The notes under the pieces were generated by a model. It saw only the letters and a list, made by a program, of their open reading frames with translations. It did not search any database and was not told where the DNA came from. From an uncultured Gemmatimonadaceae bacterium (GTDB lineage Bacteria > Gemmatimonadota > Gemmatimonadetes > Gemmatimonadales > Gemmatimonadaceae), in the NCBI GenBank assembly GCA_963740355.1, contig CAVUDW010000002.1, forward strand, positions 2,272,001 through 2,336,000: DNA of 64,000 nucleotides, in the 5' to 3' direction. How positions within the stretch are numbered: position 1 is the stretch's first letter; each line of letters starts with the position of its first letter. Both the position numbers and the translations under genes were made by a program. Below are positions 1-64,000 of this stretch, one piece after another.

Positions 1-995
1 GCACCGATGCTGCTGCCGGTCGTGAGTCGCGTCAGGATGCCGGTCTTCGCGTGATCGCCGATCAGCGAACCGAGGAACTGCAGCCCGGTCTCCTCACCGG
101 CGAACGACACGGGCCCATAGGTGTTCTTCAGGTTCGACGTGACGGTGCCGGCACCGAGGTTCGTCCAGCGCCCAAGGTAGCTGTGGCCGAGAAAGCCATC
201 GTGCCCCTTGTTCGCGTGACCACAGAGGATGCTCGTCGAGACCTCACCGCTCACCTTGCAGTTGTCGCCGATCGACACCGTATGGCCGCTGCCCGCCATC
301 CATTGCGAATGCGGGCCGAGCACGAATGGGCCAGTTATTCGTGAAAAGCTACGAATTACGGAATATTCCTCGAGTACGATCGCGCCTTGTGTGGCATCGA
401 GCACCACGAAGGGCTCGATCACTGCATTCTCGGCAATTCGCACCGGGTAGTCACCCAGCACACGCACGTCAGCCGGTACTGCGCGCGGCGGCATCGCGGC
501 ACGTGCGATCAGCAGCGCGTCGGCCGCCAGCATCGCCGGCAGGTGGCCGATCAGGTCCCACACACGATCGAGGCGCCACCCGTCCAGCGGCGCCGATCGT
601 TCGCCGGGAATGATGCCCGACTGGCGGATGTCACGCACGCTGGTGCGCCGCGCCAGCGCCGCCGCGACCACCACTCCGTTGTGTGTCCAGGTGTCGTTGC
701 CATTCACGACCACCGGCTGCAGCGCCGGCGCAAACTGGCTCGACGCGATGATGGTGCCGGGATCGAGCATGTCGTCGTCGCGCAGGACGGGCGCGGAGCC
801 TGGCTCTTCAAAGCCGCTCAACCGCGCTGCGGCGATCACGCCGGTCACCGCCGTGCCGAGCGCCGCACTCCAGCGTTCACGAATCAGGCGGGCACCCGCA
901 CGCACTTCAGCCAGCGGGCGTGCCGTCGTCACCGGCGACAGCACATCCGCGGTCGGCGCGCCACGCGGATGGTCGAGCATGACGAACGCTGTCAC
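1..995 (-). CDS. GlmU-related putative sugar nucleotidyltransferase / hexapeptide-repeat protein (runs off left edge; not in ORF track)
   Basis: Manual translation from GTG at 995, overlapping the manC TGA: MTAFVMLDHP...NKGHDGFLGHSYLGRWTNLGAGTVTSNLKNTYG...TGLQFLGSLIGDHAKTGI; left-handed beta-helix motifs. Confidence 0.8.
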   Translation of the reverse strand, partial: MTAFVMLDHPRGAPTADVLSPVTTARPLAEVRAGARLIRERWSAALGTAVTGVIAAARLSGFEEPGSAPVLRDDDMLDPGTIIASSQFAPALQPVVVNGNDTWTHNGVVVAAALARRTSVRDIRQSGIIPGERSAPLDGWRLDRVWDLIGHLPAMLAADALLIARAAMPPRAVPADVRVLGDYPVRIAENAVIEPFVVLDATQGAIVLEEYSVIRSFSRITGPFVLGPHSQWMAGSGHTVSIGDNCKVSGEVSTSILCGHANKGHDGFLGHSYLGRWTNLGAGTVTSNLKNTYGPVSFAGEETGLQFLGSLIGDHAKTGILTRLTTGSSIG

Positions 996-2017
996 CCGCG
1001 ATCCTTCAGGCGGGACGGGAGGTTGTCGATCAGCGTCTTCAGGTCCGCGGCATGCTCCTGCGTCGTCACCACGGTCAAGCCATCGATCGCGACGACCACC
1101 AGGTCCGAGACGCCGTAGAGCACGACGCTCGGTCCATCGGCGTGGACCACGTTCCCCGAGGACATGACTGGGGTCACATCGCCGTGGAGTGCATTGCCCG
1201 CGGCGTCCCCCGGTCGGACGCGGCGCAATGCGGCCCAGGTCCCAACGTCGTCCCAGCCAAACGCGCCGGGTACCACGAACACGCGGTCACTCCGCTCCAG
1301 CACGCCGACGTCCACGCTGATCGACTGCACAGCGCCGAAAAAGCCCGCCAAGGTCTGTTCGCCGTTTGCCCGCGACACTTCGGGACAGTGCGCGTCAACC
1401 TCCTTTAGGAACCGCGACGCGCGCCAGACGAAGATGCCGGAGTTCCAGAGGCAGCCGGCGGCGATCAGTTCGCGTGCGCGGACACGGTCAGGCTTCTCGA
1501 GAAAACGGGAGACGCGAAAGGCGACCTGCCCCATGCGTTCGCCCGGCTCGATGTATCCGAAACCCGGATCCGGGCGCGTCGGTGTCACCCCCACCGTCAC
1601 CAGCGCATCGTTGGCTTCAGCGACGTTCGCTGCGCGCAGCAGGGCGTTGCGGAATCCATCGGGATCGCCAATCGCCCAATCGGCATGCACCGAAAGCATG
1701 ATCGCATCGGGGTCACGCGCGAGGATGGTGCGCGCCGCCCACGCCAGCGCGGCCGCCGTCCCTGCCGGTCGCGGCTCGCAAATCACATTCGCGGCCGGTA
1801 CCTCGGGCAGCATCGCCGTGATCGCGGGCTGCAGCGTGGCGTTGGTCAGGATCAGCATCCGATCGCCCGGTACCAACGGCAGCAGGCGATCGACGGCATC
1901 GCGAAGCATCGGCTGGCCGGTGACCAGGGGCAGCAGCTGCTTTGGGAGAGCGGGAGTGCTGATGGGCCAGAAACGAGACCCGACTCCACCGGCAAGAATG
2001 ACGGTCCAGAGCGACAT
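992..2017 (-). CDS. manC: Mannose-1-phosphate guanylyltransferase
   Basis: VILAGGVGSRFWP..PKQLL, EPRPAGTAAA, GFGYIE, FLEKPD, WNSGIF, WDDVGTW motifs. Confidence 0.93.
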   Translation of the reverse strand: MSLWTVILAGGVGSRFWPISTPALPKQLLPLVTGQPMLRDAVDRLLPLVPGDRMLILTNATLQPAITAMLPEVPAANVICEPRPAGTAAALAWAARTILARDPDAIMLSVHADWAIGDPDGFRNALLRAANVAEANDALVTVGVTPTRPDPGFGYIEPGERMGQVAFRVSRFLEKPDRVRARELIAAGCLWNSGIFVWRASRFLKEVDAHCPEVSRANGEQTLAGFFGAVQSISVDVGVLERSDRVFVVPGAFGWDDVGTWAALRRVRPGDAAGNALHGDVTPVMSSGNVVHADGPSVVLYGVSDLVVVAIDGLTVVTTQEHAADLKTLIDNLPSRLKDRG

Positions 2018-2160
2018 AAGTTGAGTTAGGGAGACAGTTTCCGCAGAGACGCTCCCCGTGGTCCCGAGGTATCAACGCCCGCCAGCGTGTCGCCGCAGGG
2101 CAGCGGGCGCGGACGCATCGAGCCCGGACGCATCAGGACCGACGGTCAGCCAAGCGAGGG

Positions 2161-2514
2161 TCAGGCAAGCGACGCGATGTGCTGGCGCAGGCGCCGGAGT
2201 TCGCCCAGCAGCGGCGGCAGGGCCGACGTCGGCCGCGCCAGGACCACCAGCAGGGCATCCTCGCTCATCGCCGAGATGATGGCGATGGTGCCGGGAAATT
2301 CCAGCACCGCCGTCTGGAGCTGGCCAGCGCGGGCCGCCTTGCCGAGCGCGTCGGCCGCCGAAAACACGGCCGGCGAATGGGCCGCCACCTGTTCGCCATC
2401 CAGATACGAGACGGCGTCACCATCGACCAGCAGGCCGTCGCGACCAAGGACGATCGCAGCTTCGACGCCGTCGCGCCGACGCACGGCGTCGACCAGATCA
2501 CGGATACTTGCCAT
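2161..2514 (-). CDS. Roadblock/LC7 domain protein (MglB/MglC-like)
   Basis: GVEAAIVLGRDGLLV and C-terminal LLVVLA..LPPLLGELRR pattern; ATG at 2514 preferred over the 2547 track start. Confidence 0.8.
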   Translation of the reverse strand: MASIRDLVDAVRRRDGVEAAIVLGRDGLLVDGDAVSYLDGEQVAAHSPAVFSAADALGKAARAGQLQTAVLEFPGTIAIISAMSEDALLVVLARPTSALPPLLGELRRLRQHIASLA

Positions 2515-2566
2515 GGGGGCGGTGTAGAGAGGGGTGAATTGGCCCAACTATCGGTGCCACAATCGC

Positions 2567-2595
2567 TTGAAGAGCTTCGCTCGGTCCGGTATTCT
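2567..2595 (+). promoter_or_regulatory. Putative sigma70 promoter for lipoprotein-serS operon
   Basis: TTGAAG-17 nt-TATTCT. Confidence 0.55.
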
Positions 2596-2636
2596 ACCCT
2601 TCGCACTCTACCGTGTCACCCCGCATCCACTGCTGC

Positions 2637-3233
2637 ATGCCCCGTGTCTTCCGCGCGACGTCATTCCTGGCGCTGACCCTCTGCGCCTTCGTCGCCGCTG
2701 CCTGCGGAGACCCGTTCGCCGTCAAGGCGCCGTACCAGACGGTCACCGACAGCTTCTCCATCAGCGCGCTCACGAGGACGCCAGTGTCGTCCCGAGCCCT
2801 CTGGCGCATGGCCAGCTTCGTCCGCTATCGCCTCGACTCGATCGGCACGCAGTTCGACCTCGGCTTCGACATCAATGCCGCCGGCAACATCGTGGTGTAC
2901 CCGGCGCGAACCATTGCCGTCCCGCCGCCAGGCACGATCGTCTTCCCGCCGCTCGTCGCACTCCAGAGCAGCGCCACGGCCTACGCCAGTGCCGATCGGG
3001 CGCCCGAAACGGGCTGGATCGTCGATACGGCCATCGTCGTGACGAAGGGCCAGACGGTGTTCGTCCGCAGCAATTCCGACTTCTGCGCCACGCAGTCCAC
3101 CGGCGGTACGCTGCTCTACGCGAAGTTCGTCGTCGACAGCATCAATCTCGTGAGTCGCGAACTGTTCGTGCGCACGACCCTTCAGCCCAGCTGCAACTTC
3201 CGGTCGTTTGCGACTGGAATTCCAACTTTCTGA
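2637..3233 (+). CDS. Hypothetical lipoprotein (possible HmuY-like fold)
   Basis: Signal peptide with lipobox VAAAC; beta-rich; C-terminal VFVRS..YAKFVVDS. Confidence 0.65.
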   Translation: MPRVFRATSFLALTLCAFVAAACGDPFAVKAPYQTVTDSFSISALTRTPVSSRALWRMASFVRYRLDSIGTQFDLGFDINAAGNIVVYPARTIAVPPPGTIVFPPLVALQSSATAYASADRAPETGWIVDTAIVVTKGQTVFVRSNSDFCATQSTGGTLLYAKFVVDSINLVSRELFVRTTLQPSCNFRSFATGIPTF

Positions 3234-3236
3234 GCA

Positions 3237-4511
3237 ATGCATGATCTCCGGCTCGTTCGCGAGCAGATGCACCTGTTGCGTGAGGGTTTTGCCCGCCGAG
3301 GCAAGCTCGACGCGCTGGGCCCGATTCTCGATCGCCTCGAATTGTTGGAGAAGGAACGACGCGCGCTGATCGTGGCGACCGAGGAACGGAAGCAGCGCCG
3401 CAACCTGCTCACGCAGGAAGTCGCGCAGAAGAAGCGCGCAGGTGAGGATGCCGCCGAGCTGGTGGCCGACAGTCGCAACATCGGTTCGGAGATCGCACGC
3501 CTCGAGGCCGACCTGTCTGCCACGGAGCTCACGATGGACGGACTCATGCTCGAGCTGCCCAACATCACGCGCGACGAGGTGCCGGCCGGCGACGAGTCGT
3601 TCAACAAGGTGGTGCGGAGCTGGGGCACGGCGCGTGTCGATGACAGCGTCCGCCCGCACTGGGATGTCGCCGCCGATCTGGGCATCCTCGACCTCGCACG
3701 TGGTGCCAAGATCAGCGGCTCGGGCTTCATCGTGTACCGCGGGCTCGGTGCGCGGCTCGTGCGTTCGCTCATCAACCTCATGCTCGACACGCATACCGCG
3801 GAGCACGGGTACGAGGAAACATGGGTCCCACTCGTCGCCAATCGTGCGTCGATGACGGGCACAGGCCAGCTGCCGAAGTTCGAGGACGACATGTACGCGC
3901 TGCACGGCGAGGATGCGTTCCTCATTCCGACCGCCGAAGTGCCGGTCACGAATCTTTACCGTGATGAAATCCTCGACGCCGGTGACTTGCCCAAGGCCCT
4001 CACGGCATACAGTGCCTGCTTCCGCAAGGAAGCGGGTGCGGCTGGGAAGGATACGCGCGGCCTGCTGCGTGTCCACGAATTCGACAAGGTCGAACTCGTG
4101 CGCTATGCAACACCCGAGGATTCGCTGGCAGAGCTGGATCGCCTGACGGGGCACGCAGAAGCGATCCTGCAGAAGCTCGGGCTACCGTACCGTGTGCTGC
4201 TGCTTGCCGCAGGCGACACGGGCTTTGCCAGCAGCCAGACCTACGATCTCGAAGTGTGGGCGCCTGGCGTCGGCAAATGGCTCGAAGTATCGAGTTGCTC
4301 GAATTTCGGCGATTTCCAGGCCCGCCGAATGAACATCCGGTATCGCCCTGCCGCCGGCGAAAAGCCACGGTTCGTCCACACGCTCAATGGCTCCGGCCTG
4401 GCGTTGCCGCGAATCATTGCGGCACTTCTCGAACACGGTCAGCAGGCCGACGGCAGCATCGCCATCCCGGCGGCACTGCAGCCGTATCTGGGCACCGCCC
4501 GGCTGGGCTGA
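3237..4511 (+). CDS. serS: Serine--tRNA ligase
   Basis: LIPTAEVP, CFRKEAG, RGLLRVHEFDKVE, EVSSCSNF, HTLNGSGLA. Confidence 0.97.
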   Translation: MHDLRLVREQMHLLREGFARRGKLDALGPILDRLELLEKERRALIVATEERKQRRNLLTQEVAQKKRAGEDAAELVADSRNIGSEIARLEADLSATELTMDGLMLELPNITRDEVPAGDESFNKVVRSWGTARVDDSVRPHWDVAADLGILDLARGAKISGSGFIVYRGLGARLVRSLINLMLDTHTAEHGYEETWVPLVANRASMTGTGQLPKFEDDMYALHGEDAFLIPTAEVPVTNLYRDEILDAGDLPKALTAYSACFRKEAGAAGKDTRGLLRVHEFDKVELVRYATPEDSLAELDRLTGHAEAILQKLGLPYRVLLLAAGDTGFASSQTYDLEVWAPGVGKWLEVSSCSNFGDFQARRMNIRYRPAAGEKPRFVHTLNGSGLALPRIIAALLEHGQQADGSIAIPAALQPYLGTARLG

Positions 4512-5671
4512 TGGGCGCACGGCGCATCGCGCCCGTGCTCTTCCTGGCGAGCGGCGTGGTGGCGCTGCTCGTCTGGTGGCTCGTCTACACGCAGAAGGTG
4601 GTGACCGACCTGCGCCGTGAGGCGGCACGGTCAAGCCAGATGTACGCGCGCGTCTATCAGGCGCTCAGTCAGGAAGGAGACGACGGCACCGCGGCGTTGC
4701 TCGACCTGTCCCGCTACATCGGGCAGGCCGGCGTGCCGATCGTGGTTACCAACGCGTCCGGCACCCCGACCGCCACCGTCAACCTGCCATTTGAAGTCGG
4801 CTCGCAGGCAGACACACCGCGCGTGCGCGAATACGTGAAGGTGCTCGACCAGGCGAATGTGCCGATCAGCCAGCCGGGGGTCGGCAACGTGCACTACGGT
4901 GATACGCCGCTGGTGGAAGGCCTGCGCGTGGTGCCGATCATCACCGTGGTCACCCTTGGGTTGTTCCTGCTCGCCGGCACCTACGCGATCGTGACCCGCG
5001 GGCGTGCCGAGCGCGAACGGGTGTTCGCCGGCATGGCGCGTGAAGCGGCGCATCAGCTGGGCACGCCACTCACGGCGCTGGCGGGATGGGTTGAACTGCT
5101 CGCGGAACGTGAAGGCGAGGGTGATAGCACGGCGCAGACCGCGGTCGGACACATGCGGGGAGACCTCGATCGCCTCGAACGCGTGGCGCACCGCTTCGAG
5201 CGCATCGGACGGCCCTCGCAACGCGATGCGGTGGACGTTCGTGAGATCGTTTTTCGCGTCGCGGCCTACTTCCGTGCGCGGGTGCCGACGCTCGCGCACA
5301 AGGTGTCCATCACGGCCATCCTTCCCGACGAGCCGCTCAGTGTCGAGGGTGATGCGGTGCTGCTCGAGTGGGCGCTCGAGTCGCTGGTCCGCAACAGCAT
5401 CGACGCGCTCGCCGGCCGTGGCGGCACCGTCGACCTGCGCGTCGATCCGCTGCCCGAAGGTGGCGCGCGCGTGATCGTCGCCGACGACGGCCCCGGTGTG
5501 CCGCGCGAGCTGCGAAACGAGATCTTCAAGGCCGGATTCACCACCAAGCCACGCGGGTGGGGCATCGGCCTCGCGCTCACGCGTCGCATCATCACCGACA
5601 ATCACGGTGGCCGCCTCACCCTGCTCCCCACGGATCGGGGCGCGGCCTTCGAGATTATGTTGGAGAGATGA
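4511..5671 (+). CDS. Membrane-bound sensor histidine kinase
   Basis: Two TM helices, H-box EAAHQLGTPL, N-box RNSIDA, DDGPG, FTTKPRGWGIGL; ATG overlaps serS stop. Confidence 0.9.
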   Translation: MGARRIAPVLFLASGVVALLVWWLVYTQKVVTDLRREAARSSQMYARVYQALSQEGDDGTAALLDLSRYIGQAGVPIVVTNASGTPTATVNLPFEVGSQADTPRVREYVKVLDQANVPISQPGVGNVHYGDTPLVEGLRVVPIITVVTLGLFLLAGTYAIVTRGRAERERVFAGMAREAAHQLGTPLTALAGWVELLAEREGEGDSTAQTAVGHMRGDLDRLERVAHRFERIGRPSQRDAVDVREIVFRVAAYFRARVPTLAHKVSITAILPDEPLSVEGDAVLLEWALESLVRNSIDALAGRGGTVDLRVDPLPEGGARVIVADDGPGVPRELRNEIFKAGFTTKPRGWGIGLALTRRIITDNHGGRLTLLPTDRGAAFEIMLER

Positions 5672-7992
5672 CGGAGACTCCAGTTTCACCGCTCGCCGGG
5701 CTGAACCGCGCACAGTACGACGCAGTCATGCACACCCACGGCCCGCTGCTGGTGTTGGCGGGTGCCGGGTCGGGCAAGACGCGTGTCCTGACCACCCGAA
5801 TTGCACGCCTGATCGAAGCCGAGAACGTTCCGCCGCACCGGATCCTTGCGGTCACGTTCACCAACAAGGCGGCCGGCGAGATGCGCGATCGCATCGGGCG
5901 CCTGATCGGTGGGACGCCGCAGGGCATGTGGGTCGGCACCTTTCACGCCATTGGCGCGCGCTTGCTGCGGCGCGATGCGGAGCGTGTCGGTCGCACGTCA
6001 CAGTTCACGATCTACGACGAGGACGATGCTCTCGGCGTGATCAAGCGCCTGATGGAAGGCCAGCGGATCTCGCCAAAGGAGTGGGCACCGAAAGCCGTGC
6101 TGGGCCAGATCTCCGACGCCAAGAATGCCCTCGTGACGCCGGTGGAGTACGCACGGCTGGCGAAGGATCCGTTGTCGCAGGTCGTGGCCAAGATCTACCC
6201 GTTGTACGACGACACGTTGCGCGCGCAAAACGCCGTCGGCTTCGACGACCTGCTCACGCTGCCAGTGCAGCTGCTGCAGCAGAATCAGGACATCCTCGAC
6301 GGATACCGTCAGCGATTCTCGTTCATTCTCGTGGACGAGTATCAGGACACGAACAAGGCGCAGTACCAGCTGGTGTCGTTGCTGGCGGGCAGTGCCGGAA
6401 ACGTGATGGTCGTCGGTGACGACGACCAGTCGATCTACGGCTGGCGTGGCGCCGACATTCGAAACATCCTCGACTTCGAGCGCGAGTTTCCGTCGGCCAC
6501 CGTCGTGCGGCTGGAGGAGAATTATCGCTCGACGCCGGAAATCCTTGCGCTAGCCAATGCTGCCATCTCGCCCAACAAGGAACGGCGTGGCAAGACCTTG
6601 CGTGCGACACGGGCCGCTGGCGTGTTGCCGCGTCGCGTGCGCGCGCTCGACGAGCGCGACGAAGCGGAGTATGTCGCCGATGACATCGCGGATCGCCGCA
6701 GCCGGCGCACTGTCGACCTGAAGCAGGTCGCGATCCTCTATCGCACCAACGCGCAGAGTCGCGCGTTCGAGGATGCGATGCGGAAGCGCGGCTGGCCCTA
6801 TCGACTGATCGGCGCCGTCCGCTTCTACGATCGACGCGAAATTCGCGACCTGATGTCTTACCTGAAGCTGATCGCGAACCCCGCCGACGATGAGGCCTTC
6901 CGGCGCGCCATCAGCGTGCCGCGCCGCGGCCTCGGCGACACCACGATCGAATTGCTGGCAGCGGGCGCATCGGCACGACGGATCTCGCTTCTCGAGGCTG
7001 CCGGCACACCGGAGATGACCACCGAACTGCGAGCCGCCGCGCGTGCGGCGATGGCGGAGTTCGCATCGGTGATTGGCGGACTGCGCGCGATGGCCACGGA
7101 ATCTGCCGTCAACGAGGTGCTCGAAGCACTGATCGCGCGGATCGGCTACATCGACTTGCTGCGCGCGGAAGGGCAGGAAGGGCTTGATCGGATCGAGAAC
7201 GTGCGCGAACTCGTGAGTGGCGCGGCGGAAGCGCTGGCCGACGACGATGGTGAAGTTGGCCTCACCCCACTCGATCGCTTCCTGCAGAAGGCGATGCTGG
7301 TGGCGGGTGCTGATGCACTTGATCCGACAGCCGATGCCGTCACGATGATGACGTTGCACAACGCCAAGGGCCTCGAATATCCGGTCGTCTACCTCACGGG
7401 ACTGGAGGATGGACTCTTCCCACTCGCGCGTGCCTACGACGATCCCTCGATGCTCGAGGAAGAGCGCCGCCTCTTCTATGTGGGCATCACACGCGCTGAG
7501 TCGGTCCTGATCCTGTCGCACGCCGAAACGCGTCGCCGCAATGGTGAGACGATGATGGGCAGGCCGTCGAGCTTCCTCGAGGGCCTGCCGCAGGAACTGC
7601 TCGACGTCGCCACCACGCCGCGGGCGCGCAGTCAGGGGCGGAGCAGTTATGGTGTCGGTGGCGACGACGGGAACGCCTGGGGCCGCAGTGGCTCGACGCA
7701 GGGCCGGTGGGCGCCTCGGCCATCGACGCCCGCACCGATCAGTGACTCGGCATTCGGCGGCATCACGCGTAGTTACTCAGCCAAGCCGACGGCGTTCGAC
7801 GACAGCGCGGCGGAGGCAGTGCAGGTGCTTCCCGGAGCGCGCGTGCGGCATCGGAAATTTGGAGTTGGCACGGTGGCGGAAGTCACCGGTGCCGGACGTG
7901 ACATGAAGGTGCGCATCGATTTCGACGATGAGGAAATCGGGCGCAAGACGTTGGTGGTCGCACAGGCGAATCTCGAACCGGAGCACGAGTAG
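5668..7992 (+). CDS. pcrA: ATP-dependent DNA helicase PcrA/UvrD
   Basis: LAGAGSGKT, DEYQDTN, VGDDDQSIY, LEENYRS, EERRLFYVGITRA; C-terminal Tudor-like RVRHRKFGVG. Confidence 0.95.
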   Translation: MTETPVSPLAGLNRAQYDAVMHTHGPLLVLAGAGSGKTRVLTTRIARLIEAENVPPHRILAVTFTNKAAGEMRDRIGRLIGGTPQGMWVGTFHAIGARLLRRDAERVGRTSQFTIYDEDDALGVIKRLMEGQRISPKEWAPKAVLGQISDAKNALVTPVEYARLAKDPLSQVVAKIYPLYDDTLRAQNAVGFDDLLTLPVQLLQQNQDILDGYRQRFSFILVDEYQDTNKAQYQLVSLLAGSAGNVMVVGDDDQSIYGWRGADIRNILDFEREFPSATVVRLEENYRSTPEILALANAAISPNKERRGKTLRATRAAGVLPRRVRALDERDEAEYVADDIADRRSRRTVDLKQVAILYRTNAQSRAFEDAMRKRGWPYRLIGAVRFYDRREIRDLMSYLKLIANPADDEAFRRAISVPRRGLGDTTIELLAAGASARRISLLEAAGTPEMTTELRAAARAAMAEFASVIGGLRAMATESAVNEVLEALIARIGYIDLLRAEGQEGLDRIENVRELVSGAAEALADDDGEVGLTPLDRFLQKAMLVAGADALDPTADAVTMMTLHNAKGLEYPVVYLTGLEDGLFPLARAYDDPSMLEEERRLFYVGITRAESVLILSHAETRRRNGETMMGRPSSFLEGLPQELLDVATTPRARSQGRSSYGVGGDDGNAWGRSGSTQGRWAPRPSTPAPISDSAFGGITRSYSAKPTAFDDSAAEAVQVLPGARVRHRKFGVGTVAEVTGAGRDMKVRIDFDDEEIGRKTLVVAQANLEPEHE

Positions 7993-8304
7993 ATGGCCGT
8001 TTCAAACGCAGATGTCCTGCACGTTGCCGCGCTCGCGCGGCTGGCGATGCCCGATGAACGCGTGCCCGCGCTCGTCCGAGAACTGAACGGCATCCTCGAA
8101 CACATGGCCGTGCTCGAGTCGGTCGATGTGTCCACGGTCGGCGATGACGGGCGCGCGGCGATGCCTCGTCGCGATGATCGCGTGGCACCGATCGCGCTCG
8201 AACGTCCACTCTCGGAGTTCGCACCCATGCCGCGTGATGGCTTCCTGCTCGTGCCGCGGCTCAGCACACACAGCCAGCTCGGCGCATCCGAGGGCGACGA
8301 ATGA
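7993..8304 (+). CDS. gatC: Asp/Glu-tRNA amidotransferase subunit C
   Basis: [18 protein letters not shown]; directly upstream of gatA. Confidence 0.9.
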
Positions 8305-9728
8305 CGCCTTCGGCACTGCTCGACCTGAGCGCCGCAGAAACGGCGCGTGCCGTGGCAGACGGCGCGTCGGGTGCTGATGTCGCCTCGGCAGCGCTCGCAC
8401 GAGCCAATGGCAATGCCAGCCTCAATGCCTTCGTCACCCTCGCCTCGGATGCTGACGTCCGGGCGGCCGCGGCCTCTGCGCCGGCGGGTGCGTTGCAGGG
8501 AGTACCAGTCGTGGTGAAGGACAACATTGCGACGACGACGCTCAGCACGAGCTGCGGCTCGAAGATTCTCGCAGGATGGGTCAGCCCGTACGAGGCGACC
8601 GCAGTTGCGAAGCTGCGCGCCGCGGGCGCCGTGGTGATCGGCAAGGCGAACATGGACGAGTTCGCGATGGGTTCGTCCACGGAGAATTCTGCCTTCGGTC
8701 CGACGCTCAATCCGCTCGATCATTCACGTGTGCCCGGCGGATCCAGCGGTGGATCGGCGGCCGCTGTGGCAGCGGGGATTTCGCGCATCTCGTACGGCTC
8801 CGAGACGGGTGGCTCGGTGCGCCAGCCCGCAGCGTTCTGCGGCATCGTTGGCGTCAAGCCGACCTACGGGCGTGTCAGTCGCTTCGGATTGGTGGCATTT
8901 GCGTCATCACTCGACCACATCGGCGTCTTTGGCCGCTCGGTGGATGACGCGGCACTCGGTCTGCAGGTCATCGCAGGACACGATCCGCGCGATGCAACCG
9001 CGGTCGATACCCCGGTCGACGACTATCGCGCCGAGGCAGCCAAGCCGCTGGCGGGCTTGGTCGTTGGTGTGCCGACGGAATATTTCCCCGTCACGCTCGA
9101 CGAACGCATTCGCGCTCGCTGCCATCGCGCGATCGGGATCTTGCGCGACCTCGGCGCCGAAATCCGCACCGTGTCACTGCCGCATACCGACCTTGCGATT
9201 CCGGTCTACTACATCCTCGCGCCGGCCGAAGCGTCGTCCAACCTGGCGCGCTTCGATGGGGTGCGATACGGCCCGCGTGCAGCATCCGATGACCTGCGCG
9301 GAATGTACGAGCGCACGCGCTCGGAGGGCTTCGGTCCCGAAGTGACACGGCGCATCATCCTCGGCACCTATGTGCTGTCGCAGGGGCATTACGATGCGTA
9401 TTACCGAAAGGCGATGCTCGTTCGCGAGAAGATCACCGAGGATTTCGCGAAGGTCTTCGCGAGCGGCGTGCACGTCCTGTTCACACCCACCGCACCGTCG
9501 CCTGCCTTCACCTTCGGCTCCAAGAGCGATCCCCTCGAGATGTACCTGAGCGACATCTTCACGGCGACGGCAAACCTGGCTGGTGTGCCAGCGATGTCAC
9601 AGCCGATCGGACTGGTGGACGGTATGCCGGTTGGCGGGCAACTCCTGGCTGCACATTTCCGCGAGGCAGACATGTTCCGCGCTGCTTACGCGCTCGAGAA
9701 GGCCCTTGGGTCGGAGGCGCTCGCATGA
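8301..9728 (+). CDS. gatA: Asp/Glu-tRNA amidotransferase subunit A
   Basis: Amidase signature [39 protein letters not shown]. Confidence 0.96.
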
Positions 9729-11188
9729 GTACCGCTATGGCAGCAGATGTGACCACTGGATTCGAGATGGTGGTTGGCCTCGAAGTCCATGTGCAGTTGA
9801 AGACCGCCAGCAAGGCGTTCTGCGGCTGTTCCACGAACTTTGGTGCGCCCCCCAACCAGAATACCTGCCCGGTGTGCCTGGCGTTGCCAGGCGCCTTGCC
9901 GGTGCTCAATGCGCGTGCCGTTGAACTCGCGTTGCGCGTGGCGCTCGGCTTCGGCTTCACGGTCAATCGCTCGTCGATCTTCGCACGCAAGAATTACTTC
10001 TATCCAGACCTGCCGAAAGGGTATCAGATCTCGCAGCACGATCGGCCGATTGCCGAACACGGCTCGCTCGACATCGGGCTCGTCGTCGATGGCAAGCCAC
10101 GCGTGATCGGTATCACCCGCGCTCACATGGAAGAGGATGCGGGCAAGTCGATTCACGATCGGTATGAAAGTGCCACCGCCGTGGATCTCAATCGCAGTGG
10201 TGTGCCCCTGGTCGAGATCGTGAGCGAGCCGGACATGCGATCCCCCGAGGAGGCTGGCGCATACCTGCGAACGCTGAAGCAGATCCTGCTCTATCTCGAT
10301 GTCAGCGACTGCAACATGGAGGAGGGAAGCCTTCGCGTCGACGCCAACGTCAGCGCGCGGCCATTCGGGCAGCAGAAGCTTGGCACCAAGTGCGAAGTCA
10401 AGAATATGAACTCCTTCTCCGGGGTCGAGAAGGCGCTGGCGGCAGAGTTCCGGCGCCAGTGTGGTGTGTTGGCCTCCGGCGGCACGGTGCAGCAACAGAC
10501 GTTGCTCTGGGATGGGCACAAGAACGAGATCCGTCCCGCGCGCAGCAAGGAAGGGTCGAGCGACTACCGATATTTCCCCGAGCCGGATCTGCCGCCGCTG
10601 ATCGTGACTGATGCGGAACTGGCGCGTGTCACCGATTCCTTGCCGGAGTTGCCGGTTGCGCGCCGCGCGCGGTATGCGGCCATGAAGCTCTCGGAGTACG
10701 ACGTTCAGGAGCTGACGGCCGATCCACTGACGGGACCGTATTTCGAGGCGGTTCTGGCACGGCACAGCGATGCCAAGGCTGTGGCGAACTGGGTGAACGG
10801 CGAAGTACGCGCCACGCTCAACGAATCCGGTGGAACGTGGGATGCTGCGCCACTCGCTCCCGATCGCCTTGCCGCGCTGCTCGATCTGGTGCGCGACGGT
10901 GTGGTCAGCAGCAGTGCTGCAAAGAAGATCTTCGCACAACTGCTGACGTCGGCCGAGGCACCACGCGCCATCGCCGAACGCGAAGGACTGGTCCAGGTGC
11001 GCGACGACAATGCACTGGCGGGTTGGGTCGATGAAGTGCTCGCGGAAAACCCTGCCGAAGCCGCACGTTTTGCAGCCGGCGAGAAGAAGCTACAAGGCCT
11101 GCTCGTCGGCCTCGTGATGAAGAAATCACAGGGTCGCGCCGATCCGAAGCTCGTCAATCAGTTGCTGTCGTCGCGCGCGGCCGGGTAG
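9725..11188 (+). CDS. gatB: Asp/Glu-tRNA amidotransferase subunit B
   Basis: [43 protein letters not shown]. Confidence 0.97.
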
Positions 11189-12096
11189 AGCGGGATTTCG
11201 AGCGTCTCTGCGTGGCGGAGCGGAGAGCTCGGGAGGCCGAAGTGACGCTCGGCCTCCTCGCGCACGAATGGATCGCCGCCGCGTCGTAGTGATACCCGAC
11301 GCAGGCGCTTGGCGAGGCGCAGCGCTTCGTCGCCGCTCGGATCGAACTGATACGACTCCGAGCGGTCGAGGCGCTCCAGCAGATCCATGACATAGTCGAA
11401 CGAGCGCACGAGATGTGTCTCGACCTCCGGCCGTGACAGCCCCCACCGGCTGTTGTCCGCCATGATGCGGTAGATCCGCTGCCAGCTTTCACTATCCGTC
11501 ACATGCACCATCCCGCGAAAGAGTCGCCGGTTGGTGCTGGTGCTGAAGATCGTCGGGCTCAGGATGTCGTCGAGGTGCGAGTCGGCGCGTGAGTGGTCGA
11601 GCAGGATCACGTCACGCGCGCGCCGTGCCGCTGCGTCACCGAGATGCGTCTCGAATCGACTTTCCCAATAGCTGTGACCGAGCGCGGACGTGCTGCTGGT
11701 GACCGTCAGTTGGCGCGGCACGAAGAAATTGTGCGCCACCACGTCGGCGGCCAGGTGCGACAGGTACCCGAGCGCGAATGCGCGCAACGATTCATCGCCG
11801 GCGCGCTCATAGATCTCGAATCCCACAGCCCACGAATGGCAGTGCCGACCAGTTGGCGCGTATTTCTTCGCCATCGAGGTGTCGGCCGCGATGCTGCCGT
11901 ACAGGAAATCCTGGGGAAACGTGCGCAGCAGGGCGGAGGTCGCAGCGGGCAGCAACGTCAGCGAGCGTAACACGGCTTCGCCGATGTGGATGTGCGTGCC
12001 CGGTGTCCAGGCGAAGAGATCAGTTGGAGTGAGGGCGATCCACAGCAGCGCCAAAACCACCGGCGCAAGCCAGCGGGCCGCGGGGCGTGCGCTCAC
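11158..12096 (-). CDS. Zinc-dependent phospholipase C / P1-nuclease-like family protein, exported
   Basis: Signal peptide then W-x4-H (WTPGTH), GSIAAD, GYLSHLAADVVAHN, GHSYWE. Confidence 0.8.
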   Translation of the reverse strand: MSARPAARWLAPVVLALLWIALTPTDLFAWTPGTHIHIGEAVLRSLTLLPAATSALLRTFPQDFLYGSIAADTSMAKKYAPTGRHCHSWAVGFEIYERAGDESLRAFALGYLSHLAADVVAHNFFVPRQLTVTSSTSALGHSYWESRFETHLGDAAARRARDVILLDHSRADSHLDDILSPTIFSTSTNRRLFRGMVHVTDSESWQRIYRIMADNSRWGLSRPEVETHLVRSFDYVMDLLERLDRSESYQFDPSGDEALRLAKRLRRVSLRRGGDPFVREEAERHFGLPSSPLRHAETLEIPLYPAARDDSN

Positions 12097-13088
12097 GAAT
12101 GCCGTCGCTGGCGGATTCGTGGACCACCGTGACGCGGCGCCGACGGCTCGGCGGCCTCGTCATCCGCGTCCTCTTCCTCGTCGATGCGATCGTCGTCGTC
12201 TTCGTCGTCATCCTCGTCTAGTTCGTCGTCATCATCTTCATCGTCATCGAGCTCGTCGTCCTCGTCATCATCATCATCATCATCATCATCTTCGAGCTCG
12301 TCCTCCACACTGTCGTCAAGCTCGTCCTCGTCATCATCGTCGTCATCATCGTCCTCGTCATCCCAGTCGATGTCGCCCTCGTCGGCGTCCAACGCGACCG
12401 GGCCAGCCGCCGCACGACGCGGAGCCACGACGATCTCGTCGGCGTCCTCCTCCTCGACGTCATCATCCATGTCGGCCAGCGCCGCCTCGAGTACTGCGAG
12501 TCGTCGACGCACATCCGCCTCGTCCAGTGCGTCGGTGTCGTCGGCGTGCCGAGCGACATGCCTGGTGGCTCGGCGACCGTTCGTCTTGCCCTTTCTCGAG
12601 AACAAGCTCCGCACCAACGAACCCGTGCCCGTGCGTACACCGCGCACGATTCCCGTGGCCGATGCGATGGTCGCTTGCGCTTCGTCCTGCACCGCATCGA
12701 GCAGCGTACCGAATTGCGAGAGCCGCGCCTCGCCGGCGTCGATGGCGTCGCGCACTGCATCGTCCACGACTTCAATCGTGCCACGCAGCTTCTTCAGGTC
12801 TGCGCGCGCCTCGACGGTGACTTCGGACAGCTGCGTCGCGATCTGGTTGAGATTGCGGGCCAACGGAATCAACTCCTCGGCCAGCCCCTGCATCTTTCCA
12901 CCCAGTCGACTCTCGACACCCTTGACCGCCCGCGCCATACCAAGCAGGGCCGCAGCAATGCCGCAGAGCAGCAGTGTCACGACGATGCTCAGGACCCCCG
13001 TCGCCACACTGTACCAGGGGGCGGGGACATCGACCGGACGCACGAGCAGTGTGTCCGCGACAAGCGCGAGAACGGGGATTGTCATCAT
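12093..13088 (-). CDS. Membrane protein with coiled coil (DUF948-like) and long Asp/Glu-rich tail
   Basis: Hydrophobic TM segment, heptad-like region, then a long D/E tract; start uncertain (13085/13088 vs 13145). Confidence 0.65.
   Translation of the reverse strand: MMTIPVLALVADTLLVRPVDVPAPWYSVATGVLSIVVTLLLCGIAAALLGMARAVKGVESRLGGKMQGLAEELIPLARNLNQIATQLSEVTVEARADLKKLRGTIEVVDDAVRDAIDAGEARLSQFGTLLDAVQDEAQATIASATGIVRGVRTGTGSLVRSLFSRKGKTNGRRATRHVARHADDTDALDEADVRRRLAVLEAALADMDDDVEEEDADEIVVAPRRAAAGPVALDADEGDIDWDDEDDDDDDDDEDELDDSVEDELEDDDDDDDDDEDDELDDDEDDDDELDEDDDEDDDDRIDEEEDADDEAAEPSAPRHGGPRIRQRRHS
12170..12370. repeat. Low-complexity TCA/TCG/TCC trinucleotide tract encoding poly-Asp/Glu
   Basis: Includes a run of consecutive TCA units near 12265-12290. 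Confidence 0.85.
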
Positions 13089-13195
13089 GCTCAAAGTTAC
13101 CCCCAGCATCGACGCAGAGCACCCCTGCGCTTGACCTGCCGCCATGAGTCCGGCAGCTTCACGCGCTTATCGACTGACCCAACGGGAGCGTATGC

Positions 13196-14482
13196 ATGGC
13201 CGCACTGCGGTATGTAGTGGAAGGCGGACGAGAGCTGTCAGGCACAATCCGACCTGCTGGCAACAAGAACGCAGCTTTGCCGATCGTGGCAGCCGCGCTG
13301 CTCACTCCAGATGAAGTCACGCTGGAGAATGTGCCTCGGATTCGCGACATCGAGACGCTTGTCCTGCTGCTCCGCTCGGTGGGCGCCGAGGCGGAATGGA
13401 CGGGTCCGAATACGCTGCGGATTCAGGCGAAGGACATCCATCCGGCCACCCTCGATCCCGTACTCTGTGAAAAGATCCGGGCATCGATTCTGCTTGCCGG
13501 CCCGCTGCTCGCACGCTGTGGCAGTGTCACCTTGCCGCCCCCCGGCGGTGATGTCATTGGCCGTCGTCGACTCGACACACATTTCTTCGCCTTCGAACAG
13601 CTCGGCGCCACCTTCACGGCCGGCGAACAGTTCGTCCTGACGGCGAAGGAATTGCGCGGACGCGACATCTTCCTCGATGAACCCAGCGTCACTGGGACCG
13701 AGAACGCGATGTGTGCGGCGGCGTTGGCGAAGGGCACCACGATCTTCCGCAATGCCGCGAGTGAGCCGCATGTCCAGGATCTGGCGCACTTCCTCGTCGG
13801 CATGGGTGCGCAGATCGAGGGCATCGGCACCAACACGCTCACCGTCCACGGCGTGCAGCGACTGCATGGGTGTACGCATCGGATCGGACCGGATCACATC
13901 GAGGTTGGCAGCTTCATCGGGCTCGCCGCAGTCACGCGGTCGGAGTTGCGGATCGCGGATGCCGGTGTGGAGCATCTGCGCTCGATGCTGATGGGATTCG
14001 AGCGGTTGGGCATTTCGTGCGTGATCGACGGCAAGGATCTCATCGTGCCGAAGGAGCAGTCCCGCCGCATTCGTGACGACCTCGGCGGACATGTGCCCAA
14101 GCTCGAGGATCAGCCGTGGCCCGCCTTTCCTGCCGACGTGATGTCGATTGCGATCGTCACGGCGACGCAGTGTGAGGGCTTGATCCTGATGCATGAGAAG
14201 ATGTTCGAATCACGCATGTTCTTCGTCGACAAGCTGATCTCGATGGGCGCACGCATCGTCCTCTGCGATCCGCATCGGGCCCTGGTCTCGGGCCCGTCGC
14301 AGCTTCGCGCCGGCAACGTGGAAAGTCCGGACATCCGCGCCGGCATGGCGATGCTGCTGGCCGCCCTCTGCGCGACCGGTACCAGCACCATCATGAATGT
14401 GGGGCAGATCGAACGCGGCTACGAACGCATCGACGAGCGCCTCAATGCACTCGGCGCGAACATCACGCGCATCGAGGATTGA
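13196..14482 (+). CDS. murA: UDP-N-acetylglucosamine 1-carboxyvinyltransferase (Asp-type)
   Basis: GNKNAALP, RASILLAGPLL, PGGDVIGRR, SVTGTEN, DIRAG, ERGYE. Confidence 0.96.
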   Translation: MAALRYVVEGGRELSGTIRPAGNKNAALPIVAAALLTPDEVTLENVPRIRDIETLVLLLRSVGAEAEWTGPNTLRIQAKDIHPATLDPVLCEKIRASILLAGPLLARCGSVTLPPPGGDVIGRRRLDTHFFAFEQLGATFTAGEQFVLTAKELRGRDIFLDEPSVTGTENAMCAAALAKGTTIFRNAASEPHVQDLAHFLVGMGAQIEGIGTNTLTVHGVQRLHGCTHRIGPDHIEVGSFIGLAAVTRSELRIADAGVEHLRSMLMGFERLGISCVIDGKDLIVPKEQSRRIRDDLGGHVPKLEDQPWPAFPADVMSIAIVTATQCEGLILMHEKMFESRMFFVDKLISMGARIVLCDPHRALVSGPSQLRAGNVESPDIRAGMAMLLAALCATGTSTIMNVGQIERGYERIDERLNALGANITRIED

Positions 14483-15192
14483 CGCTCCCGGCACACCTCG
14501 GCATCCCCGATTTCGATGAGTGGGGATTCTGCGCCTTCACCACCTCGCGTGCGGCCGGAACGTTCGGGTCGCACGCGACGGAGCCGGCCGTCGAGGTGCT
14601 GGGACGCTGGAATGGCCTGGTCGCCGGTGCTGCCGCGCTCGGCGCGTCGCGTTTTGCCAGCGGTATCCAGGTGCACGGTCCCGAGTTTGCCGTCCACACC
14701 GCTGGCTGGCGTGGGTGGCTGCGAACGGCGGATGTGGATGGACACGCGTGGCTGACGTCGGGCACGGCAGCGGCCGTCACGGTCGCCGATTGTGTGCCGG
14801 TGTTCATTGCCCATCCGTCGGGTGCCGGGGCAGTGCTGCACTCCGGCTGGCGAGGCACAGTGGCGGGGATCACCGAGCGCGCCGTCCGCTGGTTTGGCCA
14901 GGCCGGCTTTGGGGCGGGGAGCCTTCGGATACATCTCGGCCCCTCCATTTGTGGCAGCTGCTACGAGGTCAGTCCAGATGTCTTCGCGGCGCTGACGGGC
15001 TCGACCGTGGAACGGCCGACCCCGGTCGATTTGCGGCGGAGCATTGCCGACCGAGCGCGCGCGCTCGGCGTGCGGGACGTGGCCATCAGCGAGTGGTGCA
15101 CCCGCTGCTCGAATGACCAGCTCTTCTCCCACCGCGCCGGCGACGCTGGCAGGCAGCTGGGCGTCCTGATCTCACCTGAAAGGCGCAAGTGA
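14479..15192 (+). CDS. pgeF: PgeF/YfiH family (polyphenol oxidase-like / purine nucleoside phosphorylase)
   Basis: QVHG, ADCVPV, HSGWRG, GPSICGSCYEV, CTRC..FSHR; TTG start overlapping murA TGA. Confidence 0.88.
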   Translation: MTLPAHLGIPDFDEWGFCAFTTSRAAGTFGSHATEPAVEVLGRWNGLVAGAAALGASRFASGIQVHGPEFAVHTAGWRGWLRTADVDGHAWLTSGTAAAVTVADCVPVFIAHPSGAGAVLHSGWRGTVAGITERAVRWFGQAGFGAGSLRIHLGPSICGSCYEVSPDVFAALTGSTVERPTPVDLRRSIADRARALGVRDVAISEWCTRCSNDQLFSHRAGDAGRQLGVLISPERRK

Positions 15193-15207
15193 CTGTCCGA
15201 CAGGCGC

Positions 15208-15236
15208 TTGAACGCACCTGCCCACCGGGTTATGAT
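15208..15236 (+). promoter_or_regulatory. sigma70 promoter of rimP-nusA-infB operon
   Basis: TTGAAC-17 nt-TATGAT. Confidence 0.7.
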
Positions 15237-15263
15237 CACAGAAGCAATTCGGTACTACACTGC

Positions 15264-15292
15264 AAAGTGTGGGGGCCTCCCCGCACTTTTTT
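15264..15292 (+). promoter_or_regulatory. rimP leader attenuator-like hairpin
   Basis: AAAGTGTGGGG-GCCT-CCCCGCACTTT followed by more T, between promoter and rimP. Confidence 0.7.
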
Positions 15293-15326
15293 GTTTCTGT
15301 AAGATCGCGTTTGAGAGGTCGGGAAC

Positions 15327-15806
15327 GTGGCGGCACCCATCGCAGCAGCTGTGCAGCAGGTGGTCGATTCGGCAGTGACGCAGGCAGGCTTCGAGCTGTT
15401 CTCGCTCACTGGCGGCGGCACCCGGAACCGGCCGTTGCTGGAAGTGCGGATCGATCGCCCGGATGGTGCAAAAGTCACGATCGACGATTGCGCTGTCGTG
15501 TCGCGCGCGATCGAGGCGGTGCTCGATGGCAGTGGGCTCGTCGCTGAAACGTACAGGTTGGAAGTGTCGTCGCCGGGCATGGATCGCCCGCTACGTCACG
15601 CTGCCGATTGGCGGCGCTTCGCGGGACGGCGGGTTGCCGTCACGAGCGGTGCGCTGGTCGGGAGCAGGGTCGAGGGCACGCTGCTCGGAATCGACGAGAA
15701 CGCCGACGTCGAGACGGGTGTCGTGCAGGATGATCAGGGCACAGAACATCGGGTGGCACTCGCCGACGTGAAAACCGCGCGGCTGGTTGTCACCTGGAAT
15801 CGATAG
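15327..15806 (+). CDS. rimP: Ribosome maturation factor RimP
   Basis: VTIDDCAVVSR, YRLEVSSPGMDRPL. Confidence 0.95.
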   Translation: MAAPIAAAVQQVVDSAVTQAGFELFSLTGGGTRNRPLLEVRIDRPDGAKVTIDDCAVVSRAIEAVLDGSGLVAETYRLEVSSPGMDRPLRHAADWRRFAGRRVAVTSGALVGSRVEGTLLGIDENADVETGVVQDDQGTEHRVALADVKTARLVVTWNR

Positions 15807-15824
15807 AAGGTCGAGGCGATCGCG

Positions 15825-17141
15825 ATGGATATTCTGAACGCAATCAAGGAACTCACCAACTCCAAGCAGATGGATCGCGAGGAGTTGCGTGCGCTTTTGC
15901 AGGATGGCATTCTGGCGGCGCTCGGCCGGAAGTATGGGCCGACCGTTGATGCGGAAGTCGAAATCGACGAGACCAAGGGCGAAATCCGCATCGTGCGCCT
16001 GCGCACGGTGTCGGCTGAAGTCACCGATCCGGTGCGCGAAGTGACGCTCGAGGAAGCACGCTTCCTCGACGAAAGCTTCGAAGTCGGCGACGTGATGGAA
16101 ACGCCCATTGAGTTCGCTGAGTTCGGCCGCACCGCTGTGCAGGCCGCCAAGCAGCGCATCTTGCAGCGGGTGCGGGAAGGTGAGCGCACCAAGATCAAGG
16201 ACGAGTTCTCTGGTCGTGTTGGCGACCTCTTCTCGGGTGAAGTGCAGCAGATCGAGCGCGGCAAGCTGGTGCTCATGCTGAACCGCCACCGCGAAGCGGA
16301 AGCGATCATTCCGTACCGCGAACAGAACCATCGCGAGCACTACCACCAGGGCGAGACCATCCGCGCCGTGCTGAAGAAGGTCGAGGACACGCCCAAGGGG
16401 CCGCGCCTCGTCTTCAGCCGCTCCGATCCCCTGTTCGTGCAGGCGCTGTTCAAGCTCGAAGTCCCGGAAATCCAGCAGGCGGTCGTCGAGATTCGTGCCG
16501 CCGCGCGCGAAGTCGGCAGCCGCACCAAGATCGCCGTCTTCTCGCGTGATGATGCGATCGATCCGGTTGGCGCTTGCGTCGGACTGAAGGGTGCACGAGT
16601 ACAGGCGGTCGTGAATGAGCTGGGCGGTGAGCGCATCGACATCGTGCCATGGTCGGCCGATCCGGAGCGTTTTGCCAAGCTCGCGCTCGCACCCGCGAAG
16701 GTCGCCCGGGTCTTCAGTGACCCGGCCACCAAGACGATCCAGGCCGTCGTGGACGAGGATCAGCTCTCGCTGGCCATCGGCCGCAATGGCCAGAACGTGC
16801 GCCTCGCGTCCGAGCTCACCGGCTGGAAGATCGACCTCTACTCGAGCCGCGAATGGGTCGAGAAGACGGAAGGTGGGGCTGGCTTCGCGCCGCTCCCCGA
16901 GGAGCCGGTGGCCGACGTCCCGCTTTCTGCCCTCGAAGGGCTGTCGATGGCGACCGTCGCGGTGCTCGAGGCGGGCGGATATCGCACGCTCAACGATATT
17001 ATTGATCTCGAGCGCGGCGACTTCCTCAAGCTGCCGGGCATTGCGCCGGCCGAAGCGGATCGCATCATGGGGATCCTCGACGAGCTGACGACGGACGATG
17101 CCACTGAAGAAGGTGGCAACAGTGCAGGGGCCGGCGCCTGA
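15825..17141 (+). CDS. nusA: Transcription termination/antitermination factor NusA
   Basis: FGRTAVQAAKQ, LEVPEI, DPVGACVGLKG, LAIGRNGQNVRLA; acidic C-terminal domain. Confidence 0.97.
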   Translation: MDILNAIKELTNSKQMDREELRALLQDGILAALGRKYGPTVDAEVEIDETKGEIRIVRLRTVSAEVTDPVREVTLEEARFLDESFEVGDVMETPIEFAEFGRTAVQAAKQRILQRVREGERTKIKDEFSGRVGDLFSGEVQQIERGKLVLMLNRHREAEAIIPYREQNHREHYHQGETIRAVLKKVEDTPKGPRLVFSRSDPLFVQALFKLEVPEIQQAVVEIRAAAREVGSRTKIAVFSRDDAIDPVGACVGLKGARVQAVVNELGGERIDIVPWSADPERFAKLALAPAKVARVFSDPATKTIQAVVDEDQLSLAIGRNGQNVRLASELTGWKIDLYSSREWVEKTEGGAGFAPLPEEPVADVPLSALEGLSMATVAVLEAGGYRTLNDIIDLERGDFLKLPGIAPAEADRIMGILDELTTDDATEEGGNSAGAGA

Positions 17142-17470
17142 GTGACCTGGCTGAGCGACGCAAGCTGGCTGCGCTGCTCGGTCTCGGGTTTCGCGGACGC
17201 TTGGTAGTGGTGGGGGTTGAGCAGGTACGCGCCGAGGCGAAGAAGGGGACCGTGAAGCTTGCGGTCATCGCCCACGACGCGTCGCGTCACAGTCGCGAGA
17301 AGGTGGTGCCTCTGTTGCGCGCGAAGGGAATCGACATCATTGAAGTGATGTCGGCGGATGAGTTGGGCGCCGCATTCGGGCGCGAGCAGACTGCGGCGGT
17401 GGGCATTACCGACGCAGGGTTGGCGCGGGGCGTTCGAGCCATCGGGCTCGACACCGGGCGCTCGGAGTGA
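17138..17470 (+). CDS. L7Ae/YlxQ-like RNA-binding protein (probable CTG start)
   Basis: Frame open from CTG 17138: SDLAERRKLAALLGLGFRGRLVVVG..LAVIAHDAS..ELGAAFGR; located between nusA and infB. Confidence 0.82.
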   Translation: MSDLAERRKLAALLGLGFRGRLVVVGVEQVRAEAKKGTVKLAVIAHDASRHSREKVVPLLRAKGIDIIEVMSADELGAAFGREQTAAVGITDAGLARGVRAIGLDTGRSE

Positions 17471-17486
17471 CTTTCGGAGGCTGTGC

Positions 17487-20342
17487 TTGAGCAAGTTGCG
17501 CGTCGTGGATATGGCCGGTGAGTTCGAGATCAACGTGGACGAAGTGATCGCCATGTTGCGCTCGATGGACGTGCCGGTGTTGAGCCCGCAGAGCGGGCTG
17601 ACCGATGATCAGGTGTCACGGATCCGTGCACGGTGGGAGCGCGAAAAGCGCGCCCGCCAGGCCAAGGCCGCGGCACCTGCTCCTGCGGCTGCCCGTCGGC
17701 GTAAGGGAGCCGCTCCCGCGGCCGAACCCGCAGCGCCGACCCCCGCAGCGGCGCCCGACGTGCCCGCCGAGCCGGAAGCCGGCGCGCCGGCCGTTCGTCG
17801 CCGCAAGGCGGCTGACGTCGCCGCGCAGCAGGCCATTCATGATGCGACTGCTGCCGCCGAGGCCGAAGCACACGCTGCCGCCGAGGCGGCGCATGCTGCC
17901 GCGATCGCTGCTGCCGCTCCGCCACCGCCGCCACCGCCCGTCGAGGTTGCGCCACCTGCGCCTGTGATCGAGATGGCCGCCGCATCGGGCGACAGTGCCG
18001 CCGCGCCGGTCGCCCCGGTCGCCGTCACGCCGCCCGAAGCGCCCCCGGCACGCCCGGCGCCCGTCGCCAGCGCGTCGCCGACGACCGTGCAGCCGATGCC
18101 GACCCCGTACGCCAGCGCCTCCCCCAGCACGCAGAGTGCCGGCGGCTCGGGCGCGTCACGTCCGCCACTTCGTCCCGCGTCAGCTGGTCTTCCGGATCGG
18201 CCCCGTGCCGCCGGTGCAGGCTTGCCGCCGCGCGGCCGTCCTGGTCAGGGTGGTGGAAACTTCAGCGGCCCGCGTCCTGTCGCCTCGGCGACGCCGTCGT
18301 TCGGTGGCCCCGCCGTCCGTCCGCCTGGTGGTGGTGCGCCGCGTCCCGGTGGCGGTGCTCCAGGTGCCGGCAGTACCGCGCCTCGCGCCGGCGGTGATCC
18401 GCGTCGCGGTGGTGGCAAGAAGGGCAAGCGTGGGTCGGTCGATCAGGCCGCCGTCGACGCGAACATCTCGAAGACGATGAGCGCCTTGCGCGGCCCGGCT
18501 CGCCGTGGTCGTCGCTTCGACGACTCTGCATCACGTGAGGAGCTGGAGGCGTTCCGCGCCGCCGCTGCCGAACGTGAGCGGACGACGGTGCGCGTCAATG
18601 AATTCATCACGGTGTCGGAACTCGCCCAGATCCTGAAGGTCGCGGCCACGGAAATCGTCGGCTTCGCCTTCAAGCATCTCGGCTTGATGGTCACGATCAA
18701 CCAGCGACTCGACTTCGACCAGATCGAGTTGATCGCCGGTGAGTTCGGTTTCCAGGCTGTGAAGGAAGAGGAGTACGCCGTCGAGGAAGAAGCGGACAAG
18801 ATCGTCGATGCCGCCGAGGACCTCGTCTCGCGTCCGCCTGTCGTCACCATCATGGGTCACGTCGACCACGGCAAGACGTCGCTGCTCGACTACATCCGCA
18901 AGGCGAACGTCGTCGCAGGTGAAGCCGGTGGTATCACGCAGCACATCGGCGCCTACCATGTCACGCTGGCTGGTGGCAAGACGATCACCTTCCTCGACAC
19001 GCCGGGTCACGAAGCCTTCACGGCCATGCGTGCGCGAGGTGCACAAGTCACCGACATCGTCGTGCTGGTCGTTGCCGCTGACGACAAGGTGATGCCGCAG
19101 ACGATCGAGGCCATCTCGCATGCACGCAATGCCGGTGTGCCGCTGGTCGTTGCGATCAACAAGATCGACGCCCCGGGCGCAGATGCGGCCAAGGTGCGTC
19201 AGGACCTGCTGCAGCAGAACGTGGTGCTCGAAGACTTCGGTGGCTCGGTGCTCGCCAGCGACATCTCGGCAAAGAAGGGCACCAACATCGACCAGCTGCT
19301 CGACCAGATCCTGCTGCAGGCTGAAATCCTCGACCTCAAGGCCAACCCGGCGCGTCGTGCGCAGGGTGCCGTGGTCGAAGCGCAGCTCGATCCGGGCAAG
19401 GGCCCGGTCGCGACGGTGCTGATCCAGAATGGCACACTGCGCGTCGGTGATGACTTCATCTGCGGTGTGTTCTCCGGTCGCGTTCGCGCGCTGCTCGATG
19501 AGCGCGGCAAGATCGTGAAGTCCGCCGGCCCGGCGATCCCGGTGCAGGTGCTTGGCATGACGGGCGTTCCGATGGCCGGCGACCAGTTCGTCGTCGTCGA
19601 GGATGCCGCCGAAGCGCGTGAGATTGCGCAGCGTCGTGAGCGTCTCGAACGCGAAGCGCGCAGCCGTCGCACCACCAAGTCCTCTGTCTCGCTGGCTGAC
19701 TTCATGGCCGCCGCGACATCGGGCGAGAAGCGCACGCTGAAGATGCTCATCAAGGCTGACCAGGGCGGTCCGGCGGAAGCACTCGCCGACGCACTGCAGC
19801 AGCTGTCGAACGCTGAAGTTCAGGTCGAAGTCATCTCGCGTGGTGTCGGCGCGATCTCCGAGAGCGATATCCTGCTCGCGAAGGCCGCTGGTGCGATCAT
19901 CGTCGGCTTCCATGTGCGCCCGGACAACAAGGCGCGCTCGGCTGCCGAACGCGAAGGCGTCGACATCAAGCTCTACCGGATCATCTACGAAGCGGTCTCC
20001 GACGTGAAGTCTGCGCTCGAAGGCATGCTCCGCCCGGAACAGCGCGAAGTCATCTTCGGCGAGGCCGAAGTTCGCGAAGTCTTCAAGGTGCCGAAGCTTG
20101 GTGCCATCGCCGGTTGCATGGTTCGCAGCGGCATGATGAGTCGTCAGGGCAAGATGCGCGTGATCCGCGACGGTGTCGAAGTGTACGAAGGCAGCATCTC
20201 GTCGCTCCGCCGCTTCAAGGACGACGCGAAGGAAGTGAAGGAAGGCTACGAGTGCGGTATTGCGATCGAGAATTTCAACGACATCAAGGTCGGTGACGTG
20301 CTCGAATGCTTCCGCACCGAGGAAATCGCGCGCACGCTCTAA
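17487..20342 (+). CDS. infB: Translation initiation factor IF-2
   Basis: GGAGG then TTG (MSKLRVVD); [28 protein letters not shown]; long Ala/Pro/Gly-rich N-terminal linker. Confidence 0.97.
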
Positions 20343-20447
20343 GCTCGGGGCACGCATCCTTTTTGTGGCCCCCTCGGTGCACGTGCACTGTGGGGGTCAC
20401 TGCGTCAGCGGACCGTCAACCCGGCCGCCTGCCGCACTGGAGAGAAC

Positions 20448-20876
20448 ATGGCTGGAAATGAACGCCGTCCTGATCGGGTGGCCGCTGCAATACGTGAAGA
20501 AGTGGCGCGTGTGTTGTCGCGCGATGTGCAGGACCCGCGCATCGCTGGTGCTTTCGTGACCGTGACCAGCTGCGAGGTCTCGCGTGACTTGCGCACGGCG
20601 AAGGTGTTCGTGAGCATCCTCGGCGACGATGATGCGAAGGCCGCCGCGCGTGACGGCCTGGCCGACCTCGCGCCGCAATTGCGTGGACCAATCGGTCGCG
20701 CACTGCGCCTGCGTGCCGCACCTGAGATCTTCTTCCGCGTCGACGAAAGCATCGCCTACGCGGCGCGAATCGAGACCTTGCTGGCGCAGATCAAGACGCC
20801 TGCCGCCGACAGCGATGCTGCCGAGCCCCCCGGCGAGACCACTGGCGCCGGCGACGATGACGACCGCGGCAACTGA
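20448..20876 (+). CDS. rbfA: Ribosome-binding factor A
   Basis: RPDRVAAAIREE, DPRI, VSRDLRTAKVFVS, LRAAPEIFFRVDES. Confidence 0.95.
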   Translation: MAGNERRPDRVAAAIREEVARVLSRDVQDPRIAGAFVTVTSCEVSRDLRTAKVFVSILGDDDAKAAARDGLADLAPQLRGPIGRALRLRAAPEIFFRVDESIAYAARIETLLAQIKTPAADSDAAEPPGETTGAGDDDDRGN

Positions 20877-21735
20877 CGGGCTGTTGCTGCTGGACAAACC
20901 GGCGGGCATTTCATCGCACGATGCAGTGCTTGCCGCGCGTCGCTCGCTCCACGAAAAGCGCATCGGCCACGCGGGCACACTCGACCCGTTTGCGACCGGC
21001 CTCCTCGTACTGCTCACCGGTCGCGCGACTCGACTCCTCCCGTATATCCCGGGCGAGCCGAAGGTCTACGAGGCGACGATCCTGTTCGGCAGCGAGACGG
21101 ATACCGAGGACTTGCTTGGACAGGTGACGCGCGAGGCACCACTTCCCGATGAAGCCATGGTGCGCGCTGCAATCCCGTCGCTGACAGGTGTGATCGAGCA
21201 GGTGCCACCAGCGTACTCCGCGAAGCGTGTCGATGGCCAGCGCGCGTACGAAGCGGCGCGTGCAGGGGTGATACTCGACCTCAAGCCAGTCTCGATCACG
21301 GTGCATTCCTGGGAAGTGCTCAAATGGAATGGCGACACCTGCGATGTCCGGATCGTCTGCGGCGGCGGAACCTACGTGCGTTCGCTGGCTCGCGACCTCG
21401 GTCGCGCCGTGGGCAGCGCGGCGCACCTGCGTGGATTGCGTCGAGTTGCCGCCGGGGCCTTTCATATCGATCAAGCACAGCCCGTGCTTGCGCTGCGTGA
21501 CGAGCCCGCGCGACTTCGGCCGCCGCTCGACGCGCTCCCGCACCTGCCGCATGTGTCTCTCACCAACGACGAAGTGCATCGCATCCGACGCGGACTCGAC
21601 ATCGCCATTGCGGACGCTCCGGATGCCGCGTCAACCTACGTCGCGCTGGTGGCGGCGGAACATGGTGGCTTGATCGCCCTCGGTGAACACATCGGCGATC
21701 GCTGGCAGCCGCGGGTCGTGATGCGCGATGCGTGA
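20857..21735 (+). CDS. truB: tRNA pseudouridine(55) synthase
   Basis: LDKPAGISSHD, GHAGTLDPFATG, QVPPAYSA, GTYVRSLARDLG. Confidence 0.96.
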   Translation: MTTAATDGLLLLDKPAGISSHDAVLAARRSLHEKRIGHAGTLDPFATGLLVLLTGRATRLLPYIPGEPKVYEATILFGSETDTEDLLGQVTREAPLPDEAMVRAAIPSLTGVIEQVPPAYSAKRVDGQRAYEAARAGVILDLKPVSITVHSWEVLKWNGDTCDVRIVCGGGTYVRSLARDLGRAVGSAAHLRGLRRVAAGAFHIDQAQPVLALRDEPARLRPPLDALPHLPHVSLTNDEVHRIRRGLDIAIADAPDAASTYVALVAAEHGGLIALGEHIGDRWQPRVVMRDA

Positions 21736-22666
21736 CCTGAGCGTCGAGTGCGGACTGCCGTCGAATGTTTCCAGCGCGGCGGTGACGGTGGGCACCTTCG
21801 ACGGTGTGCATCTCGGTCACTACGATGTCCTGCGTCGGTTGTCCATGCTGGCCACATCGCGAGGCACGGCGAGTGTCCTTGTGACGTTTGCACCGCACCC
21901 CACGGAGGTCGTGCGTCCGAGTGCCGTGCCGATGCTCCTGACGCCCGGCATGGAGAAATTCGAGGCGCTCGCCACGATCGGCATCGACTACTGCGCCGTC
22001 GTGCCGTTCACCCGCGATCTGGCATCGCTGACGGCAGCCGAGTTCGTGAGCCGCGTGCTGCGTCCCCGATTCCGGATGGAGGCCCTGATGATCGGGCACG
22101 ATCACGGTTTTGGCCGGGACCGGGCGGGCGGGCGCGAGCAGTTGATGGCCCTTGGTGCAGCGGAAGGTTTTGCGGTGGAGCAGGTGGCACCGGTGAGCCT
22201 GGCCGATGGCACCGTCGTGTCGTCCTCCGCGATCCGGCGCGCCATCGCCGACGGGGAACTGGAGCCGGCTCGCCGCGCACTCGGTCGTCGCTACTCGATT
22301 TCCGGGGTCGTCCAGCTGGGCGACCAGCGAGGCCGGACGATTGGTTATCCGACGCTGAATCTCGGTACACCGCCGGCCAGAAAACTCCTGCCCCCGGCCG
22401 GGGTCTACGCCGCGATCGTTCAAACGCCTGGCGGCGCGTACGGCGCCATGATGAATCTGGGCGCCCGCCCGACGGTGGACGACGCCCGGCAAACGGTCGA
22501 GGCGCACCTCTTCGATTTTGCCGGCGACCTCTATGGCGCTCCCGTCCGCATCGATCTGGTCGCACCCTTGCGGCCGATCCGGCGCTTCAGCGGCCTCTCC
22601 GAACTGACCGACCAGCTTGCCGCCGATGAGATAGCAGCCCGGACTGCGTTGACCCGGTTCGGCTAA
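21728..22666 (+). CDS. ribF: Bifunctional riboflavin kinase / FAD synthetase
   Basis: [34 protein letters not shown]. Confidence 0.96.
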
Positions 22667-22678
22667 ACCGGCTAGCTT
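22649..22678 (+). promoter_or_regulatory. Possible sigma70 promoter for secDF overlapping ribF end
   Basis: TTGACC-18 nt-TAGCTT. Confidence 0.4.
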
Positions 22679-22727
22679 ACGCGGCTATCCGTACACCGTA
22701 GGTCCTTTCCTTCTTCCGCTGCAGGGC

Positions 22728-24428
22728 ATGAACAGTCTGCGGTCCCGCCTCCTGCTGATCGCCGCCGCCATCGGGCTTTCGGTTTTCGCTCTCTTCCCGC
22801 GCTCCACACCCGTGCGCGAGAAGCAGCCTGACGGCTCATTCGTCGAAACCACCAAGCGCCTCTGGCCCCTCAAGTACGGCCTCGACCTGCAGGGCGGCAT
22901 GCACCTCGCACTCGAGATCGACGAGAGCAAGGGCACAGTCGCTGACAAGAAGGACGCGCTCGGTCGTGCACTGAAGACGGTCCGCAACCGCATCGACCAA
23001 TTCGGCGTGTCCGAACCCGTCGTGCAGCAGGCGGGCGACGATCGCATCATCGTCGAGTTGCCCGGTGTCGACGACCAACAGCGCGCGCAGGACGTGGTCC
23101 AGAAGTCGGCGTTCCTTCAGTTCCAGATCACGGACAAGTCGAACGCCCTCGAGCGTTCATTGCCGCGTATGGACGCCGCAGTGCGCAGTCAGCGCCTGGA
23201 TGCAGAAGTCGCGTCCGCGGCTGGGGCACCGAAGGGACCATCGGCCGCCGCTCCTCTGAGCGGGTTGCTCACGGGCGATACCGCGAAGAAGGCCACCGTC
23301 GATGCCAAGTCGGCCGGTGCAGACACCGCAAAGAAGGTCGCCGCCGCAGACACCGCCGCACCGAAGGACGCCAACGGCCCGATCACCAAGCTGGTGCAGC
23401 CTGGGCAGATGCCCGGCCAGTATTACGTGAAGGAATCGGATGTTGCGCGACTGACGCGCTACCTCGCGGACACGCTGGTGCGCAGCGCCGTTGCCCCCGG
23501 CAAGGTGTTGCGTTTCGGAAGCGACACAGTGGGTGGCGCACCGGGTCAGGGCGCGTACCGCGCGCTCTACATGCTCGATGCCAAGCCGATCATCACCGGT
23601 GAGTTTCTCACCGATGCCAAGCCGAACCGGAATTCTCTCGAACCCGGCTACATCGTGGAGTTCGAGTTCAATGCCGAAGGCGGTCGCATCTTCCGTCGCG
23701 AGACGGGCAAGCACGTGCGCGACAACATGGCGGTCGTTCTCGACGATCGTGTCGTGACGGCGCCGACGATCAATAGCGCGATCGGCCGCAATGGCCAGAT
23801 CACGCTCGGTGGTGCTGGCCTGCAGGAAGCACAGGACCTTGCGCTCGTGCTTCGCGCCGGCGCACTGCCCGTGCCGCTCAAGGTGGCTGAGATGCGGAAC
23901 ATCGGTGCCAGCCTCGGTCAGGACTCGATCGACAAGGGCGTGCTCGCATTCGGCATCGCCATCCTGATGGTGGTCGTGATCATGGTCGGCTACTACCGCT
24001 TCAGCGGGATGATCGCAGTGGTCGCCCTCGCGCTTTACATCTTCTTCACCCTCGCAGCGCTGGCTGGCTTTGGTGCCACGCTGACGTTGCCTGGCCTGGC
24101 CGGACTCGTGCTCGGCGTCGGTATCGCCGTGGATGCGAACGTGCTCATCTTCGAGCGTATCCGTGAGGAGATGGATCGCGGCAAGTCTGCACGCCTCTCG
24201 ATCGACGAAGGCTTCAAGCACGCCCTGACGGCGATCGTCGACACCAGCGTCGCCACGATCCTCTCGGGCGCCGTGCTGTATCAGTACGGTACGGGACCAG
24301 TGCGCGGCTTCGCCGTGACCCTGGTGGTCGGCGTTGCCGCCTCGCTCTTCACGGCCATCTTCGTGACGCGCACCCTTCTCCTCGTCTGGCTTGACCGCAC
24401 CGGCGGCACGAAGCCACTGAGCATCTGA
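22728..24428 (+). CDS. secD: Protein translocase subunit SecD
   Basis: [39 protein letters not shown]. Confidence 0.97.
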
Positions 24429-25411
24429 TGCTGCGAATCTTTCACAACACGACGTACGATTTCATCAAGTGGTGGAAAGTCGCCGCCATCGTCACCATCG
24501 CCTTCATGGCGATTGGCCTGGCATCGTTCGCATTCCGCGGCGGCATCAACTACTCGGTTGAGTTCACGGGTGGCACGCTCGTGCAGTTGAAGTTCAAGGA
24601 GCCCGCTGACGCCGGAAAGATTCGTGCGGCGCTCGACGGCGCCGGGATCAAGGGCGCCGAAGTGCAGCAGTACGGCGGGCCTGACGAGTTCACGATTCGC
24701 GCGCAGGACAAGGCGCTCGTGAGTCAGCAGGCTGCCGGCGCCGGCAAGATCGAGGACGAAATTCGCGCAGCGCTCTCGAAGTCGCTCGGCGCATCGACCT
24801 ACACCGTGGTGCGTACGGAATCGATCGGACCGAAGGTCGGCGAGGAACTGAGCCGCAACGCCTTGATCGCGATGGTGCTCGTCTCGCTCGCCACCCTGAT
24901 CTACCTCGCGTTCCGCTTCGAATGGCGGTTTGGCGTGGCGGCAGTGGTCGCGACGCTGCACGACACGATCGTCACGCTCGCGTTCATCAAGCTGTTGCAC
25001 CTCGAGGTGTCGCTCACCGTGGTGGCCGGCATCCTGACGCTGCTCGGTTATTCGATGAACGACACGATCATCATCTTCGATCGTGTGCGTGAAAACCTGA
25101 AGACCGCAGGCAAGGAGTCGCTGCGCAACGTGCTCAATCGGTCGATCAACGACACGCTGCCGCGCTCCATCATGACGCACGCCACGACGTTCGCCGCGTC
25201 GCTGGCGCTGCTCCTGTTCGCGGGTGAAGTGATCCGTCCGTTCGCATGGGTGATGGTGTTCGGCATCTTCGTCGCCACGTTCAGCTCGATCTATGTGGCT
25301 GGACCGGTGCTGCTCTGGATCGAACAGAAGTTCCCGCGGAACGCAGCGTCTGGTGCCGCTGCCCGCGCGGCAGAGGGTGCCAAGCGCCCGGGCACCGTCG
25401 CCACCCGGTGA
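24428..25411 (+). CDS. secF: Protein translocase subunit SecF
   Basis: VEFTGGT, IGPKVGEEL, FRFEW, GYSMNDTIIIFDRVRE. Confidence 0.97.
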   Translation: MLRIFHNTTYDFIKWWKVAAIVTIAFMAIGLASFAFRGGINYSVEFTGGTLVQLKFKEPADAGKIRAALDGAGIKGAEVQQYGGPDEFTIRAQDKALVSQQAAGAGKIEDEIRAALSKSLGASTYTVVRTESIGPKVGEELSRNALIAMVLVSLATLIYLAFRFEWRFGVAAVVATLHDTIVTLAFIKLLHLEVSLTVVAGILTLLGYSMNDTIIIFDRVRENLKTAGKESLRNVLNRSINDTLPRSIMTHATTFAASLALLLFAGEVIRPFAWVMVFGIFVATFSSIYVAGPVLLWIEQKFPRNAASGAAARAAEGAKRPGTVATR

Positions 25412-25440
25412 CGGCCGCCGAACGACTCACTGCTTCGACG

Positions 25441-25467
25441 GACCGCCGCCTTGCGCGGCGGTTTTGT
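25441..25467 (+). terminator. Putative intrinsic terminator after secF
   Basis: GACCGCCGC-CTTGC-GCGGCGGTT followed by TTGT. Confidence 0.55.
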
Positions 25468-25484
25468 CGTTGCGGCCGTCGCAC

Positions 25485-26285
25485 ATGCTGATTGATAGCC
25501 ACGCGCACCTGGCCGGCGAGAAATTCGATGCCGACAGGGACGCCATGCTGCAGCGCGCCTGGGACGCTGGCCTGTCACATGTCGTGGTGATCGGCGAAAC
25601 CTCGTCCGCGGCGCGTGATCTCGCCCGAACGGATCCGGCGCGCCTCTCCTTCACGGCGGGGGTTCACCCGCACGAAGCCGACAAGTTCGATTCCGCACGC
25701 GACGTCCCGCTGATGCGTGCGCTGGTGCAGGATGGAGCAGTTGCGATCGGCGAGTGTGGACTCGACTACTACTACGATCACAGTCCGCGCGAGCTGCAGC
25801 TGCGAGCCTTCCAACTGCAGCTCGAACTCGCCGAAGAGACCTCGCTGCCGGTGGTCGTGCACACTCGGCAAGCCGAAGACGACACGCTCGCGCTGATGCG
25901 TGCGGCAGCGGGCCGAGGAGTGCTCGGCGTGTTGCATTGCTTCACGGGCTCACCCGAGCTCGCACGCGCGGCCATCGATGTCGGCTGGTACATCTCCATC
26001 AGCGGCATCGCGACGTTCCGGACGTGGGACCGCGATGATGTCGTGGCCATGGTGCCCGACGCACAGCTCCTCGTGGAAACTGACTCGCCATACCTGGCGC
26101 CGGTGCCGCATCGCGGGCGACGTAACGAATCCGCCTTTCTGCCAGCTACGGTCGAGCGTCTCGCGCTCGTTCGCGGCACCACTGCCGATGCGCTGGGGCG
26201 ACTGACGGCGCAGAACGCCATCCGCTTCTTCAAGTTGCCCCTCTCCTTGCCGACGACCAGGACGATCCAGACCGATGCTCACTGA
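25485..26285 (+). CDS. tatD: TatD family hydrolase
   Basis: MLIDSHAHL, GVHPH, IGECGLDY, VHTR, LHCF, ETDSPYLAP. Confidence 0.93.
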   Translation: MLIDSHAHLAGEKFDADRDAMLQRAWDAGLSHVVVIGETSSAARDLARTDPARLSFTAGVHPHEADKFDSARDVPLMRALVQDGAVAIGECGLDYYYDHSPRELQLRAFQLQLELAEETSLPVVVHTRQAEDDTLALMRAAAGRGVLGVLHCFTGSPELARAAIDVGWYISISGIATFRTWDRDDVVAMVPDAQLLVETDSPYLAPVPHRGRRNESAFLPATVERLALVRGTTADALGRLTAQNAIRFFKLPLSLPTTRTIQTDAH

Positions 26286-27936
26286 TCTCGAAATTGCGCA
26301 GTCCGTGACGTTGCGGCCAATCCGTGATGTCGCGGCGGAGCTGGGACTGCACGAAGACGAAATCGATCTCTACGGTCGGTACAAGGCCAAGCTCCCACTC
26401 TCGATCGCAGAACGGCCAGTGCGCGGCAAGCTCGTATTGGTGACGGCCATCCACCCTACGGCAGCAGGAGAAGGGAAGACGACCACTTCGGTGGGGCTGG
26501 CGCAGGCGCTGCGGCGTCTGGGGACCAACGTCGTGCTCTGCCTCCGTGAACCCAGCCTCGGTCCCGTCTTTGGCGTCAAGGGCGGTGCCGCAGGCGGTGG
26601 TTACGCACAGGTGTTGCCGATGGAGGACATCAACCTCCACTTCACCGGCGATTTCCACGCGATCGCGAGTGCGCACGCACTGCTGTCGGCCATGCTCGAC
26701 AATCACCTGCAGCAAGGCAATGCGCTCAACATCGATCCGCGCCGCATTACCTGGCCGCGCACGATCGACATGAACGATCGCGCGCTCCGGAAGTGCCTGA
26801 TCGGACTTGGCGGCGCCACCAACGGCGTGCCGCGCGAGGAACGATTCGTGATCGTCCCCGCGAGCGAGGTGATGGCGATCGTCGCCCTCGCCAGCGGCCT
26901 TGAGGACCTGCAGGCCCGCCTGACGCGAATCGTCATTGGAAGTTCGTACGACGGCAGCTTCGTGACCGCGGGAGAATTGGGCGCCGCCGGTGCGATGGCG
27001 CTGCTCCTGCGCGACGCGCTGCGACCGAACCTGGTGCAAACGGCGGAAGGCGGACCGGCGCTCGTGCATTGCGGTCCCTTCGCCAACATCGCGCATGGCT
27101 GCAATTCACTGATGGCGACGCGTTCGGCGTTGGCGCTTGGTGATGTCGTCGTGACCGAGGCTGGATTTGGGTCCGATCTCGGTGCGGAGAAGTTCTTCGA
27201 CATCAAGGCGCGCGTGGGCGGACTGACGCCTGCCGTGGCAGTGATCGTCGCCACGGTCCGTGCGCTCAAGCTGCACGGAGGCGCGTCGAAGGCCTCGCTC
27301 GCAACGCCGGATGTCGACGCGGTGCTCGGTGGCCTGGCGAATCTCGAGCGACACATCGCCAACGTGCGCCAGTTCGGTGTGCCGGTGGTCGTGACGCTGA
27401 ATCGCTTCAGCTCCGACAGCGATGCAGAACTCGATGCCGTCCTGCGCGCCGTCGAGCGATCTGGCGCGCGCGGCACGCTCTGCGGAGTGTGGGCGAAGGG
27501 TGGTGCCGGCGGCGAGGCGTTGGCCCGGGAAGTGCTCGATGTGATCGCCAACGAGCCGTCGGGGTATGCGCCGCTGTACGACGTCTCGCGTGGCATCCGG
27601 GAGAAGATCGGGACCATCGTCTCCCGCGTGTACGGCGGCGATGGCGTCGACTTCTCGCCCCGCGCCGAGCGCGCCATTCGGGAACTCGAGCGACAGGGAT
27701 TGGGTGGAACACCGGTCTGCATTGCCAAGACCCAGTCGTCATTCAGCGACAATCCGACGCTCCTCGGTGCGCCGCACGGCTTCCGTGTACAGATTTCAGA
27801 GGTCTATCCGGCAGCCGGCGCAGGGTTTGTCGTGGCTCAGGCCGGTGATATCATGACCATGCCGGGGCTGCCTGCCGTGCCCGCCGCGGCGCGAATCGGT
27901 GTCGATGGCGCAGGTCGTGCCATTGGATTGTTCTAG
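26275..27936 (+). CDS. fhs: Formate--tetrahydrofolate ligase
   Basis: TAAGEGKTT, REPSLGP, KGGAAGGG, INLHFTGDFHAI, GPFANIAHG, IMTMPGL. Confidence 0.97.
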   Translation: MLTDLEIAQSVTLRPIRDVAAELGLHEDEIDLYGRYKAKLPLSIAERPVRGKLVLVTAIHPTAAGEGKTTTSVGLAQALRRLGTNVVLCLREPSLGPVFGVKGGAAGGGYAQVLPMEDINLHFTGDFHAIASAHALLSAMLDNHLQQGNALNIDPRRITWPRTIDMNDRALRKCLIGLGGATNGVPREERFVIVPASEVMAIVALASGLEDLQARLTRIVIGSSYDGSFVTAGELGAAGAMALLLRDALRPNLVQTAEGGPALVHCGPFANIAHGCNSLMATRSALALGDVVVTEAGFGSDLGAEKFFDIKARVGGLTPAVAVIVATVRALKLHGGASKASLATPDVDAVLGGLANLERHIANVRQFGVPVVVTLNRFSSDSDAELDAVLRAVERSGARGTLCGVWAKGGAGGEALAREVLDVIANEPSGYAPLYDVSRGIREKIGTIVSRVYGGDGVDFSPRAERAIRELERQGLGGTPVCIAKTQSSFSDNPTLLGAPHGFRVQISEVYPAAGAGFVVAQAGDIMTMPGLPAVPAAARIGVDGAGRAIGLF

Positions 27937-27960
27937 CGCTCCATTCTTCGAGGATTCGTC

Positions 27961-28350
27961 GTGTCCAAGCGTGTGATCAGCACTCCCAAGGCGCCTGCCG
28001 CCATCGGCCCGTACTCGCAGGCAATCGCGGTCGACAACCTGCTCTTCACGGCAGGACAGATTGCCCTCGACCCCGCCACCATGACGGTGGTCTCGGGCGA
28101 CGTCTCGGCGCAGACGGAACAGGTGATGAAGAACCTCGCCGAAATCTGCGCCGCCGCCGGCGCGACACTGCAGGACGTGGTCAAGACGACCGTCTTCCTG
28201 CAGGAAATGAGCGACTTCCAGGCGATGAACGAAGTCTACGCGCGCCATTTCGGCGAGAATCGTCCAGCCCGCAGCACGGTGGCGGTGCGTGGGCTGCCGC
28301 GGAACGTGCGCGTCGAGATTGAAGCGATCGTTCGCCTGCCGAACGCCTGA
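27961..28350 (+). CDS. ridA: RidA family enamine/imine deaminase
   Basis: APAAIGPYSQA, AGQI, VVKTTVFL, PARSTV, VEIEAI. Confidence 0.92.
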   Translation: MSKRVISTPKAPAAIGPYSQAIAVDNLLFTAGQIALDPATMTVVSGDVSAQTEQVMKNLAEICAAAGATLQDVVKTTVFLQEMSDFQAMNEVYARHFGENRPARSTVAVRGLPRNVRVEIEAIVRLPNA

Positions 28351-28983
28351 GTGATCGTGCGCGCTGCAGTTCGCGGGCAATTCATCGCTCGATTTCTGCC
28401 GCGCGCACTGCTCGCGTCGGCCCTCCTCGTCACTTCGGCCACTGCTGCCACCGCGCAGCAGGTGACGCCGGCCGGTGCGCGACGCGACACGGTGAAGGTC
28501 GATACGACGCCGAAACGTCCGGCTCGTCGACTGCCGAACAGCATCCCTGATTCGCTGCTACGACCGCCGATCACGCCCAAGGCGGCGTTCCTGCATTCGC
28601 TGCTGCTGCCTGGCTGGGGACAGAGCGCGCTTCGTCGCAACACGGCCGCGACAGTCTTCGCCGGGGCGGAGATCGGCGCGATCTACATGGTGGCCAAGTC
28701 ACGCGCCGACCTGCGTCAGGCCAAGGCATTGCGGGGGCTCGATTCGATCGCCGTCGGAGATCCAACGCTCGGACAGCCTGTCACCAAGGTGCCCGCCGTC
28801 ACCGAGCAGCTGATCAATGCGCGCAAGCTGCATCTCGAGGATTGGCTCGCAGCGTGGATCTTCAATCACCTGCTGTCGGGGGCCGACGCCTATGTGGCCG
28901 CCAACCTGTGGGACCTTCCAGCGCGGGTGTCGATCCGGCATACGCCAGCCGGTACAGGTATCGGCGCGCAGATCCGCTGGTGA
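28351..28983 (+). CDS. Hypothetical exported/membrane protein (DUF5683-like)
   Basis: Signal peptide; PKAAFLHSLLLPGWGQ; DAYVAANL. Confidence 0.65.
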   Translation: MIVRAAVRGQFIARFLPRALLASALLVTSATAATAQQVTPAGARRDTVKVDTTPKRPARRLPNSIPDSLLRPPITPKAAFLHSLLLPGWGQSALRRNTAATVFAGAEIGAIYMVAKSRADLRQAKALRGLDSIAVGDPTLGQPVTKVPAVTEQLINARKLHLEDWLAAWIFNHLLSGADAYVAANLWDLPARVSIRHTPAGTGIGAQIRW

Positions 28984-29783
28984 ACGACGCCCCGATCGGA
29001 GTTTTCGACTCAGGGATTGGTGGGCTCACGGTCGTCTCTGCGATCCTGCGTGCGCTTCCGCGTGAGCGCGTGATCTACGTCGGTGACACCGCGCGCGTTC
29101 CGTACGGGCCGAAGAGCCCTGAGACAGTGGTGCGCTACAGCCGACAGATCGCATCATGGCTGCTCGAGCAGCGCGTGAAGGCGATCGTGATCGCCTGTAA
29201 CACGGCCACCGCGCACGCACTCGATGTGTTGCAGCGCGAATGTCCCGTGCCAGTCATAGGCGTCGTGCAGCCGGGTGCGCGCGCTGCCGTGAAAGCGACA
29301 CGCAACGGCCACATCGGGGTCATCGGTACCAGCGGAACGATCAATTCCGGTGCCTACCATCGCGCAATCGCGAGCCTCTCTGCCGACGCCATCGTCACTG
29401 GTACCGCGTGCCCGTTGTTCGTCCCGCTGGTCGAGGAAGGCTGGGTGGACCACGCAGCCACACGCCTCATTGCCGAGACGTATCTCGCCCCAATGCGACT
29501 CGCCCACGTCGATACACTCGTTCTCGGCTGCACGCACTACCCACTGCTCGCGCCGATTATCGGTGACGTGATCGGGAGGGACGTCACGCTCGTCGACTCC
29601 GCCGCCGAGACGGCTGCGGCACTGCGTGATGTGCTGCGGGAACGCGGCCTCGAGGCGTCAGAGGCCGTCGGCGAGCCGGTGCACCGATTCGTCGCCACCG
29701 ACGCGCCCGATGCCTTCCGACGTGTCGGCCAGCGCTTCATCGGTCCGGTGCTCGACAAAGTCGAGACGACGGTCTTCGCCTGA
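28980..29783 (+). CDS. murI: Glutamate racemase
   Basis: IGVFDSGIGGLTV, PYGPKS, IACNTA, LGCTHYP. Confidence 0.97.
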   Translation: MNDAPIGVFDSGIGGLTVVSAILRALPRERVIYVGDTARVPYGPKSPETVVRYSRQIASWLLEQRVKAIVIACNTATAHALDVLQRECPVPVIGVVQPGARAAVKATRNGHIGVIGTSGTINSGAYHRAIASLSADAIVTGTACPLFVPLVEEGWVDHAATRLIAETYLAPMRLAHVDTLVLGCTHYPLLAPIIGDVIGRDVTLVDSAAETAAALRDVLRERGLEASEAVGEPVHRFVATDAPDAFRRVGQRFIGPVLDKVETTVFA

Positions 29784-30503
29784 GTCGAGTGGCTCGAGCA
29801 GCTCGACGCGACGCTCCGTAAATCGCAGATAGCGTGGCACGTCACCCCAGCCGCCGGGGTTCGCATACACACCACCATTCGGTGCTCGTGTCAGCCCCGC
29901 CACGTGCGAATGCCCGAAGACGACCGCATTCGGGCCGCCTGGCGCCGCGATGCGGGCCAGCGCCACATCGCGCAGCCCGATGCCATTGTCCTCGGCGCTG
30001 TGCACTCGACTTGCTTCCGACGTCCCGAGCGCCAGGCGAGTACCGAAATCCGGATGCACCAGCTTGAAGGCCCAGACCGACAGTGGATGACGTAAGATTG
30101 GACGCACGCGCAGGTAGCCCCGGTCGGCATCGCCGCGCAATCCATCGCCATGCTCCACTTCGAGATCCCACGTGCCGAACTGCAGGCGAAGCGGTGTCGT
30201 CTGGTATGTCACACCGACCTCTCGACGCAGCACGTCGCCGCCCCAGCAATCATGGTTTCCGGCGATCCAGACGATCGGCATCCCCGATGCGCGAAGCTCC
30301 GCCAGCGCGCCGAGCACGGGCAGTGCGAACGACGGAATCGAGCGACGCCACTCGAACCAGAAGTCGAGGATGTCGCCATTCAGCACCAGCGATCCAGGCT
30401 GGCCGCGCAACCGGCGCATGAACCGGAGCAGGGCATCCGTCGTCGCAGCTGGGGCTGCGCCAACATGGGCGTCGGACAGCAGGTGGAGGGGAAGTGGCAG
30501 CAC
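29658..30503 (-). CDS. lpxH: UDP-2,3-diacylglucosamine diphosphatase (metallophosphoesterase)
   Basis: LSDAHVG, GDILDFWFE, GNHD, HGDG, FGHSH. Confidence 0.8.
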   Translation of the reverse strand: MLPLPLHLLSDAHVGAAPAATTDALLRFMRRLRGQPGSLVLNGDILDFWFEWRRSIPSFALPVLGALAELRASGMPIVWIAGNHDCWGGDVLRREVGVTYQTTPLRLQFGTWDLEVEHGDGLRGDADRGYLRVRPILRHPLSVWAFKLVHPDFGTRLALGTSEASRVHSAEDNGIGLRDVALARIAAPGGPNAVVFGHSHVAGLTRAPNGGVYANPGGWGDVPRYLRFTERRVELLEPLDSGEDRRLDFVEHRTDEALADTSEGIGRVGGDESVHRLADGL

Positions 30504-30598
30504 GAGCGGAGATTAGTCCGTTCAGCACGCTTTGACAAAAGGGAACGCGACCGACCAACTTCGCGCGTCCTGCAAACCACTCCCGCCACTGCCACCAC

Positions 30599-31024
30599 GT
30601 GACTTCCGTCGTCCCCAATCGAACCTGCGATCTCGAACTCCGCGTGCGATACGCCGAGACGGACCAGATGGGTGTGGTCTACCATTCCAACTATCTGATC
30701 TGGTGTGAGGTCGGACGCACGGAGCTGATCCGCCGCATGGGACGGTCATACGCCGAGATCGAAAAGCTCGGCGTCGGTCTGGCGGTGTCTGAGGCTGCGC
30801 TCCGCTACCACGCGCCGGCGCGATACGACGACCGCATCTGCGTCACCACCACGCTCAGCGACGTCCGGTCTCGCTCGATGACGTTCGAATACCTGATCAC
30901 GAATGCCGACACCGGCGTTCGCCTCGTCTCGGCCAGTACGACACTGATCGGCCTCGATCGCGATGGCAGGATTGCCCGCCTGCCACAGGCACTCCGCGAT
31001 GCGCTGGACTTGAACAATGCGTAA
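30599..31024 (+). CDS. Acyl-CoA thioesterase (YbgC/4HBT hot-dog family)
   Basis: RVRYAETDQMGVVYHSNYLIWCEVGR. Confidence 0.9.
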   Translation: MTSVVPNRTCDLELRVRYAETDQMGVVYHSNYLIWCEVGRTELIRRMGRSYAEIEKLGVGLAVSEAALRYHAPARYDDRICVTTTLSDVRSRSMTFEYLITNADTGVRLVSASTTLIGLDRDGRIARLPQALRDALDLNNA

Positions 31025-33044
31025 CCGGTGCGGACGTCGTCTGTCGTTCGCGGTCGCGGGGACTGCGATGTGCTTCCTCGCGGCCTCGCCGTCGAGCGCG
31101 CAGTCGCGTGGTCTCGATTCACGCGCAGTCCGCACCTGGGCGGCGTTGCTGGCCGCGCACGATGCGCGCGTGCCAGACACGACATCCATCGACAGCGCGT
31201 TGACATCCCCTGTCGTACAGTTGCGCGCCGCCGGCGTTCGAGTGATCGGCCTCAATCGCGTCGCAGCGCGGTACGACGCTGCGCGTTCACTGTTGCGCAC
31301 GAGCGGTGACACGGCAGTGCGACGCGATGCGGCCTTTGCGCTTGGGCTGGCAACCGATACGGTGAGCTGTGGCGCATTGGGCGAGTCGCTCGCTGATCCG
31401 ATGACGGGTGTTGCGGCAGCATGGGCACTGGGAGAGATGGGCGCGCAGTGTGGATCCTTCGCCTCTCTATTCGAGCGCGCGCGCGGCCCTCGCGTTCGCG
31501 CTGCGCTGCTTCGAGTGGCCCTGAAGTGGATGCCCTTTCCAGACTCCGTCGTCGGTGCCGCGTACCGTCGTGCGACGAGCAACGACGAACGCTGGGCGGC
31601 GCTGTATGCCTTCGCGCGCACGCGGCGCGAGGCAGGGGGCGGCGTGGCACTCGGCGCGTCGCGCAGTCCTCTTGCGCCCATCCGCGAGGTTGCAGCGCGG
31701 TTGCTGGCCGTGACGACCGCTCCGCACGTGGATTCCGCCGCCGCTGTTGCGCGATTGATGGCGCTGCTTCGCGATCCCAGTGCACACGTGCGTATCGCGG
31801 CGGTGCGGTCCCTCGCCTCATATCGTGAGCTCGCCCTGTTGCCGCTGCAGCGGGCGTGGAAGCTCGAGCGCGACGCCAACGTCCGTGTGACCATGGTCGA
31901 AGCGCTCGCCACTACGGCGAGTGACACCGCGACAGTGTGGGGCGCGTGGTGGCTGTCGGACAGCACGCACATGGTGCGGCGCACCCTGATCGGCAGCGCG
32001 TGGCAAGCTGGCGCACTGCCCACCCTGGAGCGCGCGGTGGGCGAGTCGCTGTTTGCTCATGCGGATTTCCGGATTCGGATCGCGATGATCAATGGCGCTG
32101 CCGTGAAGCACCAACCGGCCTACGCGGCGCCGATCGCAGCGCTGGGCACGGACCGCGATTCACGGGTGCGAGCCAGTGTCATCACAGCGATGGCAGGATA
32201 CACTGCACCTGTGCGCGATTCGTTCGGCTGGCGATCACTGCGCGAAACGGCCCGACGTGACGACGACGTCGGAGTCCGACAGGCGGTGCTGGAGACGATC
32301 ATCCGCACGGCCACTGCTGCCGATGTCGACGAGGCCCTTGATGGCTACCAGCGTGCCTTGGCGGACACGGCGAGTGATGCACGCGAAGCGGCATTGTCGG
32401 TGATCGCGAGTGCCTGGCGACGCGATAGTGCCTCCTTCACCGACTCGATTGTCACACGGCTTCGATCACTCGCCCCGTCCTCTGACCCGCTGCTGCGCCA
32501 ACGTGTGCGCAACGTCTCGCCGATGGGGCACTGGGCGTCCGGATCGGCGTCGCGCGCCTCAGCGGCAGACTACGAGCGGATCGTCCGCGAAATCATCGCG
32601 CCCAGTCTCCAGGGGCAGACGCTCCACCTGGCACTGGAAACCGCGCGAGGACAGGTCCGGATCGCACTCGATGGGGTACAGGCTCCGATGACTGCGGACC
32701 ATTTCATCCGCCTGTCGCGGTCCGGCTACTTCCGGAACCTGCGCTTCCATCGTGTGGTGCCGGCCTTCGTCGCGCAGGGCGGGGATCCGCGTGGCGACGG
32801 GAGCGGCGGACCCGGCTACGCAATCCGCGACGAGCTGAACCGAAGCGACTACTCCCGCGGCGCGGTCGGCATGGCGCTGTCGGGGCCAGACACCGGTGGC
32901 TCACAGTTCTTCCTCACGCTGGCACCGCAGCCGCACCTGAATGGTCACTACACTGTCTTTGGACGCGTGGTGGCTGGCCTCGAGGCAATGGATGCGCTCG
33001 TTCAGGGCGACACCTTGCGAAATATCCGACCCATTCCTGAATGA
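31017..33044 (+). CDS. Exported HEAT-repeat protein with C-terminal cyclophilin-type PPIase
   Basis: Signal peptide; repeated D/P-x-VR-x-AA helices; FHRVVPAFVAQGGDP, GMALSGPDTGGSQFF, YTVFGRV. Confidence 0.88.
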   Translation: MRNRCGRRLSFAVAGTAMCFLAASPSSAQSRGLDSRAVRTWAALLAAHDARVPDTTSIDSALTSPVVQLRAAGVRVIGLNRVAARYDAARSLLRTSGDTAVRRDAAFALGLATDTVSCGALGESLADPMTGVAAAWALGEMGAQCGSFASLFERARGPRVRAALLRVALKWMPFPDSVVGAAYRRATSNDERWAALYAFARTRREAGGGVALGASRSPLAPIREVAARLLAVTTAPHVDSAAAVARLMALLRDPSAHVRIAAVRSLASYRELALLPLQRAWKLERDANVRVTMVEALATTASDTATVWGAWWLSDSTHMVRRTLIGSAWQAGALPTLERAVGESLFAHADFRIRIAMINGAAVKHQPAYAAPIAALGTDRDSRVRASVITAMAGYTAPVRDSFGWRSLRETARRDDDVGVRQAVLETIIRTATAADVDEALDGYQRALADTASDAREAALSVIASAWRRDSASFTDSIVTRLRSLAPSSDPLLRQRVRNVSPMGHWASGSASRASAADYERIVREIIAPSLQGQTLHLALETARGQVRIALDGVQAPMTADHFIRLSRSGYFRNLRFHRVVPAFVAQGGDPRGDGSGGPGYAIRDELNRSDYSRGAVGMALSGPDTGGSQFFLTLAPQPHLNGHYTVFGRVVAGLEAMDALVQGDTLRNIRPIPE

Positions 33045-33682
33045 TCGCTCGTTCAATAATCCTCCTTGGCGCCACGACGCTAGCAGCCTGCGCGCCGAAG
33101 CTTGCTCCGCTGGTGAATGCCACGCCGGTGGCACAGCAGCGCGAGCCGCTGCCGGTCATCGAGCTCCCGCGCCATAGTCAGCGGATTGTGTTCAACTGGC
33201 GGCTCCAGGAGTCGGAACTGGAGGTGCGCGGCGAAGGTGCAGCGCGAATCTCGGCCCCCGACTCCGCTCGCGTCGACCTGTTCGTGGCAGGCGGGCTCGG
33301 AAGCGGTGCCGCCTGGGTGATCGGGGAGGAGATGCGCCTCGAGGCTCCCGAGTCGCTCCGGCGCGTCCTCCCGCCGCCCGCCTTTCTCTGGGCGGCGCTC
33401 GGCAGGTTCTCGATTCCACCTGGAAAGGACACCGTCGTCGCCCGAACCGATAGCACGGTGACCGCGGAAATCGGCCCGTCACCCCGTTGGCGGGTCTCCA
33501 TCCGCAGCGGGCGCGTGACGCGGCTCGAGCGCGCGGAGGGGGACAAGGTCGTCGACCGGCTCGAGCGTCGGGACGATGGATCGCTAGTTTACTTTCACGC
33601 GCCGACCCGACGGCAGCTCACGCTCACGATCACGCGGACCGATTCTGTCGCACCGTTCGATGCCTCGATCTGGAAGCCGTAG
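33041..33682 (+). CDS. Hypothetical lipoprotein (possible LolA/LolB-like fold)
   Basis: Lipobox LAAC; beta-rich body. Confidence 0.6.
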   Translation: MIARSIILLGATTLAACAPKLAPLVNATPVAQQREPLPVIELPRHSQRIVFNWRLQESELEVRGEGAARISAPDSARVDLFVAGGLGSGAAWVIGEEMRLEAPESLRRVLPPPAFLWAALGRFSIPPGKDTVVARTDSTVTAEIGPSPRWRVSIRSGRVTRLERAEGDKVVDRLERRDDGSLVYFHAPTRRQLTLTITRTDSVAPFDASIWKP

Positions 33683-34169
33683 GGCTGCGCTGCTCGCGCT
33701 GGGCTGTATCGTCGCCCTCAGCGGGTGTGTATACGGCTTTGCCGGCGGTGGGCTTCCACCCACCGTCCGCACCATTGCCATCATCCCCTTCGACAACCAG
33801 ACGCCATCCGCCGAGCTCCAAGGCGAGTTCATGGCACGGCTGCGGAAGGAGCTCCGGGCTCGACTGGGCGTCCGAGAGGCCGGTGAAGCGCAGGCCAGTG
33901 CCGTCGTTCGTGGCCTCATCACACGTTACGAACCGGACATCCCAATCGCCTTCTCTGCGGACCGCACGCAATCGGTGGCCGCCCGTCGGAAACTGATGCT
34001 TACGATCGACATCGAGATCTACGACCAGGTCGCCGGACGCGTGCTCTGGTCGCGCAAGGGGATGACCGCCGAGGGCGAGTACGCCGAACGCGCCGAAGCG
34101 GATGGTCGCCGGCAGGCAATCGAAAAGCTCGTCAACGACGTCATTGAGGGAGCTCAGTCACAATGGTGA
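33660..34169 (+). CDS. lptE: LptE-like LPS assembly lipoprotein
   Basis: Lipobox LSGC followed by YGF..LPPTVRTIAIIPFDNQT; ends in W. Confidence 0.7.
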   Translation: MPRSGSRRAALLALGCIVALSGCVYGFAGGGLPPTVRTIAIIPFDNQTPSAELQGEFMARLRKELRARLGVREAGEAQASAVVRGLITRYEPDIPIAFSADRTQSVAARRKLMLTIDIEIYDQVAGRVLWSRKGMTAEGEYAERAEADGRRQAIEKLVNDVIEGAQSQW

Positions 34170-34516
34170 TGCGCCGCGGCAGTGGAACAGGCGGATGTCT
34201 CGTGTGGATCGCACTTGTCGCCGCTGCCGTCGTCTTCGGATGGCCAGCCGCCAAGGTCTACATGCGCGCGTACGAATACGAAGACGCGCTGCGCCAGACA
34301 CTGCTGCATGCCAAGGCGGACAACGACGAGGGGATGCAGGCACGGATGCGTGCGTCGGCCGATTCCATCGGCGACCTGCCGGACGCAGCGTATGACATCA
34401 CCGTCGATCGACGCGAAGGTATGATTCGCCTCACGGCCAGCTACACCGACACGATCAAGTTCCCGGTCGCTCCGCGCCCCGTGACCCATCGCTTCAGCGT
34501 CGAGCGATCGGAGTGA
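34163..34516 (+). CDS. Small single-pass membrane protein (pilin-like / DUF4845-like)
   Basis: Basic RRGSG leader, one TM helix, small exported domain. Confidence 0.55.
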   Translation: MVMRRGSGTGGCLVWIALVAAAVVFGWPAAKVYMRAYEYEDALRQTLLHAKADNDEGMQARMRASADSIGDLPDAAYDITVDRREGMIRLTASYTDTIKFPVAPRPVTHRFSVERSE

Positions 34517-35007
34517 ACCCAGCCTCGCCGCTGGAGCACATTCGATCCTGGAACGACGCACGGCAGTGGCGCGACGCACAACGGGGACGCGTGGTGTTCA
34601 CGAACGGTGTCTTCGACCTGCTGCATCCCGGGCATGTGGACGTGCTGCTCGGTGCACGCGCCTGCGGCGATGTGCTGATCGTCGGCATCAACAGCGACGA
34701 CTCCGTGCGCCGGTTGAACAAGGGGCCGGAGCGTCCGGTGCGTACGGCTGCCGACCGCGCCTACGTCCTCGCGGCACTGGCCGTCGTCGACTGCGTCACC
34801 GTCTTCGATCAGGACACACCGCTCGAGCTGATTCAGTTACTGCGACCAGACGTCATCGTGAAGGGTGGCGACTATGATCCGTCCACCGTCGTTGGCGCAG
34901 TCGAGACCCGCGCCCGCGGCGGCGACGTCGTGATCATCCCGCTCACACCGGGACACTCCACAACCGCGACCATCGCGAAACTTCGTTCCGGAATGCCTGA
35001 TGCCTGA
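34513..35007 (+). CDS. rfaE2: D-glycero-beta-D-manno-heptose 1-phosphate adenylyltransferase (HldE domain II)
   Basis: [36 protein letters not shown]. Confidence 0.92.
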
Positions 35008-35731
35008 GCTCGTCCGATCGTACAACCGCCAGCTGCACGAAATGCGACCCGTCACGATCGAGCGCAATGTCACTCCGTACGCGGAAGGATCGTGCCTCAT
35101 CAACTTCGGCGAGACCAAGGTGCTCTGCACCGCCACCGTCGAGGAAGGTGTTCCCGGCTGGCGCAAAGGGAGCAAGCTGGGGTGGCTGACCGCCGAGTAT
35201 GCAATGCTGCCGCGTGCGACCCGCACGCGCACGTCGCGCGAGCGTGGGCAGGTCGGTGGCCGCACGCAGGAAATTCAGCGTCTCATCGGTCGCAGCGTCC
35301 GCGCGATGCTGAGCGGTTTCGACTTCGGTGAGCGAACGATCAAGGTCGACTGCGATGTCCTGCTGGCCGATGGCGGAACGCGCACTGCAGCCATCACCGG
35401 CGCCTGTGTCGCGGTGTCGGATGCCTTCTCGTGGCTGATGGCGCAGGGCACGCTGACGGTCTCACCAGTCATCCATCGCGTGGCAGCCGTGAGTGTTGGT
35501 GTGGTCGATGGATTCCCGGTGCTCGATCTCGACTATCCCGAGGACGTCCGCGCTGGTGTGGACATGAACGTGGTGATGGTCGATAGCGGAAAATTCGTTG
35601 AGGTGCAGGGCACCGGTGAACACGCGACCTTCGATCGCGGCGAACTGGATGCGCTGCTGGGGCTCGCCTCATCGGGAATCAAGGCGCTCGACGAGGCACA
35701 GCTGCGAGCGCTCGCGACACCGCGTGTCTAG
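35000..35731 (+). CDS. rph: Ribonuclease PH
   Basis: [38 protein letters not shown]. Confidence 0.97.
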
Positions 35732-35764
35732 TGCGATCGATCTGCCGGTAGACCAGGCGCGCGT

Positions 35765-36398
35765 GTGACGAAGTGGATCATCGCCACGCGCAGTCGTGGC
35801 AAGCTCGCGGAACTGATGCCGCTGCTGTCGGCGTACGGGATCGTCGCCATCGGCCTTGATGCAGCCGGTATCGCTGAGGAGCCCGAAGAAGCCGGCATCG
35901 AGATCTTCCCGACCTTCGAGGAGAATGCGCTCGCCAAGGCGCGCTGGTTCGCCGAGCGCACCGGGCAGCCATGTCTCGCCGACGATTCCGGCTTGTGCAT
36001 CGATGTGCTGGATGGACTGCCTGGTGTGCGAAGCCGTCGCTTTGCAAGTGACCGCGGCGTCATCCATGCTGGCGGCGATGCACGAAGACGCCGCCAACGC
36101 CGAGGCAATGCTCGACGCGTGCTGGGACAGCGGGCGCGCACCGCCGTGGGCAGCGTATTACGCCTGCGCAGCAGCCTTCGTCGATGCGTCGCGCGAAGTC
36201 GTCGCACTTGGGCGCACCGACGGTGCAATCGTCCCGGATCGCAGCGGAGGTGGTGGATTCGGCTACGATCCGTGGTTCATGAGCAGCGACCTTGGGCTGT
36301 CGTTTGCTGCCGCGTCACGGGAGGCGAAACAGCGTGTCAGTCACAGGGGGCGTGCCTTCGCGAACCTGTTGTCGCAACTCACTGCCGCAGTCTCGTAA
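35765..36398 (+). pseudogene. rdgB: RdgB/HAM1 non-canonical purine NTP pyrophosphatase split by a +1 frameshift (pseudogene or sequencing error)
   Basis: ATRSRGK, TFEENALAKA, ADDSGL in frame of 35765; DAAN, GFGYDPWF, SHRGRA in the next frame, ending at 36398. Confidence 0.85.
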
Positions 36399-36409
36399 GT
36401 GATTGCCCG

Positions 36410-36438
36410 TTGACGAGGCCGCCCGACCCCGTTACTCT
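36410..36438 (+). promoter_or_regulatory. sigma70 promoter of tRNA cluster
   Basis: TTGACG-17 nt-TACTCT just upstream of tRNA-Pro. Confidence 0.7.
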
Positions 36439-36449
36439 CGGGGTTCGTG

Positions 36450-36523
36450 CGGGGCGTAGCGTAGTCCGGTAGCGCGCCTGCTTTGGGAGCAGGAGGTCGC
36501 CGGTTCGAATCCGGCCGCCCCGA
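36450..36523 (+). tRNA. tRNA-Pro(TGG)
   Basis: Acceptor CGGGGCG/CGCCCCG, anticodon arm CCTGC-TTTGGGA-GCAGG, T-loop TTCGAAT; CCA not encoded. Confidence 0.96.
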
Positions 36524-36566
36524 TCTGTGTGCCTCCGCACGAGCACCTGACGTGCGGCATCATGAA

Positions 36567-36640
36567 GCGCCAGTAGCTCAGTTGGATAGAGCGGCAGCCT
36601 TCTAAGCTGCGGGTCGGGGGTTCGATTCCCTCCTGGCGCG
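36567..36640 (+). tRNA. tRNA-Arg(TCT)
   Basis: Acceptor GCGCCAG/CTGGCGC, anticodon arm GCAGC-CTTCTAA-GCTGC; CCA not encoded. Confidence 0.96.
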
Positions 36641-36653
36641 TTTGCAGTAGCAA

Positions 36654-36725
36654 GCTCCGATAGCTCAATGGTAGAGCAGCTGACTCTTAATCAGTAGGTT
36701 GTAGGTTCGAGTCCTACTCGGAGCA
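36654..36725 (+). tRNA. tRNA-Lys(CTT)
   Basis: Acceptor GCTCCGA/TCGGAGC, anticodon arm GCTGA-CTCTTAA-TCAGT; CCA not encoded. Confidence 0.96.
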
Positions 36726-36726
36726 T

Positions 36727-36764
36727 AAGGCGGCGGTCATCATCTGATGGCCGCCGCTTTTTTT
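36727..36764 (+). terminator. Intrinsic terminator after tRNA cluster
   Basis: GCGGCGGTCATCA-TC-TGATGGCCGCCGC followed by T7. Confidence 0.88.
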
Positions 36765-36798
36765 GCGTCCATCTGCGGTCGACGGTATCGTCCGCCCA

Positions 36799-38079
36799 AT
36801 GCCCATCACGCGGCGCCTGCGCCTCATCACGCTGCTGCTCTCTGCCATGGTCCCTGCCATGCTCGGTGCGCAGGAGCCGGCGCCGCACGCCGCGCACACG
36901 GCCAGCGGCCGGCGAGACTCGCTCTCCGTCATGGCCACGGTGCTCGGCACACGCACCTCGCCCGCCTTCGCCGGTCGCGCACGGACGGAACTGCTCGTCA
37001 CACAACCAATGCTCGCGCTTCGTGGCGCACGTTTCGGTCGTGCGCTGCAGTATGCAGCCATGCTCAACGCCGAGCACTGGACCATGCCGAACGGCGAACC
37101 TGTGGCGGGAATCTGGGGCGAGGGTTTCATCGATCGTCGGCATCCGCATACGGTCGTGCACGAAGTCATGGTGTCGGGCGAGCGTGCATTTCGAGGCACT
37201 CGCGTGTCGATCTCCGCGGGCAAGGGAGTCATTCCTTTCGGCACCGATGACCCGATGGTGCGGCCGTTCACCAAGTATCCGGCCAACCATCACTTCACAC
37301 AGATTCTCGAGCGCCTTCAGGTCACCGGCGCGATTCGATTGTCAGAAGGCGTCTCGCTCGAGGTTGCCGCCTTCAACGGCGACGAACCTGTCGGAACCAC
37401 CTCGCCGCCGCGCTGGGATCGCTTCGGTGACTCACGTTCAGTGCGACTCAGTGTCTGGCCGGTTCCTCAGCTCGAGGTGCAAGGCAGTGCGGCGTTCGTG
37501 CGATCGCCGGAATTCGCGAGCGGCGCTGGGCTCGACCAGGAGAAGGCGAGTACCAGCGTGCGCTGGACGCCAGCGTCCGGTGTGCTCGAGTATCTGCTGG
37601 TGGAGTGGGCGCGCACGGCCGAGACGTATCGGTCGCGGGCGATTGTCGACTATGGCACCGTGTTGGCCGAAGCGCGCGCCACGCGGCGTCGCGTCGGTGT
37701 CGCGATTCGTCTCGAGCAGACGTCGCGCCCGGAGGAGGAGCGTCTGCTCGATCCGTTCCGCACGTCACGCCCTCCGTCGGACCTGACGATTCGAGGCGTC
37801 ACACGGTGGCAGCTCGCCTCGGCGCAGCTCGCTGTCGCGTTGCCACGGGTCCGTGTCGCTCAGGGTACGGTGTTCACTGAGCTGACCCGCGCGCACTCGA
37901 CGCCGATCCTGCGGCCGGTGCTGCTCGATCCTGCCGACATCAGCGGATCGAGGCGATCGTGGCTCTGGTCCGTCGGACTGCGGTTCGGCGCTGGTGCGAT
38001 GCCGGCTCGTGTGGGCCGGTATGGCGCTGCGGCCGGAGGCGGCGCGACCAATGCGATGCTCACGATGACGCACCAGTGA
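36799..38079 (+). CDS. Exported His-rich hypothetical protein, probable outer-membrane beta-barrel
   Basis: Signal peptide; amphipathic beta-strands; DRRHPH, PANHH, FNGDEP motifs. Confidence 0.7.
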   Translation: MPITRRLRLITLLLSAMVPAMLGAQEPAPHAAHTASGRRDSLSVMATVLGTRTSPAFAGRARTELLVTQPMLALRGARFGRALQYAAMLNAEHWTMPNGEPVAGIWGEGFIDRRHPHTVVHEVMVSGERAFRGTRVSISAGKGVIPFGTDDPMVRPFTKYPANHHFTQILERLQVTGAIRLSEGVSLEVAAFNGDEPVGTTSPPRWDRFGDSRSVRLSVWPVPQLEVQGSAAFVRSPEFASGAGLDQEKASTSVRWTPASGVLEYLLVEWARTAETYRSRAIVDYGTVLAEARATRRRVGVAIRLEQTSRPEEERLLDPFRTSRPPSDLTIRGVTRWQLASAQLAVALPRVRVAQGTVFTELTRAHSTPILRPVLLDPADISGSRRSWLWSVGLRFGAGAMPARVGRYGAAAGGGATNAMLTMTHQ

Positions 38080-38148
38080 CCGACGGACGCAGTGTCAATC
38101 GACCACATCGATCGCCGTGCGCGTCGTGGACCCGTCTGTGCGTACCGA

Positions 38149-38184
38149 TTGTATGTCGACGTGTATGTCGACTTGTATGTCGAC
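38149..38184. repeat. 3 x 12-bp tandem repeat (T/G)TGTATGTCGAC
   Basis: TTGTATGTCGAC GTGTATGTCGAC TTGTATGTCGAC, intergenic. Confidence 0.9.
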
Positions 38185-38270
38185 GAACGAGTTCAGTCCG
38201 GCGAGACGAAATCGCTGACGTCCTTGTTGGCGCGCGATTGCGCATGTCTTTCAGTATTCGGAGCCTGAGA

Positions 38271-39479
38271 ATGCAAGCGATCCTGCGTGTCGTGCTGGCG
38301 ACGGTGTTCGGCGGAGTTGCCGCCTGTGGCTCGAACGGGGGCAAGGAGACTCCCCCGGAGCCGATCCCGCCCTCCGTCACGGCCCTTGCCACGCTGGGGC
38401 AGGGGACGCTCACAAATCGCTATAGCGCTGAGATCAGTGCAGGTGCGCGGTACGCGTACAGCTCGACGTGGGGCACGCGCAGCAATGTGCGCGGGAATGC
38501 GGTCTTCGTGTGGGATCTCGCCACGACGCAATCCACGCTGGTCGACAGCCTGATCGTCGCAGACGCCGGCACCACCGGCGATGTGCAGGTGGTGCCGGAC
38601 GCGAACCTGCTGGTGGTTGCGGTGGAGCCGTCGACACACGGCGCGATCGTGTTGTACGACATCGTCGATGGCGCGCATCCCGTGTTCATCGGCAGGTACG
38701 AGACGCCCAATACCATCAACGGTGTGCACACGGCGCAGGTCTCACGTGTTGATGGAAAGCTGTATGCGTTCCTCTGCATCGATCCTCGCGGTTCCGAGCC
38801 GGCGAAATTGGTGATCGTCGACATCAGCGATCCCCGTGCGCCGGTGGAGAAGTCCGTGCAGGTGCTGGGAGCGCCATACATCCACGATGTCTTCGTACGT
38901 GATGGCATTCTGCTGACCGCGGAATGGAACAACGGCATGGCGGCCTACGACATCGGTGGCGGTGGACGTGGTGGTACGCCATCAGCGCCGGTGCTGCTTG
39001 GTCGCGTGCAGACGGTGGGTGGGAGTGCGCACAACGTGTATTGGCTGCGCGATGCGGTCAGTGGTGCGCGGTACGCGTTCGTCGGTGAAGAGGGGCCAGG
39101 TGCGGTAGGCTCGTCATCGGTCGGTGATGTGCATGTGATCGACGTGACGTCGTGGTCTGCGATGCGTGAAGTGGCATGGTTCAGCGTGAGTGGTGCGGGA
39201 ACGCACAACTTCTGGGTCGATGAGTCGAGCGGGGTGCTGTATGCGGCGTACTACAACGCGGGCATCCGTGCGGTGGACGTGCGTGGCGATCTCTCGACCT
39301 GTGCGGTGTCGGCGCGTGATGCGGCGGGTCGCTGCAACCTCGCGATGATGGGGCGCTTGCTGGGGACGGCGCTGGTGTCGGAGGGGGTGTACGTGTGGGG
39401 TGTCGACGGGGCGTCGGGGAGTGTGTTGGCGTCGGACATGCTGCGGGGGGTGTGGCGTGTGGCGCGGGTGTCGCGGTAG
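38271..39479 (+). CDS. LVIVD-repeat beta-propeller lipoprotein
   Basis: Lipobox VAAC; LVIVDISDPRAP and related repeats; recurring His (GVHT, YIHD, SAHN, GTHN). Confidence 0.8.
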   Translation: MQAILRVVLATVFGGVAACGSNGGKETPPEPIPPSVTALATLGQGTLTNRYSAEISAGARYAYSSTWGTRSNVRGNAVFVWDLATTQSTLVDSLIVADAGTTGDVQVVPDANLLVVAVEPSTHGAIVLYDIVDGAHPVFIGRYETPNTINGVHTAQVSRVDGKLYAFLCIDPRGSEPAKLVIVDISDPRAPVEKSVQVLGAPYIHDVFVRDGILLTAEWNNGMAAYDIGGGGRGGTPSAPVLLGRVQTVGGSAHNVYWLRDAVSGARYAFVGEEGPGAVGSSSVGDVHVIDVTSWSAMREVAWFSVSGAGTHNFWVDESSGVLYAAYYNAGIRAVDVRGDLSTCAVSARDAAGRCNLAMMGRLLGTALVSEGVYVWGVDGASGSVLASDMLRGVWRVARVSR

Positions 39480-39546
39480 GTGTGCAGCTGGTGTGCAGCT
39501 GGTGTGTGGCGGTGTGTGGCGGTGTGTGGCGGTGTGTGGCGGTGTG
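39479..39546. repeat. Tandem repeat (GGTGTGCAGCT)x2 + (GGTGTGTGGC)x4 + GGTGTG
   Basis: Directly visible between the LVIVD stop and the rrn P1 promoter. Confidence 0.92.
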
Positions 39547-39568
39547 AGAACGCGCGTGTCGACAGGGG

Positions 39569-39597
39569 TTGCATTTGGCTGGGATTTCGCCTACTTT
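39569..39597 (+). promoter_or_regulatory. rrn promoter P1
   Basis: TTGCAT-17 nt-TACTTT. Confidence 0.7.
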
Positions 39598-39666
39598 CGC
39601 ATCCCCCTCAGTGAACGGGCGGCGAAGCATCGCGAAAGCGAGCAAGTCGAAAGTTGAGAGAGGGGG

Positions 39667-39695
39667 TTGACGGACTCGGCAACGCTGAGTATCCT
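39667..39695 (+). promoter_or_regulatory. rrn promoter P2
   Basis: TTGACG-17 nt-TATCCT. Confidence 0.75.
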
Positions 39696-39720
39696 TCAAG
39701 ACTCCCGGCGAAACGCTGGG

Positions 39721-39751
39721 ACCGCTGATTGAAAATTGAATCGAGAGAGAT
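39721..39751 (+). promoter_or_regulatory. boxA-like element / 5' arm of 16S processing stem
   Basis: ACCGCTGATTGAAAATTGAATCGAGAGAGAT is partly complementary to ITS ATCTCTCGATTCAGTTTCAGTGGT (about 41496-41519). Confidence 0.6.
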
Positions 39752-39894
39752 GGATGTTTGAGGCGATCTCGTTTGAGCGACGGTGTGCAGAGCGCCGCGC
39801 GAGAGATTGAACTCTGATTTTTAATGATTCCGGACCGTCTCATGATGGTCCAGTAATGGGTGTTGTGAGCGGTTCGCGAGAGCTAGTTGAATTC

Positions 39895-41420
<1,526 letters not shown>

Positions 41421-41673
41421 ACGGAGTCCGCGAGTAGACCTGGATGGCAACGTCCTGGGTTGAAAGCGACTCAGTAGTCGCCGCCTCGGCATCCTATCTC
41501 TCGATTCAGTTTCAGTGGTGTGCAGCGCGCTGGCTTCGGCTGGCGTTGGGCACCGTTGTTTGACAAGTGATGAAGGCAGTAATGATCGTGGGAAATGGAA
41601 TCACATCGAGATATGTGGAAATTTTGCATATCACTCGAAGCAGATTTGCGCGATTGGCTTGACCGGTTAGGGA

Positions 41674-44619
<2,946 letters not shown>

Positions 44620-44741
44620 CCAATACTGTGACCAGCACGCAAAAGCCTGGTCACTTACGCAACTCGGTTGCGTCGCCAATCGCGAAATCTGCGACGTGGT
44701 TTCATTACCCACGATCATCTGCCTTCATCACTTGACTAATT

Positions 44742-44859
44742 CGCTGGCGACTAGAGCGTCGGGGCCACACTCGTTCCCATTCCGAACACGATCGTTAAGC
44801 CCGACAGCGCCGATGGTACTCCGGCCGCGAGGTCGCGGGAGAGTAGGCCGTCGCCGGCA
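44742..44859 (+). rRNA. rrf: 5S rRNA
   Basis: CCCATTCCGAACAC, GTTAAGCCC..CGCCGATGGTACT, GGGAGAGTAGG; terminal helix GCTGGCGAC/GTCGCCGGC. Confidence 0.97.
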
Positions 44860-44864
44860 CCTTT

Positions 44865-44909
44865 GCGAAACCCCCGGTTGCTTCATGCAACCGGGGGTTT
44901 CGTGTGTTT
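44865..44909 (+). terminator. rrn intrinsic terminator
   Basis: CGAAACCCCCGGTTGC-TTCAT-GCAACCGGGGGTTTCG then TGTGTTT. Confidence 0.85.
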
Positions 44910-44951
44910 ACTATTTTCCGAACGCCGATCCGCGTTCCCACCTCGAGTACC

Positions 44952-45872
44952 ATGCCCGATCCCACACCGAACGACCCGACCCCGACCAACCCAACACCCC
45001 CTACCACCCGGGCCGGACACGTCGCACTGGTCGGAAAGCCCAATGCCGGAAAATCGACGCTCCTCAATCGACTCCTCGGACTCAAGCTCGCCATCACCAG
45101 CCCCAAACCGCAGTCCACCCGCGTCTCCGCTGTCGGTATCGTCTCGACCGACGACTACCAGATGGTGCTCCTCGACACGCCTGGCCTGCTCGATCCGAGC
45201 TACACGCTCCAACGCAGCATGCTCGCCAGCGCCATCGCCGCCCTCCGTGATGCCGATGTCGCTGTTTATGTGCATGATGCGACGAATGGACCGCCGCCGC
45301 CACTCGAATCGCTGGTGCCACCCGGCACGCCACTCCCGCGCACGCAGCTGACCTGGGCCAACAAGGCCGACCTGCTCAACACGGGCAATCGTGCCAGCCT
45401 CGCCGCACTGCCCAATGTGATCGTCGGCAGCGCCAACGATGGCGACGGCATCGAGGAACTCCTGACACGCGTGGCCGAGCACCTGCCGCTGTCGCCGTTC
45501 CTCTATCCCGCCGACGAGCTGAGCACCCAACCGGTCCGGTTCTTCGCCGCCGAGGCGATCCGCGAATCAGCGTTGGCCATCCTGCACGAAGAGGTGCCCT
45601 ACGGCATCTTCGTCGATATCGAGGAGTTCCGGGAAACCAAGACGCCGATCTATATCCGCGCCGTGGTGTACGTCGAGCGCGACAGCCAGAAGGGCATTGT
45701 GCTCGGCGCCAAGGGCAAGACGATTCGCGAAATTGGGACGGCCGCCCGTGTGCTCATCGAACGCCTCGTGGAAGGGGCGGTGTACCTCGATCTCTGGGTC
45801 AAGGTCATGCCCGACTGGCGCAAGGACGCGGTTGCGCTTCGCCGCTTCGGATTCACCGTCCCGCAGGAGTGA
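44952..45872 (+). CDS. era: GTPase Era
   Basis: GKPNAGKSTL, PQSTR, DTPG, NKAD, HEEVPY, KH domain SQKGIVLGAKG. Confidence 0.96.
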   Translation: MPDPTPNDPTPTNPTPPTTRAGHVALVGKPNAGKSTLLNRLLGLKLAITSPKPQSTRVSAVGIVSTDDYQMVLLDTPGLLDPSYTLQRSMLASAIAALRDADVAVYVHDATNGPPPPLESLVPPGTPLPRTQLTWANKADLLNTGNRASLAALPNVIVGSANDGDGIEELLTRVAEHLPLSPFLYPADELSTQPVRFFAAEAIRESALAILHEEVPYGIFVDIEEFRETKTPIYIRAVVYVERDSQKGIVLGAKGKTIREIGTAARVLIERLVEGAVYLDLWVKVMPDWRKDAVALRRFGFTVPQE

Positions 45873-45892
45873 TCGTGCCGTCTGGAGCCAAC

Positions 45893-46066
45893 ATGCCGAC
45901 ACTTCCATCCGACCTGCTTGCCATTCTGCGATGCCCGAGGTGCAAGGGGCACCTGAGGCTCGTCGAAGGCGATCGGCCATCTCTCGAATGCCCCGTCTGC
46001 CGACTCGGATATGCGATCCGGGACGGCATCCCGATCATGCTGATCGACGAGGCTTCTTCGCTCTGA
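45893..46066 (+). CDS. Trm112/YcaR family protein
   Basis: LLAILRCPRCKG..CPVC..YAIRDGIPIMLIDEA. Confidence 0.9.
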   Translation: MPTLPSDLLAILRCPRCKGHLRLVEGDRPSLECPVCRLGYAIRDGIPIMLIDEASSL

Positions 46067-46109
46067 TCCGCTCGAGCTTGCCTCGGGTCCGCTGGATCGT
46101 CTCTCTCGG

Positions 46110-47105
46110 ATGATGCTGTCTCCCTCTGCGCCGCCCGTCGTCCCGACTCCGATCGGTGTGCTCACGGCCGGGTCGTTGCCGTCCGGCGTCGCGGAGGCCA
46201 TCGCCCGCTGGGCGCTCGAGCAGGGTCATCCCGTGATACATCTCGACGCGTCCGCGTGGGAGAGAGCGACCGTGCGAGCCGCGGCGCCGCTGCTGATCGT
46301 GCTCGGTGTCGACGGTTGCGAGGATGCGATGCGTATGGCCCTTCGCGGCCTGAAAGCGGACTCCGCGACGCACACCGTGCCGGCTCTGGTGGCGGTCGCA
46401 TCGCACAGCGCATCCGCCTGGTTGAATGCGGGCGCGGACGATGTGCTCACGGAGCGGCAGGATCGATGCGAGCTGGAATCGCGCCTCACCGCCGCCATCA
46501 CACGATCCCGTCGCGACGTGCAGGTGAATCCATCCACACGCCTGGCGGGGTCGGACGCAATCACCGACGCGATCGCCGCACGCATGGAGCGTGCTGAGGC
46601 CTTTGCCGCGTGTTACGCGGATCTCGATCACTTCAAGGAATTCAACGATCGCTATGGCTATGCCATGGGTGATGATGTGATACGGACCGTCGCTCGACTG
46701 ATCGTCGAGGTGGTCGATACTACCGCTGGCGAACACGGCTTTGTGGGGCACATTGGAGGCGACGACTTCCTCTTCCTCGTGCCGCTGGAGCAGGCCGCGA
46801 CGGCTTGCGACATGCTGGTCCGACGGGCAGATGAGACGTTGCCGCAGCGATACTCTGCAATTGATCGTCAAGCTGGCTACTTTTTCGGCAAGGATCGCCG
46901 GGGTCGACTTGATCGCGTTCCACTCATGACGCTCTCGATTGGTGTCGTCACCAACGAGCGGCGTCGCTTCACGAGTGCAGCGCAAGTGAGCGAGCTGGCG
47001 ACTGAAATGAAGACGTACGCCAAGACACTGCCCGGTTCCGTCTGGGCGATGGATCGGCGATCGGACGGCGAGTCGGCCTACCCACCCGAGGAGAAGCCTC
47101 AGTGA
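46110..47105 (+). CDS. Diguanylate cyclase with degenerate receiver domain
   Basis: DLDHFKEFNDRYG..GDDVI, GHIGGDDF, SIG; N-terminal REC-like region ending AGADD. Confidence 0.88.
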   Translation: MMLSPSAPPVVPTPIGVLTAGSLPSGVAEAIARWALEQGHPVIHLDASAWERATVRAAAPLLIVLGVDGCEDAMRMALRGLKADSATHTVPALVAVASHSASAWLNAGADDVLTERQDRCELESRLTAAITRSRRDVQVNPSTRLAGSDAITDAIAARMERAEAFAACYADLDHFKEFNDRYGYAMGDDVIRTVARLIVEVVDTTAGEHGFVGHIGGDDFLFLVPLEQAATACDMLVRRADETLPQRYSAIDRQAGYFFGKDRRGRLDRVPLMTLSIGVVTNERRRFTSAAQVSELATEMKTYAKTLPGSVWAMDRRSDGESAYPPEEKPQ

Positions 47106-47800
47106 ACGTGACGTGTCAGGACTGTCGGTCTGTATTCCGTGTGGACCCTGCAAAGGTGCCACCGAACGGCGTCAGGGCGCGGTGCAGCGTCTGCGGTGCA
47201 ATCCTCAGGATCACGGTCGGGGCTACGACGCCGCTGACGAATCCGGCCATGACGCCACGCGCGGTCACGCCGGTTCGCACGCCGGCGGTGGCGGCGTCGA
47301 CGCCGGCCAGCATTCCAGGGATTCGGCGCACGACGCCGCTCCCGAGTGAAATGGCGGAGGTCGGCACGCCGTACCCCTCGCGGCCGACGCCCTCGGTGTC
47401 GACGGCGGGCATGGCGTCCGCGCGGCCGCTGGTGCCACCGCCACCGCCGTCGCCGGGTCAGCTCGTGAATTCGCCCCCCCCGGTGCCATCGGTGGCGCTG
47501 CCGACGCCTGCGCCAAGCGGTGACCCATCGAAGCGCGTCATCAATCCGTTCCTGCGCAGCGACCCGATGACACGCGCCAAGCGCCTCGCACGCGCGCTGG
47601 TGTCCGACATGGTGGCCTATCAGCCGCAGAAGCGTGCCGAGGGCCTGGCGAACGGGACGCTGAAGCAGCTGTTCCGCGACGAGATCCGGAAGAGCTACGA
47701 CGAGTACGTGGAGCAGGTGGGGCGCGATGTCGCTGAGTCGACCGCGTTCTTCCAGGACGCGTTGAACGAAGTGCTGGCTGAGGGGAAACGCGTCTTCTGA
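47102..47800 (+). CDS. MJ0042-type zinc-ribbon protein with Pro-rich linker and RomX-like C-terminal helical domain
   Basis: CQDC..FRV..CSVC; C-terminal AKRLARALVSD..Y..FFQDALNEVL. Confidence 0.75.
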   Translation: MNVTCQDCRSVFRVDPAKVPPNGVRARCSVCGAILRITVGATTPLTNPAMTPRAVTPVRTPAVAASTPASIPGIRRTTPLPSEMAEVGTPYPSRPTPSVSTAGMASARPLVPPPPPSPGQLVNSPPPVPSVALPTPAPSGDPSKRVINPFLRSDPMTRAKRLARALVSDMVAYQPQKRAEGLANGTLKQLFRDEIRKSYDEYVEQVGRDVAESTAFFQDALNEVLAEGKRVF

Positions 47801-47864
47801 GTCGTGCAGGCATGGAGAACCCGTGCCGGTCCGGCTAACTTTGACGCTTGCGCAGCCGCGCGCC

Positions 47865-47904
47865 GAGCCGTCCTCCCGACCTCGGGGGGACGGCTCCCGT
47901 TTTT
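47865..47904 (+). terminator. Hairpin with T-tract directly upstream of prfB (terminator/attenuator-like)
   Basis: GAGCCGTCCTCCCGA-CC-TCGGGGGGACGGCTC then CCGTTTTT. Confidence 0.55.
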
Positions 47905-47925
47905 CTCATGGCTCCATCGACGCTC

Positions 47926-49042
47926 ATGGCTGATCTCGCCCAGTTGACGACCCAACTCACCACGGATGCTGAGCGGCTCGACGAGTTGCGGAGGTATCTT
48001 TGACCTCGAGAGCCAGCGGGAACGCCTGACGGCGCTGGAAGCGCAGATGGCCGAGCCAAGCTTCTGGAATGATCAGGAGCGTGCGCAGGTCGTGGTGCAG
48101 CAGGTGAAGACGTACAAGCAGTGGGTCGAGCCCTTCGATCGCCTCGTGCGCGGCGTGTCCGATGCACGCGAACTCGTGGAGCTGCTCGAGGTCGAGCCCG
48201 ACGCCACCATGGAGGCTGAGCTGGTTCGCGACGCCGATGCAGTGCGCGAACAGATCGCCGCCTATGAATTGCGCTCATTGCTCCGCGGCCCGGACGACTT
48301 TCGCGCTGCGCAGCTCGAGATTTCCGCTGGCGCCGGTGGTACCGAAGCGCAGGACTGGGCGCAGATGCTCATGCGCATGTACACGCGCTGGGCCGAACGA
48401 AAGGGCTATAGCATCGAGATTCTCGATCTGAGCGAAGGCGAAGAAGCCGGGATCAAGGGCGCCGTGCTCGAGATCACCGGTGAATACGCCTACGGGTTCT
48501 TGCGTCCCGAGGCGGGCGTGCATCGCCTGGTGCGCATCTCGCCATTCGATTCACAGGCGCGCCGGCATACGAGCTTTGCCTCGGTGTTCGTGTATCCGGT
48601 GGTGAATGAGGAGATCAACATCGAGATTCGCGATGAAGATCTCCGGATCGACGTCTATCGCGCATCTGGTGCTGGTGGCCAGCACGTCAACAAGACGTCG
48701 TCGGCCGTTCGCATCACGCACCTTCCCAGCGGCGTCGTGACGGCCTCGCAGGCGGAGCGCTCGCAGTTCAAGAACAAGGCGACCGCGATGAAGCAGCTGA
48801 AGAATCGGCTCTACCAGATCGAGGCCGACAAGCAGACGGCCGCCAAGGCGGCGCTCGACGCCGGCAAGGCCGACGTGTCGTTCGGCAGCCAGATCCGCAG
48901 CTACGTGTTCCAGCCGTACACGATGGTGAACGATCATCGCACGGAATTGAAGATCGCCGATGTGGCGAAGGTGATGGATGGCGCCATCGATCCATTCATC
49001 GAGGCATACCTGAAGCAGCAGGGCGAGCCAGCGCAGAAGTAG
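47926..49042 (+). CDS. prfB: Peptide chain release factor 2 with programmed +1 frameshift
   Basis: ORF1 MADLAQ..RRYL (47926-48000), GGAGG-TAT-CTT-TGA-C site, ORF2 from 48002 with SPF and GGQ motifs. Confidence 0.97.
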
Positions 49043-49129
49043 GCTGCTGCACTGGCTGGACCATTACTGCGGTGGCACGCGAAGTCGATCTGCCAACAAA
49101 TCTTTCGTGATTTCTCGGGACCCAACGAC

Positions 49130-50626
49130 GTGAACAACGAAGAACTCAGCCAGGTGCTCCTCGATCGCCGCGCCTCGCTCGACCGACTGGTCTCGAGCGG
49201 CGTCGCGCCGTTCGCCTACGCCTACGATCGTACGCACCTGTCCGCAGACGCCCGCGAGTTGTTGCCCGACGGCAGCGACACCGGACCCGCCGTGCGCGTG
49301 GCAGGGCGCCTCGTGTCGTTGCGCTCCAAGGGCAAGACTGCGTTCGCGCACGTCAGCGACGCCAGCGGCAAGTTGCAGGCGTACTTCCGCAAGGATGACA
49401 TGGCGCCGGAGCAGTGGGCCGTGTTCGAGGAACTGCACCTCGGCGACATCGTCGGTGTGGCCGGCACATTGATGCGCACGCGAACCGGTGAGGTCACGGT
49501 GCAATGCACCGAGTTGACGCTGCTGGCGAAGACGCTGCGCCCGCTGCCGTTCGCGAAGGAGCAGGTCGTCGATGGTGAGGTGAAGCGATACTCGGGCTTT
49601 GCCGATCCGGAGCAGCGGTATCGCCAGCGGTATGCCGATCTTGCGGTGCATCCGGAAGTGCGCGCGAACTTTTACGCGCGTGCGCGCATGACGTCGGCGA
49701 TTCGTCGGTTCCTCGACGGGCTGGGCTACCTGGAGGTCGAGACGCCGGTGCTGCAGCCGCTCTATGGCGGGGCCGCGGCGCGTCCCTTCACGACGCACCA
49801 CAACGCCCTCGACATGCCGCTGTACCTGCGCATTGCCGACGAACTGTATCTCAAGCGACTGATCGTTGGCGGCTTTGATCGCGTGTATGAAATCGGGCAC
49901 GACTTCCGCAATGAAGGCATCGACCGGACGCACAACCCGGAGTTCACGATGCTCGAGTTCTACGAGTCGTACGCGGACTACAGCGTGATGATGGATCGCG
50001 TCGAGCAGCTGATCGTGGCCGCCGCGGACGCGGTGCGGAGCACGCCTGGTATCGACGCTGATTCGGTGCCGGCGTTCACGACGCCGTTCCGGCGCATCGA
50101 GTGGGTGCCGTCACTGAGTGCAGGGCTCGGCCGCGACGTGCTGGCGATGACGGATGGAGAGCTGGTCGAGGCGGCGAAGGGCCTCGGCGTCGAGAAGCCG
50201 CAGACGCTCAGCCGCCCGAAGCTGATGGACGAGCTCTTCCAGGCACTGGTCGAGCGCACGATCACCACGCCGACGTTCGTCCTCGACTATCCCGTCGAGT
50301 TGTCGCCGCTGGCGAAACCGAAGCGCGGCAACCCGGCACTCACGGAACGATTCGAGCTGTTCGCGGACGGCCGCGAGATGGCGAACGCGTTCTCCGAGCT
50401 CAACGACCCCATCGACCAACGCCAGCGGTTCGAAGCGCAGGCGCGCCTCAAGGCGGCCGGTGACGATGAAGCGACCGGCGTCGACGAGGACTACCTGCGT
50501 GCGATGGAGTACGGCATGCCGCCCACTGGCGGCGTCGGCATCGGGATCGATCGATTGCTGATGTACCTGACCGGCACACAGCATATCCGCGACGTGATCC
50601 TGTTCCCCGCGATGCGCCCCGAATGA
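49130..50626 (+). CDS. lysS: Lysine--tRNA ligase (class II)
   Basis: RYRQRYADL, GGAAARPF, YLKRLIVGG, FRNEG, HNPEFT, YGMPPTGG. Confidence 0.97.
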   Translation: MNNEELSQVLLDRRASLDRLVSSGVAPFAYAYDRTHLSADARELLPDGSDTGPAVRVAGRLVSLRSKGKTAFAHVSDASGKLQAYFRKDDMAPEQWAVFEELHLGDIVGVAGTLMRTRTGEVTVQCTELTLLAKTLRPLPFAKEQVVDGEVKRYSGFADPEQRYRQRYADLAVHPEVRANFYARARMTSAIRRFLDGLGYLEVETPVLQPLYGGAAARPFTTHHNALDMPLYLRIADELYLKRLIVGGFDRVYEIGHDFRNEGIDRTHNPEFTMLEFYESYADYSVMMDRVEQLIVAAADAVRSTPGIDADSVPAFTTPFRRIEWVPSLSAGLGRDVLAMTDGELVEAAKGLGVEKPQTLSRPKLMDELFQALVERTITTPTFVLDYPVELSPLAKPKRGNPALTERFELFADGREMANAFSELNDPIDQRQRFEAQARLKAAGDDEATGVDEDYLRAMEYGMPPTGGVGIGIDRLLMYLTGTQHIRDVILFPAMRPE

Positions 50627-51876
50627 CGCGACTCGAGGTTGCCATCGCGTGGCGCTACCTGCGCAGCCGCCGCGGATCGCAGCTGCTGAGCCTCATCAGC
50701 GTGATCGCGATGGGTGGCGTGGTGGTAGGCGTGAGCGCGTTGATCCTCGTGTTGGGCGTGATGAATGGGCTGCAGAAGGACTTGCGCGACAAGATCCTCA
50801 TCGGCAGCCCGGACCTGCGTGTGCTCACGGTCGGTGATGACCTGACCATGACGGATTGGGAAGCGACGCTGAAAAAGGTGCGCGCCCAGGCCGGTGTGGT
50901 GTCTGCGCAGCCGTTCGTGCTCAAGGACGCGATCATCACCAAGGGCAACGATTACGCCGAGCCAGTGAAAGTCGTCGGGCTGCCGGCTGCAGTGCCGGGG
51001 TCGCCCGATGTGACGCAGATTCGCAAGTTCGCACGCAGTGGTGACTTCACGTTCAAGGTCAGTGATGACTCCTCACGCGGTATCGTGATCGGGCAGCGCC
51101 TCGCTGAACGGCTGAATGCGTGGCCAGGTCAGACGCTGGTGTTGCTCACGATCCCCGGCAGGCTTCAGCTGTCGAATGCCATGGGTGGATTCGTACCGGT
51201 CGTGCGGAAGTACGTCGTGACCGGCGTCTTCGAGACGGGCATGTACGAGTACGACAGTGGCTATGCCTACATGGAGCTCTCGTCCGCTCAGGACCTGGCG
51301 GGCCTCGGCGCGCGGGTGACGGGCATCGATGTTCGAACGCCTGATCGGTACCAGGCGCCGGTGGTCGCGCAGCAGCTGGCGACCATGCTCGGTTTCCCAT
51401 ACCGCACCATCGACTGGCAGGAACAGAATCGCTCGTTGTTCCAGGCGCTCAAGCTGGAGAAGCTCGCGATGGGTGTGATCCTGCTCCTGATCGTCCTCGT
51501 CGCCGCGTTCAACATCGTGAGCACGCTGACGATGGTGGTGACGGACAAGACGCGCGAGATCGGGATCCTGAAGGCGATGGGCATGCCGTCGGCCACGATT
51601 CGCCGCATCTTTCTCTGGCAGGGTGCCGCCATCGGATTGGTTGGCACTGGGCTCGGCGTGGCACTGGGCCTGCTGGGCGCGCTCGCACTGACACGTTTCC
51701 GATTGATCGAACTGGATCCGTCGGTGTATTTCATCGATCGACTGCCGATCCAGATCGCGCCGTGGGATGTCTTCTGGATCGTGGTCGCGAGCCTCAGCAT
51801 CGCGATGCTCGCAACGCTCTGGCCTGCGCGACAGGCGTCACGGCTCTTCCCGGTGGAGGCGATACGACATGAGTGA
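50623..51876 (+). CDS. lolE: Lipoprotein-releasing ABC transporter permease LolC/E
   Basis: IAWRYLRS, VMNG, VAAFNIVSTL, KTREIGILKAMG, PVEAIRHE. Confidence 0.9.
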   Translation: MTRLEVAIAWRYLRSRRGSQLLSLISVIAMGGVVVGVSALILVLGVMNGLQKDLRDKILIGSPDLRVLTVGDDLTMTDWEATLKKVRAQAGVVSAQPFVLKDAIITKGNDYAEPVKVVGLPAAVPGSPDVTQIRKFARSGDFTFKVSDDSSRGIVIGQRLAERLNAWPGQTLVLLTIPGRLQLSNAMGGFVPVVRKYVVTGVFETGMYEYDSGYAYMELSSAQDLAGLGARVTGIDVRTPDRYQAPVVAQQLATMLGFPYRTIDWQEQNRSLFQALKLEKLAMGVILLLIVLVAAFNIVSTLTMVVTDKTREIGILKAMGMPSATIRRIFLWQGAAIGLVGTGLGVALGLLGALALTRFRLIELDPSVYFIDRLPIQIAPWDVFWIVVASLSIAMLATLWPARQASRLFPVEAIRHE

Positions 51877-52666
51877 CGCCTTCGATGCTGATGGGCTGGT
51901 AGTGGACACCGGGACACCCGCGGTCACGATCCCCGTGCAGGGCACGCCGGTGGCGGTGACCGGCGCTCCAGTGCTCGAGGCGATCGACGTGGTGAAGGAG
52001 TACACCAGCGGCGATGGCTCCAAGCTGCGCATTCTGGATGGTGCATCGCTCACGATCCATCGTGGCGAGATGGTGGCGATCATCGGGGAAAGTGGCGCGG
52101 GCAAGAGTACGCTGCTGCACATTCTCGGTGCGCTCGACCAGCCGTCATCTGGCGAGGTGCGCATCGCCGGCAAGGCGGTGCCACGCGCGAGCGAGGAAGG
52201 CCTGGCTGAAGTGCGGAATCGCTCGATCGGCTTCGTTTTCCAGTTTCATCACCTGCTGCGCGAATTTACGGCGCTCGAGAATGTGATGATGCCGCTCATG
52301 ATCGCCGGCAGTCGGCCATCTGCGGTGCGGGGACGTGCGCTCGAGTTGCTCGGCGCCGTTGGACTGGCGGCACGTGCAGATCATCTGCCGTCGCAGCTCT
52401 CCGGTGGTGAGCAGCAGCGCGTGGCAGTCGCGCGGGCGCTGGCGCCGAATCCGGCACTGTTGCTGGCCGATGAACCGTCGGGGAATCTCGATCGTGGGAA
52501 CGCGTTGCGCATGCACGAGCTTTTTTCCACACTGGCCTCGACGCATGGTGTAGGTGTGGTGGTCGTGACGCACAACCGCGCGCTTGCTGCGCGCGCGAAT
52601 CGAGTGCTCCTTCTGGATGGTGGACGTGTGGTCGAGTCGTCAGCGATGGCGGAGGAGGTGGGCTGA
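51869..52666 (+). CDS. lolD: Lipoprotein-releasing ABC transporter ATPase
   Basis: GESGAGKST, GFVFQFHHLL, LSGGEQQR, ADEPSGNLD. Confidence 0.93.
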   Translation: MSDAFDADGLVVDTGTPAVTIPVQGTPVAVTGAPVLEAIDVVKEYTSGDGSKLRILDGASLTIHRGEMVAIIGESGAGKSTLLHILGALDQPSSGEVRIAGKAVPRASEEGLAEVRNRSIGFVFQFHHLLREFTALENVMMPLMIAGSRPSAVRGRALELLGAVGLAARADHLPSQLSGGEQQRVAVARALAPNPALLLADEPSGNLDRGNALRMHELFSTLASTHGVGVVVVTHNRALAARANRVLLLDGGRVVESSAMAEEVG

Positions 52667-53154
52667 TGGTCTGCGATTCATGCCGTGAGCGAGATGCGGT
52701 CGTGCACCTGACGCAGGTGGTCGATGGTGCCGTCACGCAGGTGCACCTGTGCGAGAAGTGCGCGGCTGACAAGGGCGTCGAGACCACCGTGGCGGCACCG
52801 AAGACGCCGCTCACCTCGTTGCTGCAGACGGTTCAGCAGCAGCTCGCCACCGGACAGTCGGACCAGACCCGCTGCTCGTTCTGCCAGGCGACGTACAAGG
52901 ACTTCCGCGCCTCGGGCCGGCTCGGTTGCGCGCGATGCTACAGCGCGTTCGAGCCCCAGCTGCGCGACCTGCTGCAGCGTGTCCACGGGGCCACGCGACA
53001 CACCGGTCGCCAGTACGGTCCGCCGGCGCCGGACCAGTTGCAGAGAGCGTCCACCGTGCTCGAGCTGCGCGAGCAGCTGCGGCGGGCCATCGAGCTGGAG
53101 CAGTTCGAGCAGGCGGCGCGGCTCCGGGACCAGCTGAAGGAGGTGGCCGAATGA
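52666..53154 (+). CDS. mcsA: McsA-like activator (CXXC motifs + UVR domain)
   Basis: Four CXXC motifs, GRLGCARCY, C-terminal EQFEQAARLRD. Confidence 0.9.
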   Translation: MVCDSCRERDAVVHLTQVVDGAVTQVHLCEKCAADKGVETTVAAPKTPLTSLLQTVQQQLATGQSDQTRCSFCQATYKDFRASGRLGCARCYSAFEPQLRDLLQRVHGATRHTGRQYGPPAPDQLQRASTVLELREQLRRAIELEQFEQAARLRDQLKEVAE

Positions 53155-54236
53155 TCGACTTTTCCTTGTTGCCGGATGGCGGGACGCGCTGGCTCGACGG
53201 TTCGGGCGAACATCCGGAGGTCGTCCTCTCGACCCGGGTACGCCTCGCCCGCAATGTCGAGGGCTTTGCCTTCACGACGCGAGCCAGGGACGGCGAGCGG
53301 CTCCGCGTGCTGGGGCAGCTCCGCGATGCCATGCCGAAGGTCGGCTCGCTCCGCGGCGGTGTCATCCTTCGCGTGGATGAGCTGGCCACGCCCGACCGTC
53401 AGCTGCTGCACGAGCGACACCTCGTGAGCAAGGAGCTGGCAGGTCTCGACGGCTCGCTCGCCGTTCGGACAGGTGCGGCACTGGTGCTGGCCGACGACGT
53501 TAGTGTGATGGTCAACGAGGAGGATCACCTGCGGTTGCAGGCGATGCGTTCCGGATTTGACCCGCTCGGGGCCTTTGGGGCCGCCACGGCGCTAGATGAT
53601 GAGCTCGGTAAGTACGTGCCGTACGCCTGGCATGGTGAGTTCGGCTTTTTGACCGCGTGCCCGACCAACACCGGGACGGGGTTGCGGGCGTCGGTACTCA
53701 TTCACCTGCCGGGGCTGGTACTGACGAAGGAGATTTCGAAGGTGCTGGCGGGGCTCCAGCAGATGGGGCTGACCTATCGGGGTTTGTACGGCGAGGGTAG
53801 TGAGGTGGTTGGGAACTACTTCCAGATCAGCAACCAGACGACACTCGGGAAGAGTGAGGTCGAGTTGCTGGATCAGCTGTCGCGCGTCGTGCGCCATGTA
53901 GTGGAGCGCGAAGAGGAAGCTCGGCATGTACTGCTGCGTGATGCCGGGTATATCATTGAAGACAAGCTGTGGCGGGCGTACGGGACGTTGCGGTATGCAC
54001 GGAGTCTGACGTTCGACGAGGCCATGAACTACCTCAGTGGTGTCCGGCTCGCGCTGAGCCTGAAACTCCTGAGTTCACCGAGTGTCTATACGCTCAACAA
54101 GCTCCTGATTCATTGCCAGGCGGCACATGTGGCCCAGTACGATGGACGGGCGACATTGTCGGATGGTGATGCCAGCGTGGCGCGTGCACGGTTTGTCCGG
54201 GATGCACTCGCTGCCGACGTAGGATCGCACGGATGA
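53151..54236 (+). CDS. mcsB: Protein arginine kinase McsB
   Basis: STRVRLARN, VMVNEEDHLR, LTACPTNTGTG, RGLYGEG, QISNQ. Confidence 0.93.
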   Translation: MIDFSLLPDGGTRWLDGSGEHPEVVLSTRVRLARNVEGFAFTTRARDGERLRVLGQLRDAMPKVGSLRGGVILRVDELATPDRQLLHERHLVSKELAGLDGSLAVRTGAALVLADDVSVMVNEEDHLRLQAMRSGFDPLGAFGAATALDDELGKYVPYAWHGEFGFLTACPTNTGTGLRASVLIHLPGLVLTKEISKVLAGLQQMGLTYRGLYGEGSEVVGNYFQISNQTTLGKSEVELLDQLSRVVRHVVEREEEARHVLLRDAGYIIEDKLWRAYGTLRYARSLTFDEAMNYLSGVRLALSLKLLSSPSVYTLNKLLIHCQAAHVAQYDGRATLSDGDASVARARFVRDALAADVGSHG

Positions 54237-54267
54237 TCGGCCACCGACTGCCGAACCAGAGGTCAGC

Positions 54268-56781
<2,514 letters not shown>

Positions 56782-56819
56782 CAGGCGGCGGTGCCCTCCG
56801 GAACGGGCGTTCCGTGAAA

Positions 56820-56854
56820 CAGCCGGTCGGGTCGCGGGTAGACCCGACCGGCTG
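56820..56854. other. Perfect 14-bp inverted repeat between clpC and bamA
   Basis: CAGCCGGTCGGGTC-GCGGGTA-GACCCGACCGGCTG; no T-tract on either strand. Confidence 0.7.
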
Positions 56855-56876
56855 ACCCGTTACATTTTCCAAGCTT

Positions 56877-59336
56877 ATGCCCGTTTTCCGTCATTCCGCG
56901 GCTGCCATCGTGGCCGCTGTTCTCTGCCTGCCCTTCTCGCGCGCCTCGGCGCAACAGGAGGGCCCGGGCCCGTGCGCCCTCCCCGACTCGATCGTGGTGG
57001 AGGGCAATCTGCGCGTGAAGAACGACCAGATCCTGTCCGATGCCGAACTCGCGACGGGAGTAGCGCTGAACTTCAAGACTGTCCAGAGGGCCATCAAGCA
57101 GCTCTACGCGACAGGCAGCTTCAGTGATGTCCAGATCGGCTGTCGGGTGCATGACGGCCCGCCGATCCTTGCCAGCATCGTGGTCCGCGTCACCGAGCGG
57201 CCGCTGCTGGGCGACGTGGATGTCGTCGGCGGTGATCGCATCCCGACGCGCACGTTGAAGGACAAGGTCGACCTGCTCATCGGTCGCCCGGTCGATGCCG
57301 CCCTGGTCGCCAAGACGAAGCAGCGCATCGACTCGATCTACGAGGCCGCTGGGTTTTACCTCGCCCGCGTGACCGTTGATACGACGATGCTGGGAGACCA
57401 GCGCGCCAAGGTGACGTTCCGGGTCGAGGAAGGCCGCCGCCTCGCCGTCAGCGGCGTTCGCGTGGCCGGACTGAAGAATCTTGCGCCGGCCGACGTGGTC
57501 GCCACGATGAAGACCAAGCCGGAAGGGTTTCTCTGGTTCCGGAAGGGTGAATTCGACGAGGACAACTTCGCCGGCGACCTCACTGAGCGCATTCCGGAGT
57601 TCCTCGGCAAGCAGGGCTTCATCGACGGCGTCGTCGAGCGCGATACGCTGATCGTGGACCGTGAGCGCGGCAAGGGATTGATCGAGCTCTCGATTCGTGA
57701 AGGTCCGCGCTACAGCCTCGGAACCTTTGAAGCGCTTGGCAATCGCCGCTTCTCGAGTGAGGAAATCCAGCGCCTGTATCCGTTCCAGCCGCAGTCGATT
57801 TCGCTCACCGAGCGCGCCAAGTTGCTGCTGCGCCGTCGTGGGCCGTCACTGCCGCCGAACACCTTCGATCAGGGGCGCTGGGACGAAGGCACGCGCAAGG
57901 TGCAGACGGCGTACAGCAACGAGGGCTACATCTACGCTCGCGTGCGTCCGATCGTCGATCGCGACTCGACCGGTGGCAAGCACGTGGCCAACCTGCGTTG
58001 GGAGATCGAGGAAGGGCAGCCGGCGATCGTGAATCGTGTCGAAATTCTCGGCAACGATCACACCGTCGAGAGCTGCATTCGTAACGCGCTGTTGATCGTG
58101 CCGGGCGACGTGTTCAACCAGGATCGCCTCGTGCGCTCCTACCAGAACATCGCCAACCTCGGCTTCTTCGAGACGCCGGTGCCGAATCCAGACACGCGGC
58201 CGGACTCGACGGGCGATGTCGACATCATCTTCCGCGTGAAGGAAAAGCAGACCGGCAACGTGAACTTCGGCGCCTCAGCGGGTCAGGGCCTCGGCGTCGG
58301 CGGGTTCATCGGTCTGCAACAGCCGAACCTGTTCGGTCGCTGCAAGTCGGGCACGGTGAATTGGAACTTTGGTCGCTACCAGAACAACTTCCAGCTCTCG
58401 TACACCGATCCACAGATCCGCCTCTCGCAGGTGTCGGGCACGCTGAGCGCGTATCGCACGCAGAACCGCTACCAGAGCATCGGCGGTTTCTCGAATTTCA
58501 ACGGTGGCTACGGCCAGCCGATTCAGACTGGCGCCAGCCTGCAGTTCGGCTTCCCGATGCCGCGTTCGCCGTACACACGCCTCTTCCTCAGCTACGGCCT
58601 GGAAAGTGTGCGCTACGGTTCGTCCGGGTTGCTTGGCTCGCTCGCGTCACAGTTCACGGGCTCGAACATTCGTAGTTATGTCGGCGCCACGCTCGGGTAC
58701 GACACGCGAATCGACTTGCCGTTCGCCTCGGCAGGCGCGCAGCGCACGTTCACTGCGCAGTTCAACGGGCTTGGTGGTACGTCGCGATTCCAGCGCTACT
58801 CCATTGACCTGAAGAACTACGCAACGCTGACGCAGTTTGGCGGGTCGAAGCCAGGGTCACAGCCGATCAAGGTCGTTGCCGGCCTCACCGTGCGATCTGG
58901 CGCCGTGCTCGGAAACTCCGGAGCGTTCCGCTACACCCAGCAGTTCAACATGGGTGGTGTGCAGTTCGGCGAGCCGCTGCGCGGGTATCCCGAGTTCTCG
59001 ATCACTCCGGACGGCTACCTGCCGGACGCCAGTTCGAATGCAGCGGCGTACACGAATCCTGGCGCTGCCTTCTTCTCGAGCACGGCGGAAGTCGGTATCC
59101 GCTTCAACTCGATGTTCTACGTGAATGGGTTCTTTGACGCGGGCAATGTGTATCGCCGCGTGCAGCAGTTCGACCCGACCCGGCTCTTCCGAGGCACGGG
59201 CATCGGTTTGTCCACCGTGACACCGCTTGGGCCGCTTGGGCTTGACTGGGCCTACGGTATGGATCGTGTGGACAGTTTCGGCCGCCCGGCACCCGCTTGG
59301 CAGCTGCATTTCCGCCTCGGCGGTCAATCGTTCTGA
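56877..59336 (+). CDS. bamA: Outer membrane protein assembly factor BamA
   Basis: Signal peptide, POTRA-like repeats, LRGY, FFDAGN, TPLGPLGLDWAY, terminal Phe. Confidence 0.95.
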   Translation: MPVFRHSAAAIVAAVLCLPFSRASAQQEGPGPCALPDSIVVEGNLRVKNDQILSDAELATGVALNFKTVQRAIKQLYATGSFSDVQIGCRVHDGPPILASIVVRVTERPLLGDVDVVGGDRIPTRTLKDKVDLLIGRPVDAALVAKTKQRIDSIYEAAGFYLARVTVDTTMLGDQRAKVTFRVEEGRRLAVSGVRVAGLKNLAPADVVATMKTKPEGFLWFRKGEFDEDNFAGDLTERIPEFLGKQGFIDGVVERDTLIVDRERGKGLIELSIREGPRYSLGTFEALGNRRFSSEEIQRLYPFQPQSISLTERAKLLLRRRGPSLPPNTFDQGRWDEGTRKVQTAYSNEGYIYARVRPIVDRDSTGGKHVANLRWEIEEGQPAIVNRVEILGNDHTVESCIRNALLIVPGDVFNQDRLVRSYQNIANLGFFETPVPNPDTRPDSTGDVDIIFRVKEKQTGNVNFGASAGQGLGVGGFIGLQQPNLFGRCKSGTVNWNFGRYQNNFQLSYTDPQIRLSQVSGTLSAYRTQNRYQSIGGFSNFNGGYGQPIQTGASLQFGFPMPRSPYTRLFLSYGLESVRYGSSGLLGSLASQFTGSNIRSYVGATLGYDTRIDLPFASAGAQRTFTAQFNGLGGTSRFQRYSIDLKNYATLTQFGGSKPGSQPIKVVAGLTVRSGAVLGNSGAFRYTQQFNMGGVQFGEPLRGYPEFSITPDGYLPDASSNAAAYTNPGAAFFSSTAEVGIRFNSMFYVNGFFDAGNVYRRVQQFDPTRLFRGTGIGLSTVTPLGPLGLDWAYGMDRVDSFGRPAPAWQLHFRLGGQSF

Positions 59337-59359
59337 TCTTTTTCCTGGTGGAGTCTGCA

Positions 59360-60025
59360 ATGCGTGTCGTGAGTCGGATGATGTTGGGTGGTGCGCTGCT
59401 GGCAGCGGTGTCGGGCGTGGCGGGCGCACAGGGCGCGCCCCCGACGACGGCGCCTGCAGCGGGCGTGTTGAAGGTGGCGTACCTGAACTCGAACCAGGTG
59501 CTGGAAGGCGCGCCGGGGCGTACCGAGGCGCTGGCGCAGTTCGAGAAGGAAACGCTCCCGATGCGCACGCAGATGCAGCGCATGCAGGATTCGCTGCAGT
59601 CGATCATCGGTGAGTACCAGAAGGCGGCACCACAGATGACGCCGGCCCAGCGGTCGCAGAAGGAAGCCTCGATCGGCGCCAAGCAGCAGGAATACCAGCA
59701 GCGCGCGCAGGAGATGCAGCAGGCCGCGCAGGCGCGCCAGGAAGAGCTGATGGCGCCGATCATGGAACAGGTGAACAAGGTGATCCAGGACGTGCGCGCC
59801 GAGGACGGGTATGCGTTCATCTTCGATGCCGGCGCGCAGGTGCCGTTCATCGTGTCGGCCGACAAGAACCTCGACATCACGTCACGCGTTCTCGATCGAC
59901 TGAAGTCGCTCGGTGCGCCAAAGCTGCCTGCGCCGACCGTCGTCGCTCCGGCAACGGCGGGTGCGGTAAAGCCGCCCGCAACCGGTCCGGTCGCAGCACC
60001 GGCCGGCGTGACGCGGAAGCCGTAA
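59360..60025 (+). CDS. skp: Skp/OmpH periplasmic chaperone
   Basis: KVAYLNSNQVL, Gln-rich coiled coil, GYAFIFD, DITSRVL; between bamA and lpxD. Confidence 0.9.
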   Translation: MRVVSRMMLGGALLAAVSGVAGAQGAPPTTAPAAGVLKVAYLNSNQVLEGAPGRTEALAQFEKETLPMRTQMQRMQDSLQSIIGEYQKAAPQMTPAQRSQKEASIGAKQQEYQQRAQEMQQAAQARQEELMAPIMEQVNKVIQDVRAEDGYAFIFDAGAQVPFIVSADKNLDITSRVLDRLKSLGAPKLPAPTVVAPATAGAVKPPATGPVAAPAGVTRKP

Positions 60026-60029
60026 TTCG

Positions 60030-61076
60030 GTGACAGCAGCAAGACCGGGCGCGAAATCGTCGGCTGCGCTCAGCGCAGCCGCGATTGCTGCGGCCGTCGG
60101 TGGCACGTTGGAAGGAAGTGGAGTGATCGAAGTGACGCGCGTCGCCGGGCTCGATTCGGCTGACGCGTCGTCACTTTCGTTTTACAGCTCGCGCAAGTAC
60201 GCCGACGAAGCGGCCGCCACCAGTGCCGGTGTGCTGTTCGTTACCGCCGACCTCGCAGCAAGCGTCGGACACGTCGCCGCGCGCATCATCGTCGAGAAGC
60301 CGCAGGAATCGATGCTGGCCGCGCTCAAGCTGCTCTACCCCGCGGCCCCCGTCGTCGGTGGCGTACATCCGACGGCCGTGCTCGGTGACGGCGTGCAGGT
60401 GTCGGCTGATGCGTCGATCGGTGCGCGAGTGGTGCTTGGGGATCGCGTCACGATCGGTCCGCGCACGCAACTGTACCCCGGAGTCACGCTCGGCGACGAC
60501 GTCAGCGTCGGTGCGGATTGCATCGTGTATCCGAACGTCACGGCATACGCACAGACGCAGATCGGTGATCGCGTCATCGTCCAGTCCGGCGTCGTCCTCG
60601 GCGGCGACGGGTTTGGCTATGTCTTTGGCGGTGGAGCGCATCAGAAGGTGCCGCACGTCGGTCGTTGCGTGCTCGAATCGGATGTCGAGATTGGTGCGAA
60701 TACCACGATCGACCGCGGAAGCGTTGGTGACACGGTGATCGGTGCCGGCACGAAGATCGACAACCTCGTGCAGATCGGGCATAACGTGCGCATGGGAAAG
60801 CTCTGTCTCGTGATGTCGCAGGTCGGCATTTCAGGGTCGACGCGCATCGGGAACGGCGTGATCATCGCCGGGCAGGCTGGTCTTGCTGGCCACATCACGA
60901 TCGGTGACGGTGCCCGCATCGCCGGGCAGTCCGGCGTGTTCGGCGACGTGCCACCAGGTGAAACGTGGAGCGGGTATCCCGCGCGCCCGCATCGGGAGTC
61001 GCTGCGAGCCCAGGCCGCAGTGCACCGGTTGCCGGCGCTGCTCAAGAAACTGGACACGTCGAAGGACACCGCGTGA
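60030..61076 (+). CDS. lpxD: UDP-3-O-acylglucosamine N-acyltransferase
   Basis: Hexapeptide repeats, DGFGY, EIGANTTIDRG, KIDNLVQIGHNV. Confidence 0.96.
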   Translation: MTAARPGAKSSAALSAAAIAAAVGGTLEGSGVIEVTRVAGLDSADASSLSFYSSRKYADEAAATSAGVLFVTADLAASVGHVAARIIVEKPQESMLAALKLLYPAAPVVGGVHPTAVLGDGVQVSADASIGARVVLGDRVTIGPRTQLYPGVTLGDDVSVGADCIVYPNVTAYAQTQIGDRVIVQSGVVLGGDGFGYVFGGGAHQKVPHVGRCVLESDVEIGANTTIDRGSVGDTVIGAGTKIDNLVQIGHNVRMGKLCLVMSQVGISGSTRIGNGVIIAGQAGLAGHITIGDGARIAGQSGVFGDVPPGETWSGYPARPHRESLRAQAAVHRLPALLKKLDTSKDTA

Positions 61077-62350
61077 GCGCAGTACGTCGCCAGACCGTGC
61101 GTCAGGCAGCAACAGTGGCCGGCATCGGGCTCCACCTGGGCAAGCCTGTCACGCTGCGGTTCGAGCCCGCCCCGCCGCACAGCGGCATCGTCTTCGTGCG
61201 TGGTGACCGTCCTGGCGCTGCGCCGGTGCCCGCGCATGCGAGTATCGCGGTACTCGCCGACCGCCGCACACAGCTGGGTGAAGGCGACGACGCGTTTCAT
61301 ACTGTCGAGCATGTACTTGCAGCGGTGGCAGCGCTGCAGGTCGACGACCTGCGGATCGTGATGGATGCGGCCGAACCCCCGGTGGCGGACGGCAGCTCGC
61401 GGGCGTTCATGGCAGCGCTTCGCGAGGCGGGGATCATCGAACACGGCGGGCCAGCGCGATACCTGACCGTCACCGAGCCGATTCGTGTCACGGACGGCGA
61501 GTCGGTCTACGAGGCCACGCCCGCGTCGCGGCTCGAGTTGGATGTCTCGATCAACTTTCCGCACCCCTTGATCGGCGAGCAGGCGATCGCGCTGACGGTC
61601 ACCGCCGAGGCGTTCGATCGCGACCTGGCCGGTGCCCGGACCTTCGGTTTCGTGCATGAGGTGGAAGCGCTCCGCGCCGCAGGCTTGATTCAGGGGGCGA
61701 GCACAGCCAATGCCGTGGTGCTCGATGCGGACGGGCTGGTCGAGACGACGTTGCGGTGGCCTGACGAATTTGTGCGTCACAAGGCGCTTGATTGTGTTGG
61801 TGACCTGGCGTTGGCCGGTGCCCGTGTTCGCGGGCACATCCGCGCTTTCCGACCGAGCCACAAGGGCACGGTCCTGTTCGTCCGCGAGCTGCTCCGGACA
61901 GCGAAGGAGGAGACGTCGGTGCTTGGAATCGAAGAGATCATGAAGGTCCTGCCGCATCGCTACCCGTTCCTGCTCGTGGATCGCATCCTCGAGCTCGAGG
62001 AAGGGAAGCGCGTTGTGGGACTGAAGAACGTCACGATCAACGAGCCGTTCTTTCAGGGCCACTTTCCGGGCCATCCGATCATGCCCGGCGTGCTGATCGT
62101 GGAAGCGATGGCACAGGTTGGTGGCATGCTGATGCTCGGCAGCATTCAGGAGCCGGACTCGAAGGTCGTGTATTTCACGAGTCTCGACAACGTGAAGTTC
62201 CGTCGCCCCGTGAAGCCTGGCGACCAGCTGCGATTCGAGCTCGACGTGGTGCAGGTCCGCGGGCCGCTCTGCAAGATGCACGGCGTGGCGCGGGTCGAGG
62301 GCGACGTGGTGTGCGAGGCCGACATGGCGGCCATGGTGCGCCCGCGATGA
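61073..62350 (+). CDS. lpxC: Bifunctional LpxC deacetylase / FabZ dehydratase
   Basis: [26 protein letters not shown]; then [30 protein letters not shown]. Confidence 0.95.
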
Positions 62351-63135
62351 CGACGCCGGTCACCAGTGGGATCCATCCGACGGCGATCATCTCGCCAACC
62401 GCCATCATTGGTGAGCGCGTCGAGATCGGTCCGTACGCCTACGTCGGCGATCAATGCGTCGTGGGTGACGGGTGTGTCATCGCCATGCGCGCGACGCTCG
62501 AGCGAAATGTCACGCTGGCCGCCGGTGTCAAGATCGGCATCGGGTCCGTGATTGGCGGCGACCCGCAGGATCTCAAGTACAAGGGCGAACATACCACCGT
62601 CGAGATTGGCGAGAACTCGGTCATTCGCGAGTACGCCACGATCAATCGAGGGACGACGCACTCGATGAAGACGACCGTGGGCAGCGGGTCGTTCCTGATG
62701 TCGTACGTGCACCTTGCACACGATTGCCAGGTGGGCAACGGCGTGATCATCGGTAACGGCACGCAGCTCGCCGGTCACGTCTCGATCGACGACCGAGCCA
62801 TCGTCTCGGGGTTGGTTGCCGTGCATCAGTTCGCGCGCATCGGTCGCCACTCGTTCGTCGGCGGTTGTTCGCGCGTGGCGAAGGACGTGCCGCCATACCT
62901 GAAAGCCGTCGGGAATCCGGTCAAGCTCTACGGGCTCAATTCTGTCGGGCTGCAGCGCAGCGGCTTCGACGAGTCGATCGTCCGCGAGCTGAAGCGCGCC
63001 TATCGTCTCGTCTTCCGCTCGGAGTTGAACGTGTCGCAGGCCATGACGCGCGCGCGGGCCGAGCTGCAGCCGTTGCCCGAGGTCACGGCCTTCCTCACGT
63101 TCATCGAAGAGAGTGAGCGAGGGATCGGCTTCTGA
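62347..63135 (+). CDS. lpxA: Acyl-ACP--UDP-N-acetylglucosamine acyltransferase
   Basis: IHPTAII, PQDLKYKG, IREYATINRGT, HLAHDC, VHQF, DVPPY, GLNSVGL. Confidence 0.96.
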   Translation: MTTPVTSGIHPTAIISPTAIIGERVEIGPYAYVGDQCVVGDGCVIAMRATLERNVTLAAGVKIGIGSVIGGDPQDLKYKGEHTTVEIGENSVIREYATINRGTTHSMKTTVGSGSFLMSYVHLAHDCQVGNGVIIGNGTQLAGHVSIDDRAIVSGLVAVHQFARIGRHSFVGGCSRVAKDVPPYLKAVGNPVKLYGLNSVGLQRSGFDESIVRELKRAYRLVFRSELNVSQAMTRARAELQPLPEVTAFLTFIEESERGIGF

Positions 63136-64000
63136 ACACACGCATCGGTGTGGCCGGCGCCGGTGGGCTCGGATTCCACCACGTGCGAATCCTGCGCGAC
63201 ATGCCCGGGATTTCGTTCGCGGGATTTTATGATGCGAATCCTGAGCGCGCAGCGAAGGTCGCCGAGGAACTCGGCGTGGTGGCACATTCGTCGCTTGAGT
63301 CGCTGATCGCATCCAGCGATGCGGTGAGCTGCGTTGTGCCGACGACTGCGCACCACGCTGTGGGAATGGCGATCCTTGGCGCCGGCAAGCACCTCTTCGT
63401 GGAAAAGCCGATTGCGGTGACGCTCGAGGAAGCTGATGCGCTGCTCGACGCGGCGGCTGCGGCCGGTGTCGTGCTGCAGGTGGGGCATGTGGAGCGATTC
63501 AATCGTGCGGTGCGTGCCGCATGGCCGCATCTGGCCGATCCGCTGTTCGTCCAGAGTGATCGCCTCGCACCGTACACACCACGCGGCGCCGATGTGGCCG
63601 TGGTCCTGGATCTCATGATCCATGACATCGACCTCGTCGCCACGATCGTCGGCAGCCCGATGATCGAAGTCAGCGCCGTTGGCGTGCCGATCCTCACCGA
63701 CACGCTCGACATCGCCAACGCGCGACTCGAGTTTGCCAGCGGCGCCGTCGCGACGATCACCGCCAGCCGGGTGTCCCGGGAAAAGACGCGCAAGCTGCGC
63801 ATCTTCCAGCGCAGCGGTTACGTGTCGCTGGACCTCGGTACGGGCGCGGGGATGTTCTTCCGCATGCGATCCGACGTCGATCCGCGGGATCTCGCTGCGC
63901 AGGCCACATCGCTCGAGCAATTCGTGGAGCCGGTTCCGTTGTTCGCTCCAGAAGGGGAGCCGTTGCGCCTCGAACTGGACAGCTTCATCGCGGCAATCCG
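63132..64000 (+). CDS. Gfo/Idh/MocA oxidoreductase, GnnA-like (partial; probable CTG start; not in ORF track)
   Basis: Manual translation: NTRIGVAGAGGLGFHH..VEKPIA..QVGHVERFN..DVAVVLDLMIHDID..TASRVS; open to window end. Confidence 0.85.
   Translation, partial: MNTRIGVAGAGGLGFHHVRILRDMPGISFAGFYDANPERAAKVAEELGVVAHSSLESLIASSDAVSCVVPTTAHHAVGMAILGAGKHLFVEKPIAVTLEEADALLDAAAAAGVVLQVGHVERFNRAVRAAWPHLADPLFVQSDRLAPYTPRGADVAVVLDLMIHDIDLVATIVGSPMIEVSAVGVPILTDTLDIANARLEFASGAVATITASRVSREKTRKLRIFQRSGYVSLDLGTGAGMFFRMRSDVDPRDLAAQATSLEQFVEPVPLFAPEGEPLRLELDSFIAAI

Follow-up and report, generated by a model that had tools for sequence, protein, structure and literature searches.

Does a diguanylate cyclase gene whose stop overlaps the start of a zinc-ribbon protein gene link c-di-GMP to the small-GTPase polarity switch MglA? 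The question is raised by two genes, here gene A and gene B, within a stretch of 64,000 nucleotides from an uncultured Gemmatimonadaceae bacterium; this whole stretch is called the window. We analysed the domains of both proteins, their genomic context, and the distribution of the corresponding genes across the phylum.

Layout of the locus

The features are listed below (positions are those of the window; + denotes the forward strand).

44743-44859, 5S rRNA of the rRNA operon
44864..44913, +, terminator-like hairpin with T-run; end of the rRNA operon and upstream limit of the era transcription unit
44904..45872, +, era GTPase (MMR_HSR1 and KH_2), gene 1 of a putative four-gene unit
45869..46066, +, small zinc-binding protein, Trm112/YcaR-like; 4-nt overlap with the era stop
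46110..47105, +, gene A, pseudo-receiver and GGDEF-family cyclase with GGDDF, 331 aa
46155..46514, +, receiver-like (beta-alpha)5 domain, gene A residues 16-135
46536..47051, +, GGDEF domain, gene A residues about 143-314; residues 257-271 form an inserted hairpin
46755..46769, +, GGDDF signature, gene A G216-F220, invariant in 24/24 aligned homologues
47102..47105, +, GTGA, overlap of gene B start and gene A stop
47102..47800, +, gene B, zinc ribbon, disordered linker and RomX-like domain, 232 aa
47102..47215, +, MJ0042/ZitP/GltJ-type zinc ribbon, gene B residues 1-38; C5, C8, C28 and C31 invariant
47216..47551, +, Pro/Thr/Ala-rich linker, gene B residues 39-150, predicted to be disordered
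47552..47797, +, RomX-like three-helix bundle, gene B residues 151-232
47582-47584, 47591-47593 and 47606-47608, gene B R161, R164 and D169, equivalent to RomX R11, R14 and D19
47865..47905, +, terminator-like GC hairpin with T-run, between gene B and prfB
47926..49042, +, prfB (RF2); canonical +1 frameshift site (CTT TGA C, 47998-48004)

The overlap between the two genes, first noticed in the sequence as GTGA, is real according to the ends of the open reading frames (47105 and 47102): gene A stops with TGA at 47103-47105 and gene B starts with GTG at 47102-47104. Since the N-terminus MNVTCQDC is common to the gene B homologues, the GTG start is sound. For era, the real start is probably an internal ATG near 44952, and its position upstream of the pair is kept in relatives. 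Two terminator-like sites (44864-44913 and 47865-47905) flank the four genes era, trm112-like, cyclase and gene B. These would form one unit, in which genes A and B are presumably transcribed together, in most cases with translational coupling. Downstream of gene B, prfB is found in all relatives, but it lies beyond the terminator-like site at 47865..47905.

Gene B joins a zinc ribbon to a RomX-like bundle

Family models and AlphaFold2 agreed with the first description of the second protein as an MJ0042-type zinc ribbon followed by a long Pro/Thr linker and a helical domain. Residues 1-34 match both Zn_ribbon_4 (PF13717, E 5.1e-12, 46 bits against a cut-off of 30.3) and MJ0042_CXXC (TIGR02098, E 1.9e-8, 33.9 bits against a cut-off of 20.9). 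In the AlphaFold2 model, the zinc ribbon (1-38, pLDDT about 92) is followed by a low-confidence linker from about 40 to 150 and by helices at 155-225 (pLDDT about 96). The length of this linker differs widely among homologues, whose whole proteins measure 147-473 aa. A profile search against the PDB matched the ribbon to the zinc ribbon of GltJ (7zok, E 3e-7) and to ZitP (2nb9, E 2.5e-6), which was also the second fold match for gene B in Foldseek. Like gene B, GltJ (PDB 7ZOK) and ZitP (PDB 2NB9) begin with a CxxC...CxxC ribbon and have a disordered region behind it. However, the ribbon of GltJ, which binds the C-terminal helix of MglB, continues into an MglA-GTP-binding linker, a GYF domain and a membrane segment, and ZitP binds PopZ, whereas the ribbon of gene B is joined to the RomX bundle.

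The suggested resemblance of the C-terminal domain to RomX was borne out by sequence, fold and conserved MglA-contact residues. Its best sequence match was PDB 8ZNA, the RomX of Myxococcus xanthus (MXAN_3350), with an E-value of 3.2e-7 and 28% identity. Residues 155-229 align to RomX 5-79 of 95 (profile E 7e-10), and 8ZNA was the top structure when the gene B model was searched with Foldseek (prob 1.00, TM on target 0.74, E 4.2e-3; rmsd 1.6 A over 75 columns). RomX is the sole significant PDB match of the domain, along its whole length, and a Pfam and NCBIfam scan matched no model there. The genome holds a single RomX-like match, gene B itself.

Both proteins form a three-helix bundle and have three residues of helix 1 in common. 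R161, R164 and D169 of gene B correspond to R11, R14 and D19 of RomX and are invariant in 23/23 sequences. Mutation of the RomX residues abolishes exchange activity, and R11A/R14A also abolishes binding of MglA-GTP. By analogy with Myxococcus RomX, the gene B bundle most likely binds MglA-GTP via helix 1. Helix 3 differs: L75 and R76, which hold the receiver domain of RomR (RomR-REC), align to A226 and E227 and are not kept (for RomX helix 3, the preprint numbering and the PDB chain index differ by one), and gene B ends at F232, short of the position of RomX W87. As the RomR-REC contacts L75/R76 and W87 are missing, the domain is not a full functional copy of RomX. The C-terminal aromatic residue F232 is at least 90% conserved. 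A tie of the presence of the cyclase to the residue aligned with RomX R76 was considered and dropped, this position being basic at loci with the cyclase (L036, L045, L047) and at loci without it (L037, L044). A further difference from the M. xanthus protein is that in gene B the bundle comes last in a 232-aa fusion, after the zinc ribbon and a disordered linker of roughly 110 residues. That gene B is a relative of RomX fused to a zinc ribbon is a solid result.

MglA, MglB and RomX across the phylum

The original prediction proposed a search of the genome for mglA, mglB and romR. The first two are present. An mglB-mglA operon, matching the M. xanthus proteins with E-values of 3.6e-83 and 4.4e-31, lies about 0.9 Mb from gene B on the same contig, mglA being located beside a Roadblock gene. 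A search of the genome with Pfam Ras (PF00071) missed this MglA; the single match lay at about 18846-19319 of the window, within a frame of 997 aa. The MglA of the operon has a roughly 35-residue insertion after residue 159, and the acidic patch E108/E111/E115 of MglA corresponds to D108/E111/E115 in this Gemmatimonadaceae genome. As to the third gene, romR, a RomR-type protein was not found in a search by architecture alone (a receiver, a proline-rich region and an acidic tail): none of the 34 open reading frames in which 100 or more residues follow the receiver has a proline-rich tail (proline <=7%). These 34 were drawn from 56 of the 85 receiver matches, the 29 left out being mostly long multi-domain frames.

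Among 201 genomes of Gemmatimonadota, the RomX-like domain occurs in 152 and MglA in 157, and no family has more RomX-like genes than MglA, although related genomes are not independent and this co-occurrence may reflect few evolutionary events. In family f7, the identical 9 of 23 genomes carry both genes. Five MglA-positive genomes (G089, G044, G027, G075, G135) gave no RomX-like match. The zinc-ribbon-RomX fusion is the standard single-copy form in the phylum, and the fusion of gene B has 3302 database relatives. This was at odds with the suggestion that the fusion is an undescribed arrangement, and published material points the same way. In Table S1 of a phylogenomic study, MglA, MglB and RomX (GAU_1577) are tabulated for Gemmatimonas aurantiaca T-27 and the cells for RomR and RomY are blank (PMC9481161), so that in this table T-27, like the genome studied here, combines MglA and MglB with a RomX while RomR is not listed. 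The passages of that study at hand, together with its Table S1, mention neither a zinc-ribbon architecture nor a cyclase neighbour for GAU_1577, which is known to us as a locus tag and for which both properties are deduced from other genomes of the family. The RomX structure preprint mentions a zinc-finger association of the RomX fold, and its table S2 of Foldseek matches may already list these Gemmatimonadota proteins. A literature search for RomX in Gemmatimonad returned nothing.

These patterns also bear on a different explanation, in which the bundle is a generic three-helix domain and the protein acts via its zinc ribbon, apart from MglA, for example in ZitP-like polar anchoring or in a translation-linked role. 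The modest sequence E-value, the Foldseek E-value and the identity given above, the lack of a Pfam or NCBIfam model for the domain, the missing helix-3 features of RomX and the housekeeping context with prfB and era would all be consistent with it. Against it stand the end-to-end match to RomX and to no other PDB entry, the invariance of three functionally tested helix-1 residues, the independent listing of a Gemmatimonas gene as RomX in PMC9481161, and the strict nesting of RomX-like genes within MglA-positive genomes, which includes the patchy family f7. We therefore consider a generic bundle very unlikely. From the failure to find RomR and the missing RomR-binding features of helix 3, we infer that zinc ribbon and linker of gene B may supply in cis the anchoring or scaffolding that RomR supplies in trans.

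The neighbouring cyclase

Gene A had been described as a GGDEF gene. It matches Pfam GGDEF above the cut-off (PF00990, E 2.6e-14, 53.8 bits against 23.8, profile positions 7-107 of 161) and the GGDEF fold is complete in the predicted model, but the signature reads GGDDF in 24/24 homologues and thus departs from [G/A/S]G[D/E]E[F/Y]. Residues D171, K176, N179, D188, K301 and K305 are equally invariant (24/24). The RxxD inhibitory site five residues ahead of the signature is absent, positions 208-211 being E/A/D - x - G - F. The model comprises a (beta-alpha)5 receiver and the GGDEF domain, and its top fold matches are full-length WspR, PleD and DgcR. With these proteins (WspR, 3BRE; PleD, 1W25 and 2WB4; DgcR, 6ZXB) gene A shares the two-domain architecture over about 325-350 aligned columns and the conserved GGDEF substrate and metal residues. 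Unlike them, it has no acidic pair, conserved acceptor Asp or Lys in the receiver and no RxxD site, and it carries GGDDF and the inserted hairpin at 257-271. Specifically, Pfam PF00072 found no receiver in gene A, there is no acidic pair at 21-27 and no conserved Lys after GAD(D/E)V, and the acceptor-Asp column holds G in 9, D in 8, S in 3, A in 2 and P in 2 of the 24 sequences, gene A itself having Gly. This pseudo-receiver probably cannot be phosphorylated; without a phosphorylation pocket, another input would therefore be needed.

As its GGDEF domain is complete in spite of GGDDF, gene A is predicted to be, probably, an active cyclase. At D188 it has Asp, and GTP and c-di-GMP are therefore predicted for it; we take this position, equated via PleD numbering, to be that of Ser348 in GSU1937 of Geobacter sulfurreducens, the specificity residue of cGAMP-making Hypr enzymes. 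GSU1937, a Hypr-GGDEF enzyme reported to be catalytically active, resembles gene A in having GGDDF and neither an EAL nor an HD-GYP domain, and another GGDDF protein, PA3258, is cited as inactive in the same paper (PMC8835794).

As far as conservation of the gene pair is concerned, the original prediction held for most relatives: of the 58 genomes that could be assessed, 49, belonging to at least six families, have the cyclase immediately upstream of the RomX-like gene. Both gene ends could be located at 26 related loci; the overlap was 4 nt in 19 and 1 nt in one, and the remaining six had gaps of 5-38 nt. A 4-nt overlap alone is commonplace. The RomX-like gene has no neighbouring cyclase in 9 of the 58 genomes, and a cyclase orthologue elsewhere in G061, G141, G091 and G184 was not found (best E 1e-7 or worse); in g67 and G184, the slot upstream of gene B is filled by other genes (PorV/UPF0164-like, DUF5683). 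GGDDF homologues also occur in families without MglA and the RomX-like gene, namely f9 (2/2), f11 (3/3) and f12 (3/3). The f9 cyclase occupies the corresponding locus beside prfB and retains the receiver-like part (match from residue 27 in L078), and the receiver-like domain is therefore independent of the RomX-like protein. Finally, prfB adjoins the RomX-like gene in 64/64 genomes, and prfB-lysS follow gene B in 64/64. The proposed c-di-GMP link thus came down to adjacency: the tie of the cyclase to the RomX-like gene is a weak one, of gene order only.

Two explanations of this gene order have to be weighed. In the first, cyclase and RomX-like protein would form a complex that hard-wires c-di-GMP to polarity, with a possible contact between the pseudo-receiver and the RomX-like bundle analogous to that of RomR-REC and RomX; c-di-GMP would be made where MglA-GTP sits, or the state of MglA would control the cyclase. 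Adjacency across families, the frequent 4-nt overlap and a pseudo-receiver without a phosphorylation pocket speak for this, as do reports that RomX-fold domains associate with receiver domains, and F232 could stand in for RomX W87. There are also c-di-GMP precedents: in M. xanthus, the allocation of RomR requires DmxA, and the RomR of Bdellovibrio interacts with CdgA, a c-di-GMP receptor. However, phyletically each of the two genes can stand without the other, the f9 cyclase adjoins prfB without a RomX-like gene or MglA, and the RomX contact residues for RomR-REC are not conserved in gene B. Moreover, the adjacency of prfB is even more conserved though this gene is clearly unrelated in function, so that the neighbourhood may be simply syntenic, and such synteny is no evidence of function. 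A complex prediction with the full cyclase and gene B residues 145-232 scored 0.00 in two runs (mark 0.32), in which the controls were not folded, a result that weighs on neither side. The passages of PMC11025332 and PMC11255338 covered here contain no mention of a cyclase gene beside romX. A complex of this kind appears unlikely.

In the second explanation, cyclase and RomX-like gene are unrelated and merely share a housekeeping stretch (rrn - era - trm112-like - X - prfB - lysS), the overlap reflecting compact packing. The era/trm112-like pair likewise overlaps by 4 nt, prfB-lysS invariably come after gene B, other genes can occupy the upstream slot, and either gene is kept without the other. 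Yet there is a terminator-like site between gene B and prfB and none between gene B and the cyclase, and the exact ATGA/GTGA overlap is kept across families at 40-50% protein identity, which by informal comparison is beyond what would be expected from drift. We give synteny of this kind nearly, though not quite, an even chance.

The explanation that we favour, and hold to be fairly likely as a whole, is that gene B is a RomR-independent RomX of the Gemmatimonadota, to which the cyclase is at most accessory. Because the coupling is separable in both directions, the cyclase would at most serve the MglA module as an input or output in particular lineages, and would not be a required partner. In a bolder version, which seems quite unlikely, the single chain of zinc ribbon, linker and RomX bundle would replace RomR/RomX and bridge MglB and MglA-GTP; in most lineages it would also dock a phosphorylation-independent cyclase, so that c-di-GMP is made locally at the MglA-marked pole. 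Whether RomX acts as a GEF or as an effector is itself disputed.

We regard the identification of RomX as solid but incremental, and the link to the cyclase as a hypothesis. To our knowledge, RomX is known experimentally from Myxococcus only, where RomR is needed, and the link of c-di-GMP to MglA in Myxococcus (DmxA) and Bdellovibrio (CdgA) is known at the phenotypic or interaction level only. If the coupling to the cyclase were true, it would open a direct molecular route into the cross-talk between c-di-GMP and MglA polarity, and in the single-chain version second-messenger synthesis would be genetically hard-wired to a small-GTPase polarity switch. A phylum-wide, RomR-free RomX fused to a zinc ribbon is a natural experiment on RomX alone and on its anchoring.

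Gene order between the rRNA operon and prfB

The two genes of interest are gene A, which encodes a receiver-like GGDEF-family cyclase with a GGDDF signature, and gene B, whose product combines a zinc ribbon, a linker and a domain resembling RomX, the Myxococcus xanthus polarity protein that partners with the receiver protein RomR and the GTPase MglA. They lie in the following arrangement:

39895-41420, 16S rRNA, rRNA operon
41674-44620, 23S rRNA, rRNA operon
44743-44859, 5S rRNA, rRNA operon
44864-44913, strong terminator-like hairpin at the end of the complete rRNA operon, directly 5' of era
44904..45872, + strand, era (MMR_HSR1 and KH_2 domains)
45869..46066, + strand, Trm112/YcaR-like gene (65 aa), 4-nt overlap with era
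46110..47105, + strand, gene A (331 aa)
47102..47800, + strand, gene B (232 aa)
47102-47105, GTGA, the GTG start of gene B overlapping the TGA stop of gene A
47865-47905, second terminator-like hairpin with T-run, 3' of gene B and before prfB
47926, ATG start of prfB, with the canonical +1 frameshift site CTT TGA C at 47998-48004

The GTGA overlap had been claimed in the original prediction and was confirmed as written. The four protein-coding genes from era to gene B may share one transcript, as the bracketing terminator-like sites suggest. Downstream, the frameshift context of prfB reads GGAGG ... TAT CTT TGA C, a plain ORF listing yields only the downstream frame from 47966, and lysS follows. 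The many short ORFs at 43000-44900 fall within the 23S and 5S genes and are spurious.

The cyclase as a neighbour of gene B

Gene A scored above the Pfam cut-off for GGDEF (E 2.6e-14), with a match covering just the first two thirds of the profile. Its PDB sequence matches were GGDEF cyclases, some of which (PleD, DgcR) extended over the N-terminal half. The AlphaFold2 model (pLDDT 86, pTM 0.77) comprised a (beta-alpha)5 receiver fold at residues 16-135 followed by a complete GGDEF domain with an extra hairpin (257-271), and its best fold matches were full-length WspR, PleD and DgcR. Among 24 aligned homologues, GGDDF, D171, K176, N179, D188, K301 and K305 were invariant; we take these as putative counterparts of the PleD residues that contact metal, base and phosphate. 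The same alignment lacked the receiver acidic pair and conserved Lys as well as an RxxD site ahead of the signature, and the receiver acceptor column held G in 9, D in 8, S in 3, A in 2 and P in 2 sequences, gene A itself having Gly. The one paper found on GGDDF proteins describes GSU1937 as the first active enzyme of this kind and cites PA3258 as inactive (PMC8835794). The product of gene A is thus a pseudo-receiver cyclase that is probably active.

Gene order was compared at 65 loci from 64 genomes, in every one of which prfB lay 3' of gene B. On the upstream side, six loci (L012, L013, L034, L035, L039, L065) were too short to judge, leaving 58 assessable genomes. The pair from which the original prediction drew a link between c-di-GMP and a small-GTPase polarity module is conserved in part: a cyclase orthologue lies immediately upstream of gene B in 49 of the 58, but is missing from that position in nine (G184, G091, G188 and six genomes of genus g67), and families f9, f11 and f12 have the cyclase alone. 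Of the 26 loci at which the ends of the two genes could be located, the junction was a 4-nt overlap at 19, a 1-nt overlap at one and a gap of 5-38 nt at six.

PorV/UPF0164-like and DUF5683 genes occupy the upstream slot in G184 and g67, and G091 and G188 have the Trm112-like gene next to gene B on its upstream side, too close for a further gene to fit between them. At two cyclase-less loci (L037 1669-3669; L049 4772-5743), a PorV/UPF0164-like outer-membrane protein, assigned from weak Pfam matches, stands between the era/trm112-like genes and the RomX-like gene, L037 additionally having a DUF5683 protein. Genome searches of G061, G141, G091 and G184 found no cyclase orthologue elsewhere (best E 1e-7 or worse), and G188 had just a 35%-identical paralogue.

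A single set of 201 genomes from the phylum was searched for the cyclase, MglA and the RomX-like domain. The cyclase was detected in 149 (E <= 1e-25), including f9 (2/2), f11 (3/3) and f12 (3/3), families with neither MglA nor a RomX-like gene; a pattern search read GGDDF at seven of the eight loci in these families. Both f9 genomes place the cyclase directly upstream of prfB-lysS with no intervening gene. Since either gene occurs without the other, cyclase and RomX-like gene are kept or lost independently, whereas RomX-like gene and MglA are not. The cyclase is a usual yet dispensable operon partner of gene B.

c-di-GMP is already tied to the MglA/RomR module in two systems. In M. xanthus, DmxA is required for RomR allocation; work on Bdellovibrio reports an interaction between RomR and CdgA, a putative c-di-GMP receptor, and proposes the same invasive pole as the site of the cyclase DgcB. 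The literature examined yielded no description of a cyclase gene coupled to romX. For gene A and gene B the argument for a functional c-di-GMP link is their gene order, which in this neighbourhood can persist without shared function; such a link is possible but appears unlikely.

The RomX-like domain and its distribution with MglA

Residues 1-34 of gene B matched Zn_ribbon_4 (PF13717, E 5.1e-12) and MJ0042_CXXC (TIGR02098, E 1.9e-8), and no Pfam or NCBIfam model covered the C-terminus. The RomX likeness claimed for the C-terminal helical domain is borne out by sequence and by fold. Among all PDB sequences the top match was 8zna_A 'RomX' (E 3.2e-7), with residues 155-229 aligning gap-free to 5-79 of 95, while the ribbon matched 7zok (GltJ ZnR) and 2nb9 (ZitP); a 23-member family profile (A1) gave 7e-10, 3e-7 and 2.5e-6 for 8zna, 7zok and 2nb9, respectively. 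The AlphaFold2 model had a confident ribbon (1-38), a low-confidence linker (~40-150) and a confident helical bundle (155-225). Its best PDB Foldseek match was 8ZNA (prob 1.00, TM on target 0.74, rmsd 1.6 A, 75 columns, 28% identity), with an E-value of just 4.2e-3 as calculated on the whole two-domain model; the ZitP zinc finger came second. Within the linker, the motif RPLVPPPPPSPGQ (47435-47470, residues ~112-123) is conserved in the closest homologues but not in distant ones; a proline-binding domain may recognise it.

A 90%-clustered database contained 3302 relatives of gene B (E <= 1e-3). Among the best 120 of these, the names, where given, were 'zinc-ribbon domain-containing protein' or 'predicted Zn finger-like uncharacterized protein', and the organisms named were Gemmatimonas, Gemmatimonadaceae or Gemmatimonadota. 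The 82-residue RomX-like domain had 1018 representatives (E <= 1e-3), at the C-terminal end in ~140 of the 150 listed. Two database proteins, P0330 (889 aa) and P0376 (764 aa), each had four separate stretches matching the domain, which suggests tandem repeats within one chain.

The domain occurred in 152 of the 201 genomes and MglA in 157; leaving out four unpublished genomes that have both (G057, G157, G182, G097) gives 148 and 153 of 197.

Genomes with the RomX-like domain and with MglA, by family
f1 (38 genomes): RomX-like 37, MglA 38
f2 (96 genomes): RomX-like 95, MglA 96
f3 (3 genomes): RomX-like 3, MglA 3
f4 (4 genomes): RomX-like 3, MglA 4
f5: RomX-like 1, MglA 1
f6 (11 genomes): RomX-like 0, MglA 2
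f7 (23 genomes): RomX-like 9, MglA 9
f8: RomX-like 3, MglA 3
f9-f12 (21 genomes): RomX-like 0, MglA 0

In f7, both were found in the same nine genomes (G061, G079, G116, G124, G141, G143, G159, G164, G199). None of the 201 genomes had the domain without MglA, and five had MglA without a RomX-like match (G089, G044, G027, G075, G135); because related genomes are not independent, this co-occurrence is supportive and not statistical evidence.

MglA, RomR and the interfaces of gene B

The source genome has just one RomX-like match. Both mglA and mglB, for which the original prediction had proposed a search, are present as a pair (L003 1432..1926, mglB; 1942..2628, mglA) adjoining a Roadblock gene found with PF03259, and resemble the M. 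xanthus proteins at E 3.6e-83 (MglA) and 4.4e-31 (MglB). The MglA has 228 aa, with a ~35-residue insertion between M. xanthus-equivalent residues 159 and 162. Families f1-f3 showed this long form, and f4, f5, f7 and f8 forms of ~196-206 aa; many f1/f2 genomes have a second MglA-like match. Other Roadblock proteins were also observed. A lone 128-aa Roadblock/LC7 protein (window 2161-2547, - strand; PF03259, E 1.5e-11), with no GTPase gene seen adjoining, could be an MglC-like adaptor. In tandem at L002 734-1833 (G000:C2:2161811-2165074) stand a 247-aa TPR+Roadblock protein and another Roadblock protein of 114 aa, which together would form one more Roadblock pair besides mglB; the long ORF after them has a Walker-A-like GASGLGKTH motif and is taken as DnaA-like from this motif only.

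The romR gene did not turn up alongside them. RomR was sought by architecture only, in 56 of 85 receiver matches (the 29 omitted were mostly long multi-domain frames), and none of the 34 receiver ORFs with at least 100 residues past the receiver was proline-rich (maximum 7% Pro). For Gemmatimonas aurantiaca T-27, Table S1 of PMC9481161 lists MglA (GAU_1116), MglB (GAU_1115) and RomX (GAU_1577) and leaves the RomR and RomY cells blank, the sole species in that table with such a pattern. Gemmatimonas RomX without RomR is therefore already in print, as a table entry; our literature search found no paper uniting RomX with Gemmatimonad names.

In RomX, helix-1 residues R11, R14 and D19 face MglA, R11A/R14A abolishes MglA-GTP binding, both helix-1 mutants lose exchange activity, and helix-3 L75/R76 together with W87 hold RomR-REC (10.1101/2024.02.20.581209). 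A second preprint argues that RomRX is an MglA-GTP effector and not a GEF. R11/R14/D19 align to R161/R164/D169 of gene B, invariant in 23/23 family sequences, and the acidic MglA residues modelled against RomX, E108, E111 and E115 (10.1101/2024.02.20.581209), correspond to D108, E111 and E115 in the source genome. The sole Leu-Arg pair of RomX helix 3, however, aligns to A226/E227, and the product of gene B terminates at F232, before the residue that would match W87. Thus, gene B shares the MglA-facing residues of M. xanthus RomX and lacks the RomR-facing ones: the MglA face is retained, the RomR face is not.

RomX Foldseek matches include a 'Zinc finger/thioredoxin putative domain', related there to the GltJ zinc ribbon (10.1101/2024.02.20.581209), for which Attia et al. 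2024 (PMC11135422) showed binding to the C-terminal helix of MglB and an increase in GAP efficiency. Gene B encodes a RomR-independent, zinc-ribbon-fused variant of RomX and very probably an MglA-GTP-binding protein, whose ribbon and linker may take the place of RomR.
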